Shown here piece by piece: positions 1-64,000 of a DNA stretch of 64,000 nt. This stretch comes from the human T2T-CHM13v2.0 reference genome, Homo sapiens. Both the position numbers and the translations under genes were made by a program. Within the stretch, counting starts at the first letter, position 1. Every line of letters starts with the position of its first letter. The stretch is from the NCBI GenBank assembly GCA_009914755.4, contig CP068257.2:43232001-43296000 (forward strand), read 5' to 3'. The notes below the pieces were generated by a model. The model did no database searches. It saw only the letters and a list, made by a program, of their open reading frames with translations, and was not told where the DNA came from.

Positions 1-2255
1 ACAGGGGCAGAACTCCACATCAGGAGTCCCCACTGTAAGGAGCAGCTGAGTGGGACCCACCACCTCGGGGACCTGCACTGGCCACCACTGCGCCAGCCCT
101 CACACAGCAGTCTGAGCTCCTTTTTGGGGTCGTCTTTCCTCCAGATGAAGCTCTTGGATTGAGTCTGACCCCATACACAAATAAAGTGGGGTCCAAAAGC
201 CCTATCCAGGTTTAACTTCAAGAATCTTGCTCTAAAGATCTTCAATACACCATGGGTTCTTAATGTCTCTCCTCCATCAAAACACATAAAAAGATGCTTA
301 AAAGTGTTGGATTTGGATTGGTATAATGTATTCTCTAAATTCACACAGTGTCCTTGTAAAGGAGACAAAACGTTTTAAACATCAGTACTGCGGTCACATT
401 CCTGTAACCATGACAAGCAGTAAAAATCTCACACCAAGCAAGTACTCTGTGGGAAGAGGGGAGTTCTCCAGGCTATAAATAGCCCCTCTCTCCAAGGACA
501 AGGGGCACGCAGACACCAAAGGCGCCTGGGCAGTGAATGCCAACATGACACGGCACCATTCTTCCTATTCCAAGGGGTCCCCAGTGAGAGAAACAACAGT
601 CCACCCACCAGGACTTGGTGATTACCATAAGTGGAAGCAAGCAAGTGCAGCCTCCAAGTGCAGACACACCGAATGGCTTTTCAGCTGACACACCGAATGG
701 CAGTTCCGGATTAATTCCCACACTGTCCACTCCACTCGTCCACACCCATCTCTGCACCCTTCAGCAGTGCAGAGCAGGAGGAATCACAGTCAAACAAAAC
801 CTCATGGTTGTTTTCCTGACACTCCCGCTTTCACAATGCAAGCAAACACACCCCCGAGCCACTGATACAGTTGCCAGTGAATCACACACTCTGCCTGCAG
901 ACGCCCATTCTGTTTGTGGAAACGTATTCACTGCACATTTGCGCTTAGAACTCAATCTGGGCCAAAAGTTCCCAGTACAGTCCCACTGGCCTCCTTGACT
1001 AACAAACTTCAAGGCAGCTGCATTGCTAACGTCACAAACCCTAAGCACACTTGGAGGCAGGTAAGAAGAAACACAAATAATCCTGCATCGGAATAAACAT
1101 TCCATAAGGTCACAAAAAGAAAAGGTGCTCTACTATGCTAAACAGACACTGACAGAGCCTGGGCTAACAAGAGCTGAGAAAAGTATTAGCCCCTCAAGCT
1201 GGGCCCAGGTCAACCCTAATTGTAAGGGTCAGGAAACTGAAGTTAAGGTGGCACTATTCCCCACCACTAGTGGTCACCTGGAAACTCCACACACGGAAGC
1301 CAGCATGACATTGTGAAACAGGTCCAACCATGACACTCTCCAGCTTAGAACCTGCTGGATTTTCCCGCAGCCCACCAGGCCCTGGAGGCCCAGCCCCACA
1401 GGAAGCCACCCTCTATAAACACTGCCGGTTTCTGGAACTCTGAGTCTCCTGTCATGCACTTTCCTCCCCCAGCCCCCGCGCCCTCACTGCTTCTTTCTTG
1501 GTCAGCCTCCCGGGGACTCAGCTCTTCTTGGATAGGAGCTCTGGCTGTCGGTCACCACTGTGGCCGCAGGGCCTGGCGCAGACGGGATAAACGATGAAGA
1601 ATGCCACCTGCGCGTCTGGACAGCGTAGAACCGCAATCAGCTTGCTTCAAAATCAGATGCTACAGCCTGGCTTTGGGGACGCCTTCCTTTCTAAGGCATA
1701 AGTGCGAGCGTTCGCTGCTGTGCGTGGAACTGCGGCCGGGAGGGAGTGGCGGCGTGAACGCCGGCGGCTGTAGAGACACACCGGCCGCGGCCCCATCACC
1801 CTGCAGGGGCCTGCGGCCGCCATCCCGGCCTGCCCCCGACCAGCTGTGCGACCTCGAACACGTCGTGAGCCGGCTTCCCGGCTCGGGATCGAACCCGAGG
1901 AGTGCTGTTTGGGGTCGCAGTGAGGCTAAGGGAGGCCGCAGGTGCCAAGCGTCCCGCCTGCCGGGCGAGGGCCAACCCGAGGCCACGCGCGAGGAGCGGC
2001 CGCAGCGACTGGACAAAACAAAGACAAAGACAAAGACGGCTCTTCCCCTGCCCGCGCCCCAGCCGCGACGGCAGCTCCCGCGGCCGCCAAACGGGCGTGA
2101 CCCTCGAGGAGCCTCCGTCGGGGCGCTGCCTGCGACCGTGGGCCCAGGCCGCCCGCCGAGCCCAGCGCCCTGGCCGAAACCCCGACCCCGACCCCGACCT
2201 GGACCCACCAGCCGCCCCGCCCCCTTCGCGGCCCCGCCCGCCCCGGCGCCCTCAC

Positions 2256-2370
2256 CAGCTCCGGGAGGCTCCTGCGCGGCGGCCACCGGGATGAGCAGCA
2301 GGAGCAGCGCGGCGCCACCGAGGCGCAACCTCCAGTACGGCGTCGGCCCGCGGGCCACTCCGGGCGCCAT
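2256..2370 (-). CDS. PTTG1IP: PTTG1IP (PBF) exon 1 coding part: MAPGVARGPTPYWRLRLGGAALLLLLIPVAAAQEPPGA plus the first base of codon 39; 5'UTR continues upstream to roughly 2450
   Basis: Minus-strand ORF 1660..2370 begins with the known PTTG1IP N-terminus (signal peptide). The genomic reading departs from the protein exactly at a GT donor (AGCTG|GTGAGG) after codon 38. The remaining exons lie left of the window. Confidence 0.8.
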
Positions 2371-2660
2371 GGTCGGCCGGTCGCTCTATCAGTCAGTGGA
2401 GCGTTACAACTCCGACTCCAGCACAAGCGGTCTCCGCCCGGAACAGCCGCGGCGCCGGAAGTGGACCTGCGAGGTGGGGCCATGCGAGTGCGCAGCCTCA
2501 AAAAGCAGCTCGCCCCGCTCCCTCGCCATCCGCCCCGCCCCTCGCCAACGGGCTCGCCTCCCGGCGCGGCTGAGGTTCAGTGCGCCTGCGCGATAGAGGA
2601 AAGGAGCCTGGTAGCGAGGAGAGCGGCTGAGGCTCAGTGCGCCTGCGCGGCGCGGATGGG

Positions 2661-2768
2661 CGAGGCGTGACCGAGGGGCGAGGCGTGACCGAGGGGCGAG
2701 GCGTGACCGAGGGGCGAGGCGTGACCGAGGGGCGAGGCGTGACCGAGGGGCGAGGCGTGACCGAGGGG
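2661..2768. repeat. Perfect 18-bp tandem repeat (cgaggcgtgaccgagggg) x6 in the PTTG1IP 5' flank, about 290 bp upstream of the ATG
   Basis: Six identical consecutive 18-mers read directly from the sequence; each unit carries a GCGTG core. Confidence 0.9.
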
Positions 2769-4890
2769 CTCGCCGCGGCTCCTGCGCCTGCGCGGCGGGG
2801 AACGGCGACCGGCTGAGGGGACTAGGGGAGCGCGGTGCTTCGGTGGCGGAGGTCACGGTGGCCTCCATCCTAAAGGGCTGCGGGCGTCCCGGACGGCGGT
2901 CCCAAGCGCTGCTCACGCTGCTCTTAAGTGAGCCCTGGACGAGGCGCGGTGGGCCCTCATAGTCCGCGCCGGCGCCCTCGCTCCACACCGCGGCGTCCGG
3001 CCCTGGGCTCCCGCCGATGTCCGCGTGGGACTTTTAGGGGATTTGTTTATTTTTGTACGTTAACCACACTAGAAACGGCCCCAGAATGGGCTGAAACGTG
3101 TGCTGCTGAAGCTGCCACCTAAACTCCCGAGAGAAGCGCCGTTTCTCCTCCATGGCTTCTCGCCGACGCCCTCGCTGCGGCCTTCCGGGCCCCTCGGTTG
3201 ATAAAAGGACTAAATAGTGACGGACATTTTTAAGGCTACTTAAGAAATGGCAAAAATACATTTAGAGGTGTGAACCCGAACACACTGCGCGCTTTAAGCC
3301 CCGCGAGAGCCGGGGCCGCCCGCTTCCGTGCGCCCGTAGCTCCTTTCTCGGGTCCGGGATTCGCCGGTGCCGGGGACAGAAACCTCCTGCCTTCTTAGTT
3401 CATGACGCTTGTAGATGAACTTCCCTGTTTTCTGCACTGCTTAGACCAGAAGACGGGAAACCGTGACTGCCGCACCCTTCCCTGAAGCAGGCACTGCCCG
3501 TCGTCCATCAAACGCGAGGACTGCGCCCACCTCGTAGGAAGGACGCCGCGGTCCTGCTAAAAGCCTCCGCCTCTGCCTGCCCGAGGGCACCCTTCCCCTC
3601 CCCGCTTCCGAGGGCGGACTCCATTCCTCTGGAGCCGGTGTTTCCGGGTGGGCCAGCCTCCAACTGCCTTTGAATAACCCCCCCTTACATTAGATTCTGA
3701 CCCTGTGGTGATTTTAGGTTGGGATTTGGGCGCCTGCAGATGGCTCCGAAGCCAGCCTCTTGTGATCCGAGCCACTTCTCTGGCACTCGGAGCGCTGGCA
3801 CCCGCGGAGCGGCCTTGGTTCACCGGACCGCCTGGGAACCTGGCCGGGGTCTCTGGCAGCCTCCCAGGGCTGAGGTTCAGACTCTGTTCCGCCTACCCAG
3901 GTCCACACCTGATAGGGCTGGAGTTGAGGCTTGGTTTTAAGGCAAGAGTTTCGTTTGTTATTTCTCCAAAGAGTCAGCTGTTTGCAGGTGTGTGGTTAAC
4001 ACTATCCTTCGAGGTTAAGGTTTTGTTCGTCTTGCTAAAGTTTGCAACCTTTTTTGTCCTTCAGATTTGGAGAAGGGGAAAGCAGTTTCTCTTTGAAAAG
4101 AAGCAGCGAATCGTGGCTTAAGCAAAATTTGTAATCCTTAAAACTGGCCAGGCTCTGGAGCTGAGTTCAATTTGACATGTCTAAACTTCCTTCTTGAGTA
4201 ACCAGATTTTCCCTTACAGTCTTTTGTCACTTAAGAGAACTCATAGGCAATCGTCCATCCAAAACAAGTCTTTCTCCTTCAGGGAGGACCCATCTTTGGA
4301 AACTCCAGCTGGTTTCCTGTGCAGTGCTTATGGTGCCACCTCTCGTTATATTTAGAAAAATGGTCTCACGTAACTTGAGAAAAAACATTTCAGTGACCAA
4401 AGCCGGGTACCATTGGAACACCAAGCTAATTTACTTGTTTGCTCAATTGGAAAACGCTGGCTCTAGGATAAAACGGAATCTTTGGGAGAGTTATTTTTTA
4501 TGGTAGTTGGAAGCATCCAAAAGAAGTTCTAATAAAGGTATTTATGAGAGAAAAACAAAAATTATCTAAAATAATTTCTGAATTTAAAAAAGACTACTGA
4601 AATTTCTCCCCCTCCTCCCTCAGCTCCTTCTCTTTATCCTTTGTTGTCTGAATTACCTCGCCCAGACCCACCTTTCTTCCTCCTCCTCCTCCTGTTTTGG
4701 GGCCATTGCTCAAACAGCCAGTGTCTCTCATAGGGGACGACTATGTGCCCTAGTTCATGAGTTATGGTCAAAGGTAGAACTTAAAAGTATAATCAAGGAA
4801 TTTCCTGATGCTCACCAGGACCCCACTGGTTTTTCCAGAGAATTTAAATACCCGAGTGTGTGACCCTGCCTCTACTTTGGGAAAAATAAT

Positions 4891-5182
4891 TTTTTTTTTT
4901 TTGAGACGGAGTCTCGCTCTGTTGCGCGGGCTGGAGTGCAATGGCTCAATCTTGGCTCACTGCAACCTCCGCCTCCCAGGTTCAAGCGACTCCTCTGCCT
5001 CAGCCTCCCGAGCAGCTGAGACCACAGGCACGCACCACCACGCCCGGCTAATTTTTGTATTTTTAGTAGAAATGGGGTTTCACCATATTGGCCAGGTTGG
5101 TCTTGAACTCCTGACCTTGTGATCCACCTGCCTCAGCCTCCCAAAGTGCTGGGATTACAGGCGTGAGCCACCACGCCTGGCC
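4891..5182 (-). mobile_element. Alu SINE, full length, antisense
   Basis: Starts with a poly-T run then gagacggagtctcgctctgt...ggctggagtgcaatggc and ends ggcgtgagccaccacgcctggcc, the reverse complement of an Alu. Confidence 0.9.
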
Positions 5183-5765
5183 ATAAAAATTATTTAAAAT
5201 AGTTAACACGAGTTCCCATTGCTGACATAAGCTTTTGCTGATAGAGCAGCCGTGTTTTCTGTAATAAATCCCATCTTGTTACAAGGTTCCATTCCTTGGA
5301 GTCAAAAAAAAGTTCAAAGGGTAGGTGTCACTAATACGCCTGTAACGGCACGTAAATCTCAGCCTATAGCTTTTCAACTAGGTCCTTTACAAGGGACTCA
5401 CATTTTCCTTCTGGTTCTATCAGCTGCCAGCCATCTTATAAAAGGAGACTTCTTAGAATTACAATATCCACGTTTCTTTCTCCCAAAGGGGGAAGACGTA
5501 TTTAGAATTAGATGAGAAAGCTGAGTTACTAGACATAAAAAAAGTTTCAAAATCTAACCCAATTGCGATCCCTAATTGCCCTAGAAGACACTGAATTATT
5601 GAATAATGAAGAATTACAAAACCTACTAAAGGCAGTACTTGATCAAATATGGTCAGAGTCTTCCACTGATACTGGAAGAATCCTCTTGGCTACCCCGATC
5701 AAAGTCCTTTAGTGTAGTGGACTTATTAGCACATCCTTCAGTAGTTCTGTGTGTGAAAGTGTTGA

Positions 5766-6172
<407 letters not shown>

Positions 6173-6199
6173 TCTTTTGACTTGTTCTTAAAAAAAATT

Positions 6200-7980
6200 T
6201 TTTATTACAATACATGGGCAGTTTACTCCTTTGCTCAGAAGATAAGCAAAGCTTTTATAGAAGATGGGATACATTCATTACAACAGCCCTAAAGGGACAT
6301 AAAATTCCTAAAGAAAAACCTCAATTTTATAAAAAACAAAGTACTTGGGCCACTTAATATCTAAAGAAAGACTTTCTACTAATCTAGATAGACTGAAAGG
6401 AATTTTAGCTTTCCACCACCAACAACCAAGAAACAAAAGGATGTGGAGGACTGGCAGGATATTATAGAAATTGGATCCCAAACTTTTCTTTAAAGCTCAG
6501 TCCTTATACGCTCTCTAAAAACAGGACATGCCAGGACTTTAGAGTGGTCAGAAGAAAATACACCAACATTTGAAATGATCAAACGTGACCTTGCTAATGC
6601 TCCGCCTTTGGGGCATACAAATTATAACCTTCCATTCTATTATTTGTATAATACATGAAAGTGGTGGAGATGCTTTAGGGGTTCCTAAAACACTGTTATA
6701 TGTAAAAATTGTTATTTAGAAACAGAATGCTTGTTCCCAAGTGCTGCAAAGACACAGCACTCGAACATAAATTTAATTCTCTCAGCAAGGCCATTTTTAC
6801 TTTCTGCAGAAGGGGTGCTCATCACAGATGGAACAATGGCGAGAGCACACCTGAACAAAGGAGGGAAGCCATTTTCATCCCTGCCGCTGTTTGGCCCTGC
6901 TACTGTGTCCTGTCTCCATTGGCTGGAGCCAGACCTCACAATCTAAACTAAAACCCGATTGGCTAACAGTTTAAAACTTTTCTAAATAGGTAAAAGTAAT
7001 GGAAAGACAAAGGAAAAGAGGAAGTTGCTTAATACCAAATAGGGAAGGGGCATAGGCTGCGAGCTGGAATGTGCCTGTGGGCAGGTCCAGCACAAATATC
7101 CTGGTTAAGGTTCAAGGACATAGAATGTACTACGTGCCCGTGAGCAAGTGTAACAGCTACACAGGCTAGAGCTTAACGAGCAGTTATTAGCACGAAGCCA
7201 GGAGGCTTGAAGGAAGTTAGTTTTTAAAAGAAACTATTATTTTTAACACTTATGATTTACTCTTTAACAAGAAGGGAAACTTTGAAGAGGAACTTTTTGC
7301 TTTCTACAAACACAAAGATCGAAACAGACAATCATTGCCACAGTTCCCTAAAATATAATCCAGGAAAACCATTATAAGGACATTTCCCTTTACCCGAGGC
7401 CCTTGTGAGTTATGACCATTAGATGCCATGCTGTTGCCACCCTCAGAAACATACAAACATGTTCTGATAACAATTTACTTGTTTTCTCACTGGGCAGAGG
7501 CATTTCCATGCAGAAGAGCACTGCCTTAGCAGTGAGTAAAATTGCTGTAGAAAAAGGTATTGCAACCTGGGGAGTTCCTCTGGAACTTGTAGCAATAGAG
7601 GAACTCACTTCGCTGGACGGATGATTCAATCAGTATGTAAACTTTGGCCCATCCTCCAGCATTTCCATTGCGCTTACCACACCCAGTCATCTGGGTTAGT
7701 GAAATGCACCAATGGAATAATCAAAACTCAGTTGGCAAAATTAACCAAGGCTTTTCAAATTCCTTGGTCAGAAGTTCTTCTACTGGTTCTGCTTAATCAG
7801 AGGTCGACCCCTTTAGGTAAACACCAGTTATCTCTGCTAAAAATTAGGCAGACCCATGAAATTATCTCCAAGAAACTGTACGTCTATGATATTAAAGGGA
7901 GACATATTCAGCTATTGCAGTGCCCTTGCAAAACATTAATGAAAAATTATAATTGGCAAAAATAATCTTTTCACAGTGAG
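6200..7980 (+). mobile_element. Degenerate class-I (gamma-like) endogenous retrovirus pol remnant (RT/RNase H/integrase), frameshifted
   Basis: Conceptual translation shows retroviral pol motifs. Near 6540-6700: WSEENTPTFEMIKRDLANAPPLG..PF.L...GGDALGV, matching the W.EE..AF..IK..L..AP.LG..PF..V.E..G.A.GVL pattern. Near 6800: LITDGT, an RNase H start. In ORF 7621..7965: HCAYHTQSSGLVKCTNGIIKTQLAKLT, matching integrase HxxYHPQSSGQVERxN. No intact ORF; flanked by Alus. Confidence 0.5.
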
Positions 7981-8153
7981 CTCCTGGGAAACAAAAATTT
8001 CAAGGACCACAGACTTCAACCAGGAGATTTTGTCTATTGGAAATGACATTTTTTAAAAAGTCTCTGCAACCTGCTATGGACCTTATCAGGTACTCCTGAC
8101 CAGCCTTCACCATAAAATTAGAAGACGACCCTTGAATTCACATCTCCCATCTA

Positions 8154-8533
<380 letters not shown>

Positions 8534-9198
8534 TTATGCCGGTCACAAGGTCAAATATTTCATACCGTTTCACACTCACCAATCTTCCTCATCTACAGTC
8601 TTGTCAGATTCATCCTGTATTCCATTGGTATCATCATTTAGCTTCTGTCTTTCTGCCATAACTGGGTATTGAAGGCGTTACTTGACACGTAGAGGCCCTC
8701 ACCAGTTACACACAAAAGGCCTTAAGATATAGCCAGGTATCTCATGATTAAATGATAAACTTACCTGAGAAAATCTGTATTATAAAACCATATGGCTTTA
8801 GACATACTCACCGCAGCTCGAGGGTAACCTGTGCTATCGTAAAACTAAAAGCTGTGTCTGTATCCCAGATAAACCAAATAACATCACTAAATTCATGGCT
8901 GATGTGAAATCCACATAAACCAACCTTTCAGAGCCAAAACCTCCTCCAAACAACTGGCTAAATAGCTGGTTGGGATCTTGGCAAAATTAGTGACAAAAAC
9001 TGTTAACTTATTCTAGAAATTACAATCATTTTTTACGTTTGTCCTGTTTGCTCAGGCTCAGCATAAAGGGATAAAGTGGATGCAAAGGGACCTTAGTGAC
9101 AGCAAACTGTGTCTCTGACCCACGTCTTCCAGTTCAAATACTTTACATCTTCATTGGGATCTTCGATTGTATCAAAAGATGTTTAAAAAGCCATTTGC

Positions 9199-9487
<289 letters not shown>

Positions 9488-11743
9488 CAGTTTGCAGAAA
9501 CAGAATAAACACAAGTCTAGTTTAGAACTATGCCCCTGAAACAATACAACCACACAATGCTAATTTAATGGTATTTGAAGGACATTAGGTGTTTGTAAAC
9601 ATTAACCAAAACTCGGTGAATATCACCACATTTTAAACAATGCACAATGGCATTTTAAAATATAACTAAGTTCTGGGACAACTTAACAATGCAGAAGTTC
9701 AAAAAATGCATGGTATAACCCCAGTTCCTGTTTTAACCGCATGGAAGTCAAGATTTAAAAAGAGGAAATGGGAGGCATTGTGTAATTTAACATGTCTGGA
9801 ATCCAAAGATACATATTCAATTGTCAAAGAGCTTCAAGCTCAGAGGAATGACCCAAACGGCACATTGTACAGGAAGTACAACCGTTATGACTCTTTACAG
9901 AAACAGGATGATTACTTAGAGCAGTCTGGAATTAAAAGTGCATATGTCTTTCCATGAAGAAAGATGGTTAGGGAATTAAACTGATACAGTCACAATGGTA
10001 TCAACTTAGGAGAAATGACAGCCGAGCCCCAGAGCAATGGAAAGGGCTGTCCACAGGACCAGACAGCCACAGTGGGCTGGGGCCAGAGAGGGGAAGTTCC
10101 AGGGTCCCCACCTAGTTGTGCATATTGGAGTCACCTGCCAGGGATTTCCACCAGCGGGTTTATTTGGTGGTTAAGTGTCTGTGCAGTTGGATTTTTTTTG
10201 TATGTGGTCATTATGAGTACATTCCTTAGTGGGTGACTTCCAGAGAGGCTGCATAAAAAGAGTGAAGCTTCTGGCAACCCATTAAACCACCAGATGCTTA
10301 ACACTGGGGAGAACAAGGAGAGCACCTGAAGGTCCCAGACTTTGGACTCACTTTGGAAGGGGCTAGACAGTGTGGAGCCTTGGACAGGCAGGGATCAGCA
10401 GGGTCTGGGGTGAGGCATGGAGGGAGGGAGAGAGGGCTGGGCCCACAGGCCACAGCCCATTTCCCATGATGGGACTAAGCAGCGGTGTGGAACCTGCACC
10501 CCTGGTATGTGGGAGGACTCCTGTGGGGCTGCACACGGTTGGCAGCTTCATGGCTTCAGAGCTGGTCTGTGCCACGCGAGGTCTCTTGTGCTCAGGAGTT
10601 TGTCCTTGACCAAGGCACAGAGAGTTCCGGTTGCCCATCCCTTGCAAGCAGTTATGATTCTCAAAGCACTTCCTGTGCCAGCCTCTCTGCATCCTCCCAG
10701 GGCCAAGCTTTAGTGATCCCTCCACCTATACTTTTGACAAGACAAAACACAGCTTGTTCCAGGTCAGGCAGCCAGTAAGAAGTAGAGCTGGACGTGGACT
10801 GGGGGCTCACCCTTGGAGTCCGTGCTTCTTCCCCATGTCTCAGGAGCTCCCCTCATTTCTCTGGAACAAGGTTGGAACGTCAAAAAGACCTTCTGAAAAC
10901 TGGCAGGAAAATGTCAGAAAAATCACAAAATGGATTGAGGGCATCTGACAGTTTGTCTTGCTAGAGGCACGTCTGGGGGTGATCCAGGCCCTTGCTGCAA
11001 TCACTGAGATGGATCTCGAGCAGGGGCACGTGTCCTAGGACCCTGGCTCAGGGCCTATTGCCCACTGCATGGTGATATACCAGCACACTGAAAGAGAGGG
11101 AGTTGCCACAGAGAAAGTCCAAGACGCGTGGGCAGCCAAGCGAGGAGATGGGAGGAAACCTCAAACCCACCTCCCGAGGGGCTTGGGGATGGTGTTTTTC
11201 AGGTGTCTGGGCAGGTGATGGGGTCTGAGACGTGGGGATCGCTGATTGGTGAGTATGAGTGGTGAAGTCACGGGATAGGGGATGAAGAAACCACATTCCT
11301 GAGCTGAGTCGGTTCCTTGGTGGGGCCTTCAGACCAGTTGGCGTCAGCTGTTCTGCTGGAATTCAGGGTGTGGGAAACACCTTAAGCAATTCTTGGCTTA
11401 AAAGGTCCAGGCTCAGAGATTCCACCTGTAGGAACAACGGGGAGCAGGTGATCCGTGTGCCTCGTGACTCTTGTTAAGTTAGCAGCTGCAGTGAGTTGGG
11501 TGGTGGTGCCTGCCACACCCTGGTCAGTGCCTAACTCCAATTCTGCCCAAAGCCTGCGTTGGAATTCTCAGTAACCCTGTGAGGAGGGTTTCACTCAGGG
11601 CTGGCATCTGATCTTTGCCGGACGTGCTCCAGGCCAGGCCCTCTGATTGCCTGGGTCACCTGAGGTCACCCTCCCCCATCCCTCCTTCCTGAGAGGGCAT
11701 CACCACCCTGCACACACCCCTGTAGACCATACCTTGATGTCAA

Positions 11744-12038
11744 TTTTTTTTTTTTGAGATGGAATCTAGCTTTGTTGCCAGGCTGGAGTGCAGTGGCGCA
11801 ATCTCGGCTCACCACAACTTCCGCCTCCTGGGTTCAAGCCATTCTCCTGCCTCAGCCTCCTGAGTAGCTGGGATTATAGGCACGTGCCGCCACACCAAGC
11901 TAATTTTTGTATTTTTAGTAGAGATGGGGTTTCACCATGTTGGCCAGGGTGGTCTCGATCTCCTGACCTTGTGATCTGCCCACCTCGGCCTGCCTCCCAA
12001 AGTGCTGGGATTACAGGCGTGAGCCACTGCGCCCAGCC
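11744..12038 (-). mobile_element. Alu SINE, antisense
   Basis: Poly-T run then gagatggaatctagctttgttgccaggctggagtgcagtggcgc...gcgtgagccactgcgcccagcc. Confidence 0.9.
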
Positions 12039-12499
12039 AGTGTCGACAATTTGACCTCCATCTCCTAGCTTTGTCTAGTGGTTCTCAAACTACAGCGTGC
12101 ATCAGTATCCCTGGAGGACCTGCAAAGCCCAGATTGCTGAGCCCACCCGGAGTGCTGCCGACTAGCTGGTCCGGGGCCAAGCCAAGAATGCGCCTCTGAC
12201 AGGTTTCTAGGTGAGGCTTGTTCTGCTGCCAAGGCCAGCCTTGGGGAACTGAGGCTCAAGGCCAGCGGGTGTCCACCCTGGCTGCACAGCAGCCTCCCCG
12301 AGGAACACTGAACACCAGTCACGGCAGCCCTTCTCCGACAGGGCAGGGGCTTTTAAAGCCCCAGGTGCAGGCTGAGTGGGGACCCCTGAGCTGGGAAGTG
12401 AGCGGTGTTGGAGCATCTGGCCATTTCTAGCTCCTCCCACCTGCCCAGGTAAAGTCTCCCAGGCATATACAGTAAGAGGTTATCACGCAGTTAGAAGTT

Positions 12500-12905
<406 letters not shown>

Positions 12906-13264
12906 TGGCCACAGTTACAATTTTAAAGTAGGGGACCTAAAGCAGATGCCACCCACATGTGCCCATTTGCAGGTCTGCAGTGGCCCTGGCAGTGTGGCCA
13001 GCTGTGTGACTTGCCCAGACAAACTAAGGGGTTTCCCAGGACAAAGGCCTTCCTGTGCTAGAACTGAGACGTTCACCAACTGCAACCACGGCCAGCAGCC
13101 TGCTTGTGTCCAGAGCTCTCAGGCAGGATCTGTGTGGAGCTTGGTGCTGAATTCTGCTCTGGGACCGTGAGCAGCTTTGGCACAGCCCAGGGCTGTTTCC
13201 ACACTTCCACTAAAGCAGTACTGGCTCCCTCCCCTCTGAGTACCCCAGTGGGAGGCAGAGGGGG

Positions 13265-14345
13265 CTCTGTAGACAGCCAGAGGGGAGGTGTAGACACAGT
13301 TGGAGGAGAGGTATAGACAGCTGGGGGGGAGATGTAGATAGCTGGAGGGAAGGAGTAGATGGCTGAAGGGAAGGCATAGACACAGCTGGAGGGGAAGTGT
13401 AGGCACAGCCAGAGGGGAGGTGTAGATGGCTAGAGGGGAGGTGTAGATGGCTGGAAGGGAGGTGTAGACGGCTGGAGAGGAGGTGTAGACAGCTGGAGGG
13501 GAGGTGTAGACTGCTGGAGGGGAGGTGTAGACTGCTGGAGGGGAGGTGTAGACTGCTGGAGGGGAGGTGTAGATGGCTGGAGAAGAGGTGTAGATGGCTG
13601 GAGGGGAGGTGTAGACTGCTGGAGGGGAGGTGTAGATGGCTGGATAAGAGGTGTAGATGGCTGGAAGGGAGGTGTAGACTGCTGGAGGGGAGGTGTAGAT
13701 GGCTGGAGAGGAGGTGTAGACGGTTGGAGGGGAGGTGTAGACTGCTGGAGGGGAGGTGTAGACTGCTGGAGGGGAGGTGTAGATGGCTGGAGAAGAGGTG
13801 TAGACGGCTGGAGGGGAGGTGTAGACTGCTGGAGGGGAGGTGCAGACGGCTGGAGAAGAGGTGTAGACGGCTGGAGGGGAGGTGTAGACTGCTGGAGGGG
13901 AGGTGCAGACGGCTGGAGAAGAGGTGTAGACGGCTGGAGGGGAGGTGTAGACTGCTGGAGGGGAGGTGTAGATGGCTGGAGAAGAGGTGTAGACGGCTGG
14001 AGGGGAGGTGTAGAATGCTGGAGGGGAGGTGCAGACGGCTGGAGAAGAGGTGTAGACAGCTGGAGGGGAGGTGTAGACTGCTGGAGGGGAGGTGTAGATG
14101 GCTGGAGAAGAGGTGTAGATGGCTGGAGGGGAGGTGTAGACTGCTGGAGGGGAGGTGTAGACGGCTGGAGAAGAGGTGTAGACGGCTGGAGGGGAGGTGT
14201 AGACTGCTGGAGGGGAGGTGTAGATGGCTGGAGGGGAGGTGTAGATGGCTGGAGGGGAGGTGTAGATGGCTGGAGGGGAGGTGTAGAGCTGGAGAGGAGG
14301 TGTAGATGGCTGGAGGGGAGGTGTAGATGGCTGGAGGGAGGGCAG
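13265..14345. repeat. Minisatellite/VNTR, 21-bp unit (gctggaggggaggtgtagact and variants), about 50 copies, about 1.1 kb, 300 bp 3' of the ITGB2 polyA site
   Basis: Direct reading: ggaggggaggtgtaga(c/t)(g/t)gctgg repeated continuously. Both strands give long spurious open frames (PPAVYTS..., STPPLQP..., EGRCRLL...). Confidence 0.9.
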
Positions 14346-14639
14346 ACAGGTACCCGCTTTCCTGCTTTGCCTCTGCCCTGGCCAGGCTCCGCTGCAGGCA
14401 CCTCTTTGGTGGGGCCACCACCGTTTACGGAAATGCACCTAGGATTTGGGACAGGGCCTCAGAGCGGGGCTCTGTATAGACCAGCAGGTGAGGAAGGAAA
14501 AGGGAAAACAGAACCTGCCCCATGGTCTGAAGCCAGCTGTGTGCCTGTGTGGCAAAGGTCAGCGGGCAGGACAGGGCCCACGTGTGCCTGGCCACCTTGC
14601 CAGTCGGGGGAATACAGCGGACACAGTGCCCAGTTTCCA

Positions 14640-15048
14640 TGGACAGCCTGTATTGAAGTTTTATTTTTTTTCTATACAAGTGATTGATTAACAATATAAT
14701 TAATGGGATGTCATTTTATACCCTGACAAGTTTAAATGTAAATAAATTGGCACCACCTTTAATCAGACTGATGTCCTGACTTGCACAGGAAACACGCACC
14801 TAACCTCACCAACCTCAAGCCCTCCCTCCTCAAGTCTCCATGCAAAGACTGTGCCAGTCAGAGTGGAGCTGTCCCCCCGACGAGCCCCCAGAAGCACCCG
14901 GCCGGCCATGGCTGTCATTTTGAGGGCGGAAAATAACTGGATTTCTGGTTAATTGGTGACATCCTCAAGAGCTGTGGCAAGCCATGTCTCGGCCGCGTGA
15001 TGGGGCAGACATGGTGGGTCCTGACGGCCTTGTCTTCACCAAGTGCTC
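14640..15048 (-). other. ITGB2: ITGB2 3'UTR (3' end approximate)
   Basis: Sequence between the TAG stop (15049-15051) and the inferred polyA site. Confidence 0.5.
14660..14665 (-). terminator. ITGB2: ITGB2 polyadenylation signal AATAAA (plus-strand tttatt); cleavage expected about 15-25 nt downstream, near 14640
   Basis: First AATAAA on the minus strand after the ITGB2 stop codon, about 385 nt into the 3'UTR. Confidence 0.5.
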
Positions 15049-15626
<578 letters not shown>

Positions 15627-16189
15627 TCACTGAGCCGTGTGCCCACAGGTCCGAGGTCACCCCACAACACAGCACTTAGAGAGACGGAGGTTCCCAGGGC
15701 CCCGGCTCACCATCCATCACCATGGCCAGGGGTCAGTGAGAACCTGGCCCAGCCCCTGCTGGATTCCAGGCCAGGCCCTGTGGTTCCAAATGAAACCTAA
15801 GGGCCATTGCCACCACCCCTGCTGACAGAGAAGAAGGCAGGGCCAGGGTACCGGGCAGCCAGGACAGAGTGCTAATACTGGGGGGTAGGACACAGTGCGA
15901 GGGACCCCGCTCTCCTACAGCAGAGTTCAGAACCAGGCTCAGGGTCCCTGCTGGAGTTCACTCCCCATACTGTGAAAGTGATTTGTGGTCGTCAAGGACA
16001 AGACCAGAGACCAGAGCTCAGCAGGTGAGGCCGGTGCCAGGATGAGCAACGCAAGGTCCTGGTTCCCACGGCAGCTGTGCCCACCTCCTGAGCATGGGGA
16101 CTGTGGGCCATAGTGGGCCAGGCCCACAGCTGCTGACCCTGGGACAGACACTAGCGTTCAGTGCAGTCCCTGGCCTGGTCTGGCATCCT

Positions 16190-16345
16190 CACTCCCTGTA
16201 CCCCTCCTGCCATCCTGACCTGCACCCTCACTCCCTGTGGTTGCTCCTGCCATCCTGATCCGCACCCTCACTCCCTGTGCCCCCTCCTGCCATCCTGACC
16301 TGCACTCTCACTCCCCGTGCCCCCTCCTGCCATCCTGCCTTTCCT
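16190..16345. repeat. About 42-bp tandem repeat x3.6 in ITGB2 intron 14
   Basis: ctcactccctgt(g/a)ccccctcctgccatcctgacctgcac repeated. Confidence 0.8.
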
Positions 16346-16699
16346 GGGGGACCTGCCTTCCTTCACCTGTCCTCAAAGGTGAAGTGACTTGGCCAGGATT
16401 GCACAAACCAGACGTGACCCAAGTCTGTCCCTCAAAGTGGCCCGCAGGGGTTCCTGCCCTGGCAGGTGGGGGTCTGCAGCCCCAGGCCCACATGTGGGTT
16501 GTGAGCTCCAGGCGTGTCACCTACAGGCTCAGAGACCCCCGCCGCCTGCCTCGGGTCCCTTCCTGGTGAGGGAGGAGCTCCCAGGTCTCAGTTCTGCAAG
16601 AGTCCTGGCCGGCTGCTGGCCATGCCTGATGGAGTCCGCCAGCGGCCCCCCAGCCCCAGCCCCTCTGCCTCTCAGGAGCCTGTGGAACATGAGACCTGA

Positions 16700-16915
16700 A
16701 GAAGCAGGGCCAGTGTCACCAAGGTCACCGTGGGGCTGGGCCTGGTTCCAACTGGAGCTGAATGAGACAGGGTCAGTGCCACCAAGGTCACTGTGGGGCT
16801 GGGACTGGTTCCGACTGGAGCCGAATGAGACAGGGTCAGTGCCACCAAGGTCACTGTGGGGCTGGGACTGGTTCCGACTGGACTGGAGCCGAACGAGTGA
16901 TGGGGACGGTGGTGC
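16700..16915. repeat. About 61-bp tandem repeat x3.5 in ITGB2 intron 14
   Basis: gtcaccaaggtcac(c/t)gtggggctgggactggttccgactggagccgaatgagacagggtcagtgcc repeated. Confidence 0.85.
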
Positions 16916-17161
16916 CTGGTGGCCCTGGGCCCCTCCAGGGCTGAGAGCCGAGCACCAGGATCTCCCAATCCCCTCAAGGGAGCCTCACGCAGCAACCTGA
17001 CCGCGGGCCACCCCTGGGGACCTGCAACTGCAAGCCTTGCCCCATGAGGCATCCAGCGGGAGATGGCCCGGGCCGTGTGGCATGCTGGTGGGCCTGCCCG
17101 GTGTGGAGCAGTGGTGCCCCCAGGGAGCAGGCCGTCTGCTGCCCAGCTTGATGTGGGGTCA

Positions 17162-17866
<705 letters not shown>

Positions 17867-17955
17867 TCACTGGGGTCCCCGAGTGAGCCCGGCTGCTGGG
17901 TAGGTGGCCGGGGAGTGGGGATCCCTGCCCGCCCTGCCTGCTCCGCCTGCACTCA

Positions 17956-18456
<501 letters not shown>

Positions 18457-18658
18457 TCATGGACACAGAAACTGAGGCAGGGCGGGGTGCAGGGCCATCC
18501 AAGTTCCTGCTGACGCCCGGTGGCTGGGCGAGACTTGCACTGTCTGTCCTCAGGATCCCCCCTTTCTGTTCCACTCGTTGAATGGTCCAGAACGCACCCC
18601 CCAACACCAAGTCTGTGCCGCAGGACGGCCGTTGTCCAGCAGGGACCCACGGGCTCAC

Positions 18659-18903
18659 CCGGGCCGCCGCAGACCTGGCCGTTGTAGCGCTCACAGTTGA
18701 TGGTGTCACACTCGCAGTACTGCCCGTATATCAGCTTGCCGGGGACGTCGCTGGTGTGGCACAGGCACTGCCCGCAGACACAGTCCCCCAGCCCTGAGCA
18801 GATGATGGAGTTGTTGTCCTTCCGGCAGCTTCCTTCCAGCTCCTGGCTGCTCCGGCCCTGTGTCTGGCACTCACAGTTTTTCCCAATGTAGCCAGTGTCA
18901 CAC
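18659..18903 (-). CDS. ITGB2: ITGB2 exon 12: (R)[81 protein letters not shown](G) (I-EGF repeats)
   Basis: ORF 18198..19016 (minus). Acceptor tccccag|GTGTGAC, donor CCGG|gtgagc. Confidence 0.9.
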
Positions 18904-20489
18904 CTGGGGACAGGAGGGGCCCCAAGGTCAGGCTCCCCCCAGTGATGTGGGACAAGGGACAGCCGCCCTGTCCTCCAGGCCCCTTGCCCTTGGTGGAGAA
19001 CACCCCTATGGCACATTTTGCTTTCCTCGAGGCCTACTGAGCACTTGCCACGGACTAAATGTGCTCAAAACGTGCAGGGGCCCCGCGTTCCCTCCCCAGG
19101 ATGTCCCGAGGGGAAAGCAGACACCTGGCCTTGGCCTGCGCATGCAGTGGCTCGGCAGGCTCACTGTGGAGCTGTGTTGCAGCCATGCACATGGCCTGTG
19201 CTGCGATACCGGTGCTCTGTGAGTGGCTGGTGTCTGCTCCTGCGTGCCCCACATGGTGGCCAGTGGGGACTCGGCACTGCCTCCTGCCACAGCCCCGCCC
19301 TCCCTCCTGCGTTCGTGCACTGACAGGCCAGGTTGTGGGAGAATGCAGGGACAAGGGGTTTTTACAGATGTGGAAGCTGGCATCAAGCCGCTGGCAGGCA
19401 GGAGCCACACACACCCTGAGGCATCCTCAGAGACGGCACTGCCACGGGCTCTCCTGCTCCCCAGAGGAGGAAGCTGCAGGACCGAGTGTCTGAGTACCTG
19501 TGGCAGGGCACCCCCCGACACCTGCCAAGTGTTCCGACTGAGTCACCCCTACAGTCCCGTGAAGAGGCCGCCCCAGGGCTGCACACCCAGGACAGTGGGC
19601 GGGGTGGCCACTGAGGCACGAGGACAGCAACAGAGACCACCAAGACCACAGAGACCATCATTGTCCTGAGATATGGGAGGAGGCTGGGGGCAGCAGGGAC
19701 CTGAAGGTGAGGAAGGGCACTGCCACCAGGACGTGGATTGGCACTGCGGTCAGGACAGGGGAGGAGGTGACCAGAGCAAAGGGGGCAGAGTCCTGGGAGG
19801 TCAGCCTAGCAGCTCTGGCCAGGCAAGCAAGGAAAGGGGGACAGCCATCCAGCCCCCGGGCAGGCCGCCTGGCTGAGTGCCATGTGAACCTCCCCACTGG
19901 GTCCACCTGTCCCCCACTTCTCCCTGAGGTGGGGTGCCCACGCCTGGCAGGGGGTGTGCACGCCCAAGAGGTGGCCTATGGGGCCCAGGCTCCCAGAAGC
20001 CATCACCTGTCCCAGGAGGCTCTCTAGCCGCCCATGCCCCAGGGCTGCCAGCCTGATGGCCTTGGGTCCCCAAGGTCAGAGAGAAGCCAGCTCCTAGGGT
20101 CAAGGAAGGTCGGGCAGAGAAAGTGACCCACTCAAGGCCATGGGCACGCCCAGCGGGGACTCCTTGTGCCCCTGAGATGGGCCTCCATCCTCTGGTGAGG
20201 GGGTCCTCCTGCCCACAAGTCCCCTGCCTTGGGTCCTCCATGGCCAGAGAGTGTAGAGTACAGGCTGGCATTGCTGGTGCCCTGGCTCAGGAGCACGGGT
20301 GAGGGCTTGCCGAGGGGTTCTGGGTTCCAATCCCAAATCTCCCCACCTCCTGCAGAAGGGGGCCCCCAGGATGCCTGCTCCGTGGGGTGGGGGAAGGGAT
20401 GGAGCCACCTGCACCCACCTCACCTGCCGACACCTGCCCTGTGGGGTGGGGCTCGGGGATGGTTCAACAGGGACCTGCGCCCGCCTCAC

Positions 20490-20677
20490 CTGCAGATGCC
20501 GCACTCCAAGAAGCCCTTGCCATGGCAGAGGCTGCGGTCTCTGCTCTGGTCCCGGCACCGGCACTCACACTGGGGAAGGACCTGCACGGTCACTATGTCC
20601 GTGAAGCCCAGCGCCCGGATGACAAACGACTGCTCCTGGATGCACTCTGTGGCCGTGACCTTCACCTGGAAGGTGAT
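20490..20677 (-). CDS. ITGB2: ITGB2 exon 11: [62 protein letters not shown](R)
   Basis: Minus-strand translation. Acceptor gccctgcag|ATCACC, donor TGCAG|gtgagg. Boundaries cross-checked against plus-strand ORF 20229..20801 coordinates. Confidence 0.9.
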
Positions 20678-21016
20678 CTGCAGGGCAGTGCTGGGCTCAG
20701 GTGGGGACCCTCGGTGGCCAGGGTGGCAGCCCAGCTCCCAACCCTCACCTCCTGGCCTCTGCAGGGGTCCTGGGGGGTTCAGCGTGGGGAGGAAGGGGTG
20801 ACCAGGAGCAGGAAGAGCTGATGCTCAGATCCGAGAGCCAAAGTCAGCCGGCAAGGAGGTGCTCTGCCCGCACTCCCGCACTGGCCGGCACCAGGATCTC
20901 CCCGGCCACACATCAGCAGAGACATGTGACACGCAGACAGCAAATCAGGAGAAGCTGAGCACACTCCCACTCAGACCACCCAACATGAGGGAAACGTTCT
21001 GGTGAGAATCCATGGG

Positions 21017-21307
21017 ACAGCTGGGCGCCGCGGCTCACGCCTGTAATCCCAGCACTGTGGGAGGCCGAGGCGGGTAGATCATCTGAGGGCAAGAGTTTGA
21101 GACCAGCCTGGCCAACATGGCGAAACTCTGTCACTACTAAAAATACAAAAATTAGCCGAGCGTGGTGGCACACGCCTGTAGTCCCAGCTACTCAGGAGGC
21201 TGAGTCAGGAGAATCACTTGGATTGTAGTGAGCCAAGATCGCACCAGTGCACTCCAGCCTGGGCGACAGAGCGAAACTCCATCTCAAAAAAAAAAAAAAA
21301 AAAAAAA
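21017..21307 (+). mobile_element. Alu SINE, sense, in ITGB2 intron 10, long poly-A tail
   Basis: gctgggcgccgcggctcacgcctgtaatcccagcactgtgggaggccgagg...gcgaaactccatctcaaaaaaaa. Confidence 0.9.
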
Positions 21308-21904
21308 TCCACAGGCAACATTTACCAAGAAACATGTTTGAAGGAATTCCAAAGTCATATTAAGAAAATGCAATGAAAGCAAGTGTCTTGCTGAATATTA
21401 TTTCACAGCTAGCAAAAAAAAAAACAAAAAACAAAAAACAAAAAAAAACAACAAATGATTGGATAATAAACTTAAACCTGAAAGATTAGAGAAGGAACTC
21501 AGTGTCCATTCCTAACCACCTGTGTGGCCCATGCCTTAATGTTTCTGTCAAAAAAACAGAATGAAACACGCAGAAAATCATGACAACTAACCCTACCCAG
21601 GTTTGCCGTTTGCGCCTGTTCTGTGTGTCCGGCGTCTGCCCCCAGGGGGCGCAGCCATCACTCCATCCCTCAGTCTGCAGTGGCCTGACCCAGGGATTTG
21701 GGGCTCCAGGTTGATGAGTAGGACTCTTGGGGGCCAAGGCGTGTGTGAAGAACCCTCCCAGCACCCTCTCACTGAGAAGCACCCTCTCGGCACCCTCTCA
21801 CTGACGTTCCTGACATCAGCTTCACAAGGAAAGCGTCTGGCCTCGGCAGAGAGGATGTGAAGGAAAGAAACAGGGTCCTTCCAGTGGATGCTGCCTGCTC
21901 CCAG

Positions 21905-22080
21905 ATAGCCTCTGATGCCTGTGTGCCCCTCCCTGCCCCCGTCAGAGTGCTGGGATGGGGACCCTGGCTCCTTCTGGCTGTCCCCAGGACCCCTCAGTGT
22001 GCTGGGATGGGGACCCTGGCTCCTTCTGGCTGTCCCCAGAGCCCCTCAGCAAGCTGGGATGGGGACCCTTGTGGCCAGGC
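21905..22080. repeat. About 57-bp segment repeated about 3x, abutting the exon 10 donor site (intron 10 side)
   Basis: gtgctgggatggggaccctggctccttctggctgtccccag(g/a)(a/g)cccctcag repeated three times. Confidence 0.8.
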
Positions 22081-22084
22081 TCAC

Positions 22085-22225
22085 CGGGACATTGATCTGC
22101 ACGCCATCACAGTCACCTCTGGGCTGGTTCCTGTGCGTCACTCCATTGCTGCAGAAGGAGTCGTAGGTGACTTTCAGGGTGTCGGGGAGGGCGTTGTGAT
22201 CCAGGAATACCCTGGAGGAGAGTTT
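22085..22225 (-). CDS. ITGB2: ITGB2 exon 10: [47 protein letters not shown]
   Basis: Minus-strand translation. Acceptor cccgcag|AAACTC, donor CCG|gtgagc. Cross-checked against plus-strand ORF 21857..22549 coordinates. 47 codons, phase 0 at both ends. Confidence 0.9.
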
Positions 22226-22554
22226 CTGCGGGCAGAGAGCGGTTACTCTTGGGGGCGAGTGTTTCTGTTGTCCTGGCCCTGCCTGGCCCAGCGGTTTAGA
22301 CCCGTCTCCACTTCTCCTCTCAGTGCAAGTCCCCAGTGTCAGCTAATGACACAGAGGAGAGCACAGCAGGATGTGCTGAGGATGGCAGGGCTGCCAGGGC
22401 CACAGTCCTGCCCTCGAGACAGCCTGACCACAGGGACTAGCATGGAGCCAGGGTGTGAGCCTCAGGGGTGGGAGCTTCTGCTGCTCCTCAGCCTTGAGTC
22501 CCCAGGACCTAGCACAGGGCAGGAGCTGCATAAATTGTTCAAGCGATAAGAGAG

Positions 22555-22745
22555 ATGGGGAGAAACAGAGAGAGGCAGAGACAGACAGAGATGGGCAGAG
22601 CCAGAGCCAGAGACAGAGAGATGGAGAGAAACAGAGAGAGGCAGAGACAGAGACAGACAGAGATGGGGCAGAGACAGAGAGAGACAGACAGAGAGAGACA
22701 GAGAAAGAGAGACAAAGACTGAGAGACAGACGGAAATTGAGAGGA
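22555..22745. repeat. (AGAGAC/AGAGAG)n purine-rich low-complexity tract in ITGB2 intron 9
   Basis: gagagatggggagaaacagagagaggcagagacagacagagatgg... for about 190 bp. Confidence 0.85.
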
Positions 22746-23444
22746 GGCAGAGGGACAGGTTCATAGGGGCATCGGGTGAATGGCCAGGGCAGTGGCGTCA
22801 CCTGCATCCTCTGTGTAAGGACAGAAACACCTCGGGCAGTGGCTGGCACCCAGGAGGGTCTGCTCTGGGGGTTTGGGGCTCACGGGAGGCTACGAGAAGC
22901 AAATGGCACCTCCTCCACGGGCCTTCAGTTTAATTCAATGACCCAACGTTTGTCGGAGGCGCTAACGTGCTGAGCTCCCTCAAGCCAGCAGGACCTTTGG
23001 CCTAGAAGGATCCAGGCCAGAATTCTGAGAACATCTCTCACCTGGGGGTAGATTTCCAGAGCAGTCGGGACCTCTGGTGCCTGGGGCCCTGAATGGCACC
23101 TAGTGCGCACCTATGCCTACCTATGCCCACCAGGGCCATGGGCTCCCCAGGGGAGCAGCCCAGGGTGCAGCTCGATGGGCCGTGCACCAGGGAGAAATTC
23201 AGGGGGTAAGGGCTTCTCTGGAGCTTGCCCAGGACAGGTGAACAGAGCAAGAGGAATTCCACCCCCCAGGGTGTCTTCCCAGGGCCCAAGTCCACTGTGG
23301 GGGTTTCCTGTGGCCTCCTCCTGCCCCAGCTGCACTGTTTGCCACCAGACCTGTCCACCTCCCTTCTCCATAGAGACCCGCAGAGAAGAGTCTGGAATGA
23401 AGAGTCCGGAGCTCAGGTTTCAGGGAGCATCGCCCACAACATCA

Positions 23445-23852
<408 letters not shown>

Positions 23853-23924
23853 TCAATGCAGTTTTGCACTTGGTCCCCAGAGTGTGTGGTCAGTGATGTG
23901 TGGTAAGAGGTTCTTGGGGGTAAA

Positions 23925-24620
<696 letters not shown>

Positions 24621-24654
24621 TCATGAGGATAAGAAAAGAAAGCAAAGCCCTGAG

Positions 24655-24850
24655 CTGCAGCATTGTCCAGGCCTGCCTGTGTGAGTCCTCCTGCCTGCGG
24701 TGTGAGTGATCCCGCCTGCGGTGTGAGTGCTCCCGCCTGCGGTGTGAGTGATCCCGCCTGCAGTGTGAGTGATCCTGCCTGCGGTGTGACTGCTCCCGCC
24801 TGTGGTGTGAGTACTCCTGCCTGTGGTGTGAGTGATCCTGCCTGGTGGAT
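24655..24850. repeat. 21-bp minisatellite (cctgcggtgtgagtgatcccg and variants) x about 9 in ITGB2 intron 8
   Basis: Direct reading of consecutive near-identical 21-mers. Spurious ORFs on both strands (HSHRR.../PACGVSDPACGVS...). Confidence 0.85.
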
Positions 24851-26269
24851 TTCAAGCTCGCAATATCACTGGGTTGGGAGGACGTGCATGGTGGCCAGTG
24901 TTGGCCAGAATTTCCACCACACAGGTAGGGAATTCCTACCACCACACAGATGGTAGGCGGAAGTAGCCCCACGAGGGTGGATCACAGTAAAATCACCAGG
25001 AAGCCATCGGCTCTTGGCACTCTACTGAGTTTCCATGGGTGTTAAACAGCCCGGTGACATCGGTTCTGGCCGGCCAGATGCACAGGGGCGCAGCCAGCCT
25101 CCCCCATGTTCACACATGCTCAGCTTCTTTCATGGAAGATTGCGGCATCATTTCACCTTCCAGGAACACGGAGCAGATGGTCGGGTCACCTCCCCGCCCA
25201 AACCCTCCCATGACTGCCCTGCATGGGCCCAGTCCCTTCCATGGAGCTCCTGGGGCCGGTCACAGCCTGGCCACCACCCTCCTCTGCGCCCTCCGCCCAC
25301 CGCCCACTTCCATCCGTCCCAGTCTGGGGCCATCCCTGTCTTGGGAGAGCTGGGCCCTCCCACATCCTGTCCTGCTGAGCCTGCTGTGCGCTTGGTGCAG
25401 AAACACACTCAGAGGGGGCGTGGCACGTGTGTCCACACTCGCTGCCTGTTGCCTTGACCACCCCCGAAGGTGACCAGGAAAGGCTGAGGAAGGCTTGTGT
25501 GCCCCAAGGCTCAGCAGTAGGCATGGGGTGCACTCTACCTGCCTCCAGTGCCTGGCCCTGGTGCCACACCATCGCCTGGAGTCTGGCTGCCATGACAAAT
25601 GGCAAAGGATTGGGACCTGCTACTGCTGGTGAGGAGGGGACCGTCATGGCCACCTACAGATGGGACACAGGGCTGTGACATCCTGACCAGCAGGTGGTCT
25701 CTGTGGATGTCCGGCCCCAGCCCTGCCCTGCGCTGACCCACTGTCCCGGCAGCCTGACCAGCTCTGGGTGCCCACTCGGAGGGTCCCCCAGACACCTGCC
25801 CCCATCCCGTGTCTCCCGCAGGGTCCTGCTCCCACTCCAGAGCCCGGGGAACCTATGGCAGGAACCGCTGGTCTCGCTGTCGGCCCCAACACACCACGAG
25901 GTTGAGCTTGTAGCTGGGATACGGGCCTGACAATGGATCCCTGTAGTTCAGCAAATGTTCACTTTACAAAAGCAGCGGCCCTCCCGGGCACTTTCCTTCC
26001 CCAAACCCCGAGTATGTCTCCTCAGCCTAAGCAGCAGGGCAGGGGCTGTGAGGCTGCCCAGCTGGGCAGAGCCCCAGGCAGGGGGAAGAGGGGGCCCTGG
26101 TTTCCTGCGTGCCATTTTGAAGAAGATGGCGGTGATGGCCCTGGAATGGCCAGCAGGTCGGTCACTGTCCGGATGAGGATAATCGGGCCCTTTAGGGCGG
26201 CTGCTCTGTGAATTCCCTGAGTGGGTGAGCTCAGTACCCACGACGCACTGCCCGCCGGGCACCACTACC

Positions 26270-26360
26270 CCTTTCACAGATGAGGAAACTGAGGGCTCGG
26301 GGTAAGGAAGGGCCTGGGGCGTCCTGTGGTAAGTAACAGAGCTGGGTGTGAGGTGAGCCA
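26270..26360 (+). mobile_element. MIR SINE core fragment
   Basis: ctttcacagatgaggaaactgagggctcggggtaaggaagggcc...gtaagtaacagagctgggtgtgag matches the MIR core (acagatgaggaaactgaggctcagaga...gtaagt). Confidence 0.5.
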
Positions 26361-27752
26361 CCCAGGGCCCTGTCCACCCTGAAGAACGGGGCACGTGGCT
26401 GTGTAAAGTACAATGACAACTATCTCGTTCCTCCAGCTCCACCCTGAAGAACGGGGCACGTGGCTGTGTAAAGTACAATGACAACCACCTCCTTCCTCCA
26501 GCTCAGTCCTTCTGTCCCTGTGGCCTCAGGGCCACACACTGTGCAGGCTGCTATGGGCGGAGGCTCCTTTCAGGAGGGCGTGCAGTGTTTCCTTCCTTCT
26601 AGCGAATCCCTGTTACACAGTCAGGGCTCCACCCAGCAGGCCTGGCTGGCCACACCCCACACATGCCAAAGAGTGGTAGACCCCGGCTGAGCTCCTGAGA
26701 GGTAGCCTCTGAGCCCTTGGTACATCCTACCCGATGGGGGTGTCATTGTTCCTGGGGCCTCAGGTCACACCGGATAGTCCCACAGTGTGATTTGGGGTGG
26801 GGCCCTGGACAGTTTTCAGCTTGACCTCTGGAGGGCTAGAGACTGAGGTCAGCCATGGGGTGTCAGCCGCGCCGCTGTGACTGACCCCCAGTAGACACCG
26901 AGGCTCAAGAGCCTCCCTGGGGACCATGTTCTGTGCATGAGGCCACACATCATCGCTGGGAGGATGGAGCGCCGCCCACACCCCTGCAGGGAGGGGACAC
27001 TGGGAGCTGGTGCCTGGTTTCTCTCCTGTGCACCTTTGACCTTTGCTGACTTTTGTCTGTATCCTCCCACCTCGGGCAGCGGCTGGCACCCAGGAGGGTC
27101 GGCTCTGCAATAAACTGTAACTGTGAGTTTACTGGTTCCTGAGCTCTGCAAGTCCTTCCGGCAAATCACTGATCCTGAGAAAGGTCTTGGGAACCCCAAC
27201 AGCACCTGAGCGTCTTGACGCACTGACCTGCTCAGGCTGAACACATGGCACTAGCAGCGGAAATGCAGGATGAACGTGTTTCACTGGGGGCCTCTTTTTC
27301 TAGGAGCAGAGGCTGGTTATCAGCTGTGCTTCCTTCGTGAAATTCATCCCACTCCGCACTCCAAGCTTGTGAACGTTTTTGTGTAATTTTATCTTCACGG
27401 AGAGTGTTGATGTTCAAATGTATGTGAGCATAAAATAAGTGTGTTTCCATAAAATAAAGAATTGTGTTGTATTCCAGGAAAAAACAGAAATATCACCAAT
27501 GCCAAGACATGCTGTTAACACAGCTGAGTTTCAGGGACGGGGAGGAATTCCTCCTCCTATCGACACGCAGGCGTCCTGTCCCCGACGGGAAGCCTCGGGC
27601 TCCTCACCTAGGGGGATCCAGGACCTGGGCCGGCTGGTTGCTCACGTGCCCAGCATGCAGAGGTGGCGCTCAGACCTGCAGTGGCGCTGGGTCTGGCCTG
27701 TGGCTGAAACATGCCCCCACCCAATGGATGCTCGGGACCCAACAGCACTCAC

Positions 27753-27848
27753 CTCGTAGGTCTTCACCATCCTACTGGTCACCGCGAAGATGGGCTGGAT
27801 GTTGTTTTCAGCCAGCTTGTGCGCCAGCTGGCCCACCGATGGGTAGTC
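27753..27848 (-). CDS. ITGB2: ITGB2 exon 8: [32 protein letters not shown]
   Basis: ORF 27642..28169 (minus). Acceptor ctctccag|GACTAC, donor GAG|gtgagt. Confidence 0.9.
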
Positions 27849-28929
27849 CTGGAGAGAGGAGGTCCTGCTCAGTTGGCCCCGAGTCCAGGACAAGGCTTCC
27901 AGGTACCCGCCCCTGTCTGCCCCGCTCAGCGTCAGCCCTGCCCGTGCTTCGAACCCTCTCTGGGGAAGGCTGGAGAGGCAGAGGCTGCCACGCAGGAGTG
28001 CAGGGCAGAGAGCTGCCACGCCCTCTGGGCAATGTGTGCATAGACTCGGGCTTTCAGAGTCCAGGCATGAGCAGCATTTGAGGCGTCTCACCGTGGGACT
28101 GGGGATGTCCACGGGGGCAGAATCCCAGCCTTCCCCACACGGTGGACCTGCTTTCGCACTGAGGGACACTCAGTTTCGGTAGAGGCCATGAGTGTCAGGT
28201 GCGGCTCTCCCTACCCGAGTTCCGGGACCCGAGGGCCGTCCCTCCCCTGTCTGTGGCTCCCGGCGGAGGACCTGAGTCTTGTATCTCTAAAGTCCTTTGC
28301 GGCCCCCAGAGCCTACAACGTCAGGCTGCAAGAGCGTCGCACTACGGCCAGCGAGGACAAGCCCCTTGTGACCAGTGGTTGCCTCTCGGCCCACGGCTGA
28401 TCCCAGCCAGAAGTCCTGGCCCCTCTGAGCCATTGAGATGCCTCCGCAGAGAGGCTCATCCTAACCCGTGCATCCTGGGCTCCTTCTCGCCTCTGTCCCT
28501 CCCTGCATGTTCCTCATGGTCCCCGCAGCCGCTCACCCAGCTCAGGCAATGGGGGCAGGGAGGGGCCACACTGGAGGAGGCGGACTCAGGGGCAGCAGGG
28601 AACGTACAGTGGAGGCCGGGAGGGGGAGGAGGCGGATGCTTGGGGATGGGACCCTGGCCAGAGGCGGGGACGGCAGGGTGCAGCCGTAGCCTGGGGGCGG
28701 TTACTATACCTCCACAGCAGCTGTCAGCCCAGGTAGGGGGGCAGTGGGGCTGGAGACCAACAGAGCCTGGGTGTCCCACAAGGGCGAGGCCGGGCCTCAG
28801 CCTGGCTGCCCCCACCAACCCTACCCTCCCCTGGCCTGAGGCCAGTCCGGGGAGACCCCACGCTGCCACTTGGGGCTTCCAGAAGTTTCCTCAGGAATCT
28901 GCTCCTTGGGTCAGAAGGAGGCTCTGTCA

Positions 28930-29349
<420 letters not shown>

Positions 29350-30077
29350 TCAAACACCCCGTGCACATGTGAGGCGCAGGGAGTGGAGGCACGTGTGGAA
29401 AGGCAAGGAGAGAGACACGGCTGCGGTCCCTGCACTTCAGAGCTGGGAACAAACCCTCAGGAAACCATCCCCAAGGGGAAAAACCCTCGCAGACGTGTGG
29501 GCCACACGCAGAACGAGTGCAACATGGAGGAAAACGAGCCTGAGGGGCCCAGCAGGCCTTGAGTCCACCATTGACAGCCCCTGGCAGGCGCATGTGGGGG
29601 CCGTGCGTGTCCTAGGCTGTGACCTCACACTCGTGAGCAGTGTGTCTGCGCTGGGACTGCAGGGAAGCAGGAGAGCTAAGGTGGGTTGTGAGGGGAGGAC
29701 AGTGCATGTGGCCTCAACATGGCCCAGGGACTGTGGCTGCTCTGTTAGGCTGACAGTCACAAACTGGGTGGGCGGGACGTGGAGAGCGACACACACTGGG
29801 CAGCCAGCGCCCACCCGGCCTGGAGGGAGGAGGGTGGTTCCACCCCAGGAACCACGGGACCTGCTGCCTAGCGGCCCTGTTCCACCCTTGGCCGCTCGCA
29901 AAATGTTTAGGCTTCATAAGGTTTGCCCAGGGTCACAAATTTAACTCACAGCAAACAATGAAATCAGCGCATGATTTTCAAGCCCTCGTGGTCACCCTCC
30001 CTTCCTCCTGCCCTTTCCTGCATGGGCAGCAGCAGGGTGAGGAGCTGCTCTCCCCAGGCCCAGGCTGGAGTCCCTCA

Positions 30078-30482
<405 letters not shown>

Positions 30483-30539
30483 TCAAAGGGGCACGAGGGC
30501 AAGCCTGTTTCCTCTCTCCTAGCAGGGAGGTGGAGAAAG

Positions 30540-31560
30540 CAAGATGGCACATGTGGAGTGTGTGTGTGAGCATGTGCGTTGTGCAAGCACACATGTGAAC
30601 GTATGTGGGCGTGTGTGTGAACCTGGGAGTGTGCAATGTACATGGATGAGCATAAGTGTATGCATGTGTGTTCCTGCATGTATGTGTGTGACCAGGTATA
30701 CATGTGGGCATGTGAACAGGTGCGTATGTGTATCTGTGTGTGCAGCCATCTGCATGTGTAAACATGAGTGTGTACATGCGTAGCACAACTGTGTGTGCAC
30801 GTATTCCTGTATGCATGTGAGCATGTTCAGGTATGGACACACCTAGTTCACGTAGGTGACCAGGTACATATGTGGGCATGTGTGTTTATGTACGATTTAT
30901 ACATGTGAGTGAAGACATACATGGGTGATCATGAGTGTGCATGTGAGCATGTCTGTGTGCACATGTGGTCTTGCACGTGTGTATGACTGTGTGTGCATGT
31001 GTGTGCACATGCAAGTGTGAGCATGCATTCATGTGTGTGAGCATGCATTTGTGTGTGAGCGTGCATTCACGTGTGTGAGCGTGCATTTGTGCATGTGAGC
31101 ATACATTCGCGTGTGTGAGCATGCATTTGCGTGTGAGCATACATTCATGTGTGAGCATACATTCACATGTGAGAGCATGCATTTGTGTGTTTGAGCATGT
31201 GTGTGAGCATACATTCACGTGTGTGAGCATGCATTCACGTGTGTGTGCATTTGAGTTTGGGTGTGCTTTTGTGTGTGAGCATGCATTCGCGTGTGTGAGC
31301 ATCCATTTGTGCATGTGAGGATACATTCATGTGTGAGTGTGCATTCGCATGTGTGAGCGTGCATTTGCGTTTGAGCATGCATTTGTGTGTGAGTGTGCAT
31401 TGCATGTGTGAACATGCATTTGTGTGTGAGCGTGCATTCACGTGCATGAGCGTGCATTTGTGTGTGAGCGTGCATTTGTGTGAGCATGCATTTGCTTGTG
31501 TGTGTGTGTGTTATCGTGCATGTGTGCATCCCCGCATGTAGGGAAGGTGGCAGAGTGCCG
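30540..31560. repeat. About 1 kb TG-rich higher-order tandem repeat (gtgtgtgagc(a/g)tgcatt(c/t)(a/g)c units) in ITGB2 intron 5
   Basis: Continuous alternation of (TG)n runs with gagcatgcattcac/gagcgtgcatttgt blocks. Generates Cys/His-rich spurious ORFs on both strands. Confidence 0.9.
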
Positions 31561-31846
31561 ATGTGAGAAGCCACGGCCGGCGGGGAAGACATGCGCTGTG
31601 ACTGACACACACGTGTGCTGGAGACCTGCTCTGTGGCAAGGCAGTGCTGGTGTAGAGCGGAGCCCTTGGCCCAGCAGAGCTTGCTGTGTGGTTTCTTCAG
31701 TGCTGCCGTCGCTGTGCCGTCTATATGTGTTGTGGTCTTTAATGTTTAATAATTGGCACTGTCAGAATTTTGTCTTTTAAACATACCAAGAAATAAATAA
31801 AGGAAGTAGAAGATGGAAGGGGAAGTGGAGGGCTGGACAATGTCTA

Positions 31847-32257
<411 letters not shown>

Positions 32258-32959
32258 TCACATCTCACACAGGGTGTCTGGGGGCGTGTGGCCCCGAGCG
32301 GGCTGTGCACTGGCACCCTCTCCTCCAGCCCCCAAATCCTCCTGACCTCCCCTCTCCCCGCCTGGCAGGAGAGCTGAGGACCAGACACAGGACATCCAGG
32401 CAGGCTGGAGTTTCAGAGGAAGGACATGACTCCCGGACGCAGGCATGTGCCTCGCAGTGACACTGAAACCCGCCTGGGGTGCTTAGAGTTGACGCCAGCG
32501 ACATTGGGGACGCCTTTCATTGAGAGTGGCAGCGGCTCACCTGGGCTCACACCTAACCCGGCCCCATGCCTGCAGTCCCACGGGCGCCCTCATCAGCAGC
32601 CACATAGACAGGCATCACACGAACCTGGCACTTCCCAGCAAGGCCCACGCGGGCCGTCCCCAGGAGGCCCCTTTCTCCATCCCAGCCCTGGACTTCCGCT
32701 CGCCCGCGTCTCAGTCACACGTGCGGTTGTGTAGCTGTCTGTTTACCTGTCACCGCAACCAGCCTGTGTCCCTGGCTCCCAGAACCGTGCCTGGTACAAG
32801 TCAGCTCTCCATAAACACACATCATGTTAATGAATGAGCAGGGAGGGAGGGTGACGAAGCCTGTCCCCTCTGCCCCACCCTCCAGCCTTCAGCCCCCCTG
32901 GGCGGCAGGACAAGTGCAGAGCCCACTCCACCCCCAACCTGCCTGCTGCCACACCCTGG

Positions 32960-33590
32960 GAGAAAGGGTATGTGCCCCTCCTCACAGACACACACACACG
33001 CACTCCTACACATAAATACACCACATGCACACACAGTCACACATGGCATACACACCCACATATATGCACACACACAATACTCACACACAAATATAACTCA
33101 TGCACACACAGTCACACGTAGCACACACGCACCCACATATACACGCACATGGCACCCACACACAGCAAACACACCACAAATATGCACACACACCACAAAC
33201 ACCAACCACCACACATGCACGCATACACACACACCTCACACTCATACACAACACCAGACACAAAGCACACATACTATATGTACTTGTTCATATACACAAA
33301 CACACCACATGCACGCACACACACTCGCACACACATACACACACCAAACACACACACATGCACTCACGCACATACACCACACACATGCACTCACATACAC
33401 ATGCATGCCACACACATATACACATGCCACACACATGCATTCACACCCATACACACACGTGCCACACATATACACACACCCCACACAATGCTAAACACAT
33501 ACATACCACACACACCATGCATACACACACACCACACACACATGCGCTCACACACACACACACTCACCCACATTCACACCCGGCACTCCT
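32960..33590. repeat. CA-rich alternating purine-pyrimidine low-complexity tract, about 630 bp, ITGB2 intron 4
   Basis: cacacacacgcactcctacacataaatacaccacatgcacacacag... The ORF track shows H/T-rich 174-383 aa spurious frames. Confidence 0.9.
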
Positions 33591-34794
33591 GGCCCTGGCC
33601 CTCGCCCTGCTGTGCCTTGCAGCCCTCAGAGGCTTCACTTGGCCTCTGGGCCAAGGACCCCAATCACTTTCTATGAAGGGCCAGACAGTAAATGTGTTTG
33701 GCTTTGGGGGCCGTGCGGCGTCTGCAGCGACATGGAGGAGGCAGCCAAGACCATGTCCCCACGAGCAATGTGGCCATGCTGCAGTCAAAGGGCACAGACA
33801 TAGGCCTTTGGTGGCTGACCAAGGGGCCCCGTCCCTTCCCTTCCAGAGTAGAGGCTCAGCGAAGGGCCAGCAGGCTGCGGGGGTAGGGCCAGGACCCCGC
33901 GAGAGGACAGTCCCTTCCCAGATCCTGCCGCCCTGCTCTGGGAGCCTGTGGCCCTGGGGTGCTGTTAAGATCTCTCCCTGGTGCTCACCCGAGTTTGCCT
34001 ACCCTCACCTGCATCCACCCGAGCTCACCTGTGCCCTCCCAGAGGCCACAGCATTTGCCCCCTGCACAGTGGGGATGCATGCCAGGCCGTGGGCAGCCAC
34101 TCCCCCACCCTTCCCCACGGCACAAGGATGCCCCCACTCAGGCGCACCCCCACCCTCCAGGACGATCCTTCCTGACACCTCCAGCACCACAGAGCTGCAC
34201 AAACTCTGGCCACAGGCAACACCTCTGTCAGCCTCAGTTTCCTCACTGTGAAGTGGGGCGTGGGGAAAATACATCAGAGCTGCCTCCAGGGGCCACAGGG
34301 CCAGGCCCTCGAGTTTGAGGTCAGAGGTGGAGGTTCCAGCACGAAGGGGCTTGTGCCTGCTCACGGGGCAGCGAGGGGCAGGCCTGACCCTACCACCAGG
34401 GTGGGGTTTTGTCCCCTGCTGCCCCCAGGGACACCTGGGCCCTGCTCCTGCAGGACCTCCCCAATGGCTCGGCCCCATCCCTCACTGTCTCCCAGCTGCC
34501 TCCCTCCCGGCTGCTGCTGGCTGTCACCTGGCCGCCTGCACCCTGGGCCACTCTGCCCCAAGGCTAACTCAGTGGCCGCTGACCTGGGCTTCCCCTGAGG
34601 GCAGAGCTCTGAGCCCCAGCCTGTCCGACACCAGCTGGTTCCTCTAAAGTCACCCTGGCCCCGTCTGCACCCTCTCCCTGGGAGATGGCTTCCCCTTCCT
34701 TCCCTGGCCTCACTGTGGCCTGGGAGGTCACAGGTCGGTGGCCACACCAGGCCTCCTTCTCCCATCTGCTGCACCACCACACCTGCCTTCCTGG

Positions 34795-34895
34795 AGCAAG
34801 GAGGGAGCTTCGTTTCTTCCCTCCCTTCCCCTTCCCTCCCTTCCCTCCCTTCCCTCCCTCCCTTCCCTCCCCTTCTCTTCCCTTCCTTTCTTTTC
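34795..34895. repeat. (CCCTT/CCTTC)n polypyrimidine microsatellite, immediately 5' of an Alu
   Basis: ccttccccttccctcccttccctcccttccctccctcccttccctccccttctcttcccttcc. Confidence 0.9.
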
Positions 34896-34896
34896 A

Positions 34897-35099
34897 TTTT
34901 GAGACAGAATCTCGCCCTGTCGCCCAGGCTAAAGTGCAGTGGCACAATCTTGGCTCACTGCAACCTCTGCCTCCCAGGTTCAAGTGATTCTCCTGCCGCA
35001 GCAGGAGAATGTTGGCCAGGCTGGTCTCGAACCCCCGACCTCAAGTGATCCACCCGCCTCGGCCTCCCAAAGTGCTGGGATTACAGGCGTGAGCCACCG
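34897..35099 (-). mobile_element. Alu SINE, antisense, with an internal deletion, ITGB2 intron 4
   Basis: gagacagaatctcgccctgtcgcccaggctaaagtgcagtggcacaatc...gggattacaggcgtgagccaccg. The middle is disrupted near 34995. Confidence 0.8.
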
Positions 35100-35264
35100 A
35101 TAAGGAGGGCGTTTCTCAAAGCACTGACAGGGGACTGTGTTCTGAAACAGGTGCTCTGGTCAAGTCGAAACAGGTGCTCTGGTCAAGTCAGTTTGGGCAA
35201 CACTGGTTTAAACAGTTACTTAGGTCTCTTGGCTGCAAGACTGATCAGAGCCTTTACTCTTCTA

Positions 35265-35804
<540 letters not shown>

Positions 35805-38800
35805 TCAGGAGGGGGCCACACTGCGGGACCTGCAGGAGGCTGACTGGCCATGGAGGACTGAGGACCCACCCTGTCCCCTCCTCCTCTGCGCCTGGAATTT
35901 GGGACAGAAGTCCCTGTGGACAGAGACAGGGAGCTCCTTCAGCCTCCCAGACAGCCCCTCCCTGAAGGCTCCCAGCCACAGCAGACCCCTGGGGGGCAGG
36001 GTATCGCCTCCTCCTCTGCCTCTAGCGGCAGAAAGGACTCAGGACCTACTCTCCAGCCCGAGGCTGACCCAAGAGGAGAGGCCTCAGCGTCCTCTAGCAG
36101 CTGGCCCAGGGGCTTCAAGCCCTTCATCAGCAGAACCTTTGTCCAAGGGAGTTGCTGTGTCCCAAAGGAACGTGGCAGTCCCTAGGCCCCCAAGAAACCC
36201 AGAACATGGGCAGGGTTCTGGGCCAAGCCCCTCAAAGTTTAGAAGAACAAAAGCTGGAGGGGAGCCTGGGAGGCCTGGGCCCAGGGCGCTTTCCTCTCAG
36301 CCACTTTGTCCCTGCAAATCCCCTGGATTCTGATGAGGGCTGTGTTTGGTGGGTCCCGTCACTGGCCCCGAGCCTGCTGCCTCTACAGGGAAGGGTGCTG
36401 GTGATGCGGGGCCAGAAGCGCGTGTTTGTGCACTTGCTTTCGTAGAGGGAAGCTCAGGAGGATAAGCCCGGCCCCCAGAGGCTGGTGAGTCCCGCAGGCA
36501 GGGGGGCAGGTGGGAGGGGAGGGCGACAGTCCCCAGGGTGCCTCTTTGTAGGGCTCTGACTTTTGGAACCACAGAATTTTTTAAAGAAGTCCTCCAGAAA
36601 TAAAAGTACATCAGCAAGTATCCCAGCAAGAGAGAAAAGAAAGCCTAAATGTAATCCACACAGAAACAAACAAATCTCACTGAAAGGTGTTTATTTCAGA
36701 GGAGCTGAAAACCTCCAGAAAGGGGAGGGAAAAAACCCAGCCTGACCAAGGTAGTTTCCACCTGGGGCCTGGCCACCCTGCTCAGTCCGAGGACAGACGG
36801 GAGCCACCCGGCTTCTCCTCCGGGGACTGCTCGCCGCGGTGGCGTGGGCTGGAGGACCCAAAGCCGCTCCCCGTGGGACGCAAAATTGAGAAATGAGGAA
36901 GCTGCTGACGGTAAGGAATGAGACACCACTTCTCCTGCTGCCCTCCCCTTCTTCTCCACCCCCTCCCCTTCTCTAGTTTATAAGACAGGAGAAAAGAGAG
37001 AAAGCAAAAAGTTGGAAAGAAACAGAAGTAAGATAAATAGCCAGATGACCTTGGCGCCACCACCCGGCCCTGGTGGTTAAACTAATAATATTATTATTAT
37101 TATTATTATTAACCCCTGACCAAAACTACTGGTGTTATCTGTAAATTCCAGACATTGTATGAAAAAGCATTGCAAAACTTTCTGTTCTGTCAGCTGATGC
37201 ATGTAACCCCCAGTCAAGTTCCCCACACTTGCTCTATCTATCACAACCCTTTCATGTGGAGCCCTTAGAGTTGTAAGCCCTTAAAAGGGCTAGGAATTTC
37301 TTTTTCGGGGAGCTCGGCTCTTAAGACGCAAGTCTGCTGACACTCCTGGCCAAATAAAGCCCTTCCTTCTTTAACCGAGTGTCTGAGGAATTCTGTCTGC
37401 GGCTTGTCCGGCTACAACGGTGCTGGAGCCCAGACTCTCAGGGAAAGGAACCCGAGCCGTCAGAAAACCATCTGATTCCAGGCTGGGGCAAGGGACATGG
37501 AGATGGGCCTGCAGCATCATGTTGCTCCAGAAAGCAAGAAAGTGCTCAGAACGGTAGAACGGGGATGCATGGACAGGACACGCAGCCAGACCTAGCGGAT
37601 TTGAGCATCTCGGGGAAGAAAGGACAGCCACAGATCATGCACTACTGAACAAAATAAAACTGTGGGTCACGCTGATGAGAGAGAGGCTGAAGAGAAGGAG
37701 AGACCCTTCCTTAGGTTGGCAGCCGTGAGTGGCAGGCGGGGACCAGCACGGCACCAATCTGCAGCCATCGCAGTGATGGCGGCTTCAGGCGGGGACCTCC
37801 GCGGATGCTGAGCCTGCGGGTGCGATTTGATGAGGGCAGAACCTCACCAGCCCACAGTGGCTGCGAGGGGATCATGCAGCGGGATGGGGAGGCCGGGGGG
37901 ATGCCGTCTCAGCAGAGCCGTCCACGCTGACCTCATCAAGACTGGGACGGGGCCACAGCAGTGCCTCTCATGGGCACTTAGGACACCGTCACTGAGGGGC
38001 TCCTGCCAAAGCACACCTGAGTCCAGGCAGAGGAAACTCCAGACAAGACCCCCGAGGGTCATGCTACAAAGCTGCTCTCCTGACCTCCTCAGAAACGCCC
38101 AAGGACAGGAAAGACAAAGAAAGCTGAGGACTTGTCCAGATTCAAGAAGCCCAAGGAGACGGCTGAGCGTAGGGCGAGCCTGGGTGACGAGATTCAGAGC
38201 GTTAGACGGCTGAGCGCAGTGTGTGAACCTGGGTTAGGAGATTTGGGGCCTGAGATGGCTGAGTGCAGGGTGAGCCTGAGTGAGGAGATTCTGAGCCTGA
38301 GACAGCTGAGCACAGGGTGAGCCTGGGTGACAAAATCCACCAGGAAAATATGCTCACGAAGACATCATTGGGACAACCAATAAAATATGCGTAGTGTGTA
38401 GGTTTGATGATAATGAGATACCAATGCTGAATTTCCTGAATTTGATACATGAATTTATCAAATATAGATATACATGTATCAAAATACATTTACATCAAAG
38501 TACATTTCCTCTCGGCCACCTTGTCCCTGCAAAGCCCCTGGATTCTGATAAGGGCTGTGTTTGGTGGGTCCCGTCACTGGCCCCAAACCTGCTGACTCTG
38601 CAGGAAAGCGTGCTGGCGATGCGGGGCCAGAAGCGCGCGTGTTTCTGCACTTGCTTACGTAGTTTTGTAAGTGAAAACCTTGTTCTTAAGAAAGACCTCC
38701 CTTGAAGTACTAAGAGACAAAGGGCTCCATGTCTACAACCTACTCGGAAATGGCTGAGAAAAAATACAAGTGTGTGTTCTGTGTGTGTTTCCAAACAGAC

Positions 38801-38971
38801 CACACATCAGAACCTCAGGGGCCCCTTGAGGGGAGGGTGAGGCCAGGGTCTGGGGACCCCCTCAAAAAGAAAATGGAGTTGTTGGTCCTCTGGGTGCCAC
38901 TGGCTTCAGGGGCAGGAAAGGGCCCTCACCCAGGAGCTGGGCAGGTGGGGAGGGGTCCAGGAGGCACTTAC

Positions 38972-39060
38972 CAGCTTCTGGCACCAGGTGCAGCCGGGCC
39001 CCGACTCGATGCATTCCCGGCAGCTGCTGACCTTGAACTTCGTGCACTCCTGAGAGAGGA
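38972..39060 (-). CDS. ITGB2: ITGB2 exon 3: (V)[29 protein letters not shown] (end of signal peptide, start of PSI domain)
   Basis: ORF 38906..39190 (minus). Acceptor ccctcag|TCCTCTCTCAGGAGTGC, donor CTG|gtaagt. Phase 1 acceptor completes the Val codon begun in exon 2. Confidence 0.85.
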
Positions 39061-39412
39061 CTGAGGGACGAGGCCGGCTGGTGAGTGGGTGCTCTGGGCC
39101 GCCCTGCCCACACCCAAGGGGGAGTAGAGCAGGAAGGTCAGAGGAGGCCCAAAAAGACAGGGAGGCAGCCTCCAGGAGGAGACCCCGCATTCGCCACCAC
39201 CCCCAGGTGCAAAGAGGGGCCCTCGGGAAACAGCACAGCTACAGCCTCCTGGCACGTGCGGAGACGAGGCCTGAGTCCCCGACCTACCCCCAGTGGCAAG
39301 GTCCTTCCCCAGCCTCCCGGGAACTTCTGTCTATGGGAAAGTGAGGGCAGGCCCTGTTCTCCCTGATTGGAATGTCACGCGTGGAGTCCCCTCCGTGGAA
39401 CACAGAACTCAC

Positions 39413-39473
39413 CGCACCCGAGGGAGAGCAGCCCCACCAGGGCGAGCAGTGGGGGGCGCAGGCCCAGCATGTC
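39413..39473 (-). CDS. ITGB2: ITGB2 exon 2: 3 nt of 5'UTR plus ATG at 39470-39468, MLGLRPPLLALVGLLSLGC and first base of Val (signal peptide)
   Basis: Minus strand reads ccacag|GACATGCTGGGCCTGCGCCCCCCACTGCTCGCCCTGGTGGGGCTGCTCTCCCTCGGGTGCG|gtgagt. The stop codon of ORF 39409..39624 fixes the coordinates. Confidence 0.85.
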
Positions 39474-39699
39474 CTGTGGAGGGAAGGGGTCTTGGTGACG
39501 GTCTCAGGCCCAACCCCTGGGGCTGACCACCCATGAAGCTCCCCTCCAGCTGGCCTGGGACAAGGAGCTGGGGCCCTGTCCCTGCTGCAGGGGGTGGGTT
39601 AGGGTCAGGCCAGCACAGCTGCACTGGGCCCAGCTGCCAACAGCCAGGGAGGGAGGGATCCCGGGCTCAGCAGTGCGGGCAGCACACCTGCTCAGCCAG

Positions 39700-40075
39700 G
39701 CACCCAGGACAGCTGCAGCGGGCCCCTGCAGAGGCACACAACACAGGCACACACACACATGCAGACGTGTACACACACCACACATGCACGTGTACGTGCA
39801 TACAGATGTGTGCCTGACTGCATGTACACACCACGTGCATGCACACACCACACATATACATGCATCACACCACACATATGTACACACAGAGATGTATACA
39901 CCCCTTACCCACACCATACTCCCCGCAAGACACTACACACCACACACAAATATACACATGCACACGTACACACACATACACACCACACAGACACACACAC
40001 CACACGCACACACCATACACACGTGCAAATGTACACGCACACAAACACCAGAACCCCACACACCCGGTGTGTGCA
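39700..40075. repeat. CA/TG-rich alternating purine-pyrimidine low-complexity tract in ITGB2 intron 1
   Basis: acacacacatgcagacgtgtacacacaccacacatgcacgtg... for about 375 bp. Confidence 0.85.
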
Positions 40076-41469
40076 CTCTGCCCCAGTGTGCCCCAGGTCC
40101 TCCGTGAGCAGAGCCTGTGCTTGGAGGAGAGCTGGGCTTGGCCCTGTCTCTCTGTGGCAGAAACATAGCCAGGAAGAGAAAGCTGGCTGGATGCCCGCGG
40201 GTGCCAGGCTGTGTGCCAGGAAGAGAAAGCTGGCTTGATGCCCGCGGGTGCCAAGCTGTGTGCTAGGCCTGCCCAGGAGCCCTGCAGTCCCTGCCAGGTG
40301 GGAAAAAAAGTCACCTGACTTGCCCAAGCCACCAGTTGCCGGGGTCCTGCCCTTTTGTTTCCAGATACACACCCACCCCGTCCTTAACCCACGCATCCAC
40401 AGCCAGGGGCGGCTCAGTGGTCACTCACAGGCCCTCGGCCCCAGAGGCAAAATGACGGAAGCAGGCCTCAGCCTGGTGCTGGAGGCCGGCAGCACCTCCT
40501 AGCGGGCAGCAGGGCCGTTCCACCCCTGGGTTCCCTTCCCTCCATCCGGGAGGTGCCCAAACCAGGCCTAGGTCGGCTCCTTGGGGGGTCTTAGGGCTTC
40601 CTAGGTGGGGTGGGCCCCTGGGTCTGACCTCCCAGGACCTGAGAACATTATAGCTGGCTGGGACCCTTTTATCTGGCACCAAGAAGGTGGAGAGGTACTG
40701 AGAAGGGGTACCCAGGAGCCTTCCTGTCATGGTGGGCAGGAAGACATTTCCGTTACCCTGGGGCTGTTGTCAGAAGCAAAGATCAACACACCTCCTCCAG
40801 CAAATGCCAGTTCCTGTCACGGCCTCCCAGGCTGCTGGGGCGTTCCTGCCCCACACCCTTCCCTCGGGTGGTGCTGGCAGGGCCACCCAAGGTTCAGTGG
40901 GCAGACCCAAGCCAGCAGAGCCCCAAACTAGGGCCTGCCGGCTTTGAAGACAGCGCTGGGTGCTGTGCTGTGGCCCGGGAGGCTCGGGTGCCCTCAGCCA
41001 CAGGCCCTGGCTCCCCTCCATCCCCCGAAAGCCCTGCACCTGTGCTGGGGGCTCTGAGGCCAACGGAACACCCACCAGGGGCCCATCTGAGGATCCCACA
41101 GCTTAGACGCCCCAACAAGCCCCAAGGTCCTGTTGTTTTGGCAGTGACCTCATTCCCTGGTTCCCAGCAAAATTATAATCAGAATACAAAAATGTCAAAA
41201 GGGAACCCTTGATCCTTCCCGTCCTGGGGTCAAAAACAGAACCTGCACCCTGCTGTAACTTCCTGGAGGAGGTGGTTTTGGTTCACATTGGGCCCACCCT
41301 GTGTCTGAAAGCCCCCATATCTCTGATCGTTGGGGGTTGTGGTTCAGGCCGAGGCCAGTTCCAGCTCTCCATCTGGGCCCCCTCAAAGTCCTGCGCCTGG
41401 ACTGACCTCGGTGCCACGAGTGCCCACCAGCCCCTCAGCTGATCGGAGGCCCTGTGCATGCTGGAGCTA

Positions 41470-41745
41470 CCCCAGGGTGCAGGGTCCAGCCAGCTTCAGG
41501 ACTCCCCCAGGGTGCAGGGTCCAGCCGGCTTCAGGACTCCCCCAGGGTGCAGGGTCCAGCCGGCTTCAGGACTCCCCCAGGGTGCAGGGTCCAGCCGGCT
41601 TCAGGACTCCCCCAGGGTGCAGGGTCCAGCCGGCTTCAGGACTCCCCCAGGGTGCAGGGTCCAGCCGGCTTCAGGACTCCCCCAGGGTGCAGGGTCCAGC
41701 CAGCTTCAGGACTCCCCCAGGTCGCAGCTGCGCCAAGTGGGGAGG
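41470..41745. repeat. 30-bp minisatellite (gggtgcagggtccagccggcttcaggactcccccag) x about 9, ITGB2 intron 1
   Basis: Direct reading. Gives repetitive spurious ORFs on the plus strand (PGCRVQPASGLPQGAGSSRLQDSPRVQGPAGFRTP repeated). Confidence 0.9.
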
Positions 41746-43189
41746 GGGTGCAGACCTCCCCTGGCAGCCCCAGCCAGGCTGGTAAGGACTCACACCCCAG
41801 CTCCACGCTCTCCCTGGGGCCGCAGACATGAGGTCTCCGCCCCTAACACAGTCGTGACCAGTGGCATGCAAACACTTCATACCCTCAAATGGGGAAACTG
41901 AGGGCCCCAGCAGCAGCAAGATATGGACCTGGTGCCCAGTTACCCCGGGCACTCCCACCTGCCCACAGGGAGAGGGGGTGCACCTTGATTCCAGCAGGAT
42001 TGGCTCAGAGACCACGGCACCCCAACCTTGACCACAGGAAGGGGGCTGGTGGGGAGCCACCTTCTCCCCACTGTTGCTCCTCCATGAGCAGCCCTGGGGG
42101 GCTTGGAGCTGGGGGCACAAGAGAAGCCAGGCCCTGCCCCACCCCCCAATGCCAGTGGCTGAGCCCAGACAAACAGCTGGGGATGAAGGTCCGCTCCAGG
42201 AGGTAAGGCAGTGCACTGAGCCTGGCAGCCAGCCTCCCTTCTGTGGGAGAACAGGGCAGGGCAGCCCCTCTGCCCAGCAGCCAGGATGGCCCACGGAGGT
42301 CCAGGGCCTCACCTGAGGCCTGAGAGACCAAGACCCCATCAGGCCTATCTGCCTCAGTTTCCTCCATGTGCCTGGAGGTGGTCGAAGGGCCTGTGCCAGC
42401 TCCCTGGGGGATGGGAATGGGTAAGGCACAGATGGAGGGCAGCATTCGGGCAAACAGGTGCCTGGCCACTGTCACCTCTGGTGCCCTGAGGCTAAGCCGG
42501 CAGAGTTGCAGGGCAGGAGGGGAGGAAGAGCACAGACACCCCCCACCCCAGCCCCTGAGCTGGCCCCAGAGCTCTGGCCTGGAGCCTGATCACCCTGAGG
42601 CCCTCCCTGCTGCCCCACACTGGGGGCAGGTGCCCTCCTCATCCTCCAAGGCCCTCCCTGCTGCCCCACACCAGGGGCGGGTGCCCTCCTCATCCTCCAG
42701 CTCTGGACTTCCCCCATCTAAGGGCGGGCGGGTCCCCTTACCAAGACCTAAGGTGCAAAACCCAAAGCTGAGGCTGCTTAGGAATCCACAGCCCCACAGG
42801 CCTCTCAGAACCTTGCATCAGAGTCGCCCTTGACCTCAACCCTGCCCGAGAAGGAAGTGCTGGTGCAACCCCAGCCCAGCTGCAGGAAGTGGTACCTGTC
42901 ACCAAGTCCCCTGCACAGGGGAAGCAGGGGGCTGAGGGGGCAGGACCAGGGGGACGAGGTCATCCTTCCCCGGAGAACCCCTCAGGGGCCGGGCGCCCTT
43001 CCCTCCCGGGCACCAAATGGACACAGCTAACAAGAACCACACTTCACGGTGAGCAAAGCTCTGAACATTCAGGCTCTGAGACACGAAAGCGGCGTCAGAA
43101 GAGATCTGCAGCAGATCCGGGCCAAATCACACACACCCTTTCACAGAAGTCGAGGACAGGAGAACAGGAGCAAACACAGGAAAGGAAGA

Positions 43190-43870
<681 letters not shown>

Positions 43871-44450
43871 TCTCAGGCTTCCTTTTTGCAACCCCGTAAA
43901 ACCCTAAGACGAGACCGCTTGAGGAACCAGAGGCCCCGCAGACCCATTGGAACTTTGCATCAGAGCTTCCTCCTGCCTGTGCTGAAACCCACCTTGCGCT
44001 GTCTTAGAGGAGAGGCACTCGCATCAAAGTGACTCGGAGGTGCGCGGGAAGTGATGGACGATGCCGCCAGGGGACAAGGTTGGAAGGAAGAGGACATGGG
44101 AGCCAACCCCTGCGCTGGGAACTGAAGGCTCAAGGGATGATTATAAACTAGGCATCCACCTTTTAAGCCAAAAGCCAGAGCATCAAGATGGACTCATTTC
44201 TGCTTTGTAGGAACGTGATAAAGAACTGGAGAGAAGTGCCGTCAGGTGGGGACTGGAACACTGTCCTTGGATCACAGAGGCTCCAGGAAATCCAGGGACA
44301 AAAACAGGTCAGATCAAATAGGAACAAGTCGGAGCAGAGAGGATGCAGGAAAACCCAGCCCATGTCGCCTCTGAACCTGCGACCCTGCAAAAGCGTATTT
44401 TCCCAAGGGTCAGGGAGACGTGTTCCTACTGTTGGTTTGACTATCTGTGA

Positions 44451-44769
<319 letters not shown>

Positions 44770-44914
44770 TGATAGCACAAATTTTAAAGGCCACAATTTG
44801 TGGCCAAATGAAATAAAATGAGACACCCCACCCCCCCGACACACACATATTAATAAGGAATGCTAAAGTACTCTGCTAAATACCTGAAGTCAAAGGGAAA
44901 TCAAATGATATTTA

Positions 44915-45436
<522 letters not shown>

Positions 45437-47039
45437 CTAAGGGGGAAAATAGCAAGAAGACAGACTCTAAAAATGGCACATGTTGTACTAACAAATTGCA
45501 TAGAGGAAATAGCTATTATCTCTCTAGTGCAAAAGGTAAATGGTAATCTTCATCTCTAAAGAGATCTTAGAAATTAATAACAAAAAGGTAAATACTCCAT
45601 TCAAGGATGTTTCAAGGGTGTGGCACCCTGAGCAGGTAATTCACAAAAGAAGGAAGAAAACTGGCTAAGAAACATATGAGTCACCCCAGGAAAGAACCAG
45701 GGATTTCAGCCAAAATATCTTGATTCCCTGTGTAGCCGTCAACGTGTAAGATGCTTTGGCGGTTTCGGTGCCTGCGCTATGGAGTCCCACACAGCAACGA
45801 AAACATGCAAACAGCTGCTCAGGGCAGCTTGGCTTCGTGGTAAAAGTGAATTTATGGGGAAAAAAAGAGAGACACAGTTCCAAAATATTCTGCATTTCTC
45901 TGGGTGGTGGCACTATGAGTATTTTCAATTTTCATTATTCCTGTTTGTATTTTCCACCCTTTTTGTGATAAATGAATAAAGGACATTTTAAAAATGGAAT
46001 TTCATGGTGGCCGACGAATTATGCTGAAATTGCTCCTTCGGATTCCAAAGCTACTGGCTTTCTTGTTCCCACTGTGACGTTGATGAGGACGCTGCTTCAT
46101 GGCAGTGGGACCTCCCTGCTGGCATGGGCTTGTTGCCACTGTCACTCACCCATTCACCCATCCATGGGACAGGGGCTTGCCAGCCTCTCCTCTAGGCACG
46201 GCGCAGGGGCTGAGAGCTGCACTCCAGGACTCCTGGACTCTGCCCTCTGCTGAGACTCTCAGCACCTCTTTTCCCCAACACCTACCCCAAGTTTCCATCA
46301 CACACAGAAACCTCCACCACTCCCAACACCAACATGTGTCCCCAGCGAGGCTGTTTACAAATCAGCTGGGCAGGAAGGTGTTCCCCTGGGGCTAACTCTT
46401 CTGCACTCTCAGACCCTGAATGGCCGGAGAGAACACGCAGCCCGGGGTGGGCAGGGGCCTCAGCTCAGGACAGCACCAGGGCCCTCTGTGCTTGCTCAGG
46501 GCCTGGGCTCCACACACATGGGCTCGGAATCGACAAATGCAACCACCTAATCAATGCCCCGTGTCAGTGCCAGTTTGTGCCAAGCAGAATGGGAGGGATA
46601 ATTGCTGGCACCAGGTCCGGCTTGGGGTGGGTATCACCCACAGCTCCATAATTGCTAGGCGCCCACTGCAGAGCCCCTTGAGTTGGGGCTTCCCAGCGAC
46701 CTGGCCTGTACCTGCTGGGCAAATGCCTGTGTCACTGACCCCTGTGGCAGCTGGCATTCTCCTCCGGGAACGGGAGCCAGCCTCCGGTGACATGGCCTCA
46801 GGCAGGACCACGGTTCTCTGACACAGGACATGAGTGCAGCAAGGGGGGCCCACACAGGACCTGTTCCATGGAATCGCCACAGGCGTCACGCTGCCCCATC
46901 CACAGAGGCAAATGTCCCACAGCCCTGGTACCTGGTGGGGCCCGGCCTGGGCCAGAGTGGACAGACCTGGGCCTGGCAGGAGCCCTGGGGAAGTGAGTTC
47001 AAGTTACACGGTTGACTATAGAGACAGCTGGAGTGCACA

Positions 47040-47105
47040 CAATTGGCCAGACCACCCCTCCTGTTTCACAGATGGGGAAACTGAGTCACGGGGGACCAAA
47101 TAGCC
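47040..47105 (+). mobile_element. MIR SINE core fragment
   Basis: cctcctgtttcacagatggggaaactgagtcacgggggaccaaatagcctgctcacc. Confidence 0.45.
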
Positions 47106-47482
47106 TGCTCACCCCATGCCCCTTCCAGACAGGGTGCAGATAGGGCCCCTCCCATCTCCTGGATGGCCGCGGCCCCTGTGCAGAACTTCCTTCATGGGCA
47201 CCTCGCTGTCTGGGGGCCTCTTCCCCAGGGAGTCTCCTGGTGGTGGCCGTGTTGCCTCAGGCTCACTGTGCACTAGGCAGGTCACGTCGATGCCGCCTGA
47301 GGGGCAGGGGTTACCACCCTGTGGTTCAGGTGAGAAGCTCCAGGCTCAGGAGTGTCCAGCTGCCTGGGCAGTGTTTGGATCTCATGCCAGCCCCTGCCAG
47401 GAGGCCCTGCTTCTCCAGCCCAGCCCACGCCCACCAGGAAATGCCCCTATTTACTCCCTTGAGGCAAAGGCCCTTGGGTGGC

Positions 47483-47810
47483 TGAGCATCCCCTCTCCCA
47501 GCACTCGGAGCTGAGCGTCCCCTCTCCCAGCACTCGGAGCTGAGCGTCCCCTCTCCCAGCACTCGGAGCTGAGCGTCCCCTCTCCCAGCACTCGGAGCTG
47601 AGCGTCCCCTCTCCCAGCACTCGGAGCTGAGCATTCCCCTCTCCCAGCACTCGGAGCTGAGCGTCCCCTCTCCCAGCACTCGGAGCTGAGCGTCCCCTCT
47701 CCCAGCACTCGGAGCTGAGCGTCCCCTCTCCCAGCACTCGGAGCTGAGCGTCCCCTCTCCCAGCACTCGGAGCTGAGCATTCCCCTCTCCCAGCACTCAG
47801 AGGTGCCTTC
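47483..47810. repeat. 30-bp minisatellite (gctgagcgtcccctctcccagcactcggag) x about 11, ITGB2 intron 1
   Basis: Direct reading. Spurious repetitive ORFs on the minus strand (ECWERGRSAPSAGRGDAQLRVLGEGTLSS). Confidence 0.9.
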
Positions 47811-48899
47811 GGTTGCTCAGCTGTTCATTGAGTGCTGGGAGTGGAAACTCATACGCTGAGCGGCAGTGACGCTGCGGAGCTGACACCAAACCCCACAGCC
47901 CGCCCGGTCACCTGCTTCACCGAGGGCCGCAGCCCCCCCGGGGTCAGGTGGCCACAGGGGTCCTGGCCATGTGGGACATCCGTTCTGTGGCCCTGCTCAG
48001 GATGGCACCCGGCGGGGACTGGCCCTGGGGCCGAGGCATGGGCTCAGCCGCCGCCCTGCAGGGACGTAGCCAGGGACCTCTTCCCAGCAGAGGGACTCCC
48101 CCACTCATCCCCAGAATACTGAGGGGCACGCTGGGTGCCAGGCTGGCAGGGACCCTGGGGATTCTGCTGTGAGCTGGATGGGGAAGGAGTTCCTTCCTGA
48201 AATGTGGAGTCTGGAGGCCACTCTTGGTAAAGTGCTGGCCCCCGGGGATTCTGCAGTGAGCTGGGCATGGATTCTGCAGTGAGCTGGGCTTCACTCATGG
48301 TGAAGCGCTGGGGTGACGGCAGACAGCCCAGAGCTTCTAGCAGCTCATTTCTGTGAAGCCTCCAGAATCCGGCCTCAGCCCCCAAACCCGCAGGCGTTGC
48401 GCCACCGTCACGGGGAAGGCGAGTGACAGCGAGTGTCCCCTATGCCCCCACAGCTCGCTCCCAGGCTGAGCTCTCCGGCCATCCCCCCCCTTCCCCATTG
48501 CAGCCATGCCACCCCTCCTTCTCCCCACCCAGGAACTGACAGAGGAGAGGGGCCCCGGATGGACAGGGACAGCAGGGCAGAATCCCAGCTCCCAGATCCA
48601 GGGGAGGGGGGATTGGGTGTGGGGACGGTGGTGCAAGGGGTGGTGCCAGGGGTGGAGGATGCATGGGGAGGGCTGGCCCCAAGAGTGCAGTGTTGGGGGA
48701 AGGGGGCCAGGTGGGCCTGGGACCCAGGGGCGTGGCTTCAATCCCCCTCCCACCAGGACCTTGGGAATGGCCTCCAGGAGCCTGTTGTGGGGAGGCCAGG
48801 GTCACCAGCTGAACCAACTCGACCAGAATCGCACAGCGGTGCCCGCTCCCCTACAGCAAGACGTCACCCAGGGGTCCCCACGGAGGAGGCAGGGAAGCT

Positions 48900-49160
48900 C
48901 GAGGGTCCCAGAGGAGCATGGAGCATGTGCCACACCACACCACACTACACTACACATGTGCACCATACATGTACATACAACAGACTCCCCACATCACATG
49001 CGCACACTCGCACACCATACATGTACACACACACACCACACTACGCTATGCCACACACGTGCACCATACATGCACACCATGCCACACTACACACACGACA
49101 CTACACACCACGAACCACACCACACCATATCACACACCACACACTGCGAGTCGATCTGGA
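48900..49160. repeat. CA-rich alternating purine-pyrimidine tract about 450-700 bp downstream of the ITGB2 exon 1 donor (intron 1)
   Basis: ccacaccacaccacactacactacacatgtgcaccatacatgtacatacaacag...cacaccacacactgcgag. Confidence 0.85.
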
Positions 49161-49605
49161 GATGGAATCGCTGTAGCCAGGCGGGGCAGCATGCAGACAG
49201 GAGGGCCTAACACAGGCAGGCGCAGCAGGTTCACAGAGGAGGCCCCGGGAACCTGCCTCCTGCCCAGCCCGGAGCACCAGGACCCCCCAGCCGTCCCCCT
49301 AGGGGCTTGTGGGCCCAGCCTCTTCCTGGCCTTGCCGGCCTCACAGCCCCTTGTCCTCCCATGCCGGCCCCATCCTCAGCCACAAGCGCTCCCAGCACAC
49401 CATGTGGCTCTGCTCTTGGTGGCAGGCACTTCCCCTTGCCGGGTCTCAAAGGGGACCCTGGAGCAGACGGTCTGGAGACCCCTTCCTGCCAGACACCCCT
49501 GGGCCGGGGCCATAAGCAGGGCCACCAGGGTCACTCCAGGCTGGGGCAGGAGAGTGCTTCCCTCCAAAAATCACCGTGGACATAGCGGGGCCTCTGCACA
49601 CTCAC

Positions 49606-49680
49606 CCTCGGTGTGCTGGAGTCCTCGGCGGTGCTCCTGGCTGGGCGTGGGGGCTTTGCTACCAGTCTGCCCTGGGTCAC
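49606..49680 (-). other. ITGB2: ITGB2 non-coding exon 1 (5'UTR); 3' end fixed by GT donor at 49605-49604, TSS approximate (+/-30 nt)
   Basis: Minus strand reads ..GTGACCCAGGGCAGACTGGTAGCAAAGCCCCCACGCCCAGCCAGGAGCACCGCCGAGGACTCCAGCACACCGAGG|gtgagtgtgcag. This matches the ITGB2 mRNA 5'UTR as I recall it, and it joins the exon 2 acceptor (cacag|GACATG) to give ...CACCGAGGGACATGCTG. Confidence 0.7.
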
Positions 49681-49800
49681 GTCTAGAAACCTCAGCTGGA
49701 GGCGCGGGTCGTAAAGTCCTGACACTTCCTGTTCCTCTCAGCTCCTCCTTGGAGGAAGTGGTGGGTTGCACCACCGTGGCCCTTCACCCCTGCCCCTCTC
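49681..49800 (-). promoter_or_regulatory. ITGB2: ITGB2 (CD18) proximal myeloid promoter with ETS/PU.1-type GGAA motifs
   Basis: Minus strand just upstream of exon 1 carries acAGGAAGTgtcagg and, on the opposite strand, ggAGGAAGTgg (cacttcctcc). CD18 promoter activity is known to depend on PU.1/GABP ETS sites about 55-75 bp upstream of the TSS. No TATA box. Confidence 0.55.
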
Positions 49801-50419
49801 CGCTCTACAGCAGCTCTGATGTCAGAGAGCGGCCCCTTGAGACAGGTGGGACATGTCATTTCTCACATGAGGTCCCGGCGAGAAGGACCTGCTTCCATCA
49901 GATTCACACTTGGGAGAGGGGCCCGGCCTCCAGGAGCGCCAGGCAGAAAGGGCACCCATTAGGAAGAAGAACACAGAGGCCATGGGAGTGAAAAGTTTGA
50001 TGCTGGAAAGCAACAGTAGCACATTCTGCTACAGAGCGGAATGAAAAACCCTGGGGAGCAAATTCCCGAGCCAGAGAATGGAGCGGAGGAACCAGCCAAG
50101 GAGGATAAAGAGGTGGGAACAGGCAAGAAAACCTGGGTGCGTGCACGCATTGACATCCACCTGCATGTGAGGGCGGGAGGGGACAGAACAGGGACAGCGA
50201 GGAGGAGACACTCAGGTCACAGGAGGAAGGCTGCGGATCTGGGCGGGGACGTGGATTGCGAGGCCACTGAACACCCCAGGGATGGATGGATGAGGTCCTG
50301 TTAACTAGGGACATTAGGAGGATACCACAGAACACGAAAGGGAAAATACTACAGGCTCAGAGAGAGAGAGAAGGGAGAGGAGGAGGAGGAGGAAGAGGAG
50401 GGAAAGAGATTATACCTAG

Positions 50420-50878
<459 letters not shown>

Positions 50879-51169
50879 TGATACAAAGTTGGGCAAAGAA
50901 ATAAGTAAAAATTATGATGTCATAACCTGTTGATTTAAAAAATAGTGGTAAGAATATTAACGCTGTGAAACAAAACGCCTAGAGGACTGGGTTGGGAGGG
51001 GCCAGGGAGCACATTGCCGTTCCATCCTATCTGGGGAGGAATATAGATGCTTGTCAGTGGGCATTTTGATAGAAAATATCTAAGTATATATGCTAACAAT
51101 TCAAGAGTCTCCTTAAGAATAAAAATAGCATGTATATACCTGAAAAAAAATATGACAAATCTTTATTTT

Positions 51170-51460
51170 GGGCATGGTGGCTCAAACTTGTAATCCCAGC
51201 ACTTTGGGAGGCCGAGGTGGGAGGATCACTTGAGCCCAGGAGTTCGAGACCAGCCTAGGCAACATTTGGAGACCCAGACCCTCATCTCTACAAAAAAATT
51301 TTCTAAGAATTCGCCAGGCATGGTAGCACGCGATATGGTCCAGGCTACTTGGGAGGCTGAGGTGGGAGAATTGCTTGAGCCCAAGAGGTTGAGGCTACGG
51401 TGAACCATGCTTACACCACTGCACTCCAGTCTGGGTAACTGAGAGAAAAAAAAAAAAAAG
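51170..51460 (+). mobile_element. Alu SINE, sense
   Basis: gggcatggtggctcaaacttgtaatcccagcactttgggaggccgaggtggg...ctgggtaactgagagaaaaaaaaaaaaaag. Confidence 0.9.
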
Positions 51461-52748
51461 GCAAATCCTTTAAAAGAAAAAAGTAAGGGAAAATATAACA
51501 AACAAGAAAGGTAAATAAAAACCAAACAATAAAACATTGGGAATAATTTCAAACCCATCAGGAATCACAGCACCTGTGAATGGGTTACATTTTCTTGTTT
51601 TAAATCAACAAGGTCTTGCGTTGGGTTTTAGAAATAAAGAGACAAAACAAGTTCCAATGAAATGTTCTCTGTCAAGGGTATCTTCTCATTACAGACTTAG
51701 CCTAGAAAATAATGAAGAAGGACAGAAAGAGAATACCATTCTACTACACCCGCTGATGACTTAAAGTAAGCAATGACCCTCGCTGCGAACGTCACGGACG
51801 CAGCAGACGTTATGCACACACCTTTAATGAATTAGTCTTGATGAAATAACAATAGAAATCAAGAAAAATAGAAAGAACAAATGTTACTATTGAGCCTGAA
51901 TCAGGTCGAACTTTTTAGATCTACAAAGAAGCATCAGGAGGGTGTGTTAGATGACATCGTAGGGATGCAATTAGCAAAATCCAGGCTGAAGAAACCCTCA
52001 CAAGGCAAACAGCACAGTACAAGAGGAGAGACGAAGGGAGAGAGACCCTTTAGATTAAGAGATTTAATCTCTTAATAGAACCAATTGCAATGCATGGACC
52101 ATATTTTAAAATCATTGTTAATTGTTTTAAGTGTGACAATGGTTTGTGGTTATGTTAAAAAGTCCCCATCTTTTAGAGTTACATGTTGAAATATTTGCAG
52201 ATGGTGCAGTATAATGTTTCAGATTTATTTCCCAATAAAGAGGGGTGGGTTGGGTTGGGGGAGAGTCGGGAGAGGTGTTGATACAACAAGATCACCTGTG
52301 AGTTGATTATTTTTGAAGCCACTGTTGGGGACATGGGGCTTCACTAATCTATTCTCTCTACTTCTGTAGATGTGTGAAATTTTTTGTAGTAAGATTAAAA
52401 AAACATTTCAAGGAAGTGTAAAGTTATTATTTCGCGGGTATAAAGTTCCCGTTTTGCAAGATGAAATGGTTTTGGAGAAGTTGGTGGTGATGGTTGCACA
52501 GTACTAAGTGTCCTTAATGCCACGGAAATGCATAACTTCAAATGGTTAAAATGGTGAATTTATGTTATGTATATTTTATCACAATTAAAAAGTAAAAAGT
52601 GTAAGAAAGGCTCTCTATCAGATAAACTGTTAAAAGAGAACACTGAAGGCTGAAAATAAAGAAACGGAAAATACACGTATGTGCTAGAAAATACTAACGA
52701 AGATATCGTGTAACATCAAAAAGATAGAAATCAAAGCAAAATGCATCA

Positions 52749-53245
<497 letters not shown>

Positions 53246-54084
53246 AATCAAATAGAAATGCAAATTTGGCAGGTAGAGAATTTGAGGAACGTGACCATTC
53301 GTCTCCAACTTAAACACAATTATGTTACAAAGTGGGACAATGATAAACACATAATTACTAGACCACAAGGGAAATAACCACATATTCTAAAGCACAAAGA
53401 CCATAAGGAGGCCAAATTCACGGACACAATTGAATGAAATTAGATGCTGTCCAAAGGATGGCATGAAAGAAAAAAAACAGCACTCCTGAAAAGTGGACCC
53501 AAATATAGCCTAGATCGCATACATCCATGGTGCCACACTCACGCTACGGGGTAACGAATAAGAGCCCTTGAAGTGCTGCTCTGAAGCCTCGTGACCCACA
53601 GATCCGTAACACTGAGATTCTTCTGAAAAGCAAAATGTAGAAGGAGGCATTGAAGAATAACATGCACCTCGTCCCTGCAGACCCACACACCCCTAGGGCA
53701 GGACAGTGGTTACCCCTGAAGACAGAGAAGGCTACGGGCCTGGGAGATGGAAGCAGAGGGCTTCAAAGTTCTATTGTAGAGTTTTCTTTACTAAAAAGGA
53801 AGAAAAAGTTCTGGGCAAGTCAGGCAACATGTTAAGATTTGGTAAGATGAGAGGTAGCTGTTTGGGGATTGGTACTAGTGCTCTCCATGCTGTTCTGTAT
53901 TCTTAAAATAGTTTATATCTTTTTTTTTTTTTTTAAAGGAGCTAGGAGGAAGTGACTGCAAATGAGCAGAAGGATCTTTCAGGGGGTGGAAATGCTCTGA
54001 AATTAGATTGTGGTGATGATTGCACAATTCCGTAAATTTTCTTTTTGTTGCTGTTGTTTCTTTCTTTCTTTTTTTAATAGAGAC

Positions 54085-54170
54085 TAGGTCTCGCTACGTT
54101 GCCAAGGCTATGGTGAGCCAAGATCACACCACTGCACTCCAGCCTGGGTGACAGAGTAAGATCCTGTCAG
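54085..54170 (+). mobile_element. Alu 3'-end fragment
   Basis: ggtgagccaagatcacaccactgcactccagcctgggtgacagagtaagatcctgtc. Confidence 0.7.
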
Positions 54171-54177
54171 AAAGAAA

Positions 54178-54262
54178 GAAAGGAAGAAGGAAGGGAGGGA
54201 GGGAAGGAAGGAAGGAAGGAAGGAAGGAAGGAAGGAAGGAAGGAAGGAAGGAAGGAAGGAAA
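54178..54262. repeat. (GGAA)n microsatellite, about 20 units
   Basis: aggaagaaggaagggagggagggaaggaaggaaggaaggaaggaaggaaggaaggaaggaaggaaggaagg. Confidence 0.95.
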
Positions 54263-54576
54263 AAGAAAAGAAAAAATAAAAACTGAACTCACATGAGAAC
54301 CACAGCCCACAAGAGGCAGGTCTGGACTTGTGGTCTAACCCTAACCAGACTGACTGCTAGCAAAACAAAAAGATCATTGTTGTCCAGAGGATTTTAGTAG
54401 AATCCAGAGTCTTATTAAATAATATTCAAAATGTCCATGATACAACCCAAAAGTACTCAAACAGCAACAAAGAAAACCTTGAGAACTTGTAAGAGAAAAG
54501 ATAACTAATAGATGCCAACTCCGAGATAATCCCAATGCTGAAATGATCACACGGAGCATTAAAACAGCTGTTAGAG

Positions 54577-54961
<385 letters not shown>

Positions 54962-57589
54962 CTAGGGACCGTGGGGCTTCCCAGAGCCGTGACCTTGCAA
55001 TGGGGGACCCAGACCTCCATTCCGGGGACTCACTCAGCACTCATCTTACTATCCCCCATCTGATGTGCCTGTTGCACAAGGCTGGAAGTCAGAGGCTGTG
55101 CACGTTTTTCTTTGTGGAGACAAGTGAGTAATTGGTGCGTTTAGTGTAAAAATATCAGGTGTGGCTGCACGGAGTGAAAAATCACAGGCTCCACGGAGCC
55201 GGGAGGCCTGCTGCCCTGCCCTCTTGCTTTGATGAGGAAATGGCGACCGCAGAAGGAAATGTAGCAGCACCGGCAACCGGCATCCGTGGGGCCACGCCGG
55301 GCTGCTTCCCAGGGCCCTCCAGCCAAGCAGCCACAGGAAAGAGTAGATGTTGATCCCAAGCTAGGACTGAGGAGTCCGTCCCTAAGAGCCGAGGGAGTCA
55401 GGCGGGCGAAACTGGCCGCATGTCTGGGTACAACTGCTCAGGGTTTCTCATCTGCTGAATCACCAAGCTAGGTTCTGAAGCCAGGCGTGAGTGAGCAGGA
55501 CTGGAGCAGGATTCTGGGAACAATCTTTTCCCTCCAGTCAGCCCAGAAATTCCATTTGCAGTCACTTTCACTTATGTATTCCAGAAAACTACCTGCTGTC
55601 ATCAGGGGTTGGTTGGTTGAGCCTTTCCCTGTGCTTGCCTGGCAGACCTGCGTGCTCTGAGGCTGCCCGACCCTGAGCTCCAGAACAGACCATCGAGTTC
55701 AGGAGACAAGCATGTCAGCCATGACACAAGGCAGATGAGAGGGACCCCCAGCGTCCACACGTGGAGGCAGCGGGGGCAGCCGGTGAGCATAGATGGGGAA
55801 GGAGATTCAGAGCCTGAGGGCTGCTCTCCTGCCCTCCCATCCTGGACACTGGCCTGGGCCCCCCAGCTTCCCTTCGCCCAGCTTCCACCCCCATAACACA
55901 CAACCCCAGAGCTTGGGAAGGAGGTCTCTCTGTGACAGGTGGGATTCTGGAAGTTTCCACGGAGGAGACCCCATAGGACCAGGGTTTGAAGGTCAAGAAA
56001 GATGCTAAGGATGGAGAGGGCCAGTGGGGAGGGGGTGGTTCCAGGCTCACTTCACAGAGGTGCTTGGGGAGCTGCAATATTTTGGCAGCACCAAGGGAAG
56101 AGTCAGGTCAGTGAGGTTCATAAGGGATGAGAAAGGAGTCTAACCAGCCCTGGAGACCCCTGGGGTCTGGCCCCACAGGGAGATGTCCAAGTGGCAGAAA
56201 GTCCCTTTCTGCCTGGAGAGCACCTCCACGAGGACCCTGGGGCCACCCGGGAACCGCTGCTCCCTCCCAGTCACTCACCACACTTCCCTCTCCCGCCCAC
56301 CCTCCAACCTGCCTGCAAATTCCCCTGCAACCCAACTCTGGTCTCCTCCCAACCCTGCCCCCACGTAGGCCTTTTTTTTTCTTTTTCACTTCTTCCCCCC
56401 AGTGACTTCCTTCTGCAGTGTTGATTCAGCTCCCTTTGAAGGCGGGTGAGACCTTTTGCAGGCTGGGGGCAGGGGCGGGGGCGGAGAAGAGGGCTGCAGG
56501 CAGGGCTGGCAGAGGGGAGGAGGTGACACACACTCCCTGGAGGCGAGTGGGGAGGGCTCGGGGCAGGAAATGGAGTTGGGTGCCCCAGGTGGGGTGCTCC
56601 AACGAGCTCTTTCTCATGGGATCCCCCACAGATCCATACAAACAGGCTGACCATCAGGGCTGGTCCCAGGCCACCAGGCTGGGTGCAATGCAGAAATGGA
56701 GATCTGCCCCGGGGAAGGCAGGTGAGTGTAGGAAGGAGGGAGGGCTGCGAGAAGCTGGGGGCAGCCTCCATCCCCCTGTGGCCTGGGTGGGCCTGTGCCC
56801 CCCCAACCCCCCGACGCAGCTTCCCACACTGGGAGCACAGTTCCTCCCTCCTCTGCCTTCCTCTGCGTGGTGTGGCTCCTCCTTGAGGGAGAGAGCTGAG
56901 GAGGTGGCATTCTTGCTTCCCTGACTCACCCAAAGGAAGATTTCACAGCCCCTGGCAAGGGCTGCCAGACAGGCTCACCTGTCACCCCCTGTCCAGGGAC
57001 AGACTGACCGGTAGCCTTGGCTGGGTGGGGAGTTATGCTGGGAAGTCTTCCAGGCCCCCTGGGGGTGGGAAGATGCTCAATGTTCAAAGGAGATGGAACG
57101 AGGAAAACAGTTAAGCAACGATGGACTCCAGGGGGAAAACCGGAGAAGAAGAAACTGTAATTCCAGTCCGTCCACATGGCCCAGCAGTGAACGACAATTG
57201 CATGGTCAGAGAGAGCAAAAGCACCACGCCGACTGAAAGCAGCTCGAATGTGGTGGGGCAGTGGGAGATAATGCCCTCATCTACCAAAACAAGATCTGCC
57301 ACCTTCGCAGACCACTAAACCTCATTCCTCCACCCACCTCCCCACCCCCATGAAGGCCAACTGACCAGAGAGCAGGGCTCCCGAGGGTCGGGTCGGGTCG
57401 GGTCGGGTTGGGTCGGGTGGGTGCCTCTTACCCTAACTGAGGCTCTGCCCTGGACTCGGAGTCCACTTGCTGTCAAAGCATGCCACTCTTCTTTCTGATA
57501 CTTGACATATTTCTTTTCCCGTTCAATTCATGGTTTCTGCCCAAACGGAGCCACGTGAGGACGTCTTTGGGGATGTGTCTCCAAGAAAA

Positions 57590-57795
57590 GTGTGGGCTGC
57601 CTTCCTCACCCTGGATGCCTGTGGGCAGCCTTCCTCACCCTGGATGCCTGTGGGCTGCCTTCCTCACCCTGGATGCCTGTGGGCAGCCTTCCTCACCCTG
57701 GATGCCTGTGGGCTGCCTTCCTCACCCTGGATGCCTGTGGGCAGCCTTCCTCACCCTGGATGCCTGTGGGCAGCCTTCCTCACCCTGGATGCCTG
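57590..57795. repeat. 30-bp tandem repeat (ctgccttcctcaccctggatgcctgtgggcag) x7
   Basis: Direct reading. Spurious ORFs MGCLPHPGCLWAAFLTLDACG... repeat. Confidence 0.9.
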
Positions 57796-59194
57796 TGACT
57801 TGGTTTCCATGGGGGCTTCCTAAGCTCAGGGACCCCAAGCCTCCATCAAATCTAATGACCCGCCTTGTCTCTGAACACACCTGTGTTGTCCCCGAGCCCC
57901 TCACCAACCCCCTCTGCAACCCGGCCCACGCATTTCCCATCCTGAAGGGTCCAGCTCATAGGCCGGCCCATGTGTTCCCTTTACCCCTGCTTTGTCCCTA
58001 CCTGGTGGGGAGCTGTCCCTTCTGGGCCCTAGTGTGGCACTTCACACACAAATGTGTCCTGTGGGTGGTATCTGGGCCTCCCCCTGCAGTGAGGGGATGA
58101 CCAATGTGCAGAGCTCACTGGGCCTGGATATGGGCTCGGGTGGCACAGAACAGAGAGAAAGTGCTCCGTAAAAGTGAGCTGCGATGCGGAGGTGGGCAAG
58201 CTCTTCCCTGGAGGGGGAAGAGCTCTCAACCCAGAGGGATCTGACCAGGAAGGTTCACCCCCCCTCCACCCAGGAAGCCCCTGCAGACAGTATGTGTTTT
58301 AGGCTTTGCTGGCCAAATGGTCTCTGCCGCGACTACTCAGCTCTGCCATTGTGGCTGCAGAGTGACCATAGACCTTCTGAAAGTGAATGAGTATGACTGT
58401 GTTCCAATAAAACTTTATTGACAAAAACAGGTGGAGGGCCAGCCTAAGGGCCCAAGTTTGTAGGTCTCTATTCTAGACCAGTGATTCTCTGGAGAGGAAT
58501 GGGGCATGGGGAGTGGGGACAGTGTGTGGGAGAAGAGGTGGGACACAGGCACGTGGGAATGGTGCGGACATGGAGGACATTGGAGGTGGGGAAGAGCTAG
58601 AGAACCTAAACACTGACGCTGGACCCTGGTCAACACTAGGTCTCTCCACAGCCTCCTCTTTTAGCCTCTCCCTCCAGTTTCAAAATGACTCCTCCTCTGA
58701 GGGGACTCAGGCTCCCCACCCTGCTCCCCAGTTCCCACCAGAAACCCCAAGTGGGTGTTCCAGCCTCTGCCCCACAAGGCCCCCATGGAAGGCAGCACCG
58801 CCAGGCAGGGACCTTTCCTCGCTGCCCCTCCCTCTTCCAGTTCTGAGTCCTGTCCCGGAGATGACCTCTCAACCCAGAGGGACCTGACCAGAAAGGTCTG
58901 GCCCCCTCCACCCAGGAAGCCCCTGAAGGCTGGAGGGCAGCCCTCCCCCCTCCCTCCCCCTGTTAGTTTTTCTTTCTGATAGAAACAGCAGCAACCGCTA
59001 GGCACCTGCTAGGCAGGGGGCTGCACAGCCTCAGGTCAGTTCCTGAAAGGCACCTTTTTCCATTTGTAAATGAGGTGACAGGTCTGCCTCCCAGGGATGA
59101 GCAGATGAAGGGTTGGGAGTGCAGAGCCTGGGAACACGGAGTGGCAGTGGGGACTGGGGCCCAGAGGCTGCTGAGTGAGGGAAGGCTAGGGGCA

Positions 59195-59450
59195 GTGAAG
59201 CTGGTGAATGAGGCAGGGGCAGAAGACAGGGTGGGGGAACATGCCCAGCGAGGCTGGTGAATGTGGCACTGCAGGGGCAGGGTGGGGGACATGCCCAGCG
59301 GGGCTGGTGAATATGCCACCGCAGGGGCGGGGAGGGCAGAATATGCCCAGTGAGGCTGGTGAATGCGCCAGGGGCAGAGGGCGGGGAGGGGGAAGATGCC
59401 CAGCGAGGCTGGTGAATGTGGCACTGCAGGGGTGGGGTGGGCGGATGCAA
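59195..59450. repeat. About 58-60-bp tandem repeat x4 (..gcccagcgaggctggtgaatgtggcactgcaggggcagggtggggga..)
   Basis: Direct reading of four similar units. Confidence 0.8.
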
Positions 59451-60379
59451 TGATGAGCATTTCCTCCCTGGGGCCAGCAGAGCAGGGGTGAGGCTGAGTG
59501 GGTATATTACTCCGATTTGGGTGGGACCCCATGCAGTCACACGTGGGGGACGCAGGGCTGACAGCCTTGCATGACCCTTTCACACTTTAGCCATAGCAAT
59601 GCCAAGCCCAGAGAGGCTGCAAGGCCCTGGGGAGAACAGAGGCCCCGGAAGGGGTGGCCAGCTGGGCTTCACTGCAGTCCTCACCAGACAGGATTGAGAT
59701 TTTAACGTGTTAACTTGTTTTCTGTCTTTTCCAAATTGTTTATGGTAGCCATGCATTAATTTTATAATCAGAAAAGCATGTTATTATAACTCAAGTTAAA
59801 TGGCTCCAAAACAAAAGTACCCAGACCCCAGAGCCTGCCCCTCTCTAGCTGGAGAGAGGGACGAAGTATAAGGAAAAGGAACGGAAAGCTGAAAGGACCC
59901 CCGGGCTCTGGAACCCGACCCAAGGGTGATGCCGCCAGGGCTACCAGGAAGCGGCTCCGTGCTGGGCGCAGCCGGTCTCCTACCCACCCCAGCACACCTC
60001 AGCCCCCAGCCTCTTCCTCCCGCGCCTCCCCCGCCCTCACCACTTCCTCTCAATGGTCCCTGGGGATTACAGCACGATTATTTTTATTGCAAGAGTTTCC
60101 CAATGCGGGAACTCACAGCCCCAAAGAGTTTGCATCTGAGCTTCCTGTAGCATCCTGGGGCACGGACAGGCGGAACCGGGCCATCAGCCGTCCCTGCGCA
60201 CAGAGGCGCACAGATTGGATCCGGCCTCGCAGTCCCAGGAGCCAAGAGGGGAGGCACGCGTGCCGGTTCTCGGAAATTCATTATGGGAATGTGCGCGTTG
60301 TGGAGATGCTCAGACCGCGAACAGTACTGCGGGAACCCAAACGATCATTTTTAACCCCAGACGTCCCTGAACCAAAGCC

Positions 60380-61900
60380 AAAGTCTACAGGTCACTGGGG
60401 CAGAGGCCGCCCGAAACCAGCTGTCCCCTCCCGGCCTAGGCGCGCCAGGTCCCCGCCCAGCCGGGGCGATCCTTTGGTCGGACAGTGAGGTTGGGAGCCC
60501 ACCGCACCCAAGTGCCGCCGCATCCACCCGGCGCAGGCGACCCCCGACGGGCAGCCGCTCACCTTCTCCTGGCCCCGGGCTTCAGGAAAACTGCCTGGAG
60601 GTGGCCGGGGTCTCCCTAGCGGAGGCTGGGCGGCGGGCTTCGCGCCTGCCTCAGTCTCCCAATCCGTGGCCCGGGGGATGGAGCCCGCTGCGCGCAGAGG
60701 CTGCGGCAGGTCCCAGCCAGGTGCCCTGGAACGTGGCTCCTCCTTCCCTGAGGCGCTCCCCTGGGCACGAGGATGGGTCTCGAAGCAGGAGGAAGCCGCC
60801 TTCCCTCACCCGCTGTCCGGAGCTGCTCAGCCGGTGCGCGGAGCCTCCCCCGCCGCGGACACCACGATCCGACCCCCACCCTGACCCCGACCCAGACCCC
60901 CACCGCCCGACCCCGGCCGTATTCCGTTGCGTTTGCTCCCTGCCAGCTCCGGGGCCACCACTGAGCACGCGCTGTGAGTAGGCGCTTCCTGGAGCTTTTC
61001 CTGGGGGTCCTCAGAAAAACCCCTGCCGTCCCCATTATAGAGATGGGGAAACTGAGGCTCAGGAAGGCCAGAGCTTGCCCAAAACCTGCGGTCCGCGGCG
61101 GGCAGGGATTCCACGCTCCGAGCCTGGCCGCCTCCCTGGGGCGCGTGAAGGGAGCTTTCCTTCCCCGGGAAAGGCCGGGGCCAGAGACCCGCACTCGGAC
61201 CAGGCGGGGGCTGCGGGGCCAGAGTGGGCTGGGGAGGGCTGGGAGGGCGTCTGGGGCCGGCTCCTCCAGGCTGGGGGCCGCCAGCTCCGGGAAGGCAGTC
61301 CTGGCCTGCGGATGGGGCCGCGCGTGGGGCCCGGCGGGGCGGCCTCGGGAGGCGTCCAGGCTGCGGGAGCGGGAGGAGCGGCCGTGCGGGCGCCAGCGCC
61401 GTGGGTGGAGGTCGCCGTCCCTCCTGAGGGGCAGCCGGTGCGTTTGGGACCCGGGAGCAGAGCCCGCGCCTCCCCAGCGGCCTCCCCGGGGGTCTCACCG
61501 GGTCTCCCGAGAGCGGAGGCCCCGGCTCCGCAGAAACCCGGGGCGGCCGCGGGGAAGCAGCGCCCTCAGGCGTCGGAGGAGCCCCCAGAAGGACCTCGCG
61601 CCTCCCCGCCGGGCTCCGACCGCCTGGGTTCGGTGCGGGACGGCCCAGGCCGCCAGGACCCCCAAGCGCAGCTCAGTCTGCGGGGCACGACCCAGAGGCC
61701 AGCAGCAGAGGACGGGGCCGGGGCCGGGAGAGGGCGGGGAGGGCGCTCCTGGGAGGTCAAGGCCAGGGCTAGGCTTTCAGGGTCATGGCCTGGCCCCTCA
61801 TCCCCAGGGAGGTGAGGGGGCTCTGTGAGCAGAGGGGCCCCGGTGGAGAAGGCGCTGCTAGCCAGGGGCGGGGCAGGAGCCCAGGTGGGGACTTAGGGGT
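60380..61900. promoter_or_regulatory. Distal CpG island about 10.7 kb upstream of ITGB2 exon 1; candidate alternative ITGB2 first exon/promoter and/or promoter of a divergent plus-strand transcript
   Basis: GC content far above the flanks with dense CpG (gcgcgc, ccgcgg runs) over about 1.5 kb. Only GC-bias ORFs and no convincing protein. Contains a MIR-like fragment (cccattatagagatggggaaactgaggctcaggaagg) at about 61025-61090. Confidence 0.45.
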
Positions 61901-64000
61901 GGCTGAAGGGACCCTCAGGCTGCAGGGATAGGGAGGGAAGCTAGGGGTGTGGCTTGGGCAGGTGCTGGGGGACCGCGGGCGCCCTTTATTCTGAAGCCGA
62001 ATGTGCTGCCGGAGTCCCCAGTGACCTAGAAATCCATTTCAAGATTTTCAGGAGTTTCAGGTGGAGACAAAGGCCAGGCCCAGGTGAAAATGTGGCAGTG
62101 ACAGAGTATGGGGTGAGAACCACGGAGAGAGGAAGTCCCCGAGGCAGATGATGGGACAGAGAGCGGGGACCAGAATTTTTTAAAACGCATCTGAGATGCG
62201 TTTGGCAGACTCATAGTTGTTTTCCTTTCACGGAGAAAGTGTGGGCAGAAGCCAGCTCTAAAGCCCAGGCTGCCCAGCCTGCACTGGCAGAGCTGACGGA
62301 AGGCCAGGGCAGAGCCTTCCCTCCCTGTCACAGACATGAGCCCTGGAGATCTGGAATGAGGCAGATGTGCCCAGGGAAAGCTGATCCGCCCCGACCCAGG
62401 GCCCCCCGGGTGCCCCTTTGAGCGTGGAATCGTTGCCAGGTCATGGCTCCCTGCTATCGAACACCGGACATGGGTCGTGTGCTGCACCTGGCAGTTGCAG
62501 GACCGACACCCGCAATGCCTTAAGAGGTGATGACTGCCTTCCAGGGGCCTGGCTGGCTGACACTTTGCATGGCTCCTGGAGAAGAGGGATTGAGTGGAGT
62601 CCACGGGTCATGGCCACGTCCTGGGTGCTGCCTCTGAGGCAGGGCCCGGCTGGGGTGAGAAGGGGCTGGAGACAGGTTCCTGCCAGTTCAGCCTCTAACC
62701 GGTGGTCTTCATGCCTAGGAACCCACTGGGGGCTTATGAAACTGCAGGTGGCTGAGTCCTTGCCATGGGGTCTCTCCTTCAGCAGGTCTGGGTGGGGCCG
62801 GAGACTGTACCCCACAAAAGGTCCCAGGTGAGGCGGATGTGGCCTGGCGCTGTGTGGCTCTGGACCTAGTCCTTGGGCTTGGGCTGGCGCCCAGGGCCTG
62901 GGCTTGAGACAGCTGTGACGCAGGCAAGCCATTTACCCCGTTTGTGGGGACATTACATCTTCCTAGCTTGGAACACACAGGCAGCCAGGGTTGTTATCCA
63001 CATTCCTCCTCCATGTTCTTCTCTTGAGAACTTTTACCAGGTATGTCAGGAGCTGGGCTCCACCAGGGAGACTCAAGTGGAAAGCCCTCATCCTTGTCCT
63101 CCAGGAGACAGGAAAACCTATGGTTACAATTCCAGGGACAAGAGCGATGCATGTGAGGTGTGGCAAATCTCACTGTTCAACTGGAGAAATCAGAGACAGC
63201 TTCCTGGAGGCAGTGACACCTGGACAGGCTTCTCCACAGGAGGAAGCGAGTGAGAGAAGCCAACTGGGATGGACCCATCATGTAGGGGGAACAGTGCGCG
63301 CAGAACCAACAACCACCCCCACCCTAGGCCCAGAGCTCACGGAGAGAGCTGGGCCTCTCGGGGTGACTACATAGTTCCCTGCTGGATCTTAGGTCTTGTC
63401 CTTGGGCAGCTCTGCTGAGACCTCTATGCCTGTTCCAGGCTGCACCAAGGTTTTGTGACTATTGACCCTTGACTTTGAGTTGGGAGTTGCTGTATTTTTA
63501 CTAAGGGATGGAGAGACACAGCCCCCAACCCCCAGGGAGCTGGGCTGGCTCTCCTATGGCTCAGCCCATAGCTCCAGCCCCAGGGATGTCCAGAGGATCA
63601 GAAAACTCCCTCCCTCCTTTAAAGCAGCTACTGGCAGAGTCCGTGGAGCTCTTGGGGGCTGGGAGACAGGCAGGAAACCCACCTGGCAGGCAGGCAGGAG
63701 CCCATGGGGGAGGGTTGATCTTTGATCTTCCTCTGATGGCCCAACGGGAACTGTGAGCACCCAGCCGCTCACTGGGACATCTCGGTGCAGGGAAAGGGCT
63801 GAAGCTGGCGCAGCCACGGCAGCATCCCCTCTCGTGGCAGTGCTCCTGAAACAGAGACGTGGTCTGGGCAGCATGCTGAAAGGCATTTCTGAATGAAGCC
63901 TCCTACTGACCTAGAGCCAGCACACACCACTCCAGGGGCAGAGAGGAGAGAGCAGGAGCAGGAGACAGTCCAGGGCAGAGGCAGGCTCTGAGTCCATGGA

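What the first reader, a model, noticed from the sequence alone, without database searches (positions are those of the whole stretch)
13265..14345. Large 21-bp minisatellite (about 50 copies) immediately 3' of the ITGB2 polyA site
A continuous 1.1 kb array of GCTGGAGGGGAGGTGTAGA(C/T)(T/G) units sits about 300 bp downstream of the ITGB2 cleavage site and about 11 kb upstream of the PTTG1IP TSS. It is G-rich on the plus strand and C-rich on the ITGB2 sense strand, with a GGGG run every 21 bp. Arrays like this are usually length-polymorphic (VNTR) and can form non-B DNA or R-loops. Its position just past the polyA signal could plausibly affect Pol II termination or act as a boundary between the two genes. 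The 400+ aa ORFs the repeat produces on both strands (PPAVYTS.., LHLPSSS.., STPPLQP.., EGRCRLL..) are repeat artefacts.
Basis: seen in the sequence. Interest (0 to 1): 0.5.

Follow-up and report, generated by a model that had tools for sequence, protein, structure and literature searches.

The report
Ordinary minisatellite downstream of ITGB2
This is a real 1.07 kb array of about 51 copies of a 21-base unit just past the end of the human ITGB2 gene, but it looks like one of the many ordinary GC-rich minisatellites found near chromosome ends, and its strand orientation and sequence argue against the proposed role in ending transcription.

Summary
Tandem Repeats Finder reports one array at 13268..14338 (period 21, 50.8 copies, 86% matches). 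It lies about 300 bp past the ITGB2 AATAAA (minus strand, 14660-14665) and about 10.9 kb from the PTTG1IP start codon (2370). GGGG is therefore not present every 21 bp: there are 33 runs in about 51 units.

The window is packed with minisatellites: 25 arrays covering 8% of bases. 27% of positions lie within 300 bp of one, so the position next to the polyA site is not remarkable.

The functional ideas fare poorly on sequence tests:
- No canonical G-quadruplex motif on either strand, and only marginal two-tetrad structures.
- No R-loop initiation motif.
- No match to the CTCF, PRDM9 or Jeffreys-core consensus strings I used.
- The G-rich strand is the ITGB2 template strand (GC skew -0.72 in the sense direction), the wrong orientation for R-loop-linked termination or G-rich blockage.

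Length polymorphism is predicted but could not be tested here. No paper on this array was found. Verdict: an ordinary, probably variable, subtelomeric minisatellite of low interest.

The parts
13268..14338 (.). Whole 21-bp minisatellite array (50.8 copies; G-rich on +, C-rich on the ITGB2 sense strand)
   Evidence: TRF score 1472. 49 motif hits against 0.1 expected. G 51.6%, C 8.3%, GC 0.599, GC skew +0.72.
13254..13428 (.). Degenerate left (PTTG1IP-side) edge: about 8 diverged units of 21-23 bp
   Evidence: Units need 5-6 substitutions or indels to match the consensus. TRF reports a local 23-bp period at 13368..13418. Junctions read ACAG/ATGG/ATAG, the expected decay products of ACGG.
13429..14289 (.). 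In-register core: 41 units of exactly 21 bp, in 16 variant types
   Evidence: Unit table and column profile. 54 of 60 variant cells are shared by at least 2 units.
13765..14205 (.). 63-bp higher-order repeat block: 7 copies of a three-unit trimer (GGGG..A[T/C]G, GAGAAGAGG..ACG, GGGG..ACT)
   Evidence: Lag-63 identity is 0.96-0.97 against 0.87 at lag 21. Mean pairwise identity of HOR copies is 0.966, while the sub-units differ by 9-16%.
14206..14338 (.). Right (ITGB2-side) end: three identical units, one unit with a 2-bp deletion (14269..14287), then two more full units and the start of a final diverged unit that extends to about 14350
   Evidence: The 2-bp deletion shifts the register and ends the + strand ORF.
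14660..14665 (-). ITGB2 polyadenylation signal AATAAA (context, not part of the array)
   Evidence: It is the only minus-strand AATAAA between 12000 and 14700, and lies about 390 bp after the ITGB2 stop codon.
15049..15087 (-). Last ITGB2 codons ([12 protein letters not shown]) and stop codon (context)
   Evidence: Six-frame peptide match.
2368..2370 (-). PTTG1IP start codon (context; the TSS lies somewhat upstream, within the CpG island at about 2000-3000)
   Evidence: The ORF begins MAPGVARGPTPYWRLRLGGAALLLLLIP. GC is 0.74-0.75 over 2001..3000.

Best explanation
The feature is an ordinary GC-rich, strand-asymmetric human minisatellite in the ITGB2-PTTG1IP intergenic spacer. The two genes place it on distal 21q22.3, within a few Mb of the telomere; that location comes from established knowledge and was not tested here.

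It most likely arose by duplication of a 21-23-bp seed. It then grew by repeated unequal exchange, gene conversion or replication slippage. The most recent rounds amplified a three-unit (63-bp) block, which produced the homogeneous ITGB2-side two-thirds and left old, decayed units at the PTTG1IP-side edge.

The C/T and G/A variation at the unit junction is what decay of one methylated CpG per unit (ACGG to ATGG or ACAG) would give.

It needs no function to exist. It is probably length-polymorphic. Its position in the ITGB2 termination zone is incidental, and any effect on Pol II is expected to be small.

Shown: the anatomy, the HOR, the context, the strand bias and the absence of the tested structure or protein motifs. 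Inferred: the mode of growth, germline methylation, polymorphism and neutrality.
For: -
- HOR: seven 63-bp copies are 96.6% identical while their sub-units differ by 9-16%, and lag-63 identity exceeds lag-21 identity.
- There is a divergence gradient, with degenerate 21-23-bp units at the left edge.
- 90% of variant cells are shared between units, the signature of repeated block duplication.
- Junction dinucleotides are CG 11, TG 13, CA 2, CT 13, and CpG observed/expected is 0.24.
- The window holds 25 minisatellite arrays covering 8% of its bases, and 27% of positions lie within 300 bp of one.
- GC 0.599 and unit 21 bp put it at the edge of the class (GC >60%, unit >15 bp) reported as 21-fold enriched within 5 Mb of chromosome ends (PMC7608644).
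- Negative functional tests: no canonical G4, R-loop initiation zone, CTCF, PRDM9 or Jeffreys-core motif. G4 energy is marginal, hairpins are weak and there is no Rfam family.
- GC skew is anti-oriented to ITGB2 transcription (against PMC3787257 and the PMC3561996 abstract).
- No paper or held supplement links a VNTR here to ITGB2 or PTTG1IP.
Against: - Neutrality is an argument from absence. No chromatin, transcription, population or cross-species data could be consulted.
- At 1.07 kb the array is twice the size of the next largest in the window.
- It carries 31 copies of GGGGAGG, one mismatch from the GGGGAGGGG string I recalled as a MAZ-type site, which zinc-finger proteins could bind.
- 36% of 25-nt windows reach G4Hunter 1.2. 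Two-tetrad, bulged or long-loop G4s are not excluded.
- The motif consensus strings used for CTCF, MAZ and PRDM9 were recalled from memory, not taken from a curated matrix.
Confidence: 0.8

Rival explanations
1. The array is a Pol II pause or termination aid for ITGB2. Read-through polymerase meets 1 kb of G-rich template (or G4 or R-loop structures), slows down, and is released before reaching PTTG1IP.
For: - It lies about 300-1370 bp past the polyA signal, inside the usual termination zone.
- ITGB2 and PTTG1IP are in tandem orientation, the arrangement in which terminal GC skew is enriched among closely spaced genes (PMC3787257).
- There is extreme strand asymmetry and 28 two-tetrad G4 motifs on the + strand.
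Against: - The skew is anti-oriented. The RNA made by ITGB2 read-through would be C-rich, whereas R-loop-conducive terminal skew is defined as positive skew co-oriented with transcription.
- R-loop initiation and elongation zones are defined on the non-template strand (PMC6125637).
- G-rich blockage in vitro is strictly limited to the G-rich strand being non-template (PMC3561996 abstract).
- There is no RIZ motif, no canonical G4 and no exact GGGGAGGGG. G4 energy is about -1.4 kcal/mol per unit, against -27.7 for a control.
- The next gene is about 10.9 kb away, not within the 2 kb at which that enrichment was measured.
- 27% of positions in this window lie within 300 bp of a minisatellite.
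Confidence: 0.06
2. The array is a length-dependent cis-regulatory element, either a multi-site platform for G-rich-motif zinc-finger proteins or a methylation-sensitive element. It would tune ITGB2 or PTTG1IP expression or insulate the two genes from each other.
For: - There are 31 tandem GGGGAGG sites and about 50 iterations of one 21-bp sequence.
- VNTRs near genes are often expression-associated in general (abstracts listed).
- An 18-bp VNTR in the neighbouring PTTG1IP promoter has been reported as functional (Xiang 2012, as cited).
Against: - There is no CTCF consensus match even with 2 mismatches.
- CpG is depleted (observed/expected 0.24), which suggests a methylated, inactive state in the germline rather than a protected regulatory island.
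- Neither ITGB2 nor PTTG1IP appears in the held supplements of three VNTR-expression studies, though held files may be incomplete.
- No paper mentions the motif.
Confidence: 0.1
3. The array encodes a repetitive protein or peptide. The candidate is the 439-aa minus-strand PPAVYTS frame, which is on the same strand as ITGB2.
For: - There are long open frames of 439, 403 and 323 aa on the minus strand.
- One database protein has similar PPAVYTT repeats.
Against: - Five of six frames are open at once, as expected for a 21-nt unit without stops.
- The long frames start at GTG, which is unusual for a human gene.
- The variable unit positions change the amino acid in every frame.
- The single hit has an 8-aa (24-nt) period and a C-type lectin domain, so it is unrelated.
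- No identical product is on record.
Confidence: 0.01

Closest known systems
GC-rich subtelomeric minisatellites / VNTRs (the class described by Linthorst et al. 2020, PMC7608644; classical human minisatellites)
   Same: The unit is longer than 15 bp, GC is about 60%, there are tens of head-to-tail copies and the purine/pyrimidine strand asymmetry is strong. Internal variant units are shared between copies. It sits in a minisatellite-dense region, which from gene identity is distal 21q22.3.
   Different: Copy-number variability, the property that makes a minisatellite a VNTR, was not observable here. GC (0.599) sits just at the class threshold rather than above it.
Hypervariable 'core' minisatellites of Jeffreys (core GGGCAGGANG, chi-like)
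   Same: The strand is G-rich. The unit starts GCTGGAGG, one mismatch from chi GCTGGTGG (31 one-mismatch hits).
   Different: The core GGGCAGGANG has no match with 0 or 1 mismatch, and there is no exact chi. The resemblance is compositional only.
Terminal GC-skew / R-loop termination regions (Ginno et al. 2013, PMC3787257) and G-rich pause elements downstream of polyA sites
   Same: It lies within the -500/+1500 bp window around a gene's 3' end. GC skew is very strong. The next gene lies in tandem orientation.
   Different: The skew is on the wrong strand, -0.72 in the direction of ITGB2 transcription. There is no G-cluster initiation motif, and the neighbour is about 10.9 kb away.
PTTG1IP promoter 18-bp VNTR (Xiang et al. 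2012, cited)
   Same: It is a tandem array in the same intergenic neighbourhood. It is present in this window at 2658..2769.
   Different: That array is short (6 perfect copies), CpG-rich, lies inside the promoter CpG island and has reported functional data. The 21-bp array is 10.5 kb away, CpG-poor, unrelated in sequence and has no published study that I could find.

Membership tests
Minisatellite | Head-to-tail tandem array of units of roughly 10-100 bp, with many copies | tested here: met
   Period 21, 50.8 copies, 86% matches. 49 same-strand motif hits in register.
Minisatellite | GC-rich with strand asymmetry, clustered with other arrays towards chromosome ends | tested here: met
   GC 0.599, skew +0.72, purine 0.75. 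25 arrays in 64 kb. The subtelomeric position follows from gene identity (ITGB2/PTTG1IP) plus established map knowledge, and was not measured here.
VNTR (variable-number tandem repeat) | Copy number differs between individuals | not testable with these tools
   No second human allele was retrievable. The repeat dimer is absent from the metagenome, genome and viral collections. The one human-derived contig stops at the array edge. Indirect evidence only: the array meets the entry criteria (unit >=17, copies >=10, length >=350, matches >=70%) and the GC >=0.48 criterion of the Denoeud 2003 predictor as described in PMC1781109. A proxy for mutation redundancy is 0.90. True HistoryR was not computed.
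Jeffreys-core hypervariable minisatellite | Units contain the core GGGCAGGANG | tested here: not met
   0 matches with 0 or 1 mismatch in the array.
Canonical G-quadruplex-forming sequence | Four G3+ tracts with loops of 1-7 (or 1-12) nt | tested here: not met
   0 matches on either strand. There are only 3 with loops up to 21 nt and 28 two-tetrad motifs. ViennaRNA with G4 enabled predicts only two-tetrad G4s, worth about -1.4 kcal/mol each.
Canonical G-quadruplex-forming sequence | G4Hunter score above the usual 1.2-1.5 threshold | tested here: inconclusive
   Mean 1.07. 36% of 25-nt windows are >=1.2 and 3% are >=1.5.
R-loop-linked terminator (terminal GC skew class) | GC-skew peak within -500/+1500 bp of the gene's 3' end | tested here: met
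   The array spans about +300 to +1370 bp from the ITGB2 polyA site. The definition is in PMC3787257.
R-loop-linked terminator (terminal GC skew class) | Positive GC skew co-oriented with transcription (G-rich non-template strand) | tested here: not met
   Skew is +0.72 on the + strand, which is -0.72 in the ITGB2 (minus-strand) direction.
R-loop-forming sequence (QmRLFS) | Initiation zone: G3+N1-10G3+N1-10G3+ or G4+N1-10G4+ | tested here: not met
   0 matches on either strand. G>=4 runs are 21 or 42 bp apart. Only the elongation-zone criterion (high G density) is met, and only on the + strand.
CTCF insulator / boundary element | CTCF core motif | tested here: not met
   0 matches to CCASYAGRKGGCRSY with up to 2 mismatches in the array. 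The consensus string is from memory, and no curated matrix or ChIP data were available.
MAZ-type G-rich pause element | G-run/A/G-run site (GGGGAGGGG or longer) downstream of a polyA site | tested here: not met
   0 exact GGGGAGGGG and 31 one-mismatch sites (GGGGAGG..). These lie on the antisense strand of ITGB2. The consensus is recalled from memory. The literature search on orientation dependence of MAZ4 found nothing usable.
PRDM9 hotspot motif carrier | CCNCCNTNNCCNC | tested here: not met
   0 exact matches in the array against 19 in the window.
Protein-coding tandem repeat | One frame preferred, plus homologues or an annotated product | tested here: not met
   Five of six frames are open. 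There is no identical product on record. The single hit is an unrelated 8-aa-repeat lectin.
Structured RNA family | Match to an Rfam covariance model | tested here: not met
   No hit inside the array at E<=1. The only hits are Alu-derived SRP/miRNA-like matches at 12000..12909.

The most novel reading that the evidence does not exclude
Array length (or the ratio of GGGG to GAGAAGAGG units) could be a cis-acting variant for ITGB2 3'-end formation or for ITGB2/PTTG1IP expression. It would act through a template-strand obstacle (two-tetrad or long-loop G4s on the strand Pol II reads) or through tandem binding of a G-rich-motif zinc-finger protein. That mechanism would differ from the usual non-template-strand R-loop model of termination.
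Probability: 0.06. Interest if true: 0.45.

Novelty: already known. Interest (0 to 1): 0.1.

Why it matters
It matters little as it stands. ITGB2 (CD18) is a clinically important leukocyte integrin, so a variable 1-kb repeat 300 bp past its polyA site is a legitimate candidate when fine-mapping expression or blood-cell associations at this locus. It is also a region where short-read assemblies break: the one public contig recovered ends exactly at the array edge.

The useful result is negative. The attractive G-rich repeat, R-loop, termination story does not fit, because the G-rich strand is the template strand for ITGB2 and the standard G4, R-loop and CTCF motifs are absent. In this repeat-dense region an array next to a polyA site is expected by chance.

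Tried and rejected
1. Other alleles or orthologues.
- Exact scans for a degenerate two-unit pattern found nothing in metagenome, prokaryotic-genome or viral contigs.
- A flank 30-mer found one human-contaminant metagenome contig (L001, 99.74% identical). It ends at 14330, the array edge, so it gives no length information. The same flank was absent from genome contigs.

2. Protein-level search with the 439-aa repeat ORF.
- No identical product is on record.
- The one hit in 5.8 billion proteins is an unrelated C-type lectin with an 8-aa PPAVYTT[EQ] repeat. I rejected it as coincidence because the period differs.

3. Literature.
- ITGB2+VNTR, PTTG1IP/ITGB2+tandem repeat/minisatellite and ITGB2+tandem repeat+long-read returned nothing on this array.
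- Searching six 16-mers of the unit found one paper, a chance match to a cloning primer.
- The supplements of five VNTR studies either were not held or held no ITGB2 or PTTG1IP entry.
- Denoeud 2003 (which typed chr21/22 minisatellites) and Xiang 2012 are not held.
- The MAZ4 orientation search found nothing usable.

4. Structure.
- Hairpin or cruciform potential is weak on both strands: -8.8 and -4.6 kcal/mol per 126 nt, z about -1.6.
- Rfam found nothing in the array.

5. Motifs. PRDM9, the Jeffreys core, chi, CTCF and MAZ have no exact matches.

Full report
**Observation**

Tandem Repeats Finder reports one array at 13268..14338 with period 21, 50.8 copies, 86% matches, 1% indels and score 1472.
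- The 19-mer GCTGGAGGGGAGGTGTAGA has 49 matches with up to 3 mismatches, against 0.10 expected from dinucleotide-preserving shuffles. All are on the + strand inside the array, and none lie elsewhere in the 64 kb.
- In the 41 units that are exactly in register (13429..14289) the consensus is GCTGGAGGGGAGGTGTAGACG.
- Variation is confined to positions 7-9 (G/A), 16 (T/C), 20 (C26/T13) and 21 (G24/T14).

**Context**

- The ITGB2 cytoplasmic tail ([24 protein letters not shown]...[17 protein letters not shown]) is encoded on the minus strand, ending at 15052.
- The only minus-strand AATAAA between 12000 and 14700 is at 14660-14665. The array therefore begins about 300 bp past the cleavage site.
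- The PTTG1IP N-terminus (MAPGVARGPTPYWRLRLGG...) starts at 2370 on the minus strand, inside a CpG island with GC about 0.74-0.75. The array is about 10.9 kb upstream of that gene's start codon.
- Both genes run on the minus strand, so they are in tandem. The array is G-rich on + (G 51.6%, C 8.3%, skew +0.72) and C-rich in the ITGB2 sense direction.

- The array has a 63-bp higher-order period. Identity at lag 63, 126 and 189 is 0.96-0.97 in 13786..14205, against 0.87 at lag 21.
- Written out, seven consecutive trimers from 13765 to 14205 have the form [GGGG...A(T/C)G][GAGAAGAGG...ACG][GGGG...ACT]. Mean pairwise identity is 96.6%, while the three sub-units differ from each other by 9-16%.
- Consequently GGGG is not present every 21 bp. 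There are 33 runs of G>=4 in about 51 units, spaced 21 bp in 17 of 32 intervals and 42 bp in 9.
- The PTTG1IP-side edge (13254..13428) consists of about eight decayed units of 21-23 bp.
- The ITGB2-side end has three identical units. They are followed by one unit with a 2-bp deletion, two further full units and a final diverged unit.
- 54 of 60 variant cells are shared by two or more units. This is the signature of repeated block duplication.
- The unit junction reads CG in 11 units, TG in 13, CA in 2 and CT in 13. CpG observed/expected is 0.24. The old left-edge units read ACAG, ATGG or ATAG.
- I infer that the C/T variation is decay of one methylated CpG per unit, and that the CT variant spread by HOR amplification.

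**Is the position special?**

- The window contains 25 arrays with period >=7 and score >=80, covering 8% of its bases. 27% of all positions lie inside or within 300 bp of one. An array next to a given landmark is unremarkable here.
- This one is, however, the largest: 1071 bp against 512 bp for the next.
- Linthorst et al. report that VNTRs with GC above 60% and units above 15 bp are 21-fold enriched within 5 Mb of chromosome ends (PMC7608644). The array (GC 0.599, unit 21) sits at the edge of that class.
- ITGB2 and PTTG1IP lie on distal 21q22.3. That is established map knowledge and was not tested here.

**Non-B DNA**

- There is no canonical G4 motif (G3+ tracts, loops 1-7 or 1-12) on either strand. 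There are three motifs with loops up to 21 nt and 28 two-tetrad motifs on the + strand.
- G4Hunter averages 1.07. 36% of 25-nt windows reach 1.2 and 3% reach 1.5.
- ViennaRNA with G-quadruplexes enabled and DNA parameters predicts only two-tetrad G4s (GG-CT-GG-A-GG-GGA-GG). Each is worth about -1.4 kcal/mol, against -27.7 kcal/mol for a c-MYC control.
- Hairpin potential is weak on both strands: -8.8 and -4.6 kcal/mol per 126 nt, z about -1.7 and -1.5.
- The array is therefore at best a marginal G4 former. Two-tetrad, bulged and long-loop structures are not excluded.

**R-loops and termination**

- QmRLFS initiation-zone motifs are absent. Only the high-G elongation criterion is met, and only for + strand transcription.
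- Published definitions place the G-rich initiation and elongation zones on the non-template strand (PMC6125637).
- They also define R-loop-conducive terminal skew as positive GC skew co-oriented with transcription (PMC3787257). Here the skew is -0.72 in the ITGB2 direction.
- G-rich homopurine blockage in vitro is reported as strictly orientation-dependent, occurring only when the G-rich strand is non-template (PMC3561996 abstract). For ITGB2 the G-rich strand is the template.
- In Ginno et al. the enrichment of terminal skew concerns neighbours within 2 kb. PTTG1IP is about 10.9 kb away.
- The termination and R-loop reading is thus disfavoured on orientation, motif content and spacing, though not excluded by direct data.

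**Boundary or hotspot motifs**

- Consensus scans found none of the following in the array: CTCF (up to 2 mismatches), the PRDM9 13-mer, the Jeffreys core (up to 1 mismatch), exact chi or exact GGGGAGGGG.
- There are 31 copies of GGGGAGG.
- These consensus strings came from memory, so the result is a lead-level negative.

**Coding and RNA**

- Five of six frames are stop-free across the array: 300 and 417 codons on +; 342, 404 and 439 on -. This is what a stop-poor 21-nt unit gives.
- The 439-aa product is not on record.
- Its only hit among 5.8 billion proteins is a 680-aa C-type lectin with 8-aa PPAVYTT[EQ] repeats. The period differs, so I treat it as coincidence.
- Rfam finds nothing in the array. 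Only Alu-derived hits occur, at 12000..12909.

**Polymorphism**

- This could not be tested. Scans for the repeat found nothing in three public collections.
- The one human-derived contig (L001, 99.74% identical to 14330..15892) ends exactly at the array edge. That shows only that short-read assemblies break there.
- The array meets the entry criteria of the validated chr21/22 predictor: unit >=17, at least 10 copies, at least 350 bp, at least 70% matches. It also meets the GC >=0.48 criterion (PMC1781109 describing Denoeud 2003).
- My proxy for mutation redundancy is 0.90, but true HistoryR was not computed. I therefore regard variability as likely but unproven.

**Literature**

- No paper in the held library discusses this array.
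- No ITGB2 or PTTG1IP entry appears in the held supplements of four VNTR studies.
- The neighbouring 18-bp PTTG1IP promoter VNTR is published (Xiang 2012, cited). It is present in the window at 2658..2769.

**Verdict**

- This is a real, correctly described, ordinary subtelomeric-type minisatellite with a 63-bp higher-order structure. It was most likely generated and maintained by unequal exchange or slippage, and is probably length-variable.
- The proposed role in termination, R-loop formation or boundary function is not supported by any sequence-level test available here, and the strand orientation contradicts it.
- As a TRF-detectable array in the human reference it is already catalogued by construction, although no one appears to have studied it specifically.
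- Interest is low.

Noticed in passing
window 2658..2769: A perfect 18-bp x 6.2 array (GGGCGAGGCGTGACCGAG, 100% matches) lies about 300-400 bp upstream of the PTTG1IP start codon, inside the CpG island. It corresponds to the published 18-bp PTTG1IP promoter VNTR, reported to be associated with ER-positive breast cancer risk (Xiang et al. 2012, cited).
   Followed up: partly
window 41470..41721, 47481..47802, 57591..57797: Three near-perfect minisatellites lie in the ITGB2 gene region: 35 bp x 7.2 at 99%, 29 bp x 11 at 97%, and 29 bp x 7.1 at 97%. Such high identity suggests very recent expansion and likely polymorphism. From my memory of the gene's length, the last one may lie close to the ITGB2 5' end.
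   Followed up: no
window 24671..24844: A second array has nested 21/42/63-bp periodicity (GCCTGCGGTGTGAGTGATCCC, 8.2 copies) in an ITGB2 intron. It is unrelated in sequence to the 21-bp array under study.
   Followed up: no
L001 1..1563 (window 14330..15892, minus): A contig in a public metagenome assembly (ERZ1645191, NODE-4759) is human DNA, 99.74% identical to the ITGB2 3' end with 4 mismatches. It terminates exactly at the minisatellite edge. This shows host contamination, and that short-read assemblies break at this array.
   Followed up: yes
P0001 (JGI hypothetical protein, 680 aa): This C-type lectin domain protein has about 40 tandem 8-aa repeats, PPAVYTT[EQ]. They resemble the spurious 7-aa PPAVYTS frame of the array (59% identity over 67% of the query). 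I judge it a coincidence of repeat composition, because the period differs.
   Followed up: yes
window 12559..12909: Alu elements (SRP-RNA-like Rfam hits, and sub-threshold mir-3135 and mir-1268 hits that are typical of Alu sequence) preceded by a T35 run at 12526..12560. They lie about 350 bp from the degenerate edge of the array.
   Followed up: no
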